The notes below the pieces were generated by a model. The model was given only the letters and a program-made list of their open reading frames with translations. It did no database searches and was not told the DNA's origin. From positions 72,089 to 136,088 of the forward strand of contig CAZEEV010000001.1 of NCBI GenBank assembly GCA_964511345.1: a DNA stretch of 64,000 nucleotides, in the 5' to 3' direction. Origin of the DNA: an uncultured Pseudomonadales bacterium. Lineage in GTDB: Bacteria > Patescibacteriota > Microgenomatia > UBA1400 > PJMF01. Below, one piece after another: positions 1 through 64,000 of the stretch; within the stretch, counting starts at the first letter, position 1, and each line of letters opens with the position of its first letter. Both the position numbers and the translations under genes were made by a program.

Positions 1-546
1 TCTAAACAACGCCTTAATTTATTAAAAGCTGTGTTTTCAGAGGTTGAAGTAGAGCCAGCTAATCTTGATGAGTCAGCCGTGCCTTTTTCTAATCAATATA
101 ATAAAGCAGAGCAAATTGCTTTAGCCAAAGCTCTGAAGGTAGCCAGAAGTCATTCAGATGCCATTGTTGTAGCGGCTGACACTTTTTGTTATTTGCAGGG
201 CAGAATCTTAGAAAAACCTAAGACTCTTACTGAAGCCAGGGAAATGTTACATTTTCAATCAGACCAGGAAATAGAAGTGCTCACTGGTTATGCTTTTTTA
301 GATACTCAATCTAAATTACAGAAGAGCGGATACGAGAGGGTTATGGTGAAAATGCGTCATCTAAGTGACAGTGAAATTGAAAAATATATCACCACCGAAC
401 CAGTACTCACTTGGTCAGCAGCTTTTTCACCAGCTTATGATAGCGGTATGGCCTTAATAGAAAGCATTAATGGTAATCTAACGGCTTTTAGTCATGGTTT
501 ACCGATTAATTTGCTGATGGATTTTTTAGGCGTAAATCAAAAATAA
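1..546 (+). CDS. maf: Maf-like nucleoside triphosphate pyrophosphatase / septum formation protein; 5' end truncated by window edge (listed GTG at 31 is internal)
   Basis: Reading frame is open from nt 1 (SKQRLNLLKA...). Maf-family motifs AADTF, GRILEKP, EAREML, VLTGYAF, GLPINLL are present. Confidence 0.8.
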   Translation, partial: SKQRLNLLKAVFSEVEVEPANLDESAVPFSNQYNKAEQIALAKALKVARSHSDAIVVAADTFCYLQGRILEKPKTLTEAREMLHFQSDQEIEVLTGYAFLDTQSKLQKSGYERVMVKMRHLSDSEIEKYITTEPVLTWSAAFSPAYDSGMALIESINGNLTAFSHGLPINLLMDFLGVNQK

Positions 547-1518
547 AACTAGCAAAAACCAGACAAATACAGTAATTAATAAAGGTTTGTCTTTCAGTAA
601 AATATCTTCTGGCGCTTCACCTTTATTTTCTTCATAGATTAATTGTAAATATCTCATCACTCCAAAAATCACGAATGGTAGAGTGAGCATTAATAGTTTT
701 TGAGACTGTAGGGTTTTAGGTAGAATGAAATACAGTTCTGGAAATTTTTCGTAAAGTAAATTGACACCTTGGCTAGTGTAACTTTGAAAAGTGAAAATGG
801 CGTAGGTTAACCAAGTAGAAGTGGCAAAAACAGCCGTATATTGATCTAATAATCTCTGGCTATATTTTTTTAAACTTAGTCTGGCAAATTCGACGTGATT
901 ATTACTAAGTAAAGTTCGCTCACTTTGTCTTTTACCCACTGCCATAAACAAAGATACGGAAATAACTGTTAATAAAAACCAAACGTTCATATGCAAATTG
1001 ACCACCACTGCGCCAGCATAAACCCTAATGAGAAAACCCAGAGCAATGACGATGATGTCAAAAATGGCATAGTGCTTGAGCTTACTGGAATAGATAGTTT
1101 GTAAAACAAAATAAGCAAAAACTAAGATTTTGAAAAAATCTGGTAATTGTAGTGATAATAAAAACACCAAAGCTAAACCACTTACGGCACTAAAAATAGC
1201 GATGGGAATCGGTAATTTTCCAGAGGCAAGAGGACGATTTTTTTTGAAAGGATGCTTGCGATCGGATTGGATATCAAAAAGGTCATTAACAACATAAATA
1301 CTAGAAGTCAAAATACAAAAAATGACAAAAGCGTAAGTCACGATTAAAAAATAAGGAGCCTGGCCACTTTCTTGATAAAAGAAAAAACCAGAAAAGACTA
1401 AAGCTGCATAAACGGCAAAATTCTTAAGCCATTGTTTAGGGCGAAAAGATTTAATTAAAAGAAAAATTAAATTATCCATTTTGCTTAATTTTACTATATA
1501 CCAAAAAAGCGAAAACAA
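526..1518 (-). CDS. UbiA-family polyprenyl-phosphate transferase, decaprenyl-phosphate phosphoribosyltransferase (DPPR synthase)-like
   Basis: Polytopic membrane protein with motifs NDLFDIQSDRKHP (NDxxDxxxD), RPLASG and a second FDIIVIA Asp-rich motif. Confidence 0.7.
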   Translation of the reverse strand: MFSLFWYIVKLSKMDNLIFLLIKSFRPKQWLKNFAVYAALVFSGFFFYQESGQAPYFLIVTYAFVIFCILTSSIYVVNDLFDIQSDRKHPFKKNRPLASGKLPIPIAIFSAVSGLALVFLLSLQLPDFFKILVFAYFVLQTIYSSKLKHYAIFDIIVIALGFLIRVYAGAVVVNLHMNVWFLLTVISVSLFMAVGKRQSERTLLSNNHVEFARLSLKKYSQRLLDQYTAVFATSTWLTYAIFTFQSYTSQGVNLLYEKFPELYFILPKTLQSQKLLMLTLPFVIFGVMRYLQLIYEENKGEAPEDILLKDKPLLITVFVWFLLVLFLIYA

Positions 1519-2521
1519 TACAGGAAGTTACTAAAATGGTAATAATTTTACCAACTGTTCCCAGATACAGTGATAGAAATCCAAGTCCAGCACTACTTAG
1601 AATGTAGAAAACTGCTATCCTTCTTCTACCCCATCCATAATAGTCCATTAGTTTATGATGTAGATGACCTCTATCACCCCAAAAAGGAGATTTTCCAGCA
1701 ATAATGCGCCTAATAATGGCAAAGACGCCATCGGCTGTAGGAATAGCTAAAACCATTAAAGTGGTAGCTACTTTAGCTCCAGACAAAATAGCTAAAATAC
1801 TCAGAAAATAGCCAGCTAAAGAACCAGCTCCGTAACCAGGCATAATTTTTTGTGGATAGAAATTCCAAACCAAGAGTCCGGCAAAGGCTCCGGAAACAAT
1901 GAATGCTAAATTAGCGACATTGAATTGAGTCGGGTTATCAGCAAAACGATTGGCTAAAATAGCTATAAAAATACATGATACTGCAACAAATCCTGGTAGT
2001 TGGCCATCAACACCTTTAGCCCAATTAATGATGTTCATATTCCATATGATAAAAAACACCGCAAATAAACTAGATAAAATCCAGATTGTTCGATTCTCCC
2101 CAAATAGATACAAATTCAATTGTGGTTGATCGAGGTGGATCACTCCCGGTCCAAAGGGGTTACTTACATAGGCAATGCCAATACCTGCGCCAACAACGAT
2201 TAGACTAGCTAATAAGCCAGTGAAAAGTCTGATATAAGGATTAAGATCAAAAATATCATCGATGAAGCCAACTAAAGTGAGTAAGGTTGCTCCTAAGAAA
2301 ATCGCCAATAAGTACCTATCGAAATCTAAAATTAAAAGCGCTCCCACTAAGGTAGCCAGAAAAATAACTAAGCCTCCTCCTCTTGGTACTGCTCTAGAAT
2401 GAGTTTTTTTAACATGTTGATTTTTTTGAGGATCATCTAGCCAATGATAGCGACGATAGAAACGAATAATGAAAGGAGTGATAAACAAAGCTAATAAAAA
2501 ACTACTTAAGAAAGACCACAT
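1472..2521 (-). CDS. Glycosyltransferase family 4 polyprenyl-phosphate sugar-1-phosphate transferase (MraY/WecA family)
   Basis: Around 10 TM segments. Contains DDxxD-like FIDDIFDL motif and HxxKK...PRGGG cytoplasmic loop (HVKKTHSRAVPRGGG) typical of MraY/WecA. Confidence 0.7.
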   Translation of the reverse strand: MWSFLSSFLLALFITPFIIRFYRRYHWLDDPQKNQHVKKTHSRAVPRGGGLVIFLATLVGALLILDFDRYLLAIFLGATLLTLVGFIDDIFDLNPYIRLFTGLLASLIVVGAGIGIAYVSNPFGPGVIHLDQPQLNLYLFGENRTIWILSSLFAVFFIIWNMNIINWAKGVDGQLPGFVAVSCIFIAILANRFADNPTQFNVANLAFIVSGAFAGLLVWNFYPQKIMPGYGAGSLAGYFLSILAILSGAKVATTLMVLAIPTADGVFAIIRRIIAGKSPFWGDRGHLHHKLMDYYGWGRRRIAVFYILSSAGLGFLSLYLGTVGKIITILVTSCIVFAFLVYSKIKQNG

Positions 2522-2901
2522 TAAGAAACTATTATAATGATTCTCAGTAAAATCGCCAAAAGCAAAACTTGCAATAAAAGAGTCATTTTAATGAACATTC
2601 TTAAAATGTTGTCATTAATTTCTTTTTCAATGTAGACGATGATGAAGTGGGCAAGGTTAATTAGAGTTGCAATAATTGGTAAGATGAAAATAAATTTTTT
2701 GTTAGCCAATTGCTGATCACTAGAGAGAGAATAAAAAAGTGGTATTTCTTTTTGCAGAGAAAAATAAAAAATTACTACAAGCAATATAGAAATAAGATTA
2801 AAAACAATAGCAGCTAAGCCCATAGGACGTAAGCTTTTTGGTAGAAATTTTAGATAACGAATCCCAGTTTTCTTTTTTTCAGTTTTAAAAGTCAATTCCA
2901 T
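2521..2901 (-). CDS. Small polytopic membrane protein, hypothetical
   Basis: ORF with 3-4 hydrophobic helices, positioned between the GT4 and GT-C genes and overlapping the GT4 gene end. Confidence 0.4.
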   Translation of the reverse strand: MELTFKTEKKKTGIRYLKFLPKSLRPMGLAAIVFNLISILLVVIFYFSLQKEIPLFYSLSSDQQLANKKFIFILPIIATLINLAHFIIVYIEKEINDNILRMFIKMTLLLQVLLLAILLRIIIIVS

Positions 2902-2914
2902 GATTTAACTTTCA

Positions 2915-4507
2915 TTATCGCTTCAGATAAAGAATCATATGCTGAAAATCATTATTGGCAAGATAATAATTTTCCAGATACTCTTCTAGTTTTGGAAAGC
3001 GTTCTTGCTCATTTTTCATTATGATAATTAATTTAGGATTTTCTTTTTCAATCTGCGCAAAAGTGCGATCTTGATCATCAAAGTCTTTAATGTGGAAAGA
3101 AACCGTGAAACGAGAAGTGGGAATAGCCTGACTTTGAGCATAAAGTAGAGGATTAGTGCCCCAAATAAACATTTTTTTGATACCCATATCTTTGATTAGC
3201 TTACTTACCTGACGATTTTCTTCAACTAAAGAGTCAAAAGAGTTTTCATATTCTTCTTTACTAATTTGCAGAGTCGCATATTTATAGAATTGCTTGTAAT
3301 ATTTGGCACTCGAATATGGTCTGAAATTTAAACTCAACATCACATAGGCGGTCAATAACAATAAGCCACCGCTGATAATTAGTGCTTTAGCGGTATGTAA
3401 GATCTTTTTTTTCTTGATTTCTTTAAGAGTAATAAATAAATCAACTAGTAATAAAGCCAATGGAGGGACCATCTGAATGAAGTAATGTGGATATGGTCGG
3501 CTAGATAATAAGACAGAATAAAGAGTAAAGACAAAGTATAGACTGATAAATTGAAATCTTTTCTTTAACTTGTCGTTATTTAAAGAAACAAGAATAAAAA
3601 TAGCAAATAAAATAATAGTCTTGCCAGTCATGCTAAAAGCAAAATTAATCAGGCTGTTTCCAAAATCTAGTGGCCAAGATTGGCTATAACGCAGATTATA
3701 GAGCAAGCCATAGTCAAGATAGTCTTGACCTTGTCCTTTGGCGACGAAATAAATTACAGAAAATATTATTGGCAATAATAATCCAGCTCCGAAGAAAAGT
3801 CCTCTATTGAGCAGATAAAAGAAAGTTGTCCTAAATTGTTTTAGATTACTTTTTACGTCAAAGAAAGTGGTTACTAAAATTAGCCAAAAAATAGACAAAA
3901 ATCCAGCCACATCAAGTAAAGCTGGTACTTTAGTTAGAATACCGAGGCCCATTATAAAACCCGCTACCAGTAAGAGCGCCCCGTCTCCCAAGGTTTTATT
4001 AATGGTTATTTCTTTTTTGAAAAAATTAACAAAAATAGAGCTTTTACTAAACAAGATGGCTCCAAGCATAACAAAGCCCATAACAAACAATTCTCCATTG
4101 GGAATATTGCCTTCAAGCCATGGGAGAGTAGTTAAAATAACTAAAATTAAACTTGCTAAAAAAGCCCAGCGTTCTTTTTTAAATAATTTTTTGGCAAAGA
4201 TAAAGAAAAAAGAAGTGGTGAACAACATCCAAACTAGATTAAGGATACGAAAATAAAATTGATTTGGCACCATGGCCAAGTAATAGATCAGTGGGGTTTT
4301 GTGATCAATAATAGTAGTGTAAAGTTGCTCGCCATTTCTCAATGCATTTCCCAAAGTGAGATAAATAGCTTCATCTCCGTACCAGTAAGGTTCAAAAAAA
4401 TTAGGTAAACGCAAAAAAATAATTAACACCAAGAGTATCAGGAGTGGGGTTTGACGATCTAAAAAACGATCAACTTTTTTAAAAAGAGAAATTAGTTTCA
4501 TACGCAA
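2915..4507 (-). CDS. GT-C fold membrane glycosyltransferase (GT39/GT83, ArnT/PMT-like)
   Basis: N-terminal motif EPYWYGDEAIY after the first TM (PMT/ArnT DE-loop), around 11 TM helices, 530 aa. Confidence 0.65.
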   Translation of the reverse strand: MRMKLISLFKKVDRFLDRQTPLLILLVLIIFLRLPNFFEPYWYGDEAIYLTLGNALRNGEQLYTTIIDHKTPLIYYLAMVPNQFYFRILNLVWMLFTTSFFFIFAKKLFKKERWAFLASLILVILTTLPWLEGNIPNGELFVMGFVMLGAILFSKSSIFVNFFKKEITINKTLGDGALLLVAGFIMGLGILTKVPALLDVAGFLSIFWLILVTTFFDVKSNLKQFRTTFFYLLNRGLFFGAGLLLPIIFSVIYFVAKGQGQDYLDYGLLYNLRYSQSWPLDFGNSLINFAFSMTGKTIILFAIFILVSLNNDKLKKRFQFISLYFVFTLYSVLLSSRPYPHYFIQMVPPLALLLVDLFITLKEIKKKKILHTAKALIISGGLLLLTAYVMLSLNFRPYSSAKYYKQFYKYATLQISKEEYENSFDSLVEENRQVSKLIKDMGIKKMFIWGTNPLLYAQSQAIPTSRFTVSFHIKDFDDQDRTFAQIEKENPKLIIIMKNEQERFPKLEEYLENYYLANNDFQHMILYLKR

Positions 4508-4549
4508 TCATTTTATCTTGTTTTTTCCAATAAAAGCAAGCGAACAAGT

Positions 4550-6046
4550 CTAAACTTTTTCTGTGACTTTATATTCCATGTATTTGCCGAGCATGAGTCT
4601 AGTGTGAGCATCTATGCCTGGCAGAGCGGAAAAAAAGAAACCAATGATGGGAATCAGAATAAATTCAAGGGGTTGGATAACATAGGAGAGAATATTTCTT
4701 CCATTTTCTCTTTTGGGTCGATTATTGCTATCAATTAAGAAAATCGTAATCATGGAAATTAAGGACAAAGTCAATAAAGTAGAAGTAACTTGTGGCAAGG
4801 TTTTGCCAATAATCGTGCGAGTGAATTGATCGTTAAGTAGTGGTGGGAGCATAGCTGAGATGGTGACAGCGAACCAGTTTACAGGCCACAGGAAATGATC
4901 TTCAATAACTTTCAAGACACGGATAGTTTTGTCCCAAAAAGGAATTCCTTCAGTTAATACATATTGTCTGATTACATAAGCATCATCACTAACACCCCAA
5001 GCCCAACGTTTAATTTGTTCATATTGGTTGTGCATTGTTCTCCAAAAGCCATTGGATTGCACAGCATCAGCATAAATGGGCAAAAAAATTGGCTCAACCT
5101 CAAAATCACCTTTTTTAGCAAAATAAGATTTGAAAAATAAACGATAGTCTTCAGGAATTACGTCAGTGTCCCAGTAGCCAATGTCTTCAACATGTTTAAG
5201 GGTGGTGGAATAAGTGGAAAAATTAATCAAACGATCGCGACGAGACAAAATATAAATTTGAGTGACTGATTGAATGGCCGCTAAAACACGAATGGGAGCG
5301 GGTACTTTCCAGATATTGTTATAAAAACTAATCCCTCCTTGCCAACTACGATTATAAGGCTTGTCACTAGTTAAAAATAAATAAGTAAGATGAGAAAAAT
5401 AGTGAGGGTGAAAAATAGCATCAGCATCTTCACTGGTAATAGTAATGTTTTCGATAGGTATACCTGCTTGATCAACTAATAATTTCTTAGCAGCCTTGGC
5501 ACCATAACAAGTGTTGGAGGATTTGCCTTTAATTTCTCCAACAATGTCCGGATGTTTGCTAACCCACAAATGACCGAACTGTTTACCAAACTTTTTTTGC
5601 AAGGCAGCGGCTTTATCATCAACAATTTTGCCTTCTCTCTCTTCAAAAGAAAGCATGACATGGATATTTTTATTTGGAAAAGTTTGTTTGGTTAAGCCGG
5701 TCAGAGTTCTTTCCAAAGTAGAAATTGGTTCTTGGTAAGTGGGAATGACGATGATGTGGTGAATTTCATGATATTTTTTTGGAAAAAGTTTTTTTAATGT
5801 TGGCAAATAATCATATTTACTAAAGGCTTTAATTTTAAAGTGAGAAATAGTTGCAAAAAAAGTTAAAGCGAGGGAGCGATACAACCAATAAACAGCAAAA
5901 ATAATGACGTAATATGCAACCATTTGTGGAATTAACAAAGACCCCCAAATCGGAAAAAGAATGAAGAACCAAGAAAACAATCCAGGCAAAATTTCTAAGG
6001 CTCGTTTAGTGCGGATTGGATGGCGGCGAAAATATCTTTTGACCAT
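4550..6046 (-). CDS. Processive GT2 membrane glycosyltransferase (cellulose/chitin-synthase-like)
   Basis: GT2 A-domain start HIIVIPTYQEP, DxD as SEDADAI, QxxRW motif as EQIKRWAWG, flanking TM helices. Confidence 0.7.
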   Translation of the reverse strand: MVKRYFRRHPIRTKRALEILPGLFSWFFILFPIWGSLLIPQMVAYYVIIFAVYWLYRSLALTFFATISHFKIKAFSKYDYLPTLKKLFPKKYHEIHHIIVIPTYQEPISTLERTLTGLTKQTFPNKNIHVMLSFEEREGKIVDDKAAALQKKFGKQFGHLWVSKHPDIVGEIKGKSSNTCYGAKAAKKLLVDQAGIPIENITITSEDADAIFHPHYFSHLTYLFLTSDKPYNRSWQGGISFYNNIWKVPAPIRVLAAIQSVTQIYILSRRDRLINFSTYSTTLKHVEDIGYWDTDVIPEDYRLFFKSYFAKKGDFEVEPIFLPIYADAVQSNGFWRTMHNQYEQIKRWAWGVSDDAYVIRQYVLTEGIPFWDKTIRVLKVIEDHFLWPVNWFAVTISAMLPPLLNDQFTRTIIGKTLPQVTSTLLTLSLISMITIFLIDSNNRPKRENGRNILSYVIQPLEFILIPIIGFFFSALPGIDAHTRLMLGKYMEYKVTEKV

Positions 6047-6074
6047 TTTATGTTGTTATTATACCTGATTTCAC

Positions 6075-6938
6075 CTAATTGATATTAAAAGCCCTTAGTG
6101 AGTTTTGATAAATCTCTTCTAGATTAGCATTGAAATTATTTTTCAGATAGGCAGCCGTTTCGGCAATCATATAAGGTTCACAAATTTGTCCCCGATATGG
6201 TTCAGGAGCAAGATAAGGTGAATCTGTTTCCAAGAGAATTTTTTTAGGATCAGCTGTTTGTATCAAAGAGAAAATATCTCTAATATAATCTGCTTTTTTG
6301 AAAGTGATATTCCCATCGAAACCAAAATAGCTATTTTTCATAGTTAGAGCTTCTTTAATATAATCCAATGGTCCAGAAACGCAGTGAAAAATCAGAGAAT
6401 TTTTGAATTGCCAAAATTGTTCAATGAGTTTTAGAGTTTCAAAATAAGCTGCTTCTCCCTGATCTCTAACGTGCAGTACTAAGGGTAGATTTAATTGATT
6501 AGCAAGTTCAATTTGTGCGATAAAGAGTTTTTGTTGTTTTTCTTTGATTTGTTTTATCTCAATGTTGTTTTTAGTTGTTAAATAAAAATGATCCAAACCT
6601 GTCTCACCAATGGCAACAACTTTGTTATTTTGTGCTAGTTCTTTTAATTCGATGACGGCTTGCTCGATTCCATTAACATTATTGATTTCTTCTGGATGAA
6701 TGCCAATCACTGCATAAAGATTTTCATCTTGCTTAGCAATTTCAATAGCTTTTTGACTATGCGCTAAACTTGGTCCCACAATAATACTTTTTTTAATGCC
6801 TGTTTCTTGAGCTTTTTGCCAATGATCCTGCCAGTTTTGAGTGAGAATTGGATCTTGGTTATGGATTTTAAAGTGAGAAACTTGACCGCTATAAAGTGGT
6901 TCTAAATTATAATGGCAATGAGTATCAATAATTGGCAT
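6075..6938 (-). CDS. tatD: TatD-family metal-dependent hydrolase/DNase
   Basis: N-terminus MPIIDTHCHY with TatD His/Glu ligand pattern (GIHPEE, ETGLD, HVRD, LETDSPYLAP). Confidence 0.85.
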   Translation of the reverse strand: MPIIDTHCHYNLEPLYSGQVSHFKIHNQDPILTQNWQDHWQKAQETGIKKSIIVGPSLAHSQKAIEIAKQDENLYAVIGIHPEEINNVNGIEQAVIELKELAQNNKVVAIGETGLDHFYLTTKNNIEIKQIKEKQQKLFIAQIELANQLNLPLVLHVRDQGEAAYFETLKLIEQFWQFKNSLIFHCVSGPLDYIKEALTMKNSYFGFDGNITFKKADYIRDIFSLIQTADPKKILLETDSPYLAPEPYRGQICEPYMIAETAAYLKNNFNANLEEIYQNSLRAFNIN

Positions 6939-8360
6939 TTAAGTTAATCTCGGGAAAAGACCTTCAGTAAAAGCCTTAATGGAACCGCTGAAATGATTTT
7001 TGATTTGTTGAGCGGTCTCTGGCATAAATGGAGTTAGTGCATAGGCAATGTCTCTAATTTTCTGACTAGCTGCTTGTAAAACTAATGCTTTTTCTTGTTC
7101 TGGTAATTTCCATGGAGTTTGAGTTGCTAAAAATTTATCTAAAGAATTAACTAGACTATCAATATATTTCAGAGCTTCGCTAAGATCGTAATTATTCATT
7201 AATTTAGTAAAGTTTTCGTCGATTAAATTTTCTTCTTCAATCATTGTTAGTCCGATTTGTTCTGCCATTTTTGCCACTCTTGAACAAAGATTGCCAATTC
7301 CATTAGCCAAATTAGCGTTATAAAGAATATTTAATTTTTCAAAAGTCACGTCACTATCTTCGCTAAAAGTGCCTAAACTAACTAGTAAATAGCGGGTTGC
7401 ATCTAAACCATAGCGATCAACCATGTCGTTTGGACTAATGACATTTCCAAGAGATTTGCTCATTTTTTGGCCATCAACGCCAATAAAACCGTTGATTAAG
7501 ATTTGTTGAGAATTTGGCAATTGAGCTGATAAGAGCATAGCTTGCCACATAGCTGCTTGTTGGCGCAAATTGTCCTTACCAGCGAGTTGGATACCAGGCC
7601 AAAAATTATTAAATTGTTCTTGATTTTGAGGCCAGTCTAAAGTGGAAATGTAGTTGACTAAGGCATCAAACCAAACATACATCACATGATCCTCATCTCC
7701 AGGAACAGGAATTCCCCAAGGCATATTTTTTTTAAGTCGAGAAATACTAAAGTCTTCCAAACCTGCTTTGACAAAAGCCTTAATTTCATTGAAACGAGTG
7801 GCAGGTTTAACAAAATCAGGACTATTTTCGTAAAGTGCTAATAATTTTTCACCATATTTACTAAAACGGAAAAAATAGTTTTCTTCCTCTCTTAATTCTA
7901 GTTCTTGATTTGGATGAAGTGGACAGCGACCATCAATTAGTTCACTTTCGGTCTTAGCTAACTCACAACCCACGCAATACTTGACCTTGTATTTGGCTTT
8001 ATAAATATCACCACTTTGCTCGCAAAGACGCCAAAATTCTTGAGCAGCTGTAATGTGTTTTTGATCGGTGGTGCGGATAAAATTGGTAAAACTTAAATTC
8101 AATAGTTCTTTTAATTGTAAAAATTTGGCAGCCCATTGATCACAGTATTCTTGAGGTGTAGTATTGAGTTCTTGAGCCTTTTGGTAAATTTTTTGTCCAT
8201 GTTCGTCAGTGCCGGTATTAAAAACAACTTCTTTTTTTAAAATCTCTTTTTGATAACGAGCGATAATGTCTGCTTCAATAATTTCTAAAGCAAAGCCAAT
8301 ATGGGGAGCAGCATTGACGTAAGGTAAAGTAGTAGTGACGTAGAATTTGTTGTCTTGCAT
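6939..8360 (-). CDS. metG: Methionyl-tRNA synthetase, short form without C-terminal tRNA-binding domain
   Basis: YVTTTLPYVNAAPHIGFA (HIGH-region variant) and KMSKSLGNVI. Confidence 0.9.
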   Translation of the reverse strand: MQDNKFYVTTTLPYVNAAPHIGFALEIIEADIIARYQKEILKKEVVFNTGTDEHGQKIYQKAQELNTTPQEYCDQWAAKFLQLKELLNLSFTNFIRTTDQKHITAAQEFWRLCEQSGDIYKAKYKVKYCVGCELAKTESELIDGRCPLHPNQELELREEENYFFRFSKYGEKLLALYENSPDFVKPATRFNEIKAFVKAGLEDFSISRLKKNMPWGIPVPGDEDHVMYVWFDALVNYISTLDWPQNQEQFNNFWPGIQLAGKDNLRQQAAMWQAMLLSAQLPNSQQILINGFIGVDGQKMSKSLGNVISPNDMVDRYGLDATRYLLVSLGTFSEDSDVTFEKLNILYNANLANGIGNLCSRVAKMAEQIGLTMIEEENLIDENFTKLMNNYDLSEALKYIDSLVNSLDKFLATQTPWKLPEQEKALVLQAASQKIRDIAYALTPFMPETAQQIKNHFSGSIKAFTEGLFPRLT

Positions 8361-8402
8361 TGCTGTTTATTATAGAAAACTCAAGGCAGAAAAGCCAGAG
8401 TG

Positions 8403-8807
8403 CTATTTTTTAATTAATTTTTTTAGTTCTCTGAAAAAAGTTAAACAAACTAATGTGGCAGTGGCAATGATGACTGTTAAAACACTTGCAGAGTCAAAAC
8501 TAATTTCGTTTATCTTAAAATAAAGTAATAAATTGATGAAAAAAGCAATAACTACACCAATTTTTTTATTCAAAAAGAGAAAAGTGAAAAAAAAGAAATT
8601 GGCTAAAAATAAAATTAAGAAAAATGGCAAATAGCTATTTTTAAAAATGAAATTTTGAATTTGATTGGGATAAATTTTACTTATTAATAAATAAAGTAAA
8701 AAGTAACCCACTAAAGAAATTAATAAACAGTAGATGTAACTTAAATATTTCTTGAAGAAAGGTGCTTTTTTGGGTTTTAATCTAGATCTGGCTTGGTTCT
8801 GGTCCAT
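8403..8807 (-). CDS. Small membrane protein, hypothetical
   Basis: Hydrophobic ORF with K-rich termini. Confidence 0.4.
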   Translation of the reverse strand: MDQNQARSRLKPKKAPFFKKYLSYIYCLLISLVGYFLLYLLISKIYPNQIQNFIFKNSYLPFFLILFLANFFFFTFLFLNKKIGVVIAFFINLLLYFKINEISFDSASVLTVIIATATLVCLTFFRELKKLIKK

Positions 8808-8829
8808 GTTTCTAGTATACTAATTTTAT

Positions 8830-9969
8830 ATGAATGCGACTACTCTTTTACTTTTAGCTTTATTTTTAATTGCTGTTTTAGCCAGTTTTTATTTTTTGCT
8901 TAAAAAACTTTTAGAAGAAAAAATGGGCAAAAACTCCGATGAACAAATTGAAGGCATGATTCATAAAGTTTTTGGTATGGCTTCCAATGAGATTGCCATT
9001 CAAAGTAAAGGCATCTTGCAAGGTGAAAAAGATTTAATTAAAAACGATCTTTCTAATAAACAGGCTGCTATTGAAAAAATGATTAAGGATCTTCGTCAAG
9101 AAATGGGTGATCAACAAAAAGAAATTCGCTCCATTGAAAAAGAACAAATTGATAAAATTAGCAGTGTCAAAACTGCAGTTGAAGAGCATCGCCAATTAAC
9201 TAAAGAATTAAAGATTTCCACAGAACAATTGGCTAAAGTGTTATCTAATAATCAGACTCGCGGAGCATGGGGAGAACGTATTATTGAAGATTTGTTACAG
9301 GCTAATGGTTTACAAGAAGGGATTCATTATTTACGCCAATCTAAATTAGGCGATTCAAGCATGAAGCCAGATATTACTTTGCTTCTCCCTGATCACCGTA
9401 ATGTGCCTGTTGATGTCAAATTTCCTTACCAAGAAGTACAAAAAATGTCGATGACTGATGATCAAAGTGAAAAACAAAGCCACATTCAGCAATTTAAGAG
9501 AGATTTAAAAATCAAAGTCGATAAAGTTGCAGCTTATATTTCTCCAGAAAACGATACTTTGGATTATGCGATTATGTTTGTGCCAAATGAGGCTTTGTTT
9601 TCTTTTATCAATCAGAAATTTCCGGACATCATCGATGAAGCTTTGGCCAAAAAAGTGATTATTTGTTCGCCTTTTAGTTTCTTGATTGTGGCGCGTACCG
9701 TAATGGAGAGTTATCGTAATTTCATGGTGGGTAAAAAAATTAAAGAAGTCATTAAGCACATTGATGCTTTTGCGACCGAATGGCTTAAATTTGATGACGA
9801 GTTTGGTAAGTTTGGTAGAAGTATTGAAGCCTTGCAGAAGAACTACGAAACGCTATCTACGACTAGAAAAAGACAGATGGAAAAGAAAATTGCTAAGATT
9901 GAACAATATCGCGGTAGCTCCGCAGAGTTATTAGAAGAAGGTGAGAAACCAAAGCTCTTAGCTTCCTAA
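8830..9969 (+). CDS. rmuC: DNA recombination protein RmuC
   Basis: N-terminal TM, long coiled coil, then RmuC core (VDVKFPYQ, IMFVPNEALF). Confidence 0.7.
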   Translation: MNATTLLLLALFLIAVLASFYFLLKKLLEEKMGKNSDEQIEGMIHKVFGMASNEIAIQSKGILQGEKDLIKNDLSNKQAAIEKMIKDLRQEMGDQQKEIRSIEKEQIDKISSVKTAVEEHRQLTKELKISTEQLAKVLSNNQTRGAWGERIIEDLLQANGLQEGIHYLRQSKLGDSSMKPDITLLLPDHRNVPVDVKFPYQEVQKMSMTDDQSEKQSHIQQFKRDLKIKVDKVAAYISPENDTLDYAIMFVPNEALFSFINQKFPDIIDEALAKKVIICSPFSFLIVARTVMESYRNFMVGKKIKEVIKHIDAFATEWLKFDDEFGKFGRSIEALQKNYETLSTTRKRQMEKKIAKIEQYRGSSAELLEEGEKPKLLAS

Positions 9970-11094
9970 TGGTTTATTAATTAAATATTTATCAAAAAAG
10001 ATTAAATCTTTTTGGACAGCTTCATTCCAATTGGGTTGCAGATTGTGATTAGCACCAAGATATTTATAAAAATCAATTTTAATTGGAGCCTTCTTATTTT
10101 CCGTGCTGCTATCGGTGGCTCGACGCTCATTTTCCAAGTCAACTTTAGTTAAAAATTCTTCCGTCCAGGAAACTAGAGCAGAATCATCATTGGTGCCGTG
10201 TTGAATTTGAATTGGTCCGTGCAACTGATCTAAGTGCTGAGTAATGGAAAAGTCAAAAACATCATAATCTTCTTCAAAAAGAGATAAATATTTGCGAGTT
10301 TCTTTACCTTCGTCTGCATATTCATCACTGAAATATAGAATAGAGTAAGGGAAAGGCGCTAAGACTGGCGCCCAAAGAGTAGTTGGTAAATTACTATTCA
10401 TAGCCTCCAAAACTGAGACAGCAATTTGTCCGCCATTGCTGTGTCCCCAAATGCCAATTTTGCTTGAGTCTAAAGTGATCTTTTTAATGGGAAAATTTTC
10501 AAGTTGGCCTAAATCTATTTCTGGAAAAGTTTGCACGGTTTTAATTAAATCAATAACATTAACTGTTTTAATAAATCTTGCTTCCCAGGTATCAGCCGGT
10601 TCAGAGTCGCTTTCACCGAAACCTAAGAAATCTGGGGCTAAAGTTACATAATTATTCGTAGCGAAAACCGAGGCAGCATTTTTAGTACCTAGACCAGAAT
10701 AATAATTTTCTATTGGAGCATAACCTCGCAGCATAATAATCGTAGGGTTTTTGGAGGTTTCATCAAATTTGTTATCAATTTTCAAGTTGAGAGCTCCAGA
10801 AATATTTTTTCCTTGACTTTCATATTTGAAAAGTAGGACATAGACGTTAGAATCTTTATCTTCGCTAATGATTTTTTCAACCTTCAATCCTTTTTGAGCA
10901 GTGAAATCTTTTAGACTGAGGTTTTTAAAAGAGTATTGTAGCAATGGCAGTGCTTTTTCTATTTTTATTTGTTCAGTGATGGTTTTTCCAAAAGGAGCTG
11001 ACTCATTTTTGAGATAAAAATAGGCAATCACAAAAGATAAACAACTAGTTAGCACTAATGACAAACAGATAAAAATGAAGTTTCTTGTTTTCAT
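9958..11094 (-). CDS. Secreted/anchored alpha/beta-hydrolase (S9/dienelactone-hydrolase-like)
   Basis: N-terminal TM/signal and nucleophile elbow GHSNGG; C-terminal Asp/His region (LGANHNL). Confidence 0.6.
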   Translation of the reverse strand: MKTRNFIFICLSLVLTSCLSFVIAYFYLKNESAPFGKTITEQIKIEKALPLLQYSFKNLSLKDFTAQKGLKVEKIISEDKDSNVYVLLFKYESQGKNISGALNLKIDNKFDETSKNPTIIMLRGYAPIENYYSGLGTKNAASVFATNNYVTLAPDFLGFGESDSEPADTWEARFIKTVNVIDLIKTVQTFPEIDLGQLENFPIKKITLDSSKIGIWGHSNGGQIAVSVLEAMNSNLPTTLWAPVLAPFPYSILYFSDEYADEGKETRKYLSLFEEDYDVFDFSITQHLDQLHGPIQIQHGTNDDSALVSWTEEFLTKVDLENERRATDSSTENKKAPIKIDFYKYLGANHNLQPNWNEAVQKDLIFFDKYLINKPLGS

Positions 11095-11280
11095 TTAATT
11101 GAAGTATAACAGTTTTACAGAAATTCTCCCAAAATTAATACTTGCAGAAATACCAGATGATATTAAAATGTTACAACATGTCAGTAAGTAAAAATTATTT
11201 CCACTTCTTTTTGGTCATTTTGCGCAAGAACGTGGTGGGGTAATTTTGTTGCATTAAAATAAATAAAAACAAAAATAAAC

Positions 11281-11307
11281 CCCGCCTTAAGAAGCGGGTT
11301 TTTTTGT
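11281..11307. terminator. Bidirectional rho-independent terminator hairpin
   Basis: aaaCCCGCcttaagaaGCGGGttttttt; the reverse complement is also followed by a T-rich run. Confidence 0.55.
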
Positions 11308-11436
11308 ACTTTTGATCTTTAACATTAACTAAGGGTTGCCTCAGCCTTCAATTATTCGAAAGTTAAGGCAACCCTTTGTGGCTAGAGCAAAGCGCTCTAG
11401 TTTCGAAGGGAAAAATTTTTTCTAGGAGGAAAAACC

Positions 11437-11589
11437 GTGTCAACAAAGAAATCTTCCAAGAATCAAAGCAGAGAGATTAAAAAACAAAAGGGCCCCAGGT
11501 GCCCAGTTTGTGGAAAACCGCATATTATTAAAATATGCCCAGAATTGAAGAAAAAAAGAGGGGAAAAGAATGGCACGCCTCCCTCCTAG
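11437..11589 (+). CDS. Unannotated 50-aa basic small protein with CxxC..H..C zinc-knuckle-like motif
   Basis: Perfect SD AGGAGG 7 nt upstream of GTG. Translation is MSTKKSSKNQSREIKKQKGPRCPVCGKPHIIKICPELKKKRGEKNGTPPS, followed by a 10-bp GC hairpin at 11601..11626. Confidence 0.35.
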   Translation: MSTKKSSKNQSREIKKQKGPRCPVCGKPHIIKICPELKKKRGEKNGTPPS

Positions 11590-11600
11590 AATCCAAAAAA

Positions 11601-11636
11601 CCTCCGACCCTATAAAGGGTCGGAGGTAAATCTTTT
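11601..11636 (+). terminator. Hairpin CCTCCGACCC-tataaa-GGGTCGGAGG followed by a T-rich stretch
   Basis: 10-bp perfect GC-rich stem immediately after the sORF stop and before the aspS -10-like TATAAT. Confidence 0.5.
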
Positions 11637-11664
11637 CAAATTTCAGTTATAATACTCGTTATCT

Positions 11665-13083
11665 ATGCAAAGAACTCTCATTATCGATTCACTTCAAAAA
11701 ATTGGTCAAACAGTTCGTTTGTGCGGCTGGGTAGACAGCAAGCGTGATCACGGCAAAGTGACCTTTATTGATTTAAGAGATAGAACTGGCAAAATTCAGG
11801 CTGTTGGTATTGGCGGCAAATTAAGTGATTTAAGCACAGAGTCGGTAGTAGAACTTATTGGTCAAATTAACGCTCGCCCAGAGAAACTAATTAATTCGAA
11901 CTTACCAACTGGTTCGATCGAAATTTTTGTTGAAGAATATAAAATTCTTAATAAAGCTAATGAATTACCCATTTTAGTGGAAGGTGATGGTTTAGATATT
12001 AATGAAGAGATGCGTCTCAAATATCGCTATCTTGATTTGCGTCGTGAGCGCATGCAAAAAATTATTCGCTTGCGTTCTAAATTTTATCAGGCATTGCGTG
12101 AACAATTAGAAAAAAAGGATTTTGTCGAAGTCGAAACTCCCATGTTAACTAAGTCTACTAAAGAGGGTGCGAGAGATTTTATTGTGCCTTCTCGTTTTAA
12201 TCCAGGGAAATTTTACGCTTTACCTCAGAGTCCACAACAATATAAGCAATTGCTGATGACTGCTGGTGTAGAAAATTATTATCAATTTGCGCGTTGTATT
12301 CGCGATGAAGATTTACGTGCCGATAGAGGTTTTGAATTTACTCAACTTGATTTAGAGATGAGTTTTGTCACCCAAAAAGAAGTCATGAACAACGTTGAGG
12401 AGATTGTTAAAAATGCTGTCAAAAAAGTTGGTGGTAAGCTTAAAGATGAAAATTTCCCAGTGATTGCTTATGAAGATGCCATTTCTAAGTACGGGGCTGA
12501 TAAATTTGATTTGAGAAACGAAGAAGAGAAAAAAGCCGGTATTCTAGCTTTTGCTTGGGTAATTAATTTTCCTTTTTTCAAAAAAGTGGATAAGAAAGAT
12601 ATTGCTGAAGTTAGAGATGGCAAGAGTGGCTGGACTTTCACTCATAATCCTTTTTCTAGCCCAATTCCAGAGTGTTTAGAAGATCATCAAAACGGTCGCA
12701 ATATTGGCAAAATTATCACTGCTCAGTACGACTTAGTTTGTAATGGTTATGAAGCTGGTGGTGGCAGTATTAGAGCTCATGATCCGGCAGTTTTAAAGAA
12801 AACTTTTGAAATTATGGGTTATAACGAGCAAGAAATTCAAGCCAGTGTTGGCCATATGTTGGAAGCATTCAAGTTAGGCACACCTCCACATGGTGGTATT
12901 GCGCTCGGTCTTGATCGTATCGTGATGCTTTTAGCTAACGAAAATTCTATTAAAGAAACCATTGCTTTTCCAATGAGTTCTTCTGGTCGCACTGCAATTA
13001 TGGATGCACCAAGTGAAGTTTCAGCTGAACAGTTAAAAGAGTTAGCTATTTCAATCACCCCTAATTTAGCTACAATGAAATAG
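11665..13083 (+). CDS. aspS: Aspartyl-tRNA synthetase, bacterial-type core lacking the GAD insertion domain (472 aa)
   Basis: Class II motifs FRDE-like CIRDEDLRADRGFEFTQLDLEMSF, QSPQQYKQLLM, GGGSIRAHD, GLDRIVML. Confidence 0.9.
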   Translation: MQRTLIIDSLQKIGQTVRLCGWVDSKRDHGKVTFIDLRDRTGKIQAVGIGGKLSDLSTESVVELIGQINARPEKLINSNLPTGSIEIFVEEYKILNKANELPILVEGDGLDINEEMRLKYRYLDLRRERMQKIIRLRSKFYQALREQLEKKDFVEVETPMLTKSTKEGARDFIVPSRFNPGKFYALPQSPQQYKQLLMTAGVENYYQFARCIRDEDLRADRGFEFTQLDLEMSFVTQKEVMNNVEEIVKNAVKKVGGKLKDENFPVIAYEDAISKYGADKFDLRNEEEKKAGILAFAWVINFPFFKKVDKKDIAEVRDGKSGWTFTHNPFSSPIPECLEDHQNGRNIGKIITAQYDLVCNGYEAGGGSIRAHDPAVLKKTFEIMGYNEQEIQASVGHMLEAFKLGTPPHGGIALGLDRIVMLLANENSIKETIAFPMSSSGRTAIMDAPSEVSAEQLKELAISITPNLATMK

Positions 13084-13985
13084 TGAAAAAAACGTCTTTT
13101 TTCTTGTTGCTAGTGCTGGTTTTTTCCTTGTCAGTGACAGTTTATTTGTGGTTTTTTTATCCACAAAGAATAGTTCAAAAATATCAAGTTGATCTTTATG
13201 ATTTAGACAACGTACCAGTTTTAAAGAGTAAAGAATTTTTTTTGGATGATTTATTCTTAAGTGCCACCGCGGTCTATGCAATTGATTTGTCTTCAATGAC
13301 CGTGCTTTATGAAAAAGACAGCCAAAAAGTTTTGTATCCAGCTTCCACTAGTAAAATGATGACAGCTTTAGTTGCTTTAGACACCTTTCCTTTGGAGAAA
13401 GATTTGTTGGTTGGTAAAGAAGCAACGATATCTGGAAATAAGCTTTCCTTAAAAGAAGGAGATTCGATCAAGGTTCAAGATTTGTTGGCAGCTTTATTGA
13501 TTTTTTCTGCTAATGATAGTGCTTATGTTCTAGCTAATAATGATGAATTTGGTTTAGATAACTTTATAAACAAAATGAATCAAAAAGCTAATTTACTAGG
13601 TTTAACGCAAACTCATTTTGTTAATCCAGCTGGCTTAGATGATCCAGGTCAAACCAGTACAGCTAGAGATTTAAGCATTATCGCTCAAGAATTATTGAAA
13701 CATCAACAATTGAAAGAGTTGGTCGCCACACAATACAAACATATTAGTGGTCAAAATTGGTCCTATGATTTATATAACAGCAATCAATTATTAGGCCAGA
13801 TTCAAGGTGTTGCTGGTGTTAAAACTGGGACTACAGAATTAGCAGGTGAGGTTTTAGTAACTCTAATTGAAAGAGATGGTCGCCAAATTTTAATTACTTT
13901 AATGAACAGCCAGGATCGATATCAGGATACGAGTAAGTTGATTGCTTGGATACTTAATAATTACGAGTGGAAAAAACTTGATTAA
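13083..13985 (+). CDS. D-alanyl-D-alanine carboxypeptidase (peptidase S11, PBP5/6-like)
   Basis: SxxK as ASTSKMM, SxN as SANDSA, KTG as KTGTT. N-terminal TM; GTG start overlapping the aspS stop. Confidence 0.8.
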   Translation: MKKTSFFLLLVLVFSLSVTVYLWFFYPQRIVQKYQVDLYDLDNVPVLKSKEFFLDDLFLSATAVYAIDLSSMTVLYEKDSQKVLYPASTSKMMTALVALDTFPLEKDLLVGKEATISGNKLSLKEGDSIKVQDLLAALLIFSANDSAYVLANNDEFGLDNFINKMNQKANLLGLTQTHFVNPAGLDDPGQTSTARDLSIIAQELLKHQQLKELVATQYKHISGQNWSYDLYNSNQLLGQIQGVAGVKTGTTELAGEVLVTLIERDGRQILITLMNSQDRYQDTSKLIAWILNNYEWKKLD

Positions 13986-14003
13986 AACGGTTAGAATAGA
14001 GAT

Positions 14004-15089
14004 ATGCCAACTTCAGCTACCAAAAGTTCTGGTCCAAATTTAACTAACATTAACTATTTTGGTAGATTATTTGTTAAATATGGCTTGGCATTTCTGGTTT
14101 TCCTAATGGTGGGCAGGGTTTTATGGAATGCTTTTGTGAATTATTGGAAAGCCACTCATCCAGATCCACCACCTCCACCCACAGTTGGGTTTGGAATTTT
14201 GCCGAACTTAAAGCTTCCAATGCAGGAAGATAGTGATAAACCAAAATCTTATAGTTTAGAAATGGTTTATGGTTTGAAAGAAATTAATGATCGGGCAAAA
14301 GTTTTTCTCATCACTAAATCATCTGCTAACTTATTAGCAGATGAAAGAGTTAAGAAAATAGCTTCCACCTATGGTTTCATTTCCACTCCGGAAGTTATTT
14401 CAGAAGAAATTTATCGTTTTACCAAAAATACTCCTTTAGAAATGGGCTTAGAAATTAACTCTGTGGATTTTACTTTTTCGCTGCAAAGCAATTTTTTATC
14501 TAGACCAGATTTATTAACTACTATGGGTACATTACCAGAAGAATTTGAAGCAGTAGAGCGAGTAAAAAAATTTATTAGCTCAGCTGATCTCATGGGAGCT
14601 GATTTGGCAACCGCCTCAGGCAAAGTTACTTTTCTTAAATCAATTGGCGGAGAATTGAAATCTGCCTTTTCTCTCTCAGAGGCTAATTTTTTGCAAGTGG
14701 ATTTGAATCGTAATCCAATTGACCAAACTTATAAAATTTATACTGATCAGGGAGAAAAAGGGATCATTTCTGCCAAAATAGCTTCGGCTTTTTCTGGTAA
14801 TAACTCTATTGTAGAAATGGATTATGCCTATCGCCAAGTTGATTACCTTAATTTTGAAACTTATCCCCTACGTAGTGTGAAATCTGCTTGGAATTTAGTG
14901 CAAGCAGGAGATGCTTATATTATTAATGGCAAAAATCTAGAAGAAGCGGTAATTAGAGAAGTGGAGTTGGCTTATTATGATAGTTTTGACGAACAAAAAT
15001 ATTTACAGCCCATCTATATTTTTAAAGGCGACAACAACGTAATGGCTTTTGTGCCAGCAATTAATGCCAATTATTTAAGTAAAAATTAA
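14004..15089 (+). CDS. Membrane-anchored hypothetical protein with polyproline linker
   Basis: N-terminal TM followed by DPPPPPT, then a soluble domain without recognisable motifs. Confidence 0.45.
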   Translation: MPTSATKSSGPNLTNINYFGRLFVKYGLAFLVFLMVGRVLWNAFVNYWKATHPDPPPPPTVGFGILPNLKLPMQEDSDKPKSYSLEMVYGLKEINDRAKVFLITKSSANLLADERVKKIASTYGFISTPEVISEEIYRFTKNTPLEMGLEINSVDFTFSLQSNFLSRPDLLTTMGTLPEEFEAVERVKKFISSADLMGADLATASGKVTFLKSIGGELKSAFSLSEANFLQVDLNRNPIDQTYKIYTDQGEKGIISAKIASAFSGNNSIVEMDYAYRQVDYLNFETYPLRSVKSAWNLVQAGDAYIINGKNLEEAVIREVELAYYDSFDEQKYLQPIYIFKGDNNVMAFVPAINANYLSKN

Positions 15090-15120
15090 AGACTACCACT
15101 AAAGTGATAAAATACAGATC

Positions 15121-16560
15121 ATGATGAATCAAGTTCGTACCCGAATGGCTCCTAGTCCAACAGGTGAAATGCATGTTGGCAGCATGGCAACTTTGTTAAA
15201 AAATTATGCTTTTGCCAAAAAGTATGGTGGGCAATTTATTTTGCGCATTGAAGATACTGACAAACTTAGAGAGGTTCCTGGGGGAGTTGAAGCTATTCAG
15301 GCCATTATCAAACGCTACGGATTAGATTGGGATGAAGGCCCAGGCAAAGGTGGTGAATACGGTCCTTATATTCAATCAGCGAGATTAGATATCTATAAAA
15401 GAGAAGTCCAAAAATTAATTGATAATGGTCAAGCTTATTATTGTTTTTGTTCTAAGGAGCGCTTGGCAGAAGTCAAAGAACAGCAAATAGCCAATAAGCA
15501 AGCTCCTCACTATGATCGTCATTGTCGAAATATTTCTCAAGAAGAGGCTCAGCAAAGAATAGCAAGCGGAGAAGAATATGTGATTCGCTTGAAGGTTCCA
15601 GAAAATCAAGAAATTACTTTCACTGATTTACTAAGAGGCGAAATAACCTTTAATTCTAATTTAATTGATGATCAGGTTTTACTTAAATCTGATGGTTATC
15701 CAACCTATCATTTAGCAGTGGTAATTGATGATTATTTAATGAAAATCAGTCACATCATGCGCGGTGAAGAATGGATTAGTTCTACTCCCAAGCATGTTTT
15801 ACTTTACCAAGCCTTTGGTTGGAGCGTACCTGTTTTTGCTCATATACCGGTGTTTTTAAACCCAGATGGCAAGGGAAAAATGAGTAAAAGAAAAGGCATG
15901 GTTTCAGCAGCTTCATTTTTAGATCGAGGATATTTAGCAGAGGCAATGCTTAATTTTTTTATGATTCTTGGTTGGGCTAAAAAAGATCAAGAAGAAGTGA
16001 TTAGCTTGGAAGAATATATTCAAGAATTTGAGCCGAGTGATCTCAGTAGTAACAGCGTGGCCTTTGATATCAAAAAATTAAATTGGCTTAATGGAGTCTA
16101 TATTCGCAAACTAAGTCCTGAACAATTGCTAGAGAAAATTGCGCCATTTGTGCCTCAAGATTTTCCAGCGGATAAAGTCGCTCAAGTTTTGCCCTTAATT
16201 CAAGAGCGCTTGGTGACGTTGGCAGATTTTAGAGAATTAACCAAATTCTTTCATGGCTCAATTAACTATGAAACTGACTTTTTATTGAAAAAAGCTGATT
16301 CTAAGGAACTAGTGATTTTAGAAATAAACGAAACAATTCAAGAAATAGAGGCTCTTTCAGATTGGAACTTGCTTAAATTGGAAGAGAAGATAATGGGATT
16401 GCAAGAGAAAAAAGATTGGCATAGAGGTCAATTTTTTATGATGTTACGCATTGCTGTTACTGGAGAAAAAGCTACACCACCTCTTTTTGATACAATGATT
16501 GTTTTAGGTAAAGAGTTGGTAATTAGTCGTTTAAAAGAAGCATTAAACAAATTAAGTTAA
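15121..16560 (+). CDS. gltX: Glutamyl-tRNA synthetase
   Basis: RMAPSPTGEMHVG (HIGH region), FILRIEDTD, KMSKRKG, Cys cluster CFCS...HYDRHCR. Confidence 0.9.
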   Translation: MMNQVRTRMAPSPTGEMHVGSMATLLKNYAFAKKYGGQFILRIEDTDKLREVPGGVEAIQAIIKRYGLDWDEGPGKGGEYGPYIQSARLDIYKREVQKLIDNGQAYYCFCSKERLAEVKEQQIANKQAPHYDRHCRNISQEEAQQRIASGEEYVIRLKVPENQEITFTDLLRGEITFNSNLIDDQVLLKSDGYPTYHLAVVIDDYLMKISHIMRGEEWISSTPKHVLLYQAFGWSVPVFAHIPVFLNPDGKGKMSKRKGMVSAASFLDRGYLAEAMLNFFMILGWAKKDQEEVISLEEYIQEFEPSDLSSNSVAFDIKKLNWLNGVYIRKLSPEQLLEKIAPFVPQDFPADKVAQVLPLIQERLVTLADFRELTKFFHGSINYETDFLLKKADSKELVILEINETIQEIEALSDWNLLKLEEKIMGLQEKKDWHRGQFFMMLRIAVTGEKATPPLFDTMIVLGKELVISRLKEALNKLS

Positions 16561-16564
16561 AAAT

Positions 16565-17377
16565 ATGACTGCCCGAGATAAATCACAACAAATTTTAGCG
16601 GGAATCGCTATGGCAGGACAGGTGGCGATGACTAGTCCGGCTATTTCCAATGTACCAAACAATCAAGTTTTAGACGAGAAATCTCGTCAGGTGGCTTTGG
16701 ATATTTCAGCTCAAGAACATCAAGAAATTATTGCCAAATTGAGTTCTTATGTTAATTCGCCAGCAGGTCATCTAGAAAGAGAAACTGAGCTCTATTTGGA
16801 ACAACAACTATCCGAAATCTTAGGTTTTAAAGTTAGGGCAGAATTAGAGGGACATCGTTTGAATCATAGCATTGGTATTATGGGTTCGGAGCAGCATTTA
16901 GCTCGTTTTCCTGGTGATCAAATTCAAGAACATGATGCTTACAGAGAAGCTGGTATGGCGCCTAATCGAGGAGCTTTTGGTTGGTTTACGGAAAATGGAC
17001 AATTAACTAAAGAAGGTATTTTAAGAGAAAAATATTATGTGGCGGTACAGTTAATGTATTTGCCGGAATGGAATCAAAGTCATCAAGAACTAAAACCATG
17101 GTATAAATTTCGTAAGATGATAGTTATTAATCCAATTGAACAAACTGCAGTGGTAGCAGCAGTAGCCGATGCCGGTCCCAGCATGTGGGTTAAAAAACAA
17201 TTTGGTGGTTCTCCAGAAGTTATTCGTGAAGCTAAGATTTGGAGCCCCAATAGCAAGGGGAAAGTAATGCTTTTATTTGTAGATGATAGCGAAGATGAAA
17301 TTCCGCTTGGTCCTATTTCTTTGGATTTTGCGACAGTCTTGGCTCGTAGTCAAAGTGATTCTCAGAAAATTATATGA
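16565..17377 (+). CDS. Hypothetical protein, conserved position upstream of ybeY
   Basis: 270-aa ORF with no recognised motif; stop overlaps the ybeY start. Confidence 0.45.
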   Translation: MTARDKSQQILAGIAMAGQVAMTSPAISNVPNNQVLDEKSRQVALDISAQEHQEIIAKLSSYVNSPAGHLERETELYLEQQLSEILGFKVRAELEGHRLNHSIGIMGSEQHLARFPGDQIQEHDAYREAGMAPNRGAFGWFTENGQLTKEGILREKYYVAVQLMYLPEWNQSHQELKPWYKFRKMIVINPIEQTAVVAAVADAGPSMWVKKQFGGSPEVIREAKIWSPNSKGKVMLLFVDDSEDEIPLGPISLDFATVLARSQSDSQKII

Positions 17378-17769
17378 TCAAAACAAACCTTTTCGTTGGC
17401 TCTCGTTATTTAGTGGATCGTAAAAAGATTAAGTCCACTGTGGAAAGAGTCTTAAACGAACACAAAATTGATAACGCACAAGTAGATGTCTCTATTGTTG
17501 GAGCTAGGAGAATTACGACTCTTAATGAAAAACATCTCAAACATCATGGACCCACCGATGTTTTATCTTTCCCTCAACACGACAAAGGGCAATTGCAAGA
17601 TGTGCCGTTTCCAGCTGGAGAATTAATTCATTTGGGAGATGTGGTTATTAGTTTTCCAGAGGCAGTTAGAACAGCTAAGAGATTTGGCAAAATGGTTGAT
17701 CAACAAATTTGTTTTTATTTAGAACATGCGCTGTTGCATTTACTTGGTTATCATCACGATGATCACTAG
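17374..17769 (+). CDS. ybeY: Endoribonuclease YbeY (rRNA maturation factor)
   Basis: C-terminal HALLHLLGYHHDDH zinc-binding H3xH5xH motif. Confidence 0.85.
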   Translation: MIKTNLFVGSRYLVDRKKIKSTVERVLNEHKIDNAQVDVSIVGARRITTLNEKHLKHHGPTDVLSFPQHDKGQLQDVPFPAGELIHLGDVVISFPEAVRTAKRFGKMVDQQICFYLEHALLHLLGYHHDDH

Positions 17770-17811
17770 TTTTCTTAAACATTGCTTTTTGATCTGTGAT
17801 AAACTCTAGCT

Positions 17812-19290
17812 ATGGCTTGGTATCGTTTGTATCGTCCCAAAAAAATTCAAGATCTCAACATTGGCTCAGTGAGAACTGCTCTCGAGCAAATGATGAAAAA
17901 CGGCAAGATTCCCCAGTCTTTGCTATTTGCTGGACCCAAAGGAACTGGTAAAACTTCCGCCTCACGTATTTTGGGAGCGATGCTTAATGATCCAGCTAAT
18001 GCCGATTTGGTGGATTATCTTTTTTTCAAAAAAGCTGCTCCTAAAAAAATATTTTTCCAAGAGCCTGATACAGACAATGAATTTGCTCAGAGGGTTTACG
18101 ATGGACATTCTTTTGTAGTACAAGAATTAGATGCTGCCTCCAATCGTCGCATTGATGACGTCCGTTTGTTGCGGGAAAGAATTAATTTACCTCCTTCTGA
18201 GGGCAAAATGATGGTTTATATTCTTGATGAAGTGCACATGTTGACCAATGAGGCTTTTAATGCACTTTTAAAGATCTTGGAAGAGCCACCTTCTCATGTA
18301 GTTTTCATTTTAGCCACTACAGAATTGCACAAAATTCCAGCCACTATCGTTTCTCGTTGCAGTGTCATTAATTTTAGGAAAGCCAGCTTGGACGAGGTTA
18401 AACAAGCACTTGAGAGGGTGCTCAAAGTCGAACAAATTAAGTTTAATGATGAGGATTTGGTAAAGATTGCCGCTCGCGCTGATGGCAGTTTTCGTGATGG
18501 AGTCAAAATTTTGGAAATGGCTTGTAAAGATGGCAAGCTTGACTTGGAGTTAATTAAGGATTTATTGGCCAGTGATAATGAGACTCATATTAAAAACTTA
18601 CTTGATTCGGTGATTCAAAAAAAAGAGCAGAATTTAATGCAAATCTTTGAAGAATTACGCGCGAATAATTACAACCAAAGAGACTTTTATAAAGATTTAT
18701 TTGAGTTTTTGCACAAAGATTTATTGTTAAATTTAGGTGTCGTTACAGGTGAAGCGCATTATGCCCTCAAAATTGACCAATTTTTCTTGAAAGAAATATT
18801 ATCTGTCGATCTGTATCAAGAAACACCAATCCCTTTTTTGGTATTAGAATTAAAGTTTTTGGATATTATTGAGCGTTCTAAAAAGACTAATCCTGCCGAT
18901 TCCGCCAATTTACAAAAAAAACATGAAGAGCCAGAGCCCACCGACAGCAAAAAAAAAATTCAAAAAAGCAAAATTGATTTAGAACCCAATGCGTTATGGC
19001 AAAAGCTCATTCAAGCCTTTGCTCCAGATAATTTTTCTCTTTTAACTTTACTTAAATCTTGCAAATTAGACAGTCTAAACGAGGGCATTGCGAAGGTTTT
19101 TGTTTACTATGCTTTTCATAAAGAGCAATTAGAACAGCGTAAGAATGTAGATTTGCTCAGCCAGGCAGCGAAAGAATTAATGGGAACCGAGGTTCAATTT
19201 AATTTTGTTCTTCAAGAAACAAATGACTTAGTAAACTCTCAATCCGCTGAACCAGATTTACTACTTGCGGCTAAAGATTCTTTGTTATAA
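17812..19290 (+). CDS. dnaX: DNA polymerase III subunit gamma/tau
   Basis: Walker A GPKGTGKTS, Walker B YILDEVHML, sensor LATTELHKIPATIVSRC, box VII SRC. Confidence 0.9.
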   Translation: MAWYRLYRPKKIQDLNIGSVRTALEQMMKNGKIPQSLLFAGPKGTGKTSASRILGAMLNDPANADLVDYLFFKKAAPKKIFFQEPDTDNEFAQRVYDGHSFVVQELDAASNRRIDDVRLLRERINLPPSEGKMMVYILDEVHMLTNEAFNALLKILEEPPSHVVFILATTELHKIPATIVSRCSVINFRKASLDEVKQALERVLKVEQIKFNDEDLVKIAARADGSFRDGVKILEMACKDGKLDLELIKDLLASDNETHIKNLLDSVIQKKEQNLMQIFEELRANNYNQRDFYKDLFEFLHKDLLLNLGVVTGEAHYALKIDQFFLKEILSVDLYQETPIPFLVLELKFLDIIERSKKTNPADSANLQKKHEEPEPTDSKKKIQKSKIDLEPNALWQKLIQAFAPDNFSLLTLLKSCKLDSLNEGIAKVFVYYAFHKEQLEQRKNVDLLSQAAKELMGTEVQFNFVLQETNDLVNSQSAEPDLLLAAKDSLL

Positions 19291-19395
19291 TCAATACAAT
19301 CTTTATCCTTTAACATAAGACACGTTTAATGGTCTTAGATTAAAGGATAAAGATTAGTTTAATTACAAAATATTAGTTTAAAGAAGGGAATAAAT

Positions 19396-19677
19396 ATGGC
19401 AGGAAATTTCATGAGTCAACTTGGAGACTTAAATAAATTACGTAAACAAGCTAAGCAAATGCAACAAGAATTAGCTGCAGAAGAAATTGTAGTTGAGCGT
19501 GGTGACATCGTGGTTAAGATCACTGGCGGTCAAGAAGTAAAAGATGTTGCTGTGCAAGGTATTCACAGTGATGAGCTAGTGAAAACTTTAAATGAAGCTA
19601 TTAAGAAGTCTCAAGAAGTAGCAGCCAAAAAATTGCAAGGCATGACTGGTGGTTTAGGTTCATTACTTGGCAAATAA
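19396..19677 (+). CDS. ybaB: Nucleoid-associated protein YbaB/EbfC
   Basis: 93 aa, MAGNFMSQLGDLNKLRKQAKQMQQEL...; conserved dnaX-ybaB synteny. Confidence 0.8.
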   Translation: MAGNFMSQLGDLNKLRKQAKQMQQELAAEEIVVERGDIVVKITGGQEVKDVAVQGIHSDELVKTLNEAIKKSQEVAAKKLQGMTGGLGSLLGK

Positions 19678-19683
19678 ATATTC

Positions 19684-20319
19684 ATGAAAATTTTTATTGC
19701 GAGCTCTAATTTGGGAAAAATTAGAGAAATGCGGGCGATTCTAAAAGATCAACATCTTCAATTATTGAGTATTTTGGATGTGGATGAGTTAAACAAACTA
19801 AGGATTCAGATTCCATCTGGTTTTGACGTAGAAGAAACTGGGAAAACTTTTAAAGACAATGCCTTACTCAAAGCTCAAGCTTATGCTCAATTAACCAATT
19901 TACCAACCATAGCCGATGATTCTGGCTTAGAAGTAGAAGTTCTTGATGGTTTTCCTTCAGTTAATTCGAATCGCTGGTTCGAGGGTAGCACTCATGAACG
20001 CAATTTGGCTTTGCTTGAAAAACTTAGAAATAAAAAAAATCGTCAAGCTAGATTTTACAGTGTGATTTGTTTTTTTAATCCTCAGACAAGAACAACTGAA
20101 TTTTTTGAAGGAGAAATTAAGGGTCATATCGCTCTTGAGCCAAAAGGAAATAAAATTGAAGGTTTTGGTTATGATCCGATTTTTATTCCAGAAGGATTTA
20201 CACAAACTTTTTCAGAACTGGGAGCAGAATTTAAAAATACTATTTCTCATCGTCGCCAAGCCCTAATTAAGCTAAGTCAATTTGTTTCTCAAGATAAACA
20301 TCTTGCACTGCATGAATAA
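19684..20319 (+). CDS. rdgB: Non-canonical purine NTP pyrophosphatase (RdgB/HAM1 family)
   Basis: IASSNLGKIREM N-terminal motif, GFGYDPIF, ISHR motif. Confidence 0.8.
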   Translation: MKIFIASSNLGKIREMRAILKDQHLQLLSILDVDELNKLRIQIPSGFDVEETGKTFKDNALLKAQAYAQLTNLPTIADDSGLEVEVLDGFPSVNSNRWFEGSTHERNLALLEKLRNKKNRQARFYSVICFFNPQTRTTEFFEGEIKGHIALEPKGNKIEGFGYDPIFIPEGFTQTFSELGAEFKNTISHRRQALIKLSQFVSQDKHLALHE

Positions 20320-21337
20320 TTTCCACGCCTTCATTCATGGGTCTTTTGAAAGCTTTGCGACCCATGATTAAACCAGCTCCACCAGCTCTTTTATTAATGA
20401 CGGCAGTTCTAATGGCTTCTTTTAGATCTGTCTGAAAGTTATCATCTGAGCTACTCTCGCCACCAGAATTAATTAAATTGATTTTGCCAGCGTAGCAATT
20501 CATGACTTGTAATCTCACCATATCAATTGGATTTTCAGTGCTAAGGCTTTCATACATTTCTTTATTTTCTTTACCAAATTTGAACTTACGAAAGGCGCCA
20601 TCTTTTTCTGGCATTTTTTGCTTAATAATATCTGCTTCGATAGTTACTCCCAAGCGGTTAGCGTAAGATGTGATGTCTGCAGAACTTTCATAATTACCTT
20701 CTTTATCTTGCCAGGCAGAATTACGTGGGTAACACCAGAGAATAGTGGCCAGACCCAATTGATGAGCTTCGTAAAAAGCTTTGGCAATTTCCGCAATTTG
20801 ACGATTAGAAGCAGCAGAGCCAAAGTAAATGGTTGCACCAATGGCAACTGCTCCCATTTCGTAGGCTTGGCGAACTTGAGCAAACAAAATCTGATCCCAT
20901 TTATTGGGATAAGTTAGCAATTCATTATGATTGATTTTGACAATAAAAGGAATTTTGTCAGCATATTTTTTACTAAGCAACCCTAGCGCTCCTAAAGTAG
21001 AGGCTAAACCATTGCATTGAGCTTCCATAGCTAGTTTAACTATGTTTTCTGGGTCAAAATAAAGTGGGTTTTTATAAAAAGAATAAGAGGCATTGTGCTC
21101 AATGTCTTGATCAACTGGCAAAATAGATAAATAACCAGTGTGGGCCAAGCGACCATGACCATAAAGTTTTTCTAAATTGTGAATTACTTTTTCGTTGCGG
21201 TCAGAGTCAGTAAAAACCTGTGAAACATGATCTCCTTTAGGAAATAAGATTAATTCTTTTGGTAATAATTTACATTGATGAGCCAGTAAATATTTAGCTT
21301 CATCTCCTAGTGAATCAACAATGTCTTGATAAATCAT
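20267..21337 (-). CDS. fbaB: Class I fructose-bisphosphate aldolase (FbaB/DhnA type)
   Basis: Near-collinear with E. coli FbaB: GTGYLSILPVDQ, PLYFDPENIV, IVKINHNE, GAVAIGATIYFGS, IIKQKM, RTAVINKRAGGAGLIMGRKAFKRPM. Confidence 0.9.
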   Translation of the reverse strand: MIYQDIVDSLGDEAKYLLAHQCKLLPKELILFPKGDHVSQVFTDSDRNEKVIHNLEKLYGHGRLAHTGYLSILPVDQDIEHNASYSFYKNPLYFDPENIVKLAMEAQCNGLASTLGALGLLSKKYADKIPFIVKINHNELLTYPNKWDQILFAQVRQAYEMGAVAIGATIYFGSAASNRQIAEIAKAFYEAHQLGLATILWCYPRNSAWQDKEGNYESSADITSYANRLGVTIEADIIKQKMPEKDGAFRKFKFGKENKEMYESLSTENPIDMVRLQVMNCYAGKINLINSGGESSSDDNFQTDLKEAIRTAVINKRAGGAGLIMGRKAFKRPMNEGVEIIHAVQDVYLEKQIDLA

Positions 21338-21852
21338 TTCTTAGATTTTTTAATTTTTTTAGTAATTACTTGACTTGATGAATAGCTATTCCTCAATTCG
21401 TATAGGAAATAAAGGCTTATGAGTAAGCCTAACAGGAGTCCAAAAATCCTGCTACCAAGAAAGATAACGCTAATGATGTTCATTAATAACTCTAAAATGG
21501 TTAATCCCAACAAAGCTAGCCAACCGATCATTAATTTACCTTTAAGTGCTTGATAAGCTGCAATAGAAATAACACCGGCCACAATTTGTAAAATGCCCAT
21601 GAGGTAAAAGTAAATTGAAGGAACATTGACTAAAAAGCCTAAGACATTATTTAAACTTTTAAAACCAAAAATACTACGCAGTCCACCGCTAATCATAAAT
21701 AAACCAGAGATTAAAACTAAAAAGGGAGCAATTTTAACTAAAACGTCAACTATTCTTTTTGGTAAATGCGGAGCATTAGCAAAAATTTTGAGTAATTCGC
21801 TGTCTAATTTTTGTAACATTGGATGAGAGAAAATTGAAATAATTTTTTGCAT
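21334..21852 (-). CDS. Polytopic membrane protein, hypothetical
   Basis: 4 TM helices and K-rich C-terminus. Confidence 0.45.
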   Translation of the reverse strand: MQKIISIFSHPMLQKLDSELLKIFANAPHLPKRIVDVLVKIAPFLVLISGLFMISGGLRSIFGFKSLNNVLGFLVNVPSIYFYLMGILQIVAGVISIAAYQALKGKLMIGWLALLGLTILELLMNIISVIFLGSRIFGLLLGLLISLYFLYELRNSYSSSQVITKKIKKSKK

Positions 21853-21891
21853 TACAAATTATATTAGCATAAATGCTAAGATGAATACATC

Positions 21892-24411
21892 ATGAAAGAA
21901 GCTTTTTATAAATTGTCTGTCGCAGAAAGTTTAAGTAAACTTGGTAGTCAAATTAATGGGCTCAGTGAACAAGAAGTGGCACGAAGATTACAAAGAGATG
22001 GCAAGAATCAATTAAAAAAAACACGACAATTTTTAGCACTTAAGGTTTTATTAAATCAGTTTAAAAGTTTGTTGATTGCGATTTTATTTTTAGCCATGGG
22101 CTTGTCGATTTTTTTAGGCGAAAAAATCGATGCAATTGCTATTTTTGTTGTGATTGCACTCAACACCATTTTGGGTTTCATCGAAGAATACAAGGCTGAG
22201 AAATCTATTGATTCTTTAAAAAATCTAGAAACTCTACAAGCCCTTGTTGTGCGTGATGGAGTGGAAAAATTAATTGATCCAGCTTTCCTAGTCAAGGGTG
22301 ATGTTTTAATTTTGAATGAGGGTGAAAAAATTCCAGCTGATTGTAGAATTTTAGAAGCTTTTTCCTTGGAAGTAGATGAATCGATGTTAACTGGTGAATC
22401 TGCTGTAATTGTTAAATCAACTGAAAAAATTGATTATGAAACAAGTATCGCGGATCGTAAAAATTTGCTTTATTCCTCCTGCTTAATTACCAAAGGGAAA
22501 GCTAAGGTGGTAGTGATTGCTACGGGTATGGCAACGCAAATTGGCCAAATCGCAACACAAATCCAAGCTGTCAAAGAAGAGCAGACTCCTTTACAAAAAA
22601 CTCTAGATCATTTAGGGAAAAACGTTGCTCTTTTGGCTATGGTCTTAGCGACTCCAATTTTATTAATTGCTCTTTGGCGCGGAGAAGATTTATTTGCAAC
22701 GATCATGATGGGCGTGTCCCTAGCAGTTTCTAGTATTCCTGAAGGGTTGCCAATCGTAGTGACAGTGGCTTTAGCTTTAGGAATCAAAAGAATGATGTCT
22801 GTTAATGTGCTTACAAAAAAATTACCCGCTGTTGAATCTTTAGGTGGAGTGGATGTGATTTGCTCAGATAAAACTGGCACTATTACCAAAAATCAAATGG
22901 AAGTGATGGACATTTTTATGATTCATTCTTCTGCGAGTGATTTAGCTCTAGAAGCAGTTTTATGCAGTGATGCCAAATTAGATCATGGTGATCCAACTGA
23001 GCGTGCCTTAGTTGATTTTTTGCAAAAGTATCCAGACCAAGAAAAGTTATTAAATACTTACCAGCGAACTGCAGAGCTACCTTTTTCTAGTGAAAATAAA
23101 TACATGGCGGTCATAGTTACCAATAAACAACAAACTAAAACCATTATTAAAGGAGCGCCTGAAATTGTTTTGCAATTTTGTAAGCTTGATTCTCAATTAA
23201 GAGAAAAAATTCTAAAAGCCAATGAAGATTTTACTAAAAAAGGTTTAAGAGTTTTAGCAGTGATTGCCAAAAACACCAAAGATGCTAGTGATTTTAGTGA
23301 ACTAAAGAATTTTAATTTTGCTGGTTTATTGGCGTTACAGGATCCTCCTAGAGAACAAGTCAAATCATCTATTTTGAAATGCAAATCAGCTGGAGTCAGA
23401 GTGATTATGATTACCGGTGATCATAAGAATACCGCTTTATCAATTGCTAAAGAGATTGGTTTAGAAGCAGACATGGCTTATACAGGACAAGAATTAGATC
23501 AGTTAAATCAAACAGAGTTAATTGAAGCAGTTAAAACCTGCCAGGTATTCGCTCGAGTGTCTCCACAAAATAAAGTGCAGATTTTGGAAGCTTTACAAAG
23601 CCAAGGTTTGCAAGTGGCGATGACCGGAGACGGAGTTAATGACGCGCCAGCTCTCAAAAAAGCAGATATTGGAATTGTAGTTGGCTCTGGCACTGCTTTG
23701 AGTAAAGATATTGCTGACATGATTTTATTAAGTGATGATTTTTCCAATATAGTAGATGGGATTGAAGAAGGTCGCCATATTTTCTTCAATATTAAGAAAT
23801 TTGTTCGATTTTTATTGAGTGCTAATTTTGACGAAATCTTATGTATTGCCAGTTCAATCCTATTTTCTTTACCTTTAGTTTTTATTCCGATTCAAATTTT
23901 ATGGCTTAACTTGGTAACAGACACTTTTCCTGCTTTAGCTTTGAGTAATGATAATGCCGATCAGTCTCTAATGAAGCAAAAGCCTTATACAGCTAAAAAA
24001 GAAGTTGTAAGAGGGGTAATTTCTTATGCAGCAGTAGCGGGCTTTTTTGGTTATATGATTACTTTTTCTACTTTTTTGTTTGCTCTTTTTGTAATGAACG
24101 TAGATGAAGTTTATGCGCGTACAATGAGCTTTTCAGCGATGATTTTCTTTGAATTATTTTTGGTGTTTTCGATCAGATCAGAAGAAAGTGCTTTAAGAAG
24201 CAATCCATTTTCTAATAAATTTCTTAATTTTGCCGTACTTTTTGCTTTTACTTTGCAGTTTTTAGCAATCTATCATCCGTTCTTACAGAACTTTTTAAAA
24301 ACCACAAGTTTAAAATTAGTTGATTTAGTCTGGCTTTTACTTTGGTCTAGCTGCGGATTTGTTTTTATGGAAGTTTATAAAAAGATAAGAAAAGATAGAG
24401 TAAGGCTTTGA
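21892..24411 (+). CDS. P-type cation-transporting ATPase (type II, Ca2+/Mg2+-ATPase-like)
   Basis: CSDKTGTIT phosphorylation motif, MITGDHKNTA, MTGDGVNDAPALKKADIGI, around 10 TM helices. Confidence 0.9.
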   Translation: MKEAFYKLSVAESLSKLGSQINGLSEQEVARRLQRDGKNQLKKTRQFLALKVLLNQFKSLLIAILFLAMGLSIFLGEKIDAIAIFVVIALNTILGFIEEYKAEKSIDSLKNLETLQALVVRDGVEKLIDPAFLVKGDVLILNEGEKIPADCRILEAFSLEVDESMLTGESAVIVKSTEKIDYETSIADRKNLLYSSCLITKGKAKVVVIATGMATQIGQIATQIQAVKEEQTPLQKTLDHLGKNVALLAMVLATPILLIALWRGEDLFATIMMGVSLAVSSIPEGLPIVVTVALALGIKRMMSVNVLTKKLPAVESLGGVDVICSDKTGTITKNQMEVMDIFMIHSSASDLALEAVLCSDAKLDHGDPTERALVDFLQKYPDQEKLLNTYQRTAELPFSSENKYMAVIVTNKQQTKTIIKGAPEIVLQFCKLDSQLREKILKANEDFTKKGLRVLAVIAKNTKDASDFSELKNFNFAGLLALQDPPREQVKSSILKCKSAGVRVIMITGDHKNTALSIAKEIGLEADMAYTGQELDQLNQTELIEAVKTCQVFARVSPQNKVQILEALQSQGLQVAMTGDGVNDAPALKKADIGIVVGSGTALSKDIADMILLSDDFSNIVDGIEEGRHIFFNIKKFVRFLLSANFDEILCIASSILFSLPLVFIPIQILWLNLVTDTFPALALSNDNADQSLMKQKPYTAKKEVVRGVISYAAVAGFFGYMITFSTFLFALFVMNVDEVYARTMSFSAMIFFELFLVFSIRSEESALRSNPFSNKFLNFAVLFAFTLQFLAIYHPFLQNFLKTTSLKLVDLVWLLLWSSCGFVFMEVYKKIRKDRVRL

Positions 24412-24471
24412 CAGAAGAATATTTACCTCAGGGTTTTGATTTAGAAAAATTACAGAATTGGCTTGCAGAAA

Positions 24472-26826
24472 TTAAACTGAAGCATTAAACAGTCGATTAG
24501 AGACTTCACTAAGCTTAATTTGCAAAGGTGGACCAGCCGGATCAATCGGCTCATGTTTGAAACCAATTAGAGCAATATTTTCTGGATTATCATCTTTTTC
24601 ATTGGTTAAGAATGTTGAATTGCCAGTTCCTAACATAATTTCTTTAATTTGCGCCTTAATGGTTTGAACTCTAGACTCATTCCAATTTTCTGGATTAGTT
24701 TTATCTTCAAGTCTTTTGAGAGAGGATAAAATAATACGCCTAAGTGTTCTATCTTTAAGATCGTCTAGATATTTTAGATTCTGTTGAGCTAAAGAAAAAT
24801 GCAAGTTAAGTTCTAGCAATGAATAGCCGAACTCTTCTTTTACCTCTAAATTAATAAATGAGTTTGGATCGTCCCAATCTTTGGGTTGGTATGAATATGG
24901 TAAGACGTAAAGATGAGAGCTATTAGTAGCTTCTTTTCGTTGGTGATCTTCTGTTTGTCTGGTTTCTGTTGCTTGATTTTCGCTAGTTTGCTTGGATACA
25001 ACAGCGGAAGTTTGGTAAAGATCGCGATTTTTAATTGCTAATAAATATGAAAAAACTACTCTTTCTACCCAAGCTCTTTCAGCAGGAGCTAATTTAAATA
25101 GTGCTGGAGTTTCCATCTGTTCATTAATTTCAAAAACAAACGCTCTTTTGCTTAGTTGCAGAGAAACTTCTAAATTATGAGGACTAGTAGTACGTCTAAA
25201 AGTAAGTTGCTTTAAGCCAATTTGAGCCAATAATTTGTCTTGGCCTTGAGACTGATCTAATTTGACACTAATGCCTCTTTTAGAAATAGGGAACATTCCA
25301 CCTCTAGCTTGATCTTTAAGTTCTGTTAATGGCGTGGTCTCATCCAAATCTAACTCAGGACGAAGAAAAGTCACAATGGCTGCCATTTCAGCTATTTCTA
25401 AAGGTTTAGTAGATGTATTAAGTAAATGAGGAAGATTAGCCTTAAGTTCTAAAATAGAAGCTGGGTCTAGTTTATCTAAATCGTTACGAGTAATATTTCC
25501 TCTCCAAGTAAGAAGACTATTTTCTTGATTCTGGGCAAATTGGGAGGGAATGACAAAGCCACCAAAATCGCCTTCTTTTTTTAACAAATCCAATTCTTTT
25601 TCCATGGCAAATTTAATTAACTCATTTGCCAATGGATCTGAGGCATAATTTTCTATTTTTTCACAAAATACTGGAAGATTATCTGTTTTTTTGGCCATTT
25701 CTATTCTAGAGTTAAATCCTGCGAATCTGAGAATTTCATCAAACTTTCGATCATCGCTAAGAGTATTGCTACTTTGCTCAAAGATTTTTTCTAAAATAGC
25801 CACTTTAATGATTGATTTTTTGACATTAGCCTGTAACTCAGATTGGCTAGTTTCTTCATTTGGATTCACACTGATGATTTCAACGACTTCTCCCAAATCA
25901 TTAGTTCTGCCGATCATATCCTCTGCCACATATGCTCCTAAGGAAGTAAAAGTTTCTAGCACATACTGAGCCTGTTGACGTACTTGTAAATCGGGGTGGT
26001 GAATATGAGTGAACTTAATTACGTCAAATAAATCACAATAATCTTCTATTGCCTCTCCTTGCTGATCCTTTTTTGGTTTATCAATACTTAAGTCTTCAAA
26101 TATTCTTAGGACCACTAATTGTTTTAAACTGTTTCTGCATTGTAGTGCTACTAAAGAAAGTTGATGAAGATTGTTAATAATTTTTTTAAATGGAAGTTGA
26201 TCGATTTTTGGAATTGATTCTGGACTTTTTGATTGCTCGTGTCTTCTTTTTGAATTTGATTCAGAAGTTAAGCCATTTGCTTGCTGTTCAATTGCTCTTC
26301 TAGTTCCTCTTATTCTAGATGGAATTATTTTAGACTCTTCTAACAATGGAAAAATATCTTCACTCGTATTAAATGATTTTAGTTTGTTACCATTCTCTTG
26401 GACAAACTGTTTCAAAGTCGGGCTGAAAATTTTAAAATCAGTCATTCCCATGTTCATTGCCAAAGTTAAGGCATTTTTATATTTATCATTTAATTTAGGA
26501 TTAGCACCTAAACCATTAATTAGAAAAGAGAATTCTTCCTGATTGCACCAGTAGTGTTCTTTTTTATCGGAGAGAAGTTCTGTGATTTTATCTAGGATTA
26601 ATTCTTCAAATTCTGCTAAAAGAAGATCAGAGCGACTTGCGACTTCTGTTTTTATGAGTCCCAACTCTTTGAGATTTTGAGCTTGTTGAATTTGTTGATA
26701 AATTTCTGATTGCTCTATTTTACTCATAATATTATCTTGTCTTTTTTCAAGAAGAAAATTTGTGGTGACCCTAAGGTTTCTACATCCGAACCAAATTATA
26801 ACAGATCTAGTTGATCTAATGAACAC
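24472..26826 (-). CDS. Large orphan protein (784 aa as listed; probable true start at 26727, MSKIEQ...). It has an ankyrin-like segment, no P-loop and no known catalytic motif
   Basis: Long uninterrupted ORF. LGANPKLNDKYKNALTLAMNMG resembles one ankyrin repeat. A TATAAT -10 box lies inside the listed N-terminal 33 codons. Confidence 0.55.
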   Translation of the reverse strand: MFIRSTRSVIIWFGCRNLRVTTNFLLEKRQDNIMSKIEQSEIYQQIQQAQNLKELGLIKTEVASRSDLLLAEFEELILDKITELLSDKKEHYWCNQEEFSFLINGLGANPKLNDKYKNALTLAMNMGMTDFKIFSPTLKQFVQENGNKLKSFNTSEDIFPLLEESKIIPSRIRGTRRAIEQQANGLTSESNSKRRHEQSKSPESIPKIDQLPFKKIINNLHQLSLVALQCRNSLKQLVVLRIFEDLSIDKPKKDQQGEAIEDYCDLFDVIKFTHIHHPDLQVRQQAQYVLETFTSLGAYVAEDMIGRTNDLGEVVEIISVNPNEETSQSELQANVKKSIIKVAILEKIFEQSSNTLSDDRKFDEILRFAGFNSRIEMAKKTDNLPVFCEKIENYASDPLANELIKFAMEKELDLLKKEGDFGGFVIPSQFAQNQENSLLTWRGNITRNDLDKLDPASILELKANLPHLLNTSTKPLEIAEMAAIVTFLRPELDLDETTPLTELKDQARGGMFPISKRGISVKLDQSQGQDKLLAQIGLKQLTFRRTTSPHNLEVSLQLSKRAFVFEINEQMETPALFKLAPAERAWVERVVFSYLLAIKNRDLYQTSAVVSKQTSENQATETRQTEDHQRKEATNSSHLYVLPYSYQPKDWDDPNSFINLEVKEEFGYSLLELNLHFSLAQQNLKYLDDLKDRTLRRIILSSLKRLEDKTNPENWNESRVQTIKAQIKEIMLGTGNSTFLTNEKDDNPENIALIGFKHEPIDPAGPPLQIKLSEVSNRLFNASV

Positions 26827-27041
26827 ATTTTTTCCAGATGTAAAAAAGATTCAAAACTATGCCTGGTCCTAGTACTCCTTAATGAGAATTGAACCAGAAA
26901 GAAAAAACAGCGACGTGTAATATTTTACCTATTAACGTGCAATCGTTGCACAAGCGTATGCGGTAAAGAACAGTCTTCCTCAATAGTTTTATAAGGTAAA
27001 TAAGTGTGAGTAAAGGTTGCAATGCTTTACACGTGAGGTCT

Positions 27042-28079
27042 TTATGGTCGTCGCGGAGGTCTTTGTGGTTGTTGCGGAGGTACTCCTCCTTGAAACATCT
27101 GGAAATGTTTGCCCCAAGATACACCAGTTTTACTTTCGTAAAGTTTTATAAATGGACTGATGCTAAAAAACCCGTTTAATAAAATATAGGCTTCCCATAG
27201 TAAATCCTTTAAACTACCAGAAGCAACAGATACTTTTAAATCTGTTAAATCTGCAATTTTTTCTGGCGTTAGTGGTCTCGAGTGTATTTTATGAGAGTTA
27301 TAGTCGGAAAAGTAGGAAACCATCTTTTTTAATTTTTGACCATTCATTCTTTGACCAGCAAACATGTATTTTTTTAACCATGTAGATACCAATTCTTTTG
27401 AAAGTTTTTCAGAGTCATAGCATAATTCGAATAAGTCTAGTGAATATTGTTCAATCAGAGGTAGATATGCTGGTAGTACTTTGGCGCCATCCCTCTTGAT
27501 TATGCTTTTTGCATGATCAAATCCATTTAAAATTGATTTTGCAGGGACAAAGCGCACAAGACCATTTTTTGCAGGGATCCCTACTTGAGGATCAACAGGA
27601 CCTAAGGTTGCACTTGGATGTAACACAATATTATTTCCTGATAAAGCTAGCATTGTTGCTGCGGAATATGCTGAGTGAGGAATAAGAAAGTCAACTTGTT
27701 GAAATCTGCTTCTAAGTATTTCGACTATTCTTTCGGTTGCATCTGGTCTACCGCCAGGACTATGTATTAGCACGTCAACACTAGTTATTTCTGACGGTAT
27801 TGAGTTGACTAAGTCAGTAAACCCATCAACGTCTGACAAGTCTATTTGATTTGGAGCCCCATCAGGAACATTTTCAATGAACTTAGTTGCATATACTAAC
27901 AATGGTTTCTCTCTCAATGCTTCAATTTCAGAATAACAAAGCTTCCTTAAATCAAATAGCGTGGACGCTTGAATTCCTTGCGGTTGTTGTAAAAGTGGGG
28001 CGATGTAATCGTGCCAATCTTGAGTAGTTTTAAAAATCCTGCGTTGTTGTTGAGAGGATGGCATATCTATTAATCTCAA
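27042..28079 (-). CDS. ClpP-superfamily serine protease (SDH/S49-like) with proline-rich C-terminal tail
   Basis: VLIHSPGGRPDATERIV oxyanion motif, catalytic Ser context HSAYSAATMLALSG, LGPVDPQVG, tail QGGVPPQQPQRPPRRP. Confidence 0.65.
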   Translation of the reverse strand: MRLIDMPSSQQQRRIFKTTQDWHDYIAPLLQQPQGIQASTLFDLRKLCYSEIEALREKPLLVYATKFIENVPDGAPNQIDLSDVDGFTDLVNSIPSEITSVDVLIHSPGGRPDATERIVEILRSRFQQVDFLIPHSAYSAATMLALSGNNIVLHPSATLGPVDPQVGIPAKNGLVRFVPAKSILNGFDHAKSIIKRDGAKVLPAYLPLIEQYSLDLFELCYDSEKLSKELVSTWLKKYMFAGQRMNGQKLKKMVSYFSDYNSHKIHSRPLTPEKIADLTDLKVSVASGSLKDLLWEAYILLNGFFSISPFIKLYESKTGVSWGKHFQMFQGGVPPQQPQRPPRRP

Positions 28080-28263
28080 AGTCTAGTGTAGAACTAACTT
28101 CTGATGAGTTTGCATAGAAGCCTCGTCCATAAGCAATTTCTGCTTCACTAAGAATTGCCTTTGCCTTTTTATACTTTTTATAATATGTAAAAGATTCTGG
28201 GATTTGTTTTTGAATTTTTTTAGTTGCAATCTTACTTACGATCGTTTTTTTAGTAGTTGCCAT
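28030..28263 (-). CDS. 77-aa basic small protein, first gene of the protease operon (possible regulator/partner)
   Basis: ORF overlaps the protease start by about 50 nt; K-rich; no recognised motif. Confidence 0.4.
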   Translation of the reverse strand: MATTKKTIVSKIATKKIQKQIPESFTYYKKYKKAKAILSEAEIAYGRGFYANSSEVSSTLDFEINRYAILSTTTQDF

Positions 28264-28599
28264 ATAAGTAAATCATATCACCTACGATTTAATTTTCTAG
28301 TAATAATAAACCCAGTGTCTGGTTCAAAAGTTTCTAGTGTTTAATTTGTCGATAGCTTAATTAAGGAGAATTCGTTAATACAGACATGTGATCTGTGGGG
28401 CTATTTTACAAGTAATTTATCCAAGTAGTAGTAAATCATCTAAGTATAAAAGAGAATTCAGTAAATATGTGTTGGATATATTAAAAATCAAAAATATAAA
28501 TGAAGCTACTAAAACAAAAACACTTTATTCATATAAGAAACCGAAATTTTGTAGAGTCGTTATGTAGTTGGCGTGAAGTTACAAAAAAATCAGATACAT

Positions 28600-28607
28600 T
28601 GTATAAT
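28600..28607 (+). promoter_or_regulatory. Extended -10 (TGTATAAT) candidate promoter for the OLD-family gene
   Basis: TGnTATAAT about 49 nt upstream of the ATG at 28656, in a 392-nt AT-rich divergent intergenic region. Confidence 0.35.
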
Positions 28608-28655
28608 TAACCTTCATAATGAAAAGCTGAGGATTGCATATTATATGGAAACTAT

Positions 28656-30608
28656 ATGTATATTAAAAAAGTATCGATAAAAAACTTTAAAAGTTTCAAA
28701 ACTGAGACAGAAGTTGTTTTACAAGATGGATTAAATCTAATAGTTGGTCCTAATTCTGGAGGAAAAAGCAATTTGCTTGAATTAATCCAAGCATTCTTCA
28801 ATGATGTTTTTTTTATGGATGCTAGCTTTGAACAAAACAATGAAAGCAATCCAAATAGATTGGTGGTAATAAAACCTTTTAAAGCTGTTCAACAACGTTC
28901 AGATGGCAATCAACTACAAAGAGTTTTTGATTCGCACGTAAATGGATCTGGTGAAAGCGTTCTTAAAGTTGTTTTAGCTATTACTAAAGATGATATAGAT
29001 AATATAAATGAATTTAAAAAAACAATAGATGTTTTGGAAGATTTTGAGAATAAAGAAATTGGCTCAAATTTTATAAGCCAAGTAAAAAGAGGTTTTAATC
29101 TATCTACCAAATATGAAAGCTATGTAGATTCAGATTTACCAATCATTTTTACTCTTAGTAATGATGCTCAAGTAGATAGCTCAGTAAAAACAAATGATTT
29201 AGAGGGATTATTTCATTTTTTACGTTGGAGTAGAGTTATATTTAAGTTAGCCTGGTTTTATAAACTTTTTAGACCAGATTATGAAGTAAAGTTGAGACCG
29301 TATTTTTACTATATCTCACCCGCAAGGGATTTTTCCCTTTCAGAGAATGAACATATTATTGATTTAGCTCAAGTGAATGGAAACAGTGCAAATCAATTCA
29401 CTCAGAGAAACATAAATCAGGAAAGTAGGATAAGTAATCTTGGTGTTTTAATAAGAATATTGGTTGAGAATTATTATTACGCTGGAAAGAAAAATAATCC
29501 AAGCAATGATGAGTTTAGAAAAATGTTGAATGATTATTTAAAAATGGATTTTTCAATAGCAACGCATGGAATAGAAACGCAAAATAAATACAAACTTATT
29601 TTCAGAAAAATAAGTAGTTCGTCTCTAAAACTAAGTTCTGGAGAAAGGGAATTTTTTAATTTATTGTCAACTGTATTTGCGCAGAACATACGTTCAGGAA
29701 TATTGATTATTGATGAGCCAGAAATACACTTACATCCTAAATGGCAACATATTTTTCTTGATCTTTTAAAGAGTATATCGGTAATTAGAAAAATACAGAT
29801 TATTTGTGTAACACATTCTGCATCATTTATCAGAAGAGATTTGCTTACAGGTATCATCAGAGTGTCAATGATAAATGATGAGAGTCATGTTTATCTTCCA
29901 AATAAAAGTCAAACGCAAAATACCACGATAAAAGATCAGTTTATGCTTGTTACGGCGTCGAACAATGAACGTGTTTTTTTTGCTGACAAGATAGTACTTG
30001 TTGAAGGTTATGCTGATAGAATCATTTTTCAAGCCATTTTAGATAAAGTTTATTCACAGGATAAACCAATAATTGAAATTGTTGATGTTTTTGGAAAATG
30101 TAATTTTGAAAGGTATAAAAACTTTTTATCGATTTGGGATATATCTACAAAAGTTATTGCTGACCTGGATTATTTAGCAATGGTGGATAGTGAAGCAAAA
30201 ACAAAAATTTTTTCAGTTGAAGAAAAGAAGCTACAGAAAAAATTGGAAAAAAATAATAGCGAAGATGGAAAAAGTTTATTAAAGATCTTATCTCATATTT
30301 GCGACAGTGAAGTGGACGAAGTATGTGAAATCGATAAAAATCAGTTGTGTAGTTTATATAAATATCTTAATACACGTCATTCATCTTTGGTTGTAACTGG
30401 CAGTCAAACAGATATAGATTATTATGTTGAAAAAAATAAAAAAGATAATTTGTATTTTCTTAAAAAGGGAGAAATTGAAGATTACTTTCCAGGTATAGGA
30501 AAGTTTGATATCGATTCAGCTATTGATATTGGTGAGAAAATAAAATCAGGTGAGATTGCGATAGATAAAGAGTTAGCAAAATTAATAAAAGAAGTTGCTC
30601 ACAGCTAA
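28656..30608 (+). CDS. OLD-family ATP-dependent endonuclease (ABC-type ATPase + C-terminal TOPRIM), class-1 (stand-alone) architecture
   Basis: Walker A GPNSGGKSN, ABC signature-like LSSGEREF, Walker B ILIIDEPEIHLHP, H-loop CVTHS. TOPRIM glutamate VLVEGYADRI and DxD as IADLDYL. Confidence 0.8.
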   Translation: MYIKKVSIKNFKSFKTETEVVLQDGLNLIVGPNSGGKSNLLELIQAFFNDVFFMDASFEQNNESNPNRLVVIKPFKAVQQRSDGNQLQRVFDSHVNGSGESVLKVVLAITKDDIDNINEFKKTIDVLEDFENKEIGSNFISQVKRGFNLSTKYESYVDSDLPIIFTLSNDAQVDSSVKTNDLEGLFHFLRWSRVIFKLAWFYKLFRPDYEVKLRPYFYYISPARDFSLSENEHIIDLAQVNGNSANQFTQRNINQESRISNLGVLIRILVENYYYAGKKNNPSNDEFRKMLNDYLKMDFSIATHGIETQNKYKLIFRKISSSSLKLSSGEREFFNLLSTVFAQNIRSGILIIDEPEIHLHPKWQHIFLDLLKSISVIRKIQIICVTHSASFIRRDLLTGIIRVSMINDESHVYLPNKSQTQNTTIKDQFMLVTASNNERVFFADKIVLVEGYADRIIFQAILDKVYSQDKPIIEIVDVFGKCNFERYKNFLSIWDISTKVIADLDYLAMVDSEAKTKIFSVEEKKLQKKLEKNNSEDGKSLLKILSHICDSEVDEVCEIDKNQLCSLYKYLNTRHSSLVVTGSQTDIDYYVEKNKKDNLYFLKKGEIEDYFPGIGKFDIDSAIDIGEKIKSGEIAIDKELAKLIKEVAHS

Positions 30609-30611
30609 TTT

Positions 30612-30941
30612 TTATAGATTCTTATATCTTTTAGGATACCTCTTTTTAAGATTAGAATTAGCTGCTTTTATTATATCTTTTCCCCAATCATCATTCTTTA
30701 GTTTGTTAGCCTTATTTGCATACAGTAGGCTTATGGGTTTATTCCATACTGATATTAGCCAAGCAATTAATATTGCCAATATTCCTACTCCACCGATAAT
30801 GATGCCAAAAATTCCGCCATAAAACATGGTAAGAACTAGGATTCCAGCAATGAGAATAGAAAGACCTCTCATTCCTTCCTTTTGAGCGACTGCTCCGCCT
30901 ATAAGCATGCTTAAAATCATCAATACAAGTATTTCAATCAT
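30612..30941 (-). CDS. 109-aa two-TM small membrane protein converging on the OLD gene (candidate membrane effector or immunity partner)
   Basis: Two Gly-rich TM helices (GILVLTMFYGGIFGIIIGGVGILAILIAWLI) and basic C-terminus; stop 3 nt from the OLD stop. Confidence 0.45.
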   Translation of the reverse strand: MIEILVLMILSMLIGGAVAQKEGMRGLSILIAGILVLTMFYGGIFGIIIGGVGILAILIAWLISVWNKPISLLYANKANKLKNDDWGKDIIKAANSNLKKRYPKRYKNL

Positions 30942-30992
30942 ATGTAAATGTATACTACCAGTAAGTCGACCAACAGTAAAGATTTTTAGAAA

Positions 30993-31016
30993 CTGTAACC
31001 ATGGTAAAAGTTACAG
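30993..31016. promoter_or_regulatory. Inverted repeat CTGTAAC-N10-GTTACAG spanning the HTH gene start codon (candidate autoregulatory operator)
   Basis: Perfect 7-bp arms at 30993-30999 and 31010-31016 bracketing the ATG at 31001. Confidence 0.4.
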
Positions 31017-31216
31017 CAATCTCAATTAAAATAGGCAAAAACATTAAAAAGATCAGAGTAAATAAAGATATGACTCAGGAAGCATTAGCTTTTGATGCTG
31101 GAGTGAACCGAGCTTACATTGGATATATAGAACGTGGTGAAAGAAATCCTTCAACTGAAACATTATCTAAAATATCAAAAGCATTAAAAGTTTCTTTAGG
31201 TGATCTTCTAAATTAA
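31001..31216 (+). CDS. XRE-family (Cro/cI-type) helix-turn-helix transcriptional regulator
   Basis: 71 aa with IRVNKDMTQEALAFDAGVNRAYIGYIERGERNPSTETLSKISKAL, the classic HTH_3 pattern. Confidence 0.75.
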   Translation: MVKVTAISIKIGKNIKKIRVNKDMTQEALAFDAGVNRAYIGYIERGERNPSTETLSKISKALKVSLGDLLN

Positions 31217-31501
31217 AGCAAAAAATCTCAAAATAACGTGTTTTTATGCATAATTGCACATAAAACGCTGTGATTTTTGTATTGCCAATAAAACCAAGCA
31301 AGGCTAATAAGATAGTTTCCAGACACGGTAAAAAGGGAGCTATAGTGTTGGTTGTTTTCCTATTGCCTTCACATAGTTTTGGTCCCTAAAATTTTATGTA
31401 ATATAAATTACGGGTAAGATTTAAATTTTTTTCAGATGACGGGAAAGCAAATCTAAGTGAATAGAATCTTCTAAGGTTCTATTTAGATTGGCTACCGTTC
31501 C

Positions 31502-31648
31502 ATGACAATCAAAGAGGCAAGGAAAATATTAGGGAGAAAAGCAAAAGATTTGTCTGATGAAGAACTTCAACAAGATATTGATGCGGCAGAATTATTAAAG
31601 GAAATTTTTTTTAGTTTATATCTTTCCAAAAGAAAATCTATTCAGTAG
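31502..31648 (+). CDS. Unannotated 48-aa ORF upstream of the recombinase (candidate excisionase/RDF-like small protein)
   Basis: Translation MTIKEARKILGRKAKDLSDEELQQDIDAAELLKEIFFSLYLSKRKSIQ. Below the ORF-track size cutoff; ends 30 nt before the recombinase ATG; no SD. Confidence 0.25.
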   Translation: MTIKEARKILGRKAKDLSDEELQQDIDAAELLKEIFFSLYLSKRKSIQ

Positions 31649-31657
31649 CCATTCAAT

Positions 31658-31674
31658 GTGCCATAATTCGGCAC
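31658..31674. promoter_or_regulatory. Hairpin/operator GTGCC-ataattc-GGCAC immediately upstream of the recombinase start
   Basis: Perfect 5-bp inverted repeat with 7-nt spacer, 4 nt before the ATG at 31678. Confidence 0.35.
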
Positions 31675-31677
31675 TAT

Positions 31678-33207
31678 ATGGAAAAAAGAGCAGTTATATA
31701 CATTCGCGTATCAGATCCCTCTCAAATAGAAAATAACAGCTTGGAGACACAAGAAAAAGAATGTCGAAAAGCTGCTGCATCTCAGGGTTACGATGTTATT
31801 AGAATTTTTAGAGAAGAAGGTAGGTCTGCCAAGCATATATATACAAGATTAGAGCTAAGGAACCTATTTGACTTTTGTTCAATCAAGAAACATGGAATTA
31901 GTGCAGTTTTTGTTTATAAAACTGACAGGTTTAGTAGAAATGTTGAAGAAGGATTGGCTGCCATTTCAAGGTTAGCAAAGCTAGACATTGAAGTTATTTC
32001 AGTTGTAGAAGGTTATGAAAACAGCGCAATGGGTCGTGCTCTAAGAGTAATGATTATGGCAATGGATCAATTAGATAATGAGCTAAAGGGAGAAAGAGTG
32101 AAGGAAAATATGTTGGCTTGTTTCAGGAAAGGATTGTGGGTTTTCAAATGTCCAGTTGGTTACAAACGAAAGTATCATACAAAAGAGGAGAATAAGGGTA
32201 TACCTCCAATAAAAGACCCCAATTTAGCACCAATCATTACAAAGATGTTCCAAAACGCAGCCACTGGTATTTACAGTAAAAGCCAGCTTGCGCGCATTAT
32301 GAACTTGGAGGGTTTCAGTGAGCATTACAGGGTAGAGGCTGATCACAAAATTGTTGATGGTATCCTAGAGAAAACTTTCTACCACGGACTCATGTATGCT
32401 CAAAAATGGGATTTATATTCTCAGGGTAAACATGAGCCGCTTATTGATGAGACAACTTGGAAAAAAGCCTATCATTATCTCATCTTAAAAAAGAAAAACT
32501 ACCAATATCATGATGAAGAACTATTTCCATTAAAAGGTACGCTTAAGTGTGAAATATGTGGGCATCCAATGACAACTTCCCCCTCAAGGGGTAATGGGGG
32601 GGTAGTGACTTACTATGAATGTCGCAATAAGGGATGTAAAAAGGTTCGTATTAATGCCAATAGTGCGCACCAGCAATTTAATGATTTACTTAGTAGAATA
32701 CAGCCGACTAATAGAGTCATTACGCTTTTTCAAAAGATGGTATTTGTTGAGTGGGATAAAGTGATTAATAAGACTCGAAAACAAGCAGATATCATTGATG
32801 ATCGTATTTATGCTTTCAAGCAAGAATTGAAGAGTATCCGCAAAGCCAAAGACGAAGGTTTGTATAGCATTGAGCAGGCTAAAGAAGAAGCTGAAAAAGT
32901 GAGTCAAGAAATTACAATATTGGAAGTAGAGCGTTCTGAAATAAAGTTTGAACAATACAATACAGAAATAATTAAAGATTTTACTGAAAGATTTCTGCGC
33001 GATCTTAATTTGTTATGGGAAAAGTTAGATCTACCTAAAAAACAGGCATTGCTTCAGAAGATATTCCTTAATACTTTGTTTGTATCAGAAGACAAAAAAA
33101 TCCGAACAAGTGAAATATCTCCATCCTTCCAACTAATTGAGGCTCTTGGTGCCTCTGATGGTGAAAATGTGACCCCATGGGGAATCGAACCCCAGTTATC
33201 GGGATGA
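31678..33207 (+). CDS. Large serine recombinase (resolvase N-domain + recombinase domain + zinc ribbon + coiled coil)
   Basis: Catalytic motif VIYIRVSDPSQ, TDRFSRN, zinc ribbon CEICGHPM...YYECRNKGCKK. Last about 13 codons overlap the tRNA-Glu 3' half on the opposite strand. Confidence 0.85.
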   Translation: MEKRAVIYIRVSDPSQIENNSLETQEKECRKAAASQGYDVIRIFREEGRSAKHIYTRLELRNLFDFCSIKKHGISAVFVYKTDRFSRNVEEGLAAISRLAKLDIEVISVVEGYENSAMGRALRVMIMAMDQLDNELKGERVKENMLACFRKGLWVFKCPVGYKRKYHTKEENKGIPPIKDPNLAPIITKMFQNAATGIYSKSQLARIMNLEGFSEHYRVEADHKIVDGILEKTFYHGLMYAQKWDLYSQGKHEPLIDETTWKKAYHYLILKKKNYQYHDEELFPLKGTLKCEICGHPMTTSPSRGNGGVVTYYECRNKGCKKVRINANSAHQQFNDLLSRIQPTNRVITLFQKMVFVEWDKVINKTRKQADIIDDRIYAFKQELKSIRKAKDEGLYSIEQAKEEAEKVSQEITILEVERSEIKFEQYNTEIIKDFTERFLRDLNLLWEKLDLPKKQALLQKIFLNTLFVSEDKKIRTSEISPSFQLIEALGASDGENVTPWGIEPQLSG

Positions 33208-33241
33208 GAACCCGATGTCCTAACCGCTAGACGATAGGGCC
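33170..33241 (-). tRNA. tRNA-Glu (anticodon CUC), 72 nt, no encoded CCA
   Basis: Manual fold of GGCCCTA-TC-GTCT-AGCGGTTA-GGAC-A-TCGGG-TTCTCAT-CCCGA-TAAC-TGGGG-TTCGATT-CCCCA-TGGGGTC-A. 7-bp acceptor has two G-U pairs; T-loop TTCGATT; architecture parallels E. coli tRNA-Glu. Confidence 0.8.
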
Positions 33242-33326
33242 GTTTAGCTTTGGAATTATAGCAAATTTGCTCGAATTTTGTAAACGTTACACTTCTTGCA
33301 ACTTGGTTCGTCCATAATTTAAATTA

Positions 33327-34091
33327 ATGATTATTACTTTGTTTCTTTTATTAGTAGCATTATTTTTATGGCGACCAGCACAAGTTCAGAGTTTTGACCA
33401 TCAATTTTTATTAGAAAATAATTCTATAGATCTTGATTTCTCTAAGATAGAGACAGACACCAGCTCATTAGTTGATGATTCGCAGATTAATAATATTTTA
33501 GCTTTTACTTACAAAATCAAATTAAAAGATAGCGTGCCAGCAGATTTGCCACTTTTTATTGTAGTTTTTAATAAGCAAATCATTTTTTTCGCTGATAGAG
33601 AAATGATTAATGAAGATGTAAATGAAATAGAAATTGATGTTGCTGAATTTTTAACTAAAAATCCCAACAAGTGGCCAATTTTTTATAAAAATAATGTAAT
33701 TAAAGATTTTGATCTGGAGGTAACCAATATTAGTTTAAGAAATGCATTCTCTACAGATAGAACATCAACCAAAATTCATGATTTAAATGCGATTAGAGAA
33801 AGAGATGGTTCTCTAACGATCATCTTTAATTTGGAAGAAACAAATAAATCCGTTCACTCTTATAAACTTTTTTGTCTTGATGAAAAAGAAGAAGTTGTAA
33901 GCTCAATCCCATTAAAACAAGAAAACAATTTTTTATGGCCTAGTTATTCTTTCTCTAACTTGCTAGCTAACCAGAAGAATGAACTAATTTTTAATTTATC
34001 AAAGTTTGATTGTGCTGGCAAACTTTACGTACTTGGTGATGATCAATTTATTTCTAATCAAACATTAATTGTTCAAGTGGAGGACTTATGA
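33327..34091 (+). CDS. Secreted hypothetical protein (N-terminal signal/TM)
   Basis: MIITLFLLLVALFLW hydrophobic N-terminus, acidic repeat-poor body. Confidence 0.45.
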   Translation: MIITLFLLLVALFLWRPAQVQSFDHQFLLENNSIDLDFSKIETDTSSLVDDSQINNILAFTYKIKLKDSVPADLPLFIVVFNKQIIFFADREMINEDVNEIEIDVAEFLTKNPNKWPIFYKNNVIKDFDLEVTNISLRNAFSTDRTSTKIHDLNAIRERDGSLTIIFNLEETNKSVHSYKLFCLDEKEEVVSSIPLKQENNFLWPSYSFSNLLANQKNELIFNLSKFDCAGKLYVLGDDQFISNQTLIVQVEDL

Positions 34092-34717
34092 ACCAAATTA
34101 AGATTGATTGTTTTGCTACCGATCAATCATGTCAATTAGTTTCTTTAGACCAGACTATTGAAGTTAATGATCCTTCCGAAAAAGAGGCCATTATAGAAAT
34201 TAGCAATCAAGGGCCCAATCGTTGTTTTGCCAAAATGAAGGTTCAGTCCTTAACTTCCGATGATGATTTACAAGTTTTTGAGCTGAGTATTAGTAGAGAA
34301 AAGCAAATACTTTTTAATAGTAGTTTTGCAAATTTTTCAAAAACAGAAATTAATTTAGGAGAAATATTAGCTAACTCATCTGCAACTTATGTTTTACAAA
34401 TGGATTTATTAGATCTGCTTTTAGAAGAAAAAAGCGTATTGCTTAATTTCACGTTGGTTTTTGATTTTACCTGTGAAGATTCTATTGAAGTTACTAATTA
34501 TGAGGACAAAATTTCTGTTATGGAAAGTACTCCAAACGAAAAAGCTGTTTTGTCGGCTACTAGCTCAACGGAAATAGTAGATTTATCTTCAAAATCTGTA
34601 CAAGAACCAGTCCATTTACTATTTTTATTGCCGATCTTGTTTGTCATAATTTTTTTTGTCATAATGAAACTTATTCATGGTCAAAAAAAGAAAAAAAAGA
34701 CAAAAATTGGGGTTTGA
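34088..34717 (+). CDS. Hypothetical protein with C-terminal TM anchor and poly-Lys tail
   Basis: C-terminus ...LLFLLPILFVIIFFVIMKLIHGQKKKKKTKIGV; ATGA overlap with the upstream gene. Confidence 0.45.
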   Translation: MNQIKIDCFATDQSCQLVSLDQTIEVNDPSEKEAIIEISNQGPNRCFAKMKVQSLTSDDDLQVFELSISREKQILFNSSFANFSKTEINLGEILANSSATYVLQMDLLDLLLEEKSVLLNFTLVFDFTCEDSIEVTNYEDKISVMESTPNEKAVLSATSSTEIVDLSSKSVQEPVHLLFLLPILFVIIFFVIMKLIHGQKKKKKTKIGV

Positions 34718-35606
34718 TTGGTGGGCTTTATTTAAACCTCAGGCCTCTAATCGCTATCGTTCTAAGTTATTGCATCCGCAGTCTTTAATGGTTTTATCCT
34801 TTGTATTATTGGCTTTTTTTGCTTTATTCAATGCTTTGAGATTTTTTCCAAACTTAGCAGACAAAGTATTGGGTTCTGATTCCAATATTAGCATTGATGG
34901 TTTATTGGAGAAAACTAATCAGGAACGTCAAAAAGCGGGTCTGTCAAATTTGGTGCTTAATAAAGAATTAAATCAAGCAGCCTTGGCTAAAGCACAAGAT
35001 ATGTTTAATGATCAATATTGGGCTCACACTGCTCCTGATGGAAAACAAGCCTGGGATTTCATTAAGGAGGCTAAATATGTTTATAAATATGCTGGTGAAA
35101 ATTTGGCTAGAGATTTTAATAATGACAGTGAGGTGGTTGAAGCTTGGATGAACTCTCCATCTCATCGTGACAATATAGTAAATGAGGAATTTACGCAGAT
35201 GGGACTAGCGGTGGTTACAGACACTTTAAAAGGTTTTAAAACTACTTTAGTAGTTCAAATGTTTGCCGTACCATCTTCGGTTTCGATGAAGGGAGATAAC
35301 AAAGAAAACTTTTTTTTACCCAAAACAGCCGAATTACCCGTGGATGAAATGGAACCAGATTCTAATGCTCTAGTAGCTGGTAAAAGAAGCATTAATACTG
35401 AATTAATTTTGTCAAAAATTAATTTAACCAGAAGCTTTTTTTTGATTGTAGTTTTATTAATTATTTTAACCCTGATCTATGATGCCGTTATAGCTTCAAA
35501 TAGAAAATACCAAAGATTGGTTGGACAAAATTTTGCTCACATAACTCTTTTAATTACAGTAGCCTTCTTGTTAATTTTGTTTAAAGGAGGGACGGTTTTA
35601 CCATGA
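34677..35606 (+). CDS. CAP/SCP/PR-1 domain protein (YkwD-like), membrane anchored at both ends
   Basis: QERQKAGL...LNKELNQAALAKAQDM...HTAPDG...GENLA...WMNSPSHRDNI CAP signature; start ambiguous (overlaps upstream ORF across a poly-A tract). Confidence 0.6.
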   Translation: MVKKRKKRQKLGFDWWALFKPQASNRYRSKLLHPQSLMVLSFVLLAFFALFNALRFFPNLADKVLGSDSNISIDGLLEKTNQERQKAGLSNLVLNKELNQAALAKAQDMFNDQYWAHTAPDGKQAWDFIKEAKYVYKYAGENLARDFNNDSEVVEAWMNSPSHRDNIVNEEFTQMGLAVVTDTLKGFKTTLVVQMFAVPSSVSMKGDNKENFFLPKTAELPVDEMEPDSNALVAGKRSINTELILSKINLTRSFFLIVVLLIILTLIYDAVIASNRKYQRLVGQNFAHITLLITVAFLLILFKGGTVLP

Positions 35607-35860
35607 AAAGTTTTTTAAAAAAAAATAAATTAGCTTATTTAATTTTGTTTTTACTATTAGCTTCATTTGTTTTCGCTTTTATGCGAGTTTGGCCCAATAG
35701 ACAATTACAACGCTATTTAACGATCGCTTTTGGTGTAAGTTATTTTTTTTGGGGTGTAATTACTCATCTTAAAAGTAAAAAGATCAATAGTGAGATAGTT
35801 TTTGAATATTTATCAATTTCTATGTTAGCTACGCTTATTATTGTTTTGATCACTTTATAA
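35603..35860 (+). CDS. Small 2-TM membrane protein, hypothetical
   Basis: 85-aa hydrophobic ORF with overlapping start. Confidence 0.4.
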   Translation: MKSFLKKNKLAYLILFLLLASFVFAFMRVWPNRQLQRYLTIAFGVSYFFWGVITHLKSKKINSEIVFEYLSISMLATLIIVLITL

Positions 35861-35921
35861 GTAATGGCTTGCTTTTAAAAAATAAGCGTGTTAGCCTTGA
35901 CTAGCTAAACGGAAAGGTTTT

Positions 35922-36668
35922 ATGGAAAATAAAAAAATGAAGGGAATTATTTTGGCTGGAGGAGCTGGCACTCGGCTTTATCCTCTCACCAAAGTGACTA
36001 GTAAACAGCTTTTACCTGTTTATAACAAACCCATGATTCACTATCCTTTAGAAACTTTGATTAAAGGTGGCATTAAAGACATCTTAATTATTGTTGCTCC
36101 AGATCATGCTGGTGATTTTTTAAAGTGTCTAGGCAGCGGTAAAGAATATGGTTGCCATTTCACTTATGAAATTCAAGATAAACCAGAAGGAATTGCTCAG
36201 GCTTTTTTGATTGGTGAAGATTTTATTGATCATGATAATGTCACTTTGATTTTGGGTGACAACCTTTATGAAGATGATTTCTCAGAAGCAATTCGTACTT
36301 TTAATGAGGGTGGACGAATTTTTGCCAAAAAAGTAGTTGACCCTCAACGTTTTGGCGTGGTGGAGTTTGATGAGAATAACAGAGCTATTTCTATTGAAGA
36401 AAAACCTCAGGTGCCGAAGTCAGACTATTCAGTGACTGGTCTTTATATTTATGATTCTACCGTGGTTGATAAAGTAAAAAGTTTGGCCTTTTCACATCGT
36501 GGCGAATTAGAAATTACCGACATCAATAATTTATATCTTAAAGAAGGTAGATTGGATGTGGCATTCGTTCAAGGAAGATGGTTCGACACTGGAACTTTTG
36601 AGTCGATGCATGAGGCAATTTCTTTTGCGCGAGATCGCTATCTAGCCAAAGAAGCTAGCTCACTGTAA
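35922..36668 (+). CDS. Sugar-1-phosphate nucleotidyltransferase (glucose-1-phosphate thymidylyl/uridylyltransferase, RmlA-like, short form)
   Basis: GIILAGGAGTRLYPLTKVTSKQLLPVYNKPMIHYPL signature. Confidence 0.8.
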   Translation: MENKKMKGIILAGGAGTRLYPLTKVTSKQLLPVYNKPMIHYPLETLIKGGIKDILIIVAPDHAGDFLKCLGSGKEYGCHFTYEIQDKPEGIAQAFLIGEDFIDHDNVTLILGDNLYEDDFSEAIRTFNEGGRIFAKKVVDPQRFGVVEFDENNRAISIEEKPQVPKSDYSVTGLYIYDSTVVDKVKSLAFSHRGELEITDINNLYLKEGRLDVAFVQGRWFDTGTFESMHEAISFARDRYLAKEASSL

Positions 36669-36677
36669 AATGATTTT

Positions 36678-37526
36678 ATGCAAAGATTGTTGGCCTGCTT
36701 GTTTGGATTTTTTCTATTGATATCTCCAGTTTATGCCCAGACTGTTGTAGATGAACAAGGCATTGCTGACAATGAGGTTTTAAAAACTGATTTGATTTGG
36801 CAAAAAGAGAGACTAGATGGAGAAATATCTGCCTTGAAGGCAACTTATCAAACCCAGTTAGAAAATTATTTATATCAAGAAAAGCTGTATAAAATTGCTT
36901 ACGATCAACATAAGCAGTTACAAACCTTGGTTTCGATTGAAGACTTAACTCAAAAAGCCAAAGCCTTAGGTCTTTCTAGAGATGAAGTACTGATTAGCTA
37001 TTTAGACTTATTAAGGTTGAACTTAATTGCTACAGAAGGTATAGAGTTATCCCTGAAGAGCAAATATTTAAGTCAACTCGAATCAAGTATTGTGTATCTT
37101 AAAGAACATCAGGAAAATCTCAAAAATTTCAATGATAGAGATGCGGTGTCTATCTCTTTGAGTACTTTTGCTAAAGATCAAAAAGATTTAGGTCAGCAAG
37201 CCAAGGAAGTACTAGTTTTGTTAGCCATTGGTAATTTACAAATGATTTATGACAAAGCAATTATCCTAAAAAAGGATATGGACACTTTTTTAGAAACTCA
37301 AGGATCCTTAAGCCTACCTGCTATAGGTAGGGCTAGCGATGAGACCAATCGCAGCTTGAGCTCGGCGAAGTTAAAGCTTGACGCTTTTTGGGCGGAAACT
37401 TTGAAAAGAAATGAAACCAATTGGTATTTGTCTAGATTTTATGATGATTTACCGAGGACGCTTAATCCCATTTATGTCAATTTATCTCAGTCCATATCTT
37501 ATTTAAATGAATTATTAGATATCTAA
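36678..37526 (+). CDS. Secreted coiled-coil hypothetical protein
   Basis: Signal peptide MQRLLACLFGFFLLISPVYAQ. Confidence 0.45.
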   Translation: MQRLLACLFGFFLLISPVYAQTVVDEQGIADNEVLKTDLIWQKERLDGEISALKATYQTQLENYLYQEKLYKIAYDQHKQLQTLVSIEDLTQKAKALGLSRDEVLISYLDLLRLNLIATEGIELSLKSKYLSQLESSIVYLKEHQENLKNFNDRDAVSISLSTFAKDQKDLGQQAKEVLVLLAIGNLQMIYDKAIILKKDMDTFLETQGSLSLPAIGRASDETNRSLSSAKLKLDAFWAETLKRNETNWYLSRFYDDLPRTLNPIYVNLSQSISYLNELLDI

Positions 37527-37530
37527 AATT

Positions 37531-37890
37531 ATGTTTGAACGTCAAGATTTTCAATCAAGCAATCAAACGGAGTTTGTTGATCAAGCTCAGTTTTTAGAAA
37601 AACAACGCACAGGTTTGTTGGATTTTCGTAATTTGAAAAAAAATAAAAATTTATTACCTTTTTCTATTTTAATTATTTTTGTTCTGTTATTTTTACTTGT
37701 GGTTATTTTGAAGGCTTTTTTGCCAGGTGATCAAGCAGAAATAGGTAAAACAGAAGAAGTTAAAGAAGAAGTCCAAGTTGACCCCATGCAATCGCGAGTC
37801 AATGAATTGCAAGAAAATCTTAAAACACACAACCCAACCAAACAAAGCTTACCATTTCCTCAGGTTGATTTAGAATTTAATATCAATTAG
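37531..37890 (+). CDS. Single-pass membrane hypothetical protein
   Basis: Central TM LLPFSILIIFVLLFLLVVILKAF. Confidence 0.4.
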   Translation: MFERQDFQSSNQTEFVDQAQFLEKQRTGLLDFRNLKKNKNLLPFSILIIFVLLFLLVVILKAFLPGDQAEIGKTEEVKEEVQVDPMQSRVNELQENLKTHNPTKQSLPFPQVDLEFNIN

Positions 37891-37891
37891 A

Positions 37892-38464
37892 ATGCTTCTC
37901 AAGAAAACTATGTCAATTAATAAAGATTCTTATCTAGAAAAATTTGAAAAAACTTTAACTTTTGCGCAAAATGATTTTGCGACTTTACGCACTGGTAGAG
38001 CTAGTGCCCAACTTTTAGATGGGGTTTCTGTAGAAGCTTATGGAACGAAAATGGCCTTGAACGAAGTGGCATCTATTTCTGTACCTGATACTCAACTTTT
38101 AGTTGTTAAGCCTTGGGACAAAAGTCTTTTATCTGAGATAGAAAAAGGTATTCAATTAGCACAGCTCAATCTCAATCCGATTGTTGATGGCGATATTATT
38201 AGAATTGCGGTACCTACTTTGACTCAAGAAAGAAGATTGGAAATGGTTAAATCTTTGCATCAAAAAGAAGAGGAAGTGAAGATTATGTTACGCAATATTC
38301 GTGCTGAGAGTCGCAAAGAAATCGAAAAACAAGAAGGTTCTGTTGGTATAAGTGAAGACGACATTAAGACAGAAGTTGAAGAGTTAGACACTTTTGTTAA
38401 AGAGTATGTTGGCAAGTTAGAGGATTTATCTAAGCGTAAAGAGCAAGAGCTTTTAAGTATTTAG
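37892..38464 (+). CDS. frr: Ribosome recycling factor
   Basis: LRTGRASAQLLDGVSVEAYG...PWDKSLL...RNIRAESRKE. Confidence 0.9.
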   Translation: MLLKKTMSINKDSYLEKFEKTLTFAQNDFATLRTGRASAQLLDGVSVEAYGTKMALNEVASISVPDTQLLVVKPWDKSLLSEIEKGIQLAQLNLNPIVDGDIIRIAVPTLTQERRLEMVKSLHQKEEEVKIMLRNIRAESRKEIEKQEGSVGISEDDIKTEVEELDTFVKEYVGKLEDLSKRKEQELLSI

Positions 38465-38465
38465 A

Positions 38466-39587
38466 ATGCTGACTTTTATGACAGCTTTAATTTTTATTGT
38501 CATTTTATCTGTTTTGGTAATTATCCACGAGTTCGGTCATTTTCTTTTCGCTAAAAAAAATAAAATTAAAGTTCATGAATTTGGACTTGGCTATCCACCT
38601 CGTCTTTTCAAGTTATTCCGTCATCAAGAAACTGTTTTTTCTATTAACTTGATTCCTTTTGGTGGTTTTGTGCAAATGGAAGGAGAAAATGGACCAGAAG
38701 AAAATGATGATCAAAGTGGTTCATTTCATCACAAATCAGCGAAAGCAAGGTTGAAAGTAATTTTAGCAGGAGTGTTGTTTAATTTTATTTTCGGTATTTT
38801 AGCCTTCACCATTGTTTTTTATCAACTGGGCATTCCTAAACAGTTATCAAATCAGGCTCGTATTAGTCAAATCACTGAAAATTCACCAGCTTCAAAAGCT
38901 GGTCTGCAGGCTAATACCAACATTATAGCCTTCAAGGTAGATGAGCAGTGGATAGAAATGAATAATATATCTCAAATACAAGATTTTGCGAGCCATCACT
39001 TGGGAGAAAATCTATCGATTAAAACTTCTTTGCTTTGTAAAGAAGAAAAATGTCCCTCGGTTTATGAAGAAAAACAAATCTATTTAAGGACGGCAGCAGA
39101 AACTCCTGAAGGAGAAGGTTCGATGGGTATTATTTTTACTGACGTAATTTTCAAACATTATCCTTGGTACCTCATGCCTTTTATGACAATTTTTTATGCT
39201 TTTAAGCAATCAATAGATCTTGGAATCTTAATTCTTCAGTCTTTGTGGAAATTAATTCTTGATTTGTTTGCTGGGCGCGGATTGCAACAAGAAGTGGCTG
39301 GTCCGATTGGTATTATAGATCAAGCCAGTACCTATGGTTTCTTCGAGGGTGGATTCCTGAGCATTCTTAATTTTGCCGCTCTTTTATCAATTAATTTGGG
39401 TATTATGAACTTGTTGCCAATCCCAGCCCTAGATGGTGGTAGAGCGGTCTTGGTTTTATTGGAAAAAGTTTTTGATAGAAAAAAAATAGACAAAATTGCG
39501 CACTATTTAAATTATTTTGGTTACATTTTTCTACTTGCTTTAATGGTCGTAGTTTCTTTTAATGATATAAGAAATATTTTTAGATAG
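38466..39587 (+). CDS. rseP: Site-2 protease (M50, RseP-like) with PDZ domain
   Basis: HEFGHF zinc motif in TM1, PDZ-like middle region, C-terminal NLLPIPALDGG. Confidence 0.85.
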   Translation: MLTFMTALIFIVILSVLVIIHEFGHFLFAKKNKIKVHEFGLGYPPRLFKLFRHQETVFSINLIPFGGFVQMEGENGPEENDDQSGSFHHKSAKARLKVILAGVLFNFIFGILAFTIVFYQLGIPKQLSNQARISQITENSPASKAGLQANTNIIAFKVDEQWIEMNNISQIQDFASHHLGENLSIKTSLLCKEEKCPSVYEEKQIYLRTAAETPEGEGSMGIIFTDVIFKHYPWYLMPFMTIFYAFKQSIDLGILILQSLWKLILDLFAGRGLQQEVAGPIGIIDQASTYGFFEGGFLSILNFAALLSINLGIMNLLPIPALDGGRAVLVLLEKVFDRKKIDKIAHYLNYFGYIFLLALMVVVSFNDIRNIFR

Positions 39588-39591
39588 ATTT

Positions 39592-39813
39592 ATGGCAAAA
39601 CATCGTACTAAAAAACTTCGTATTCGTGCTAAAGAGCATCGAACTGTGCGGTTGGAGAGTCAGAATTCTGAAAAGACTGTGCTCGATAAAGCTAGTCAAG
39701 AAGAAATTTTTAGTTATAGTCCTAAATTAATTGCTAAAGATTTGAAAAAAACTTTTTTATTAGTAATATTTATTTTACTTGTTTTGTTAAGCATTGCTTT
39801 AATATATACTTGA
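39592..39813 (+). CDS. Small C-terminal-TM protein, hypothetical
   Basis: 73 aa, basic N-terminus, TM at C-terminus. Confidence 0.35.
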   Translation: MAKHRTKKLRIRAKEHRTVRLESQNSEKTVLDKASQEEIFSYSPKLIAKDLKKTFLLVIFILLVLLSIALIYT

Positions 39814-39852
39814 GGCTTAACTTTAAAATGAAAAAATGAAGAAAGGTTTTTA

Positions 39853-41049
39853 ATGCCAAAGAAAAAATTGATTATTGCCTTAGTTTTGTACGTAGTGAGT
39901 GCTGGCCTGTCTTTTTTTGCCTTTTCTGCTTTTGGTGAGGGTACCCTTGCCAGTAGTCTCAACACTAAAAAAACCAATGAGCCAGAAGAAACTTTGCTTA
40001 CTAGCTTGCTTAATATAGCTCCCGGCGAAGCTAAAGACCAGGCTTGTCCCTTGAATGGTGCTTACTACACCACGACTGAAAAAAATGCTTGGGAAACACG
40101 TCGTCCTCTTTACGTTATGATTGAAAACACCCCAGATTCTCGTCCACAAGCTGGCTTGAGTCGTGCAGACGTAGTTTTTGAAGCTGTGGCTGAAGGAGGA
40201 GTGACCCGTTTTGGAGCTTTATTTTATTGCGCAGCTCAATATCAAGAGCTAACTTTGGCTCCAATTCGCTCTGCTCGTACCTATTTTGTTGATTGGGCAT
40301 CAGGATTCAATTTGCCAATGTATGTGCATGTTGGTGGAGCTAATGTAGCTGGACCAACTGATGCTCTTGGTCAAATTGGAGATTATGGATGGGAAGGTCA
40401 AAACGATATTAATCAATTTTCAGTGGGTTACCCAACTTTCGTTCGCAATTACAATCGTATTCCTGGTAAAGAAATTGCCACGGAACACACCATGGAAACC
40501 ACTACGGAAGCTTTATGGGCAGTGGCCGCCAAACGTAATTGGACTAATATTACTCCAGAGAGAATGGTAGCTAGAAGAACAATTCCAGCTGCTTCTTGGA
40601 GCAGTGCTTACAAGGGATGGATTTATGAAACAGAAATTCCAGCTGCAGGTTCAACCACCAAAATTGCCTACGATTTCTGGTCTGGATACAATCAATATTC
40701 AGTTGAGTGGAATTATGATGCTACTGCCGATGCTTATAAGAGAAATAATGCTGGTGAAGCTTTTACTGATATTAATAATAATGAACAAATTGCTAGTAAA
40801 AATGTGGTAATTTTGTTGACTACAGAAAAAGGACCGATTAATGAAAAGAAACATATGCTTTATGGCACTACTGGTCGCGGCAAAGCTTTGATTTTTAAAC
40901 ATGGTCAGGCACCTATTGAAGCTAATTGGGTCAAAGCAACTCGTGAAGCAGAACTGCAATTTGTTGATGTACGCGGCAAAGATGTAGAGTTGGCTAGAGG
41001 ACAAGTTTGGATTTCAGTTTTAGCCACTGGTTCTGAAGTTATCTACTAG
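39853..41049 (+). CDS. DUF3048-family lipoprotein/secreted protein (YerB-like)
   Basis: RPLYVMIENTPDSRPQAGLSRADVVFEAVAEGGVTRFGALFY typical of DUF3048; N-terminal TM. Confidence 0.6.
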   Translation: MPKKKLIIALVLYVVSAGLSFFAFSAFGEGTLASSLNTKKTNEPEETLLTSLLNIAPGEAKDQACPLNGAYYTTTEKNAWETRRPLYVMIENTPDSRPQAGLSRADVVFEAVAEGGVTRFGALFYCAAQYQELTLAPIRSARTYFVDWASGFNLPMYVHVGGANVAGPTDALGQIGDYGWEGQNDINQFSVGYPTFVRNYNRIPGKEIATEHTMETTTEALWAVAAKRNWTNITPERMVARRTIPAASWSSAYKGWIYETEIPAAGSTTKIAYDFWSGYNQYSVEWNYDATADAYKRNNAGEAFTDINNNEQIASKNVVILLTTEKGPINEKKHMLYGTTGRGKALIFKHGQAPIEANWVKATREAELQFVDVRGKDVELARGQVWISVLATGSEVIY

Positions 41050-41071
41050 TCACATAAATTAAAAAATTAAA

Positions 41072-41108
41072 AGCTGGTGAAGTAGTATTTACTTCCCCAG
41101 CTTTTTTT
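41072..41108 (+). terminator. Rho-independent terminator after the DUF3048 gene
   Basis: AGCTGGtGAAGTA-gtatt-TACTTCcCCAGCT followed by TTTTTTT. Confidence 0.6.
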
Positions 41109-41155
41109 GTTACTATTTGAATTGAGTACAAATTGACTTCAATTAAGGATTCTTT

Positions 41156-41755
41156 ATGGCAGACTTAAGTGATTTATTGGTTTCCAAAGTAAGAGTAAAA
41201 ATGCTATCGCTTTTTTTTGAAAAATCTAGCGACATGTTTTATGTACGTGAAATCACTCGTTTGATCAAAGAAGAAATTAATGCAGTGCGTCGTGAATTAG
41301 ATCGCATGTTGGAATGTGGCTTATTGAAAAGTGAGCAGCGTGCCAATCGTCTCTATTATTATCTCAACAAAAAGTACCTCTATTTTCAAGAGTTACAAAG
41401 AATGATTATTAAAACTACTGGTCTTGGCAAAAAAATTAGAAAATATAGACGCAAATTAGGTGACGTTAATTATGTTGTTTTTACTGGGGCTTTTTTGAAT
41501 CAAGAAAAATTAAATAAAGATGAATTAGACATTTTGGTAGTGGGTGAAGTGGTTTTGCCTGAACTAGAAGCCTTAATAAAAGCAGAAGAGAAAGAATTTG
41601 GTCGAGAAATTAACTATGCAGTTTTAGCTGCGGAAGAGTTTGAATTTCGTAAAACTCGCCGAGACCCATTCATTATGGAAGTTATGTACGGAGTGAGAGT
41701 AATGGTTATTGGAGATGAATTGGAATTTTGTCATCGAGAATTACCTACCATTTAA
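41156..41755 (+). CDS. Winged-helix regulator-like hypothetical protein
   Basis: N-terminal wHTH-like segment (MFYVREITRLIKEEINAVRRELDRML); C-terminal domain unknown. Confidence 0.4.
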   Translation: MADLSDLLVSKVRVKMLSLFFEKSSDMFYVREITRLIKEEINAVRRELDRMLECGLLKSEQRANRLYYYLNKKYLYFQELQRMIIKTTGLGKKIRKYRRKLGDVNYVVFTGAFLNQEKLNKDELDILVVGEVVLPELEALIKAEEKEFGREINYAVLAAEEFEFRKTRRDPFIMEVMYGVRVMVIGDELEFCHRELPTI

Positions 41756-41758
41756 TAT

Positions 41759-43135
41759 TTGCCACATATGAAGAAAAAATCTTTAACTAAGCCTTTATTT
41801 TTAATTTTTTTCTTAACTGTTGCAGCTGGTTTTATTGCTTTGCCAGATCAATTTGGAAATTTTAAAAAACCTAAAATAGATTTTTATTTTTGGGGAAAAC
41901 ACATTTATAAAGATTATCAGCTGCGCAAAGGCCTAGATATTCAGGGAGGAATGCAAGTGGTTTTGGAAGCAGAAATGAATGATATTCCTGATGAAGATAA
42001 AGAGATTGCTTTGGAATCTGCTCGTGAGGTGATTGCTAAAAGAGTAGATTTATATGGTATTAGCGAATCATCAATTCAAACTTCTAGAGCTAATGAACAA
42101 AATCGTTTAATTATTGAATTGCCTGGCGTTTCTGATCCGGCTCAGGCTTTAGAATTAGTTGGGCGCACCGCTCTTTTGGAATTTAAGTTACAAAGAGAAC
42201 TTACTCAAGAGGAAAGCATTGAGGCGACTGCATCACCACAAATTTGGCTCAATTCTTTTGTGGATACAGGATTAACTGGCAAACAGTTAAAAAAATCTCA
42301 GGCTCAACTAGATCCACAAACTTCTAAACCGATTATTTCTCTGGAAATGAATGAAGAAGGTCGAGAATTATTTGCTGATATTACCAAAAACAATGTTAAC
42401 GAAGTTTTGGCTATTTTTGTTGATGGTATGCCAATTATGACTCCTGTCATTTCTACGCCGATTTTAGATGGCAAGGCAGTCATTAATGGTGAATTTAGTG
42501 TCGAAGAAGCCAAAAATCTAGCCATTCAATTAAACGCTGGTGCTTTGCCTGTTAATATTAAAGTTTTGGAACAAAAAACCATCGGTGCTAGCTTGGGTGA
42601 CGAATCCATCCAAAAAAGTGTCAAAGCTGGTTTGATTGGTTTGTCTTTAGTTTTATTATTCATGATTCTTTATTATGGTTGGTTAGGTTTTGTAGCCAGT
42701 TTCTCCTTAATTATTTACGCCATTTTGACCATTGCCCTCTACAAAGTTCTAGGCGTAGTTTTGACTTTACCAGGCATAGCTGGCTTGATTTTAACGATTG
42801 GCATGGCGGTGGATGCTAATATTTTAATCTTTGAGAGAATGAAAGAAGAATTGCGAGTGGGTCATCCTTATGCTCGAGCCATGGAATTAGGTTTTGGTCG
42901 TGCTTGGGATAGTATTAAAGATGCTAATTTAGCTTCGATTTTCACCGCTTTGGTTTTAATCAATCCATTAAATTTTGCCTTCTTAAATACTAGTGGCATG
43001 GTCAAAGGTTTTGGTCTAACTTTTCTGATTGGTACGCTTTTGAGTTTATTTACAGGTGTAGTCGTTAGTAGATTATTGTTAAGAGCCTTCTTGCCAATTT
43101 TTTTGAAATTAAGCAGAAAAAATGAGGAACCCTGA
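41759..43135 (+). CDS. secD: Protein translocase subunit SecD
   Basis: LDIQGGMQVVLEA, periplasmic domain, 6 C-terminal TM helices. Confidence 0.85.
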   Translation: MPHMKKKSLTKPLFLIFFLTVAAGFIALPDQFGNFKKPKIDFYFWGKHIYKDYQLRKGLDIQGGMQVVLEAEMNDIPDEDKEIALESAREVIAKRVDLYGISESSIQTSRANEQNRLIIELPGVSDPAQALELVGRTALLEFKLQRELTQEESIEATASPQIWLNSFVDTGLTGKQLKKSQAQLDPQTSKPIISLEMNEEGRELFADITKNNVNEVLAIFVDGMPIMTPVISTPILDGKAVINGEFSVEEAKNLAIQLNAGALPVNIKVLEQKTIGASLGDESIQKSVKAGLIGLSLVLLFMILYYGWLGFVASFSLIIYAILTIALYKVLGVVLTLPGIAGLILTIGMAVDANILIFERMKEELRVGHPYARAMELGFGRAWDSIKDANLASIFTALVLINPLNFAFLNTSGMVKGFGLTFLIGTLLSLFTGVVVSRLLLRAFLPIFLKLSRKNEEP

Positions 43136-43137
43136 GC

Positions 43138-44013
43138 ATGAAATTAATGAGATTCAAAAAAATTTATTTTTTAATTTCCTTAACTTTTTTAGTTCCAGGA
43201 ATAATATCTTTATTGTTATTTGGTTTAAAACCAGCCATCGATTTTACCGGAGGTTCATTGTTGGAGCTACATTTCACTGATCAAAGCAAAACCACTTTGC
43301 AAGAAGATGATTTTAAAAATACTTTGTCGCAATTTTATGAAGCTAATGTGGTCCAAAATTCTGGAGAAAATAAAATGATTATTAAGGGTAAGGAAATTAA
43401 TAATCAAGAGAAGGATGAGCTTATTAATAAGTTGAGTCAAAGTTATGGCTTATTGGAGGTTCTACGTTTTGAAACTGTCGGGCCTATTTTGGGAGCAGAA
43501 TTATTAAAGAAAACTTTAGTGGCAGTGGTTTTAGTAGCTGGCATTATTACTTTTTATGTGTGGAAACAATTTAGTGAGCTTAAATACGGCGTTTGTGCAG
43601 TTTTAGCCATGTTGCATGATTCCTTGATTTTAATTGGTGCCTTTAGTTTGCTGGGTCATTTTTTTGATGTCGAAGTTGACGTTTTATTTGTTACTGCTTT
43701 GTTAACCACACTCTCTTTTTCTATCCACGACACAATTGTGGTCTATGACCGCATTAGAGAATTAAAGCGCAAACATCCGCGCTCTGACTTAGAAGAAATT
43801 GCCAATGCCGCAGTTTTGGAAACCTTAAGTAGATCGATTAATAATTCAATGACCATTATTATTATGTTATTAAGCTTGGTTGTTTTGGGTGGGGATACGA
43901 TCCGTTGGTTCTCAATGGCTTTATTAATCGGTGCTATCACCGGTACTTATTCTAGTACTTTTACGGCTGTACCATTGCTTTTAGTAGTTAATAGAAAAAA
44001 ATTAACTAAGTAG
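43138..44013 (+). CDS. secF: Protein translocase subunit SecF
   Basis: IDFTGGSLLELHF, RND-like 6 TM, follows secD by 3 nt. Confidence 0.85.
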   Translation: MKLMRFKKIYFLISLTFLVPGIISLLLFGLKPAIDFTGGSLLELHFTDQSKTTLQEDDFKNTLSQFYEANVVQNSGENKMIIKGKEINNQEKDELINKLSQSYGLLEVLRFETVGPILGAELLKKTLVAVVLVAGIITFYVWKQFSELKYGVCAVLAMLHDSLILIGAFSLLGHFFDVEVDVLFVTALLTTLSFSIHDTIVVYDRIRELKRKHPRSDLEEIANAAVLETLSRSINNSMTIIIMLLSLVVLGGDTIRWFSMALLIGAITGTYSSTFTAVPLLLVVNRKKLTK

Positions 44014-45585
44014 TTTTTTAGCTTCTTCAAGTAGTTGTTCTTTGGAATTTAACGCTGGATTTTCTAGCACTTTTTCTAATAATTTATCCAGGATTTCTCC
44101 CAAAATAGGTCCTGGTTTTAAATTTAGTTCGCTCATTAAATCATTGCCATTGATATTCAAATCATCTAAGCCCATTGGTTGATTTAGTTGCTCGATAATT
44201 CTCTGTTTCATTTCTTCTAAACGCCAACTAGTTTTTTTTGCTCCACTACCTAAGCGATCGCCTTCTCTCAAATCAAGAATGTCATCGATATTTTCAAATC
44301 CAACGCGACGAATAAAACGACGAATAGAAGCGTCCGAGTGGTGTTCTTGATAATGAAACATATGATAACGAACGAGAATAAAAACTCTTTGCACTTCTTT
44401 CTTATACAACCTCAGGCGATTAGCAATTTTACTTGCCAATCTAGAACCTAAAATATCATGATTATAGAAAGTAATTTCGTTAGTTTCTTCTTTGTAGGAA
44501 GGTGGTTTGCCAATATCGTGTAATAAAGTTGCTAAACGTACAACTGGATCTTTAGAAGGACAATATCTCAGTGCATCAATGCTATGAGTCCAAACATCAG
44601 TGGTATGGTGACCTTTTTGTTGCATATTAATACCTGGATAAAGTTCAGGTATGATTTGTTTTAACAAGCCAGTTTCATGGAGCATTTCTATACCTTTAGC
44701 AGGATTTTCACTGCTTAGAATTTTTAGAAATTCATCTCTAATTCTTTCAAAACTTACAAACCTTAAGGAATCTTTATGAAACTTGATGGCAAAATAGGTT
44801 TCTGTATCGATGTCCATATTGAGTTGGACAGCCAAGCGGATAGCGCGCAACATGCGCAGGGCATCTTCAGCGAATCTTTGATCTGGTTTGCCAACAGTAC
44901 GAATAATTCTTTTATTAAGATCATCTTGACCATGATGATGATCAATTAGCGTAAATTGCTCTTTTTCGATTAGATAATTTGTTTGCAGTGCTTTTTCTTT
45001 AAAAATTTGCTGTAAATACTCTTGATTAACTTCAATTGCCAAGGCATTAATGGTAAAGTCTCTTCTTTCTAAGTCTTCTTTAATATTTTTCCCAAAAGTG
45101 ACCTCTTCAGGACGACGATGATCTAAATATTCGCCATCGCTGCGGAAGGTTGTAATTTCAAAAGGTGTTAGCTTATTGGCAATTGGTTTTTCTTCATTTT
45201 CAACACTGTTAACTTTGTCTTTTAACGAGATATGAATTTTTTTAGCGTTTTTTAAATCAATAATTCTATTACTTGAGGGAGCGGCTTGCACAAATAGATG
45301 ACTGAGATTTTTAACAGGCAACTGATGGTTTTGTTCGACGAGTTCTAATAATTTCTCATGGGTGATGCTGACGGTACCAAACTTATTTTCATAAAAACTA
45401 TCTATGAAGATTTTTTGAATTTTTTCAGGAGTTGCATCAGTAGTAAAATCATAATCCTTAATTAACTCTGGTTTGCAATTCATCACTAAATCGCGCACTG
45501 CTCCTCCGACCAAAAAAGCAGTAAAACCATTTTTATTTAAAAGATGAAGGATGTATAAAATTTCAAATGGTAAATTCAAGCTCAT
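44002..45585 (-). CDS. cca: CCA-adding tRNA nucleotidyltransferase / poly(A) polymerase with HD domain
   Basis: FLVGGAVRDL, DYDFTTDATPE, C-terminal HD motif LLHDIGKP. Confidence 0.85.
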   Translation of the reverse strand: MSLNLPFEILYILHLLNKNGFTAFLVGGAVRDLVMNCKPELIKDYDFTTDATPEKIQKIFIDSFYENKFGTVSITHEKLLELVEQNHQLPVKNLSHLFVQAAPSSNRIIDLKNAKKIHISLKDKVNSVENEEKPIANKLTPFEITTFRSDGEYLDHRRPEEVTFGKNIKEDLERRDFTINALAIEVNQEYLQQIFKEKALQTNYLIEKEQFTLIDHHHGQDDLNKRIIRTVGKPDQRFAEDALRMLRAIRLAVQLNMDIDTETYFAIKFHKDSLRFVSFERIRDEFLKILSSENPAKGIEMLHETGLLKQIIPELYPGINMQQKGHHTTDVWTHSIDALRYCPSKDPVVRLATLLHDIGKPPSYKEETNEITFYNHDILGSRLASKIANRLRLYKKEVQRVFILVRYHMFHYQEHHSDASIRRFIRRVGFENIDDILDLREGDRLGSGAKKTSWRLEEMKQRIIEQLNQPMGLDDLNINGNDLMSELNLKPGPILGEILDKLLEKVLENPALNSKEQLLEEAKKLLS

Positions 45586-45609
45586 AGCTTTATTATAAGT
45601 CTAAGTATC

Positions 45610-47259
45610 ATGAAATGGCATATTCAATCCCCTCAAATTCCTGGAAATTCAGTTGAGCTTGAGAAAATTCTTTTAGAAAATCGTTCCATTCAAGATGTGG
45701 ACGATTTTTTTAAGGGCAAGTCGCCTTTTAAAATTTCCATAGAAGAATTAGGAATTAAGCAAGCAGCGCTAAGTAAAATAAAAAAAAGACTAGCTCGGGC
45801 TAAAGAAAAGCAGGAAAAAATTGTTATTTTTGGTGATTATGATGCAGATGGAATTAGTGCGACGGCTGTTTTGTGGCAAGTTTTGCATGATCAGGGTTAT
45901 CAAGTTTTACCCTTTATTCCTAATCGCCTTAAACATGGCTATGGTTTATCAGTTAAGGCTCTAAATGATTTAATGATCAAAGAGCCCGAAATCAGCTTAG
46001 TGCTCACGGTTGACAATGGCATTGTGGCGCATAAAGCCCTTGATTTTTTGGCACAAAAAAATATTGATGTGATTGTTAGCGATCATCATCAGAGTGATGG
46101 CAAAGCAATCAATGCTTTAGCAGTTTTTCATTCAAGTCAAGTTTGTGGTTGTGCTGTAGCTTGGTTTTTAGCCAGAGAGCTAAGTACAGAAGCGCAAAAA
46201 AAATTATTAATTGATTTACTGGGTTTGGTAGCGATTGCGACGGTGACAGATTTAATGCCGCTCTTATCACTAAATCGTTCTTTATTAATGTATGGTTTAG
46301 CTGTATTGCGAGCTAATCAAAATTTAGGCCTGAAAAGATTATTTAGTAAGGCTTCAATCGACGTATCAAAAATTGATGCCTATACGCTTGGTTTTCAAGT
46401 TGGGCCACGCATTAATGCTATGGGTCGTTTAGCTGATGGGATGGATGCGTTGCGCTTATTGTGCACTAAAAACGAAAAAAAAGCCGATGAGCTAAGTGAT
46501 CTATTACAAAATACTAATGAAGATAGACAAAACCTGACTTTTGACTCAATTGGACAAGCCGAAAAAATTATTAGTGAAGAAAAAGATCAGACCTTAATCT
46601 TTTTAAGTTCCAAAGAATATCATGAAGGAATCATTGGTTTAATTGCTGGCAAGATGACTGAAAAATTTTCTAAACCAAGTATTGTTGTTAGCGTAGGCGA
46701 AGAAGTATCTAAGGCTTCTGCTCGTTCTTTAGCTGACTTTAATATTACGCAGTTCATTCGCTTATTTAAAAAAGATTTGTTAGAGGTTGGCGGACATCCT
46801 CTGGCAGCTGGTTTTGCTTTGGAGACCTCAAAAATTGAATTAGTCAAAAAAGCTATGCAGAGTAAAGCAAATGAGTTGTTGACAGGTAAGTGTTTGGAAA
46901 AAACTCTTGAAGTCGAGACCGTGCTGCCTACAAATTTATTGACTGTAAAAACTATCAAATTAATAGATAAATTTGCACCCTTTGGTTTGGCTAACTCTAA
47001 GCCGATTTTTGTTTTAGAAAAAGCTTTAATTAAAAACTATAAACTTTTAGGTAGAGAACAAGAACATTTGAAATTAACTATTGTTTTCGACGATTCCGAG
47101 CAAGAATATGAGTTATTAGCTTGGGGGCAAGCCAGTAAACTTTCGGAATTCCAAATTAATGGATATTTCGATTTAGCAGTGACCTTAGAACTTAACGTCT
47201 ACCGTGATCTTGAAAAGATGCAATTAGTTTTAAGAGATTTCAAAAAACCGAGGCATTGA
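45610..47259 (+). CDS. recJ: Single-stranded-DNA-specific exonuclease RecJ
   Basis: DHH motifs IFGDYDADGISA, TVDNGI, VSDHHQ; DHHA1 GGHPLAAG. Confidence 0.9.
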   Translation: MKWHIQSPQIPGNSVELEKILLENRSIQDVDDFFKGKSPFKISIEELGIKQAALSKIKKRLARAKEKQEKIVIFGDYDADGISATAVLWQVLHDQGYQVLPFIPNRLKHGYGLSVKALNDLMIKEPEISLVLTVDNGIVAHKALDFLAQKNIDVIVSDHHQSDGKAINALAVFHSSQVCGCAVAWFLARELSTEAQKKLLIDLLGLVAIATVTDLMPLLSLNRSLLMYGLAVLRANQNLGLKRLFSKASIDVSKIDAYTLGFQVGPRINAMGRLADGMDALRLLCTKNEKKADELSDLLQNTNEDRQNLTFDSIGQAEKIISEEKDQTLIFLSSKEYHEGIIGLIAGKMTEKFSKPSIVVSVGEEVSKASARSLADFNITQFIRLFKKDLLEVGGHPLAAGFALETSKIELVKKAMQSKANELLTGKCLEKTLEVETVLPTNLLTVKTIKLIDKFAPFGLANSKPIFVLEKALIKNYKLLGREQEHLKLTIVFDDSEQEYELLAWGQASKLSEFQINGYFDLAVTLELNVYRDLEKMQLVLRDFKKPRH

Positions 47260-47274
47260 TAGCCTCGGTTTTTC
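47248..47274. terminator. Bidirectional terminator shared by recJ (+) and the DsbA-like gene (-)
   Basis: aaaaaaCCGAGGCattgataGCCTCGGttttt; the recJ stop codon lies in the loop. Confidence 0.65.
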
Positions 47275-47296
47275 AAATTTTAAAGTGAGAAAATTT

Positions 47297-48124
47297 TTAA
47301 AGATGTTTCTCTAACATAGTTTCCACTTGTTCGATAGGTAGAGCACCTGGAATAAGTTCAAAACCACCCTTTTTACTTATGATAATTGTTCCTGGAGTAC
47401 CAGATATGCCAGCTTTGGATCCGCCAGCGGCATCATCTTTAACAACTTGCTTCATTTCACCTTTATCTAAACAAGCTTTCACCTGACTGCGATTGGCTCC
47501 TGCTTCACTAGCCAAAGCCAAAATGGTTTCTTGATCAACTTTTTTGTTTTCTACGTTAGCGCCGTAAATAGAGCCATCGGCCATTTTTTCATAGACGCTA
47601 TCTGAAAATTTCCAGAAAGCTTCATTAGAACCATAGGTGGCAACGCATTCACTGGCTTCAGCCAAAGGTTGAGCATTGGGGTGAAAAGACAAGGGGAAGT
47701 GTCTGTATACCCAAGCAATATCATTTGGATATTTTTTCATCAACTCAACCATAGTGGGATGAAATTTATTACAGTATGGGCATTCGTAGTCTGAGTATTC
47801 AATCAAAACTACTTTAGCTTTTTCATTGCCACGAAAATGATCAGTTTTAGGATCAAAAGCTGATACGGCTTCTAGTTTTTTAGCAGCAGCAGCTTCAGCA
47901 GCGGCTTGATCATCGTTTTTCACCTGATTAGTGCCACTGGATTTTAAGATCTGATTTTCCTTCCAGAGAGAACCACCTAGAAAACCTAAAATGAAAGCAA
48001 TGACTAATAGAATGATTAAAGAAAAATTGCTATTCACAAAATCGCTAAATGCTTTGAAAGAAAATCTCTTCAAAGTGGACGCTGTATTCTTAGGAGCATC
48101 TTTTTTTAGAGTTTTTTTTGCCAT
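47297..48124 (-). CDS. DsbA-family thiol:disulfide oxidoreductase, membrane anchored
   Basis: CPYC active site in YSDYECPYCNKFH, N-terminal TM. Confidence 0.8.
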   Translation of the reverse strand: MAKKTLKKDAPKNTASTLKRFSFKAFSDFVNSNFSLIILLVIAFILGFLGGSLWKENQILKSSGTNQVKNDDQAAAEAAAAKKLEAVSAFDPKTDHFRGNEKAKVVLIEYSDYECPYCNKFHPTMVELMKKYPNDIAWVYRHFPLSFHPNAQPLAEASECVATYGSNEAFWKFSDSVYEKMADGSIYGANVENKKVDQETILALASEAGANRSQVKACLDKGEMKQVVKDDAAGGSKAGISGTPGTIIISKKGGFELIPGALPIEQVETMLEKHL

Positions 48125-48202
48125 AAGGCCTTTCTATAAATATTATAATAAAAGTAGATTACAATATGCCTTATTAGTAAACATTTTACAAGCAGAAATT
48201 AC

Positions 48203-48985
48203 ATGCAACAAAATCGGTTCTTGAGCATTTATGAAAAAAATCAGCTTTTAAAGTATGGTTTTAAGGAGCAGGATCTATTGACTCAAGGTGAATTACCGGT
48301 TGAATATTTAACTGGTTTGGTTGAATTCTGTGGTTTGACACTTAAAGTTAATCGTAAAGTGTTAATTCCAAGAGTTGAAAGTGAAGATCTAGTTGCATTG
48401 ATCAGCGATTTTTCTATTTCTTTGAAAAATAATCTTTCTTACTTAGAAGTGGGTACTGGTAGTGGCGCCATTAGTTTGGCTTTTTTTGCTTTTTTATTAA
48501 AACAGAAAAAGATTTCTCAAATCGATCAATTTCTAATTAGCGACATATCTCAAGATGCCTTGGCTTTGGCAAAAAGAAACTTTTATGATTTGTTTGATCA
48601 GCAGTTGATAAAGAAAATTAAACTTCTAGAAAGTAATTTGCTTGATGGTTTCGCAAGTAATAAATTTAATTTAATAGTGGCTAATCTGCCATATATTCCA
48701 TCAAGTTTAATTAAAAGTCTAGATGTAAGTGTGCGAGATTATGAACCATTATTGGCTCTAGATGGTGGGTCAACTGGTTTTGACTTGATTAATCAGTTTT
48801 TGGAGCAAGTTACTAGTCAAAATGTTTTAGCTAGCGAAGGTAAAATATTTTTGGAAGTTCACGAAACTCATGATTTTGAGTTTGTCAGAAAATATTTTCC
48901 AAATATCGAAAAAAACTTTTCAATTAAAGAAGTTGAGGATCAGTTTGGACGACATCGTTTTTTAATTCTTGCCAAAAAAGGTTAA
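48203..48985 (+). CDS. prmC: Release-factor glutamine N5-methyltransferase (PrmC/HemK family)
   Basis: SAM motif EVGTGSGAIS, NPPY-type motif as VANLPYIP. Confidence 0.75.
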   Translation: MQQNRFLSIYEKNQLLKYGFKEQDLLTQGELPVEYLTGLVEFCGLTLKVNRKVLIPRVESEDLVALISDFSISLKNNLSYLEVGTGSGAISLAFFAFLLKQKKISQIDQFLISDISQDALALAKRNFYDLFDQQLIKKIKLLESNLLDGFASNKFNLIVANLPYIPSSLIKSLDVSVRDYEPLLALDGGSTGFDLINQFLEQVTSQNVLASEGKIFLEVHETHDFEFVRKYFPNIEKNFSIKEVEDQFGRHRFLILAKKG

Positions 48986-48988
48986 ATC

Positions 48989-49237
48989 TTATTTCTTCTC
49001 GATTTGCACCACGATATCATTCATGTTTTTAGGAAGTTTGTCCAAAATTTGGTTAACTTTAGGACCAAGTAAGGGAACGAGAATTTTGGCTAAGAGTAAC
49101 AAAATAATAATATTAAAAAACCAAACTCCAGCGCTACGAGCAATGCCAGCTACAAAATTTTTTTTGACAATAGTCCAATTGCTGACATTGTAGAGCGTGT
49201 TTTGTTTTTTTAAGAATTCTTTAGCGATTTTAATCAT
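48989..49237 (-). CDS. Small single-TM membrane protein, hypothetical
   Basis: 82 aa, one TM (VWFFNIIILLLLAKILVPLL). Confidence 0.4.
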   Translation of the reverse strand: MIKIAKEFLKKQNTLYNVSNWTIVKKNFVAGIARSAGVWFFNIIILLLLAKILVPLLGPKVNQILDKLPKNMNDIVVQIEKK

Positions 49238-49285
49238 TGAATTATTTTAACTGTTATTTTTCTTTTTAGCTAGGTTTTTCGTTTA

Positions 49286-51583
49286 GTGTTATACTTACAT
49301 GCGTCTTTAACAAGGCTCATTTCAAAAGAGTTCGAAAATCAAAGAAAGGACAAAATGTCTTCTAAGAAGCAATTCAAATCCGGTATTTGGGAAAAAGAGA
49401 TCAATACTAGAGATTTTATCTTTAATAATTTTACCCCATATGATGGAGATAAATCTTTTCTTGTAGGACCAACAAGCGCGACTAAAAAACTTTGGGAGCA
49501 ATCAAGCGATTTGCTTAAACAAGAAATCAAAAATGGTGGTGTTTTAGATGTAGATACCAAGACCATTTCTTCAATCACTAGCCATAAACCAGGCTATCTA
49601 GACAAAAAATTAGAAAAAATTGTTGGTTTTCAGACAGATCAACCTTTAAAAAGAGCCATGAAACCTTATGGTGGTATCAGAGTTGTCGAAGCTGCTTGTG
49701 AAGAGAACGGCTATAAAGTTGATCCAGGTGTTTCAGAAATTTTTAATAAATATCGTAAATCTCATAATGATGGTGTTTTTGACGCTTATACCAAAACCAT
49801 GCGCCAATTACGTTCAACCGGAATTTTAACTGGTTTACCAGATAATTATGCTCGTGGTCGTATTATTGGTGATTATCGTCGTGTAGCTTTATATGGTATC
49901 GATCGCTTGATTGAGGCTAAGAGCGCAGATAAAGATGCTATTGATGGAGTAATGACTGATGATGTGATTAGATTGCGTGAAGAAGTCAGTGAACAAATCA
50001 AAGCTCTTAAAGAAATGAAAGAGATGGCAGCTAGTTATGGTTTTGATATTTCCAAACCAGCGAAAAATGCGAAGGAAGCGATTCAATGGACCTGGTTTGG
50101 CTTCTTGGCTGCTCTTAAGGAACAAGATGGTGCAGCCATGAGCTTAGGTAATGTCAGTACCTTTTTTGATGTTTACATCGAGAGAGATTTGGAGAATGGT
50201 AGTCTGACGGAAGTAGAGGCTCAAGAATTAATCGATCATTTCATCATGAAATGTCGTTTAATCCGCCATTTACGTATGGATGCCTATAATGAGCTTTTTG
50301 CTGGCGATCCAACCTGGATTACTGAAGCTGTTGGGGGCTTTTTTGCCAATGGTCAACATAAAATCACTAAAACTAGCTTCAGATTTTTACAAAGTTTATA
50401 CAACATTGGTCCAGCTCCAGAGCCAAATCTAACCATTTTATGGTCAGATAAATTGCCTGAAGGTTTCAAGAAATTTTGTGCTCAGGTTTCGATTGATACT
50501 TCTTCGCTCCAATATGAGAATGACAACTTAATGCGCGATGTCAGCAGTTGCGACGATTATTGTATTGCTTGTTGTGTTTCGATGATGGAAACCGGTAAAG
50601 AAATGCAATTCTTTGGGGCTCGTTGTAATTTAGCCAAAGCTTTATTGTTAGCTCTTAATGAAGGTCGCGATGAAAAAAGTAGTGAATTAATTGTGCCAGA
50701 TATTGCTAAAATGCCTGATGGACCAATTGATTATGAGGAGTTTAATAAGCGTTTTAAGAAAACTGTCGCTTATCTAGCTAAAGCTTACGTCAACACCATG
50801 GATGTGATTCATTACATGCACGATAAATATTATTACGAAAAAGCTCAGATGGCTTTGATGGATACTAAGGTCAAAAGAAACATGGCTTTTGGTGTCGCCG
50901 GTTTAAGTGTGGTGGCAGATTCTATTTCAGCCATTAAATTTGCCAAGGTAACTGCTGTTCGTGACGAAAGTGGCTTAACCAAGGAATTTAAAGTTGAAGG
51001 CGAATATCCAATGTATGGTAATGATAATGATAAGGTCGATTCGATTGCTCAGCAATTAGTTAAAGACTTTAATACTGAATTAGCTAAGCAACATATTTAT
51101 CGTGATGCAACGCCAACTTTATCAGTTTTAACTATCACTTCCAACGTGGTTTATGGCAAGAAAACTGGAGCTACTCCAGACGGTCGCAAGGCTGGAGAAC
51201 CTTTTGCTCCTGGTGCCAATCCCATGCACGGTCGTGATCATTCGGGAGCAATCGCTTCACTTAATTCAGTGGCTAAAATTGATTATAGATATGCCAGAGA
51301 TGGAGTCTCTAATACTTTCTCCATTGTGCCTAAAACTTTAGGTGAAAATAAAGAGGCGCAAGTCAAGAATTTATTAGCAATGTTGGATGGTTACTTTAAT
51401 AAAGGTGCTCATCATCTTAATGTGAATGTGCTCAATCGTGAGACTTTGGAAGATGCCATGGCTCATCCAGAGAAATATCCACAATTAACCATTCGCGTTT
51501 CTGGTTACGCAGTCAACTTTATTAGATTAAGTAAAGCTCATCAGCTGGAGGTGATCGCTAGAACATTCCATGCCAGCATGTAA
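49286..51583 (+). CDS. pflB: Formate C-acetyltransferase (pyruvate formate-lyase); probable true start at 49355 (MSSKKQ) with AAGGA SD
   Basis: Active-site CC in ACCVSMM, glycine-radical motif [11 protein letters not shown]. Confidence 0.9.
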
Positions 51584-52316
51584 ATTAAAAGTTCATTCAA
51601 TTGATACTTTTGGGACCCATGATGGTCCAGGTATTCGTTTGGTGATTTTTACTCAAGGTTGTCTTTTCAGATGTGCTTATTGTCATAACCCAGATACTCA
51701 AGATTTGGAAACAGGCAAAATGAGAATAATTGAAACGTCTGAAATACTTGAGCTTTTAGAAAAAGAAAAAACTTACTTTGGTAAAACTGGTGGCTTAACT
51801 GTTTCTGGTGGTGAACCAACTTTGCAAGCTTCAGTCCTAATCGAGCTTTTTCAAGAATGTAAAAAACGTGGTTTTAATACCTGCCTAGATACTTGTGGTG
51901 CTGTTTTTAATCAAACAGTTAATCAACTTTATGATTTAACAGATGTGGTGATGCTTGATGTTAAGCATATTGATCCAGTTTGGCATGAAAAGCTAACTAA
52001 ATTTAGTAATAATAACGTTCTGAAAAATGCTCTTTACCGCGAACAAAGTGGTAAAGAAATGTGGCTGCGTTATGTTTTGGTGCCTGGCTGGACAGATCAG
52101 GAAGAATATTTAGAAGCTTGGGCTAAATATTTTGCTGATTACAAATCAGTAACAAGAGTGGAAATTATTCCCTATCACAAATTAGGGGTTTTTAAATATG
52201 AGGCTTTGGGTCGCAAATATGAGCTCGATGGCGTAGAACCACCGAATAAAACTGAGACTGCCAAAGCAGAACAAATTTTTGTAAAGTATCTAGGTAAGAA
52301 AGTTGTAGTGGTTTAG
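51570..52316 (+). CDS. pflA: Pyruvate formate-lyase activating enzyme (radical SAM)
   Basis: [10 protein letters not shown] (CxxxCxxC), DGPGIR, SGGEP. Confidence 0.85.
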
Positions 52317-52343
52317 GTCATTTCAACACATAGAAAGAAAATT

Positions 52344-54434
52344 ATGAATTTTGATGCTATTTTTTATCCCAAAGCCATTGCCATTATTGGTGCTTCTAGT
52401 CGAGAAAAAACAGTGGGTAATGATGTAGTTAAAAATTTAGTGAGGCAGGGTTACACTGGCCAAATTTATCCAGTTAATCCAAAAATAGAGGAACTTTACG
52501 GTTTAAGGGTTTATCCTTCAATTGAAGAAATTGATAATGATGAAATCGAATTATTGGTGCTAGCTATTCCAGCTAAATTTGTAGCAGAGGAGATTAAGAA
52601 AGCCTCTAAAAAAGGTGCCAAAGCAGCGATTGTTATCTCAGCTGGTTTCAAAGAGGCTGGTAATTTAGACTTGGAAAAAGAATTAGCCCAAACTTGTAGA
52701 GATTTGGATATTACTCTGGTGGGCCCAAACTGCCTGGGAACTATTAATGCTGAGATTCAAATGAATGCCTCTTTTGCTAGTGTGATGCCGCCAGTTGGGG
52801 ATGTGGCCTTCATGTCACAAAGTGGCGCACTTTGCACTGCAGTTTTAGATTACGCCAAAGATTTGGGAATTGGTTTTTCCAAATTTATTAGTATTGGTAA
52901 TAAAGCTGCTTTAAATGAATTAGATCTCATCAAATATTTACATGCTGATAAAAAAACTAAAGTGATTTGTATGTATGCAGAATCACTAGAAAATGCGCCG
53001 GAAATTATAGAGGTTTTGCGCAAGTTAAATCGAGGCAAAAACCCCAAGCCAATTATTGTTCTTAAATCAGGAAAAACTGCTGCTGGAGCTGGAGCAATTG
53101 CTTCTCACACAGGATCACTCAGTAGTGGTGATAGTGCTTATCAGGCTTTATTTGCTCAAGCTGGCATGATTCGTGCCAATAGCGTTAGCGAACTTTTTGA
53201 TTTAGCGCAAATTTTTTCAATGAATGATTTACAAAAAGTGAATCATATAACTATTGTAACTAATGCTGGGGGTCCAGGAGTTTTGACTACCGATGCAGTG
53301 ATAGAGAATAATTTAGAAATGGCAGTGCTTGCACCAGAAACTGTTCAAGAATTGCGAAGCTTTTTACCTGCCGCTGCTAGTACGCATAATCCAGTTGATG
53401 TTTTGGGTGATGCGGTTGGTGAAGTCTATAAAAAAACACTTGAAGTTTTAGCTAAAGATAAGAACACCGATGCTATTATCGTGCTTTTAACGCCTCAATC
53501 AATGACAGAGCCAGTAGAAACTGCTCAAGCGATTGTAGCTATGCGCCACCTTAGCCAAAAACCAATAGTCGTTAGTTTGATGGGTAAAAAGCTGGTAGCT
53601 GAAGGCGTTAATATTTTGCGTGAGCAAAAAATTGCTGCCACTGCTTTTCCGGAACCAGCAGCTATGGCTATGGGTAAATTTGCTAAATTTGCTAATTGGA
53701 GCAAAAAACAAAACGAAACAATTTTAAGTTTTAATGACGTTGACAAAAATAAGGTAGCTGAAATTTTTGCTCAAGCCAAAGCTAAGAAACAGACTTCTTT
53801 TCCAGAGGCAGAAGCGATGGAAATTATGAGAGCATATAATTTTCCTTTAATGAAATCTGCGGTGGTTAAAAGCTCGCAAGAGGCCTTAAAAGTGATGCGG
53901 GAATTTAAGTGTGAAGTGGCTATGAAAATTGTTTCACCAGATATTTTACATAAAAGTGATGTCGGTGGGGTCAGCTTAAATGTGACCGTTGATACCGTAG
54001 TTGATGAATATGAGGCGATGATGAAAAGAGTGGAACAAAATAAGCCCAACGCAAAGTTAGAAGGCGTTTTATTATTGCAAATGGCTAAAAAAGGCACAGA
54101 ACTAATTTTAGGCATCAATAAAAACTCTTTAGGCACCATGTTAATGTTTGGTTTGGGTGGAATCTATGTAGAAGTTTTTAAAGATGTGAATTTTGCTTTT
54201 GCTCCGCTAACCAGAGAAGATGCTTTAAGCATGATCAATGGCCTTCGTTCTAGTAAGTTATTAGAGGGCGTGAGAGGCGAAAAACCAGTCGATAAAGAAA
54301 TTCTCATTGAAACGATTGGTCGTTTAGCGCAGTTAGTCAACGATTTTCCAGAAATTGTTGAGCTTGATATTAATCCTCTTTTAGCAAATGCAGATGGGGT
54401 GAAAGTGCTGGACACAAGAGTTGTTATAGAGTAA
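52344..54434 (+). CDS. ADP-forming acetyl-CoA synthetase (NDP-forming acyl-CoA synthetase, fused alpha-beta)
   Basis: CoA-binding N-terminus AIAIIGASSREKTVGNDVVKNL, succinyl-CoA-synthetase-like ligase domains, ATP-grasp C-terminal half. Confidence 0.8.
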   Translation: MNFDAIFYPKAIAIIGASSREKTVGNDVVKNLVRQGYTGQIYPVNPKIEELYGLRVYPSIEEIDNDEIELLVLAIPAKFVAEEIKKASKKGAKAAIVISAGFKEAGNLDLEKELAQTCRDLDITLVGPNCLGTINAEIQMNASFASVMPPVGDVAFMSQSGALCTAVLDYAKDLGIGFSKFISIGNKAALNELDLIKYLHADKKTKVICMYAESLENAPEIIEVLRKLNRGKNPKPIIVLKSGKTAAGAGAIASHTGSLSSGDSAYQALFAQAGMIRANSVSELFDLAQIFSMNDLQKVNHITIVTNAGGPGVLTTDAVIENNLEMAVLAPETVQELRSFLPAAASTHNPVDVLGDAVGEVYKKTLEVLAKDKNTDAIIVLLTPQSMTEPVETAQAIVAMRHLSQKPIVVSLMGKKLVAEGVNILREQKIAATAFPEPAAMAMGKFAKFANWSKKQNETILSFNDVDKNKVAEIFAQAKAKKQTSFPEAEAMEIMRAYNFPLMKSAVVKSSQEALKVMREFKCEVAMKIVSPDILHKSDVGGVSLNVTVDTVVDEYEAMMKRVEQNKPNAKLEGVLLLQMAKKGTELILGINKNSLGTMLMFGLGGIYVEVFKDVNFAFAPLTREDALSMINGLRSSKLLEGVRGEKPVDKEILIETIGRLAQLVNDFPEIVELDINPLLANADGVKVLDTRVVIE

Positions 54435-54454
54435 ATGATATAATTGCTTGCCTT

Positions 54455-55594
54455 ATGAAGTCAGCTATATACGCTTTTTCTGGTGACCCAATTACTTTTG
54501 GTCATCTTGATATTATCAAACGTGCTGCGGCTGTTTTTGATCGTGTGGTGGTAGCAATTGGGATAAATCCAGCCAAAAAATATCTTTTCTCTCAAGAAGA
54601 GAGAACAGAGATGGCTAAAAGATCTCTCTTTGACTTGAAAAATGTTGAAGTTAAATCTTTCAGTGGCATGTTGGTTGACTTTGCTTATGAAAACAATATT
54701 GATGTCATTGTTAAAGGTGTGCGCAGTAATCATGATTTTGAATATGAAATGAGTCTACATAATTTAGGAGAAAGTCAAAAACTTGGCATTGATACTTTTA
54801 TTTTGTTTGCTAGACCAAGCTTGGCTCATATTAGCTCTGGAGCTGTCAAAGAGATTCAAGAAGGTCAGGGTTTAATTCAAGACTATGTACCAGCTTATGT
54901 GAAGCAGTGTGTAGAGGCTAAATTAAGTGGCCAATATATTGTTGGTTTGACGGGCGAAATTGGTTCAGGCAAATCTTATGTTGGACAAAAACTAGTTGAG
55001 TTGGCTAGAAATCTAAATTTAGATGCTCACAACATTGAGCTTGACCATTTGTCTTGGCAAATTCAATCTGATTTAAAAGAAGAAAAATACGAAATAGTCA
55101 GAAAACAAATTATTGATACTTTTGGAGCAGAAGTAGCCAATTTAGATGGCAGTATCAATCGTAAAATTTTGGGAGAAATTGTTTTTGCTGATCAAAAAAA
55201 ACTAGAGCGACTCAATGAAATTATGGAAACTCCAATTTTAGTGCGTTTGCGTAGAGAATTAAAAAACAAAAAAGGATTAATTTTTTTAAATGCCGCTTTG
55301 TTAGCTGAGGCAAAAATGAGTCAGCTATCTAATTACAATACCATTCTTTTATCAGTTGGAGAAAAAAGCCAAAACCAAAGATTATCTGACAGAGATTTGA
55401 GCCAAGAACAAATTAAAAGAAGATTGATGAGTCAATATGATTTTGCTAGTAAGAAAAAATCTTTAGAAGCAGAAATCAAGCAGCATCAACAGGGAAAATT
55501 ATGGGTTCTAGATAATAACGACGTTCCCGACTTGGAAATTAAGAAATTATTACGAGACCTTTTGTCTTATTTTAGCTTGGATCAGCAAGCCTAA
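54455..55594 (+). CDS. Bifunctional phosphopantetheine adenylyltransferase / dephospho-CoA kinase fusion (CoaD-CoaE)
   Basis: N-terminus AIYAFSGDPITFGHLDII (PPAT). From about residue 160, VGLTGEIGSGKSYVG (P-loop of CoaE). Confidence 0.8.
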   Translation: MKSAIYAFSGDPITFGHLDIIKRAAAVFDRVVVAIGINPAKKYLFSQEERTEMAKRSLFDLKNVEVKSFSGMLVDFAYENNIDVIVKGVRSNHDFEYEMSLHNLGESQKLGIDTFILFARPSLAHISSGAVKEIQEGQGLIQDYVPAYVKQCVEAKLSGQYIVGLTGEIGSGKSYVGQKLVELARNLNLDAHNIELDHLSWQIQSDLKEEKYEIVRKQIIDTFGAEVANLDGSINRKILGEIVFADQKKLERLNEIMETPILVRLRRELKNKKGLIFLNAALLAEAKMSQLSNYNTILLSVGEKSQNQRLSDRDLSQEQIKRRLMSQYDFASKKKSLEAEIKQHQQGKLWVLDNNDVPDLEIKKLLRDLLSYFSLDQQA

Positions 55595-56155
55595 TTTGAA
55601 TTTAATCAGTGAGTAAAGAATCACGCAAATAAGAAAGATATAGACAGGAAATCCCCAGTGGGCAAAAGTCCAATCTTTAATAGCTAATAAAGTTATCCCA
55701 GCATTGATCATACCAAATAAGAAAATTAAGCTGCTTTCGGTTTCTGGTTGACGATACGATTTGATGACAGTTGGAATTGAAGCAAGTCCATCCGCTAAAA
55801 TCGAAAACAAAATCGCTAAATTACCCTCACCGGTAATTTGCCAAATGATAATGGCGAACAAAGAAATGGAGCCGTAAACATAATCCATTTTTTCTAGTTT
55901 CCAATAAGATTTTTTATTTAGAAAAGAAGCAATGACAATTAAAAGTGGATTAAAACCTGTCATAAAAGTCATCAATGAAGTTAAGCCCACTCCTTTATCT
56001 AACTCTGCAGCAAAGGCAATCATTGGTGCTAAAGCCCATAAAAACCAACTTACTCTATTAGGTTTGGTTTTGCCCTTGATAGTGTTAATAAGGTAATTAA
56101 GACCTCCACTAAAAGAAAGTAGGGCTCCTAAAATAATAAATCTTTCATCAATCAT
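55550..56155 (-). CDS. Polytopic membrane protein, hypothetical
   Basis: 6 TM helices, no motifs recognised. Confidence 0.45.
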   Translation of the reverse strand: MIDERFIILGALLSFSGGLNYLINTIKGKTKPNRVSWFLWALAPMIAFAAELDKGVGLTSLMTFMTGFNPLLIVIASFLNKKSYWKLEKMDYVYGSISLFAIIIWQITGEGNLAILFSILADGLASIPTVIKSYRQPETESSLIFLFGMINAGITLLAIKDWTFAHWGFPVYIFLICVILYSLIKFKLGLLIQAKIRQKVS

Positions 56156-56170
56156 GTGAACATTCTAGCA

Positions 56171-56935
56171 CTAAGCTATTTCTATCGAAATAGGGCAGTG
56201 ATCAGAACCTTGGATTTGACTGTGAATTTTTGCTGATTTTAATTTTTCTTTAAGATTTGAACTAATGAAAAAATAATCAATTCTCCAACCCACATTTCTT
56301 TGTCTAGCTCCAGAACGTTGACTCCACCAGGTATATTGATCTTTCTGAGTTGGATGAAGAGCGCGAAAACTATCGATAAAACCCAATTCCAATAATTTAT
56401 CAATCCACATTCTTTCTTCTTTTAAAAAACCTGAAATTAGTTCATTGTCTTTTGGTCTGGCAAGATCAACTTCTTGATGTGCTGTATTAACATCGCCACA
56501 AATAATAATATTTTTTTCTGTTTTTAATAATTTTTTAAGAAACTCAAGTAAAAAATTATAATAAGCCATTTTATAAGCCAATCTTTCTGAAGAAGCCTTG
56601 CCATTAGGAAAATAAATATTAAAAAGAGTAAAGTCTTTGTATTTAGTAATCAAAGTTCTACCTTCACGATCGAATTTATTTTCTTTAAGACCAACTTGTA
56701 TGTTTTCAGGTTCTTTTTTAGTGTAAGTAACTACACCACTATATCCTTTTTTTTCTGCCCAAGCGAAATAACTATGATAGGAATCAATATTAGTTAGATC
56801 AAAAGTAAGCTGATCTGGGGAAGCTTTGGTTTCTTGTAAACAAACAATGTCAGCATCGCTATTTTTCATCCAAGTAAGAAAACCCTTTTTTAAAGCAGCG
56901 CGGATACCATTTACATTCCAAGAATAAATCTTCAT
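56171..56935 (-). CDS. xth: Exodeoxyribonuclease III (AP endonuclease, Xth family)
   Basis: MKIYSWNVNGIRAA, DIVCLQETK, C-terminal SDHCPISIE. Confidence 0.9.
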   Translation of the reverse strand: MKIYSWNVNGIRAALKKGFLTWMKNSDADIVCLQETKASPDQLTFDLTNIDSYHSYFAWAEKKGYSGVVTYTKKEPENIQVGLKENKFDREGRTLITKYKDFTLFNIYFPNGKASSERLAYKMAYYNFLLEFLKKLLKTEKNIIICGDVNTAHQEVDLARPKDNELISGFLKEERMWIDKLLELGFIDSFRALHPTQKDQYTWWSQRSGARQRNVGWRIDYFFISSNLKEKLKSAKIHSQIQGSDHCPISIEIA

Positions 56936-56940
56936 ATAAT

Positions 56941-57864
56941 ATGGATTATAGCGTATATTTAAGACGTTGTTTTATGAACGAAATTGATCGCTTAATTTAT
57001 TTAACCATTGCTTATAGCAGTTGTTTTTCATTTGCTTTAAATAAAAGTGAGATTCTCAGGCGTTTACCTCTTTCTTCCAACCTTAAATATTTATTTGATG
57101 GAGAGAGCAAGTCTCCAGAAAAAATATTAATTTCAGAGCAGAAAATAAATAATTCTTTAAAAAAATTGCTAGAGCTGTCATTAATTAAAACTGATGGTGA
57201 ATATTTTTATTTACAAAAAAAAGACTTGCAAAATAGAAAACAAAGAACAGCTTTTTACGATTTGAAAAATGAAGAGGCAATGACTTTTGTAAAAATAGCT
57301 AAGAATATTCCTTTTGTTAAAGCAGTAGCTTTAACTGGATCAGCGGCTGTTGGTAATGCTGTCAAAGAAGATGATTTAGATTTCATGATTATTTGCCAAA
57401 GTAACACACTTTGGTTAACACGTTTTTTATTAATTCTTTTAATTAAATTAAAAAACAAAAGACCAAAAGTTAATAAGCCAGGAGCATGGTGCGTAAATTT
57501 ATTATTAGATGAGCATGATTTAATTTTAGATAATGAGCGAAGAGGATTATATGAAGCTTATGAAATTCTACAGATGAAATTTGTTTTTGATCGTGGTGGA
57601 TATGAAAAACTTTTTTTAAATGCTAACAATTGGCTTAGAAAATACTTAGCTTTTTATGGTAATTATAAATTTGGCGAATATAAGGAAAACAAGTCTTTTT
57701 CATTGATCAATCAACTATTCTTTTTTGTACAAAGAATTTATCGTTTAGCTATTTTTGGCAAAGAAAGTTTTTCATTGAGTCCAACTCAGGCTTTTTTTAA
57801 TGACATTGATTTTAAAAATAAGCTGCAAGCCAGTTTGGAAAAGAAAATAATTATCAAGGAGTAA
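56941..57864 (+). CDS. Nucleotidyltransferase-fold hypothetical protein
   Basis: Pol-beta-like NTase motif GSAAVGNAVKEDDLDFMII (GS-x10-DxD). Confidence 0.5.
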   Translation: MDYSVYLRRCFMNEIDRLIYLTIAYSSCFSFALNKSEILRRLPLSSNLKYLFDGESKSPEKILISEQKINNSLKKLLELSLIKTDGEYFYLQKKDLQNRKQRTAFYDLKNEEAMTFVKIAKNIPFVKAVALTGSAAVGNAVKEDDLDFMIICQSNTLWLTRFLLILLIKLKNKRPKVNKPGAWCVNLLLDEHDLILDNERRGLYEAYEILQMKFVFDRGGYEKLFLNANNWLRKYLAFYGNYKFGEYKENKSFSLINQLFFFVQRIYRLAIFGKESFSLSPTQAFFNDIDFKNKLQASLEKKIIIKE

Positions 57865-58062
57865 TTAGTAATGAATTGTAAGAATTGCCACTTGCAATGA
57901 TTTTTCATTTTTGTTAGTTTGATTGTTGCTGTGGAATGTAGTGAAAATCTACGACTGTGCCGCAACGGTGATTCTCATTAAGAGATTAGTCCGATCTTCA
58001 GCAAAAAAGAAATCTTGACGAGCATCGAAGTAAATTGAAAAGTGATATTTTTTAGAATCGAT

Positions 58063-58086
58063 GCTCCCCTAGAGGGAGCTTTTTTG
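58063..58086 (+). terminator. Rho-independent terminator / attenuator terminator hairpin
   Basis: GCTCCC-ctaga-GGGAGC followed by TTTTTTG. Its 5' arm is shared with an alternative 9-bp pairing (58020-58028 with 58058-58066). Confidence 0.55.
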
Positions 58087-58147
58087 TTCAAAGACCATTC
58101 CGCAACGATTTAGTAATTATAAAAATCCTCATAGAGTCTATTTCTCT

Positions 58148-58870
58148 ATGAGGCTAAGAAAGGTAGAAATGAACAGATCAGCTCTCGAAATGGCAGCAAG
58201 TATTGGGGTCGACCCAACACAAATGAATGAACAATGGAGATCGCTTAATGGTATTAATTTATCGTCGGCACTAAAAGATTTGGGGAAAGAAATTAACATT
58301 AGTGATTTGCAGTGGAATACAATTCTGGCTCAAGCAGGGTTAGGATTAATGAACAGCTTGGATTCCAGAATTGTTTCATTACAAAATAAAGCTGTTGAGC
58401 AAGCAACTGCCATTGAATTAAGACAAATGTTTGGCAAACCATTGTCTTTATTAGCTATGCCGGTTTTTGTCGAATTAGAAAAAATAGAGGTTGCTTCCAA
58501 GGTTTCTTTGAAAGAAGAGTCAATTTCCATGTCTCAAATTTGGGAGCAAATTAACAATCGCTTGCTTTATATGATTCAACTTTTTTTAGCTGAAAGAATT
58601 AACTCATTGGAAGAAGAAAAAAAGTCTCATGAAGAAGCTTTGAAAAATTCAAAGGCGGAAGCTGAAGGAATGCCTGCTTTGGCAGAAACAAGCAAAGAAG
58701 TTGGGGAGCAGTTTGATAAAAAATTTAAAACGTTAGATAAAGAAAAAGAGTCTTTATTAAATATTTTTAATAAAGTAACAAAAAACATAGCTGGTTCGAT
58801 TGAAAATGTATTTGAAACAACAGTTTTTAGTGCTAGTTTGCAAAGTGTTAATCCAGCGCCAGTTCAGTAA
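58148..58870 (+). CDS. Hypothetical protein (probable true start at 58169, MNRSALEM, with AAGGT SD)
   Basis: ORF of 240 aa; the listed ATG is buried in a 10-bp hairpin; acidic coiled-coil C-terminal half. Confidence 0.5.
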   Translation: MRLRKVEMNRSALEMAASIGVDPTQMNEQWRSLNGINLSSALKDLGKEINISDLQWNTILAQAGLGLMNSLDSRIVSLQNKAVEQATAIELRQMFGKPLSLLAMPVFVELEKIEVASKVSLKEESISMSQIWEQINNRLLYMIQLFLAERINSLEEEKKSHEEALKNSKAEAEGMPALAETSKEVGEQFDKKFKTLDKEKESLLNIFNKVTKNIAGSIENVFETTVFSASLQSVNPAPVQ

Positions 58871-58918
58871 CTCTGGAACAGAGTGATAAGAGAGATAGGC
58901 GTTTCTAGATAAAGACAA

Positions 58919-59290
58919 TTAGTTTTGAGAAATTTGCAGTTTGTGAGACCTCCTGTATTCTGGCAGTATCTTTTCAAGCCATTTTTTCTTCCCATTGCCT
59001 TTTTTTATTTCAGTTTCTCCTTCTTCAAATAGAAAATGGTCCTCTGTATATGTACCATTAGGTTTTATATATCTAATACCAATTACAAAGCAGTTTTTTC
59101 TTGAGATTGGTATTGAAAAGCTTTTATTAACAATTTTATGATTTGCTGGTCTCAACCCTGTGCCTTGATTTTGTAACAATTCTATGGCTTTATTGAATAC
59201 TATTTTTCCATTCTCTTTGGTCTGATTTGCGTAATAGTTATCACTACAAATTTTTAGTTCATCATATGGATTAAGTTTTTGACTTGACAT
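58919..59290 (-). CDS. Hypothetical 123-aa protein, second gene of the two-gene unit 3' of tRNA-Gln
   Basis: ORF only; no recognised motif. Confidence 0.4.
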   Translation of the reverse strand: MSSQKLNPYDELKICSDNYYANQTKENGKIVFNKAIELLQNQGTGLRPANHKIVNKSFSIPISRKNCFVIGIRYIKPNGTYTEDHFLFEEGETEIKKGNGKKKWLEKILPEYRRSHKLQISQN

Positions 59291-59366
59291 AATTATTTTT
59301 CAGTTTTCTATTTATTAAATCATCAGGTAATTTTTTTACTTAGCTGTAAAATCTCTAGAGTTTTTT

Positions 59367-60254
59367 CTATACTCGCTGTTGCTTCTTAATTCTTTTTAAT
59401 TCAAAAATACTTTTTTGCTCACCCACTGGCAACTTTTCTTCTATTATAATCCCGATACCAGAAAGTAATATGTCACAGGTTTTATAAAAAATTGTTGTAC
59501 AAAAATCATCCAAATCTTGCTCTTTTGATAATGGCCGATTATTGACTTTAATTGGCATTGCCTTTGATTTGATTACTCCAATTTTTGAATTATCATGAAC
59601 AAATTGAATATTTATCGTGCCAGTTGAAAGTGACCCAGCGTGTACTGCGTAATTCCTTCTAGATTTAGTCCCATTGTCGTTCTTAAACTCATTGATGAGT
59701 TGAAGAAAAGGTTGAGAATCGAGAAATTGTTTAATTTGAGCCCCGAATCCTGAAACTTTATCAATTTGATTCATTTCATTGATTAATTTCATTATGTTGT
59801 CTGACTTAAAACCAATTATTGATGAAAAAATAATCGCCAAAATATCCAATGAACTTCTTAGTGTCACAAGCATTGCTTCATAGTCATATCCAATTGGTTC
59901 GTAACTTGTACCAAAACTACCCCAGGTCCTAGCTGGAATTTTTGACTTTCTTTTTCTAGCAACTTCCGTACCCAAGTCTATTATTAATTTTTCATTTTCT
60001 TTTATTCGTTGAAGATGATAAAAACTACCGTTAATTTTGTTGAAAAGGCTTGATAATTGACCTTTGAAGAGATCTAAATCAACTAAATTATTTTTTAAAT
60101 TGTTTTTTTTTCTTTCCAAAATTTTTAAATAGTTAGTTTGGGCGAGCCAAGTATAGTGGGGCCAATACAATTCTCTTAAGGTATACATTTTATCGATGAG
60201 TATAAGTTCGTCTTCTGAAAGCTGCGGTATCACAAAATCGTCATTGCCTATCAT
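59367..60254 (-). CDS. Hypothetical 295-aa protein, first gene 3' of tRNA-Gln
   Basis: ORF only; no recognised motif. Confidence 0.45.
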   Translation of the reverse strand: MIGNDDFVIPQLSEDELILIDKMYTLRELYWPHYTWLAQTNYLKILERKKNNLKNNLVDLDLFKGQLSSLFNKINGSFYHLQRIKENEKLIIDLGTEVARKRKSKIPARTWGSFGTSYEPIGYDYEAMLVTLRSSLDILAIIFSSIIGFKSDNIMKLINEMNQIDKVSGFGAQIKQFLDSQPFLQLINEFKNDNGTKSRRNYAVHAGSLSTGTINIQFVHDNSKIGVIKSKAMPIKVNNRPLSKEQDLDDFCTTIFYKTCDILLSGIGIIIEEKLPVGEQKSIFELKRIKKQQRV

Positions 60255-60327
60255 ATTTATCTTTTTTTATATTTCTCAATTATCTGCGATGGACCTAGAG
60301 TCGCTATGGGTTCAAAATCGGTTGGTG

Positions 60328-60398
60328 ATCCCGGGCCAGGATTCGAACCTAGAATAATTGATTCAGAGTCAATGGTGATGCCATTTCACTACCCGGGA
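60328..60398 (-). tRNA. tRNA-Gln (anticodon CUG), 71 nt, U1:A72 acceptor pair, no encoded CCA
   Basis: Manual fold of TCCCGGG-TA-GTGA-AATGGCA-TCAC-C-ATTGA-CTCTGAA-TCAAT-TATT-CTAGG-TTCGAAT-CCTGG-CCCGGGA-T. Perfect 7-bp acceptor, canonical T-loop. Confidence 0.8.
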
Positions 60399-60510
60399 GG
60401 GTAAATTTTATGTTTTTTTACCTTCTGATTATATAACAAATATTAGTAAACATGGAATTAATTCTTGAGGGGATAAAATCATTGATAAATTATTTATCCC
60501 CTCAATTTAT

Positions 60511-60861
60511 TTAGGTTTTTTGGATGGTATCGTTAGTTATTAAATATACATAAACGGTGTTACAGTTTTCTGTTCCTCCTCCAGAATCGCCTTTCATTCC
60601 TAAGCTCAAAAAATATTTTTCAATTATTCTAACCTCTTCTTCATTACTTGAAACTCTATAAATCCATCCGTAACTATTTTTATTCACACAATGTTCTTCA
60701 AAAAGTCTTCGTTCGACATTATTAGTTATTCCTACATAACAATTTTCAATTGATATTCTTTTTATGTTTAGATAATTAATAATTTCTGTAATAATTTGGT
60801 TCGCGTTCATAACCCCTTTTTTAAATGGTCTATTTGTCATCCTCTTTACATACAAACACAT
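60511..60861 (-). CDS. GIY-YIG nuclease-domain small protein
   Basis: CYVGITNNVERRLFEEH (YIG + RRLxEH), downstream conserved Glu region, and a YVYLI GIY-like motif at the C-terminus. Confidence 0.55.
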   Translation of the reverse strand: MCLYVKRMTNRPFKKGVMNANQIITEIINYLNIKRISIENCYVGITNNVERRLFEEHCVNKNSYGWIYRVSSNEEEVRIIEKYFLSLGMKGDSGGGTENCNTVYVYLITNDTIQKT

Positions 60862-61062
60862 TTTATAGATAATAAAATTACAACAAATGATGGGAGCGGA
60901 GAGGATTAGTTTCTTTCCGCTTCTAGTTTGCCAAACTAATTTTTTGGCGTTATTCCTTTTTTTTACAAAAACTAATCGCGAATTATGACACTAAATATGG
61001 GGAACTGTAAATTATATATCTATATATAAAAATATATAGGACTAAGTCAATTTTGAGAGTTA

Positions 61063-62556
61063 TTACTTTTTTATCTCCCAAACCTGCAAACATGGGGCTT
61101 GGTTGGGTCGGCAGAAGCTTGCTAAGAGGTCAGATTCAGGTAGATCCATTTTTAAGCGATGTGAGTTAACCACTAATAATTTAACCTCAAATTTGTCGGC
61201 TTTTTGCCAAAAAAAGTTGGGGATTTCTCTGATTGGCTGCCCAATGCCTTCAACATAAATATTTTCTACATTTTTATTGTGTAAATTTAGGAGTATGCCA
61301 TCTGGGAGAGTTCCAAAATAGCCTTCGGTGGCGACAGCGACTTTTTTAGTTTTAGCCAGTTCTTCGATTAAGGCAGTGACTTCTTTAATGCCATGTCCAG
61401 ACGACCATTCTTCTAGATATTGTGACCTATCTGCCTTGCTAAGCTGTAATTGGTCAGTGTCAAAGTAGGCATTTTTAATGAATAAAATACTGGGAATTAA
61501 GATTAATGAGAAGACTAGGTATTGTAAAATTTTTCTATTTTTTAAATTTTGAATTGAAATAGCAGCAGAAGTAATGAAAAACAGACTGCTTGGTAAAGCA
61601 TAGCGAGAATAAAGAATTTTTCCTAAAAAGATTAGGGGTAATAAGAAAACAACACCTGAAAGAAACAAAACGGCTTGTTTTCGTCTAGTTTTGTTGAAAA
61701 GTGGTAAAGATAAGATTAAAACAATGGGTCCCAAATAAAGCCAAAGGTGTTCTAGAAAAAAAGTGCTATTTCTAATGATAATATGCAAAATTTCTGAAGA
61801 AAAAACAGTTTTTGGATCTTGTAAAAAATTTCCTCCTACGGCAAATAGTTGAGTGAAAAGAGGCACGATTCTGAAACTGTAGAAACTAAGGCCAGCAATT
61901 AATACACCAAAACTAATTTTGAAAAATTTATTGAAAATAAACTTTAAATTAATTTTTTCTTCAAAGAAAATAGTTAAATAAAATACAGGAGTAAATAACA
62001 AAGCTGGAGTTTTACTCATAATACTGAGTAAAAAGAAGAAGGCTAAGCCCAAAATTGACCAAGGATTTTTGTGTTTAATAATTCTTAAACTAAAATAATA
62101 AGCAATGCTTAGGTTAGCAAATAGCAAGGCGTCAGTAATAGCTAGGCGATTATGAAAAAAAGTAAAAGGCAGAACACTAAATAAAAACATTGCCACTAAA
62201 GCTGCCTTTTTTTCTTTAAGTTGTTTTAAAATCAAATAAATAAAAACAGTGCTTAGTGCCCCAGCTAACAAAGATAAAAATCTGGCAGCAAACAATTGAT
62301 TACTAAAAATTTTCAAAAAAGGCACAATAAGCCACATTAAAAGTGGAGTTTTGCCATCATTCATGGGATAAAAGAAATAGCGCTTGTAGTCATCAATTAT
62401 TAATTGTGACCAACGAATATAGATTGATTCATCAGCAAAAACTGGCAAAGATGTCAATTTAAAAAAATTTAAGCCGAGATATAAAGCCAACAACAAAACA
62501 AACAAAAATAAATTTTTATTTTTCACGTCTTCTATTAAATAGGAAAACAACCCCAC
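61063..62556 (-). CDS. GT-C fold membrane glycosyltransferase (GT39/ArnT-like), second paralog
   Basis: SLPVFADESIYIRW N-terminal DE-loop motif, around 12 TM helices, soluble C-terminal domain. Confidence 0.65.
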   Translation of the reverse strand: MGLFSYLIEDVKNKNLFLFVLLLALYLGLNFFKLTSLPVFADESIYIRWSQLIIDDYKRYFFYPMNDGKTPLLMWLIVPFLKIFSNQLFAARFLSLLAGALSTVFIYLILKQLKEKKAALVAMFLFSVLPFTFFHNRLAITDALLFANLSIAYYFSLRIIKHKNPWSILGLAFFFLLSIMSKTPALLFTPVFYLTIFFEEKINLKFIFNKFFKISFGVLIAGLSFYSFRIVPLFTQLFAVGGNFLQDPKTVFSSEILHIIIRNSTFFLEHLWLYLGPIVLILSLPLFNKTRRKQAVLFLSGVVFLLPLIFLGKILYSRYALPSSLFFITSAAISIQNLKNRKILQYLVFSLILIPSILFIKNAYFDTDQLQLSKADRSQYLEEWSSGHGIKEVTALIEELAKTKKVAVATEGYFGTLPDGILLNLHNKNVENIYVEGIGQPIREIPNFFWQKADKFEVKLLVVNSHRLKMDLPESDLLASFCRPNQAPCLQVWEIKK

Positions 62557-63709
62557 TAAGCAAGAGGTAGAAGCCAGGGATAGACCAGGTGATTATTTTT
62601 TGTAATGGGAAAAGCGAGCTGCTATCCAGATGAAAACTCATCCACGGGACATAATAGAGCCAAGGGAGATAGCGCAATAATGAAGACAAGGAAAAAACAA
62701 TTAAAAGATTTCTAATAAATTTCTTCTTGATTAAAGGTAAAAAAATCAGTGACCAGAGTAAATACCAAGGCAGAAAATATTTTGAACGCTCGATTAATAA
62801 GGGTGCAAACATAGCAATAGCCGCCAAATCAAAAATATATGAAGTTTTAATCAATTTTTCCAATTGTTTTCTAAATAAGAAATAAATTATGAAAGGTAAC
62901 AGAGCAATCGTAGCGAATTTAATAGAAATTGATACAGCCATTAAAAGAATGATTAAAAATATTTTTAAAAGTTTTTTATTTTGAAAATTGCTGGCAAGAT
63001 AAATCGCTAATAATGCTGGAGCAAGCATCCATAAATCGTTATGAGCACTACTGAGAACTTCAATTAAGAGAAGTGGATTTAAAAAAAACAGAGCGATCTT
63101 AGAATAATTGTTTTGTTTGGAAAGTTTCTCAACAACCAATAAAGCAAAGATTAAGGAAAGTAAAGCAAAAAATTTAAAGATAATAAAAGTGGAGAAAAAT
63201 TTACTAAAACCAGCTAAATATGGCAATATGGACAGTGCTGTCCAACCATAACCGTAGGGAGCGGGAGTGTGGATATTATTCATGAAACGAAGCATGGGTT
63301 CATCAGGAAAATTTAATGCTGTTTTGATGTGAGGATTGGCTCCGAATTCCACTACCATCCTGGCATTAAAGATGTAATTAAAGAGATCATGTGAGAGGGC
63401 ATTGTAAGAAAATACCAAGGGCAAACTAATTAAAATTAAAAATTTCCAGAAACTTTTTCGAGTATTAAGATTTAGTTTTGACCAATTTTTTAAAATTAAC
63501 AGATAGTTAACAAAAATTAATATGATTAATATTCCATAAAAAATAGTTCTAAAATTTTGCATTGGCAAAATATTTTTCCATAAATAAGTTTGAAAAGAGA
63601 TAAAATAATCAGACTTAAGTAGAATTAAATTAGGATCTGTGAGAACAAAAGAAAAAAGCGCAAAAATTACAAACAACAAGAAATAGCTAATCAATAAAAT
63701 GTTTTTCAT
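62516..63709 (-). CDS. Polytopic membrane protein, GT-C-like/DUF2029-like putative glycosyltransferase
   Basis: 397 aa, 10+ TM helices, conserved HDLFNYIFNARM loop after TM; overlaps neighbours at both ends (operon). Confidence 0.5.
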   Translation of the reverse strand: MKNILLISYFLLFVIFALFSFVLTDPNLILLKSDYFISFQTYLWKNILPMQNFRTIFYGILIILIFVNYLLILKNWSKLNLNTRKSFWKFLILISLPLVFSYNALSHDLFNYIFNARMVVEFGANPHIKTALNFPDEPMLRFMNNIHTPAPYGYGWTALSILPYLAGFSKFFSTFIIFKFFALLSLIFALLVVEKLSKQNNYSKIALFFLNPLLLIEVLSSAHNDLWMLAPALLAIYLASNFQNKKLLKIFLIILLMAVSISIKFATIALLPFIIYFLFRKQLEKLIKTSYIFDLAAIAMFAPLLIERSKYFLPWYLLWSLIFLPLIKKKFIRNLLIVFSLSSLLRYLPWLYYVPWMSFHLDSSSLFPLQKIITWSIPGFYLLLSGVVFLFNRRREK

Positions 63710-64000
63710 TTTTTTGGATATTTATTTGTCCAGTCAGCTAGTTTGATGCGCAAAATATCGGCAAACATTAAGAAAGAATCTCGTAATGGATTAACTCGAT
63801 TAGTTTGAAAATGTTTCCACAGGATTGGCACTTCTTTTAAACTGAAACCATATTTTTTGGCTAAGTATAAAAGCTCAACATCAAAGGCTCCAGTAAAAGC
63901 GTCTTGGCGTTCGTTTTCTCCAGAATAAACATATAAGTTGGCAAACAATTTTTCAGTTGCTGCTTCTGAAAACAATTTAAAGCCACATTGGCTATCTTGT
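63706..64000 (-). CDS. GT2 polyprenyl-phosphate sugar synthase (DPM1/ArnC/GtrB-like), 3' part only; gene continues beyond window end
   Basis: Frame open to nt 64000. Contains QDSQCGFKLFS (D-x-QCGFK[LA]F signature of DPM1-like GT2) and C-terminal VNPLRD. Confidence 0.7.
   Translation of the reverse strand, partial: QDSQCGFKLFSEAATEKLFANLYVYSGENERQDAFTGAFDVELLYLAKKYGFSLKEVPILWKHFQTNRVNPLRDSFLMFADILRIKLADWTNKYPKK

Follow-up and report, generated by a model that had tools for sequence, protein, structure and literature searches.

A putative stand-alone Class 1 OLD nuclease gene adjoins the regulator/membrane-protein module of a serine-recombinase element, probably by chance

OLD-family nucleases of Class 1 are encoded by single genes (PMC10568477, PMC7049728), and VcOLD defends without a partner (PMC12392090), a stand-alone defence role for this class having been demonstrated only recently. 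Among defence hotspots is the P2 old locus (PMC10568477, PMC9122126); in those carried by P2-like prophages and by P4-like satellites, backbone genes flank swapped, self-contained anti-phage systems (Rousset et al. 2022, PMC9122126), with Old as the archetypal occupant of the P2 slot. Here we compare with these systems a locus in a window of 64,000 nucleotides, the whole stretch of DNA analysed. At this locus, a 650-aa OLD gene on the plus strand (28656–30608) converges on a gene for a 109-aa small membrane protein of a rare unnamed family on the minus strand (30612–30941), with the two stop codons separated only by positions 30609–30611. These are the ORF sizes and the 3-nt stop spacing given in the first-pass annotation, which had proposed the pair as a new OLD-plus-membrane-protein system. 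Our analysis points elsewhere. Most probably, two unrelated functional units abut by chance, namely a self-sufficient Class 1 OLD and the 109-aa gene of a regulator/recombinase backbone, with OLD lying in or beside the cargo slot of that backbone.

The reading of the 650-aa protein as a Class 1 OLD ATPase–TOPRIM fusion is upheld by its Pfam domains, by every motif quoted for it and by PADLOC. The ABC-type ATPase (residues 1–392, nt 28656–29831, plus strand) matches Pfam AAA_15 at 1.8e-24, and the TOPRIM core (residues 441–505, nt 29976–30170, plus strand) matches OLD-like_TOPRIM (PF20469) at 3.1e-15. In the translation, the ATPase motifs GPNSGGKSN (31–39), LSSGER (326–331), IIDEPEIHLHP (351–361) and VTHS (385–388), i.e., Walker A, signature, Walker B and H-loop, are invariant across 20 homologues, and the TOPRIM domain contributes VLVEGYADRI (447–456) and DLD (503–505). 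The nearest solved sequence is the Class 1 OLD of Thermus scotoductus (TsOLD, 6p74), matched at 6.4e-16, or at 2.9e-22 with a profile. Alignment with TsOLD pairs E450 with E377, D454 with D381, D503 with D431 and D505 with D433; E450, D454 and D503 are invariant and D505 is nearly invariant in the 20 homologues. The metal-A residues thus aligned appear intact, with the predicted metal-A glutamate (E450), DxD motif (D503 and D505) and metal-B aspartate (D454) all conserved. The HMMER alignments with 6p74 end before the metal-B region, for which Class 1 has a Ser/Thr-x-Glu motif followed by an Arg/Lys (TsOLD S478, E480 and R487) and no C-terminal helical domain. Past this point, by sequence reading rather than structural superposition, the family shows no variation at G605 or E608, and K616 sits 8 residues beyond E608. 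Since the DxD motif and the putative metal-B motif (605–608) are approximately 100 residues apart, compared with 45 in TsOLD, OLD probably contains a large helical insert, and the mere 42 residues that follow E608 argue against a Class 2-type C-terminal domain.

Assignment to Class 1 draws on gene context and PADLOC ranking, since a Foldseek search of the PDB with the AlphaFold2 (AF2) model (pLDDT 83, pTM 0.79) returns retron-Eco8 OLD, TsOLD and GajA as top matches with similar E-values and does not separate the OLD classes. The top PADLOC model is P2-type Old (PDLC02358, 1.7e-37), followed by the GajA models (2.8e-28). The ORFs flanking OLD encode an SDH-type protease, a 77-aa product, the small TM protein, an HTH protein and a recombinase. 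Pfam and PADLOC detect no helicase domain in the neighbouring ORFs, none is found beside close homologues either, and directly 3′ of OLD there is no GajB/UvrD-like helicase, the downstream gene being that of the convergent 109-aa membrane protein. Pfam likewise detects no reverse transcriptase domain in the neighbours, no Rfam retron family is found within the window, and the NCBIfam model retron_eff_Eco8 scores OLD at 64.8 bits, below its cut-off of 250. ATPase and TOPRIM are fused in a single ORF, i.e., not split as in AriA/AriB. Since neither a helicase nor a reverse transcriptase nor a retron RNA lies nearby, OLD is placed in Class 1, and the evidence supports its identification as an ordinary stand-alone nuclease of that class. 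The contrast that the first-pass annotation had drawn with Gabija (GajA/GajB; Class 2 OLD) and class-2 OLD also holds. GajA models rank second in PADLOC and GajA structures figure in the leading fold matches, but the PADLOC score is better for P2-type Old, and no GajB- or UvrD-like partner occurs among the flanking ORFs.

Like P2 Old, TsOLD and Vibrio cholerae OLD, the protein fuses an N-terminal ABC-type ATPase to an OLD-type TOPRIM with conserved metal residues, in one gene without helicase, reverse transcriptase or split partner, and, like P2 old, the gene is in or beside an integrated mobile element. However, it is merely ~15–25% identical to the characterised Class 1 OLDs, is longer than the solved TsOLD chain (650 versus 528 aa) and has a canonical LSSGE, whereas a degenerate signature is reported for Class 1 homologues (PMC7049728). 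It also differs in its host, an uncultivated low-GC bacterium, with Patescibacteria as the named relatives, and so provides an extra data point as a divergent stand-alone Class 1 OLD. By analogy with the P2, T. scotoductus and V. cholerae enzymes, the ABC-type ATPase would dimerise and regulate, and the fused two-metal TOPRIM nuclease would nick or degrade invading phage DNA; no partner gene would be needed, and we infer that OLD acts alone in defence. A promoter-like site, GTTACA-18-TATAAT (28578–28607, plus strand; 10/12 consensus matches in a scan), lies ~50 nt 5′ of the OLD start codon and is a lead rather than a finding, because such sites are no commoner in the region than in shuffled expectation.

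The 109-aa gene is real, because it is under purifying selection: the first-pass annotation had named a dN/dS near 1 as grounds for rejecting its proposal, and the value among the L172, L175 and L176 copies is 0.20–0.23. An early indication that the ORF was an orphan or spurious, from a word-indexed search that returned only the query itself, was overturned by exhaustive HMMER searching, which yields 11 proteins at E ≤ 1e-3 (best 3e-23, 42–51% identity). The family comprises ~15 homologues at 38–51% identity, of ~105–145 aa, with C-termini of different lengths and the conserved motifs SMLIGGAV..GMKGL, FYGG, W(F)IS..KPIS.LY and ..KKYP (alignment A2). It has no Pfam, PADLOC or NCBIfam match, and matches phrog_944, ‘membrane protein’, only weakly (E = 0.0044). 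A tblastn search of phage genomes with the 109-aa protein gives no match, and scans of viral contigs find none with the 109-aa protein, P0126, two conserved 20–21-mers of the control region described below or the SDH protease. The protein had been labelled ‘double-TM’; instead, Kyte–Doolittle hydropathy and AF2 each give three membrane helices, followed by a strongly basic C-terminal tail. The AF2 model (pLDDT 70.9, pTM 0.34) places helices at residues 2–19, 23–41 and 43–67, then two short helices, and a N-out/C-in topology is predicted from the positive-inside rule only.

The conserved partner of this gene is a different neighbour. By distance, the 109-aa gene is indeed the tightly linked neighbour of OLD, as first annotated, but it is not the only close pairing at the locus: an XRE-family HTH regulator of 71 aa (31001–31216, plus strand; Pfam HTH_3, 2.2e-18) lies equally near the 109-aa ORF, divergent from it across a control region of 59 nt (30942–31000). 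This control region is better conserved than either flanking gene: in the comparison with the related locus L177, 52/59 nt (88%) of it are identical, whereas the coding DNA of the HTH gene is 66% identical and that of the 109-aa gene 58%. On sequence reading, it holds three TTACWGKT repeats and the element TTTACT-17 nt-TGGTAGTAT (extended -10-like), which ends 8 nt before the ATG of the 109-aa ORF, and no Shine–Dalgarno sequence is visible before that ORF. These motifs are presumably promoter and operators, through which the HTH protein would control the 109-aa gene. Beyond the regulator, on the same strand, are a 48-aa ORF (31502–31648), possibly a small accessory or directionality factor on sequence reading, whose position just 5′ of the recombinase gene is held in L172 by a 50-aa ORF (likeness judged by eye), and the gene for a large serine recombinase of 509 aa (31678–33207), which matches Pfam Resolvase, Recombinase and Zn_ribbon_recom and phrog_95 integrase (2.3e-67). 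The last 39 nt of the recombinase gene overlap the 3′ end of a tRNA-Glu(CUC) gene on the minus strand (33169–33241; ARAGORN; Rfam tRNA, 60.4 bits), the candidate integration target or anchor. Overlaps of the same kind occur in L002–L004 (tRNA-His), L006 (tRNA-Trp) and L172 (tRNA-Asn).

The divergent pairing recurs wherever the 109-aa family was retrieved. Each of the four independent contexts has an XRE regulator gene divergent from the 109-aa homologue (in one, the regulator gene is interrupted by a nonsense codon), and a large serine recombinase lies beyond the regulator on all three contigs that extend far enough to include one. L172–L174 and L175 share the order recombinase, HTH, 81–90 nt, 109-aa homologue, with an HTH 50% identical to the one in the window for L172 and L175; in L176 a homologous HTH lies 75 nt upstream of the 109-aa homologue and divergent from it, and in L177/L178 the order is recombinase, interrupted HTH, 109-aa homologue. 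Thus the neighbourhood survey that had been proposed for the 109-aa homologues identifies the divergent XRE HTH (4/4), not OLD, as the constant neighbour. What follows the 109-aa homologue varies: in L172 and L175, whose elements are homologous across 9.1 kb with different flanks, the adjacent genes match PD-Lambda-2 A, B and C (2e-35, 3.8e-140 and 3e-37), and in L177 the adjacent gene matches PifA (9.8e-87). The divergent pair of three-helix membrane protein and repressor-type regulator, together with the large serine recombinase (3/4 contexts), would then form the backbone of ~9-kb tRNA-targeting integrative elements. The slot past the membrane gene would be occupied by a known defence system that changes from element to element: Old in the window, PD-Lambda-2 ABC in L172 and L175, and PifA in L177. 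Because L172, L175 and L176 are fairly close relatives, the pattern rests on three lineages; within them, the position beyond the 109-aa gene appears to take up defence cargo as the P2 and P4 slots do. The likeness to the P2 and P4 hotspots extends to their backbone genes flanking exchanged anti-phage systems, yet the backbone here is a ~9-kb tRNA-targeting large-serine-recombinase element with no recognisable capsid or replication genes. One difference within the set concerns orientation, OLD being convergent with the 109-aa gene in the window and the cargo co-directional with the 109-aa homologue in the other elements.

Whether OLD neighbours the 109-aa gene by joint function or by position can be judged from each side of the junction. 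It is highly improbable that the two genes together constitute a new defence system in which the membrane protein serves as effector, as immunity factor or as a holin-like killer, even though their stops are just 3 nt apart, both genes are intact, the 109-aa gene is under purifying selection, and the predicted N-out/C-in three-helix topology with its basic tail recalls small pore-forming proteins. Searched against every ORF of 168 OLD-anchored loci (1.6 Mb), the 109-aa family HMM finds no member except the re-assembled window sequence, tblastn of the 109-aa protein against the OLD loci finds nothing, and none of the four independent contexts of 109-aa homologues contains an OLD. Downstream neighbours of ~100 full-length OLD homologues are heterogeneous. 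The closest OLD (L001, 70% aa identity), in the order murI-like racemase, OLD, tRNA-Glu, has 43 nt from its stop codon to the tRNA and nothing between. Relatives at 35–43% identity are followed by other genes, such as those for a PD-T7-4-like DUF4145 protein (L002–L004) or DUF4238 (L005), or by host genes such as rpsU (L006). A 118-aa convergent membrane ORF 3′ of the L007 OLD, considered as an analogue, shows no similarity and a different topology. Being convergent, the two genes are not an operon; the 109-aa gene has its conserved partner in the HTH, and Class 1 OLDs work alone (PMC12392090). OLD thus appears to adjoin the 109-aa gene because it occupies or borders the cargo slot. It is possible, though less probable than its absence, that a separate insertion made the junction: OLD would be a resident or older island gene by tRNA-Glu, and a minimal 2.5-kb element (109-aa gene, HTH, 48-aa ORF and serine recombinase; ~30627–33165) would have integrated later between them. 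The alignment with L001 extends through OLD to 30626 and is taken up again at 33166, within tRNA-Glu, so that L001 lacks exactly that block, although a deletion in the L001 lineage accounts for the same data; in L170, assembled independently from the same strain, the sequence breaks at 30613. The final five codons of the 109-aa ORF lie in sequence that aligns with the 3′ flank of the L001 OLD, and this, like the variable C-terminal length of the family, fits an ORF running out of the insert, but that flank alignment covers just 18 nt of AT-rich sequence, and in related elements the 109-aa homologue is internal, with cargo after it. Moreover, OLDs of this clade are habitually inside serine-recombinase elements, and the left junction shows no displaced tRNA fragment or att repeat. 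Indeed, a search for att or tRNA-Glu duplicates that would mark the element ends, the left one in particular, yields nothing above chance by repeat finding, by 11-mers, by blastn-short or by ungapped scanning, and per-gene GC and GC3 provide no useful separation of OLD from the recombinase module.

As for the 109-aa protein itself, prophage lysogeny modules encode membrane proteins, e.g., Sie-type superinfection-exclusion proteins, beside a regulator and an integrase or recombinase, and our best guess is that the element encodes it as an envelope protein under HTH control, for example with a superinfection-exclusion or moron function. The likeness consists of a small membrane protein beside a repressor-type regulator and the recombinase of its element; unlike Sie-type proteins, the 109-aa protein resembles no named family in sequence or fold, and its gene is divergent from the regulator instead of co-transcribed with it. 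Its function is conjectural. A holin-like or other toxic membrane effector, silenced by the HTH repressor, released on induction and independent of OLD, would also suit a gene that opens an operon divergent from a repressor-type HTH, with a leaderless-like start adjoining a strongly conserved control region. The three TM helices and basic cytoplasmic tail, from positive-inside topology and the AF2 model of pTM 0.34, would fit class I-like holins, and the ~105–145-aa length of the family members would suit this reading. We nevertheless regard this as quite unlikely: there is no holin PHROG or Pfam match, a BFVD fold search with the 109-aa model returns nothing below E = 0.8, and no endolysin or lysis genes are found in the window neighbourhood or in L172–L177. 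In L177/L178, furthermore, two assemblies show a nonsense codon at position 13 of the HTH gene beside an intact membrane gene, which would be unexpected if derepression were lethal. A broader proposal, that the XRE-HTH and 109-aa pair with its conserved 59-nt region marks the defence-cargo hotspot of undescribed ~9-kb tRNA-targeting serine-recombinase elements in uncultivated low-GC, probably Patescibacteria-type, bacteria, and that the 109-aa protein is itself an envelope defence, e.g., by superinfection exclusion, is unlikely to hold in full. More speculatively, the 109-aa protein might act as a common membrane partner of the cargo systems, working with the one that happens to be adjacent.

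The locus flagged in the first-pass annotation, then, most likely holds no new OLD-based two-gene system, and the hotspot pattern is the only part that merits a wider survey: it hints at exchangeable defence cargo (Old, PD-Lambda-2, PifA, PD-T7-4-like) on the small serine-recombinase elements of these bacteria, placed beside a conserved regulator/membrane-protein module in a manner similar to that of P2 and P4 in E. coli. At the junction itself, a search for a bidirectional terminator finds no terminator-like site (fold z-score -0.67). Given this and the 3-nt stop spacing, the OLD and 109-aa transcripts probably overlap, and some regulatory cross-talk between the two genes is therefore possible in this genome.

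The 650-aa OLD protein, an ATPase-TOPRIM protein encoded at 28656..30608 on the forward strand, converges on a 109-aa ORF at 30612..30941 on the reverse strand, with 3 nt between the two stop codons, just as the first-pass annotation had described, and all the motifs that it quoted are present in the large protein. Residues 1-392 match the Pfam family AAA_15 (1.8e-24) and residues 441-505 an OLD-like TOPRIM domain (3.1e-15); the top defence-system model is P2-type Old (PDLC02358, 1.7e-37), with many GajA models next. Among solved proteins, the nearest in sequence is a Class 1 OLD from Thermus scotoductus (TsOLD, PDB 6p74), matched at 6.4e-16 with the single sequence and at 2.9e-22 with the family profile. 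The metal ligands of TsOLD, E377, D381, D431 and D433 (PMC7049728), align with E450, D454, D503 and D505, respectively, of which the first three are invariant and D505 nearly invariant among 20 homologues. The AlphaFold2 (AF2) model is confident (pLDDT 83, pTM 0.79), and its top PDB matches, retron-Eco8 OLD, TsOLD and GajA, confirm at the level of the predicted fold that the protein belongs to the family, without separating the classes.

Gene context sets the class of an OLD: a Class 1 gene stands alone, a Class 2 gene is accompanied by a UvrD-like helicase (Gabija) and a Class 3 gene lies within a retron (PMC10568477, PMC7049728). The PARIS system makes up Class 4 (PMC12392090), with ATPase and TOPRIM nuclease as two proteins, AriA and AriB (PMC11464382). 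In the window, OLD is flanked on one side, on the opposite strand, by an SDH/ClpP-type protease gene that a 77-aa ORF overlaps, and on the other by the genes for the small membrane protein, an XRE HTH regulator and a large serine recombinase. The window contains no retron RNA, and the NCBIfam retron-Eco8 effector model scores 64.8 bits, far below its cut-off of 250. By context, therefore, the Class 1 assignment made beforehand holds, and OLD joins these known nucleases as a new and divergent member.

A 107-aa ORF runs antisense within the OLD gene (29534-29857, reverse strand), showing that ORFs of ~100 codons can arise by chance in this AT-rich sequence; length alone was thus not accepted as support for the 109-aa gene. 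A word-indexed search with the small protein returned only itself, and an exhaustive HMMER search of 1.84 billion representatives matched 11 proteins at 42-51% identity (best 3e-23), to which a profile search added further homologues. Conserved blocks stand out clearly in their alignment, among them the first helix, which lies upstream of the alternative Met12 start. An ORF lacking any selection signature, one of the outcomes that the first-pass annotation had named as refuting, is not what is seen: dN/dS is 0.20-0.23 (dS 0.85-1.08; Nei-Gojobori, three moderately diverged copies). Judged by these sequence comparisons, the small ORF is a real gene. Its product had been described as double-spanning; hydropathy and the AF2 model (pLDDT 70.9, pTM 0.34) instead predict three membrane helices (2-19, 23-41 and 43-67) and, after them, a strongly basic tail. 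An annotated fusion among the homologues, P0130 (190 aa; NCBI contig, 1321 nt), carries, in place of the first TM helix, an N-terminal stretch of ~90 residues that by eye resembles the end of a glycosyltransferase; this ORF is possibly a chimera at the edge of an element.

The proposal that OLD and the small membrane protein form a new two-gene system is not supported. OLD loci were gathered by seven exact-protein look-ups and, for another 160, by genome and metagenome scans with the family profile. Neither tblastn with the 109-aa protein against the OLD-homologue loci nor the small-protein family HMM run on every ORF of 168 OLD loci (1.6 Mb) found any relative other than the window's own sequence re-assembled, so the small gene is absent next to OLD homologues in related elements, an outcome that the first-pass annotation had itself named as refuting. 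Downstream of ~100 full-length homologues of OLD, the genes are of mixed kinds. The most informative case is the nearest relative of OLD, on contig L001 (described below), which lacks the small ORF. The next relatives (35-43% identity) occupy the distal end of serine-recombinase elements of 6-8 kb, which have integrated at tRNA-His or tRNA-Trp. Among them, OLD is followed by a DUF4145 protein matching PD-T7-4 (1.8e-15) in L002-L004 (7962-8606 in L002), by a DUF4238 protein in L005 (6967-7896; DUF4238-Pers, 3e-5), by host rpsU in L006 and by an unrelated 118-aa ORF in L007. The second gene in L002-L005 is co-directional with OLD after a gap of only 8-13 nt; as candidate OLD partnerships, or as stacked defence cargo, such close tandem pairs are more promising than the pair in the window.

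The small gene keeps different company. Four independent contexts of its homologues were retrieved, none containing an OLD. In L172-L174 and L175, a large serine recombinase, a 50-aa ORF, an Omega-like repressor, a 124-aa ORF and a 70-aa XRE HTH lie in this order on one strand, with the small membrane gene divergent from the HTH, 81-90 nt apart. L176 has the same HTH, overlooked by the gene caller, divergent and 75 nt upstream. L177 and L178 have a recombinase, a GP3_package-like protein, an interrupted HTH homologue (1745-1942, reverse strand, in L177) and then the intact small gene; the interruption is an in-frame TAA at codon 13, found in two independent assemblies and with no start codon downstream, beside an intact control region. 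The window's own HTH (71 aa, 31001..31216, forward strand) is 50% identical to that of L172/L175, and the recombinases are only family-level relatives (26% identity). Between window and L177, the 59-nt HTH/small-gene intergenic region is identical at 52 of 59 positions (88%), against only 66% and 58% in the flanking coding regions, which makes it the most constrained sequence of the module. It holds three TTACWGKT repeats and, ending 8 nt short of the small-gene ATG, the arrangement TTTACT-17 nt-TGGTAGTAT; no Shine-Dalgarno sequence precedes the gene. We infer divergent promoters with operators and a leaderless-type mRNA.

Searches of Pfam, PADLOC and NCBIfam gave no match for the small protein, nor did phage genomes or BFVD folds; one weak match is phrog_944 ('membrane protein / moron', E=0.0044). 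A protein of this size with three helices and a basic tail is reminiscent of class I holins, which we take to be a resemblance only. No lysis genes accompany the small gene, and its intactness in L177/L178, where the presumed repressor is broken, argues against a lethal product. Our best guess, made with low confidence, is an element-encoded envelope protein under the control of the HTH, for example a superinfection-exclusion protein or moron.

Directly beyond the small membrane gene lie PD-Lambda-2 A, B and C in L172 (2e-35, 3.8e-140 and 3e-37), the same three genes in L175 (B gene, 2.1e-137), PifA in L177 (9.8e-87) and Old in the window. By these profile matches, the genes in this place are recognisable, self-contained defence systems that differ between elements; L172 and L175 have 9.1 kb in common and differing flanks. 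The P2 old locus is itself a defence hotspot (PMC10568477). On the simplest account, OLD and the small gene would abut because OLD occupies, or adjoins, this cargo slot. A mildly interesting by-product, resting on few loci, is that small serine-recombinase elements have a conserved HTH/small-membrane-protein module beside a variable slot for defence systems.

The window's element encodes a 509-aa large serine recombinase (31678..33207, forward strand), the final 39 nt of which cross the 3' end of the antisense tRNA-Glu(CUC) (33169..33241, reverse strand). Similar overlaps in related elements, with tRNA-His (L002-L004), tRNA-Trp (L006) and tRNA-Asn (L172), indicate a family of tRNA-targeting serine-recombinase elements. 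A search for the left end of this element did not locate it: the 64 kb hold no copy of any part of the tRNA-Glu and no att-like repeat; serine recombinase sites have only a short core in common, so the missing repeat is not surprising.

Two arrangements of the left end remain. OLD may be cargo of one element of ~9 kb extending leftwards to position ~24.45 kb, which would also carry the phage-related SDH protease and a 784-aa orphan; OLDs of its clade habitually ride serine-recombinase elements, and the small gene is internal in related ones. Alternatively, OLD may be a resident gene, with a minimal element of 2.5 kb having inserted between it and tRNA-Glu. The nearest OLD relative (P0003, 70% identical) lies on contig L001 in the order murI-like racemase, OLD, 43 nt, tRNA-Glu; DNA homology to the window spans the OLD gene to 30626 and restarts at 33166 inside the tRNA, and the block 30627-33165 (small ORF, HTH and recombinase) is absent. 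This exact indel favours the minimal insertion, as do an assembly break at 30613 in L170, another sample of the same strain, and the end of the small ORF, whose final five codons lie in sequence aligning with the L001 OLD 3' flank. GC content per gene does not decide between the two, and under either arrangement the adjacency of OLD and the small gene is not functional linkage.

The window has further features. At 27042-28263 on the reverse strand lie the SDH/ClpP-fold serine protease (345 aa; phrog_11747, 2.9e-44) and, upstream of it, the 77-aa ORF that overlaps it by 50 nt. Homologues of the protease occur in Gordonia phage BeeGee (gp31) and in Porphyromonas phages, and it has no PADLOC match; it is possibly further mobile-element or defence cargo beside OLD. 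The 784-aa ORF (24472-26826, reverse strand) matches nothing in Pfam, PHROGs, PADLOC or NCBIfam; with a host P-type ATPase on one side of it and the protease/OLD block on the other, it is a possible marker of the island's far end. A 48-aa ORF (31502-31648, forward strand) with the motif ...LSDEELQQ...LLKEIF... immediately precedes the recombinase and may encode a recombination directionality or accessory factor; the 50-aa ORF in the equivalent place in L172 has, by eye, a similar acidic-then-leucine-rich pattern. An AdoCbl (cobalamin) riboswitch lies at 57906-58050 on the forward strand, upstream of the ORF 58148-58870, and scores 50.4 bits against an Rfam gathering threshold of 50.
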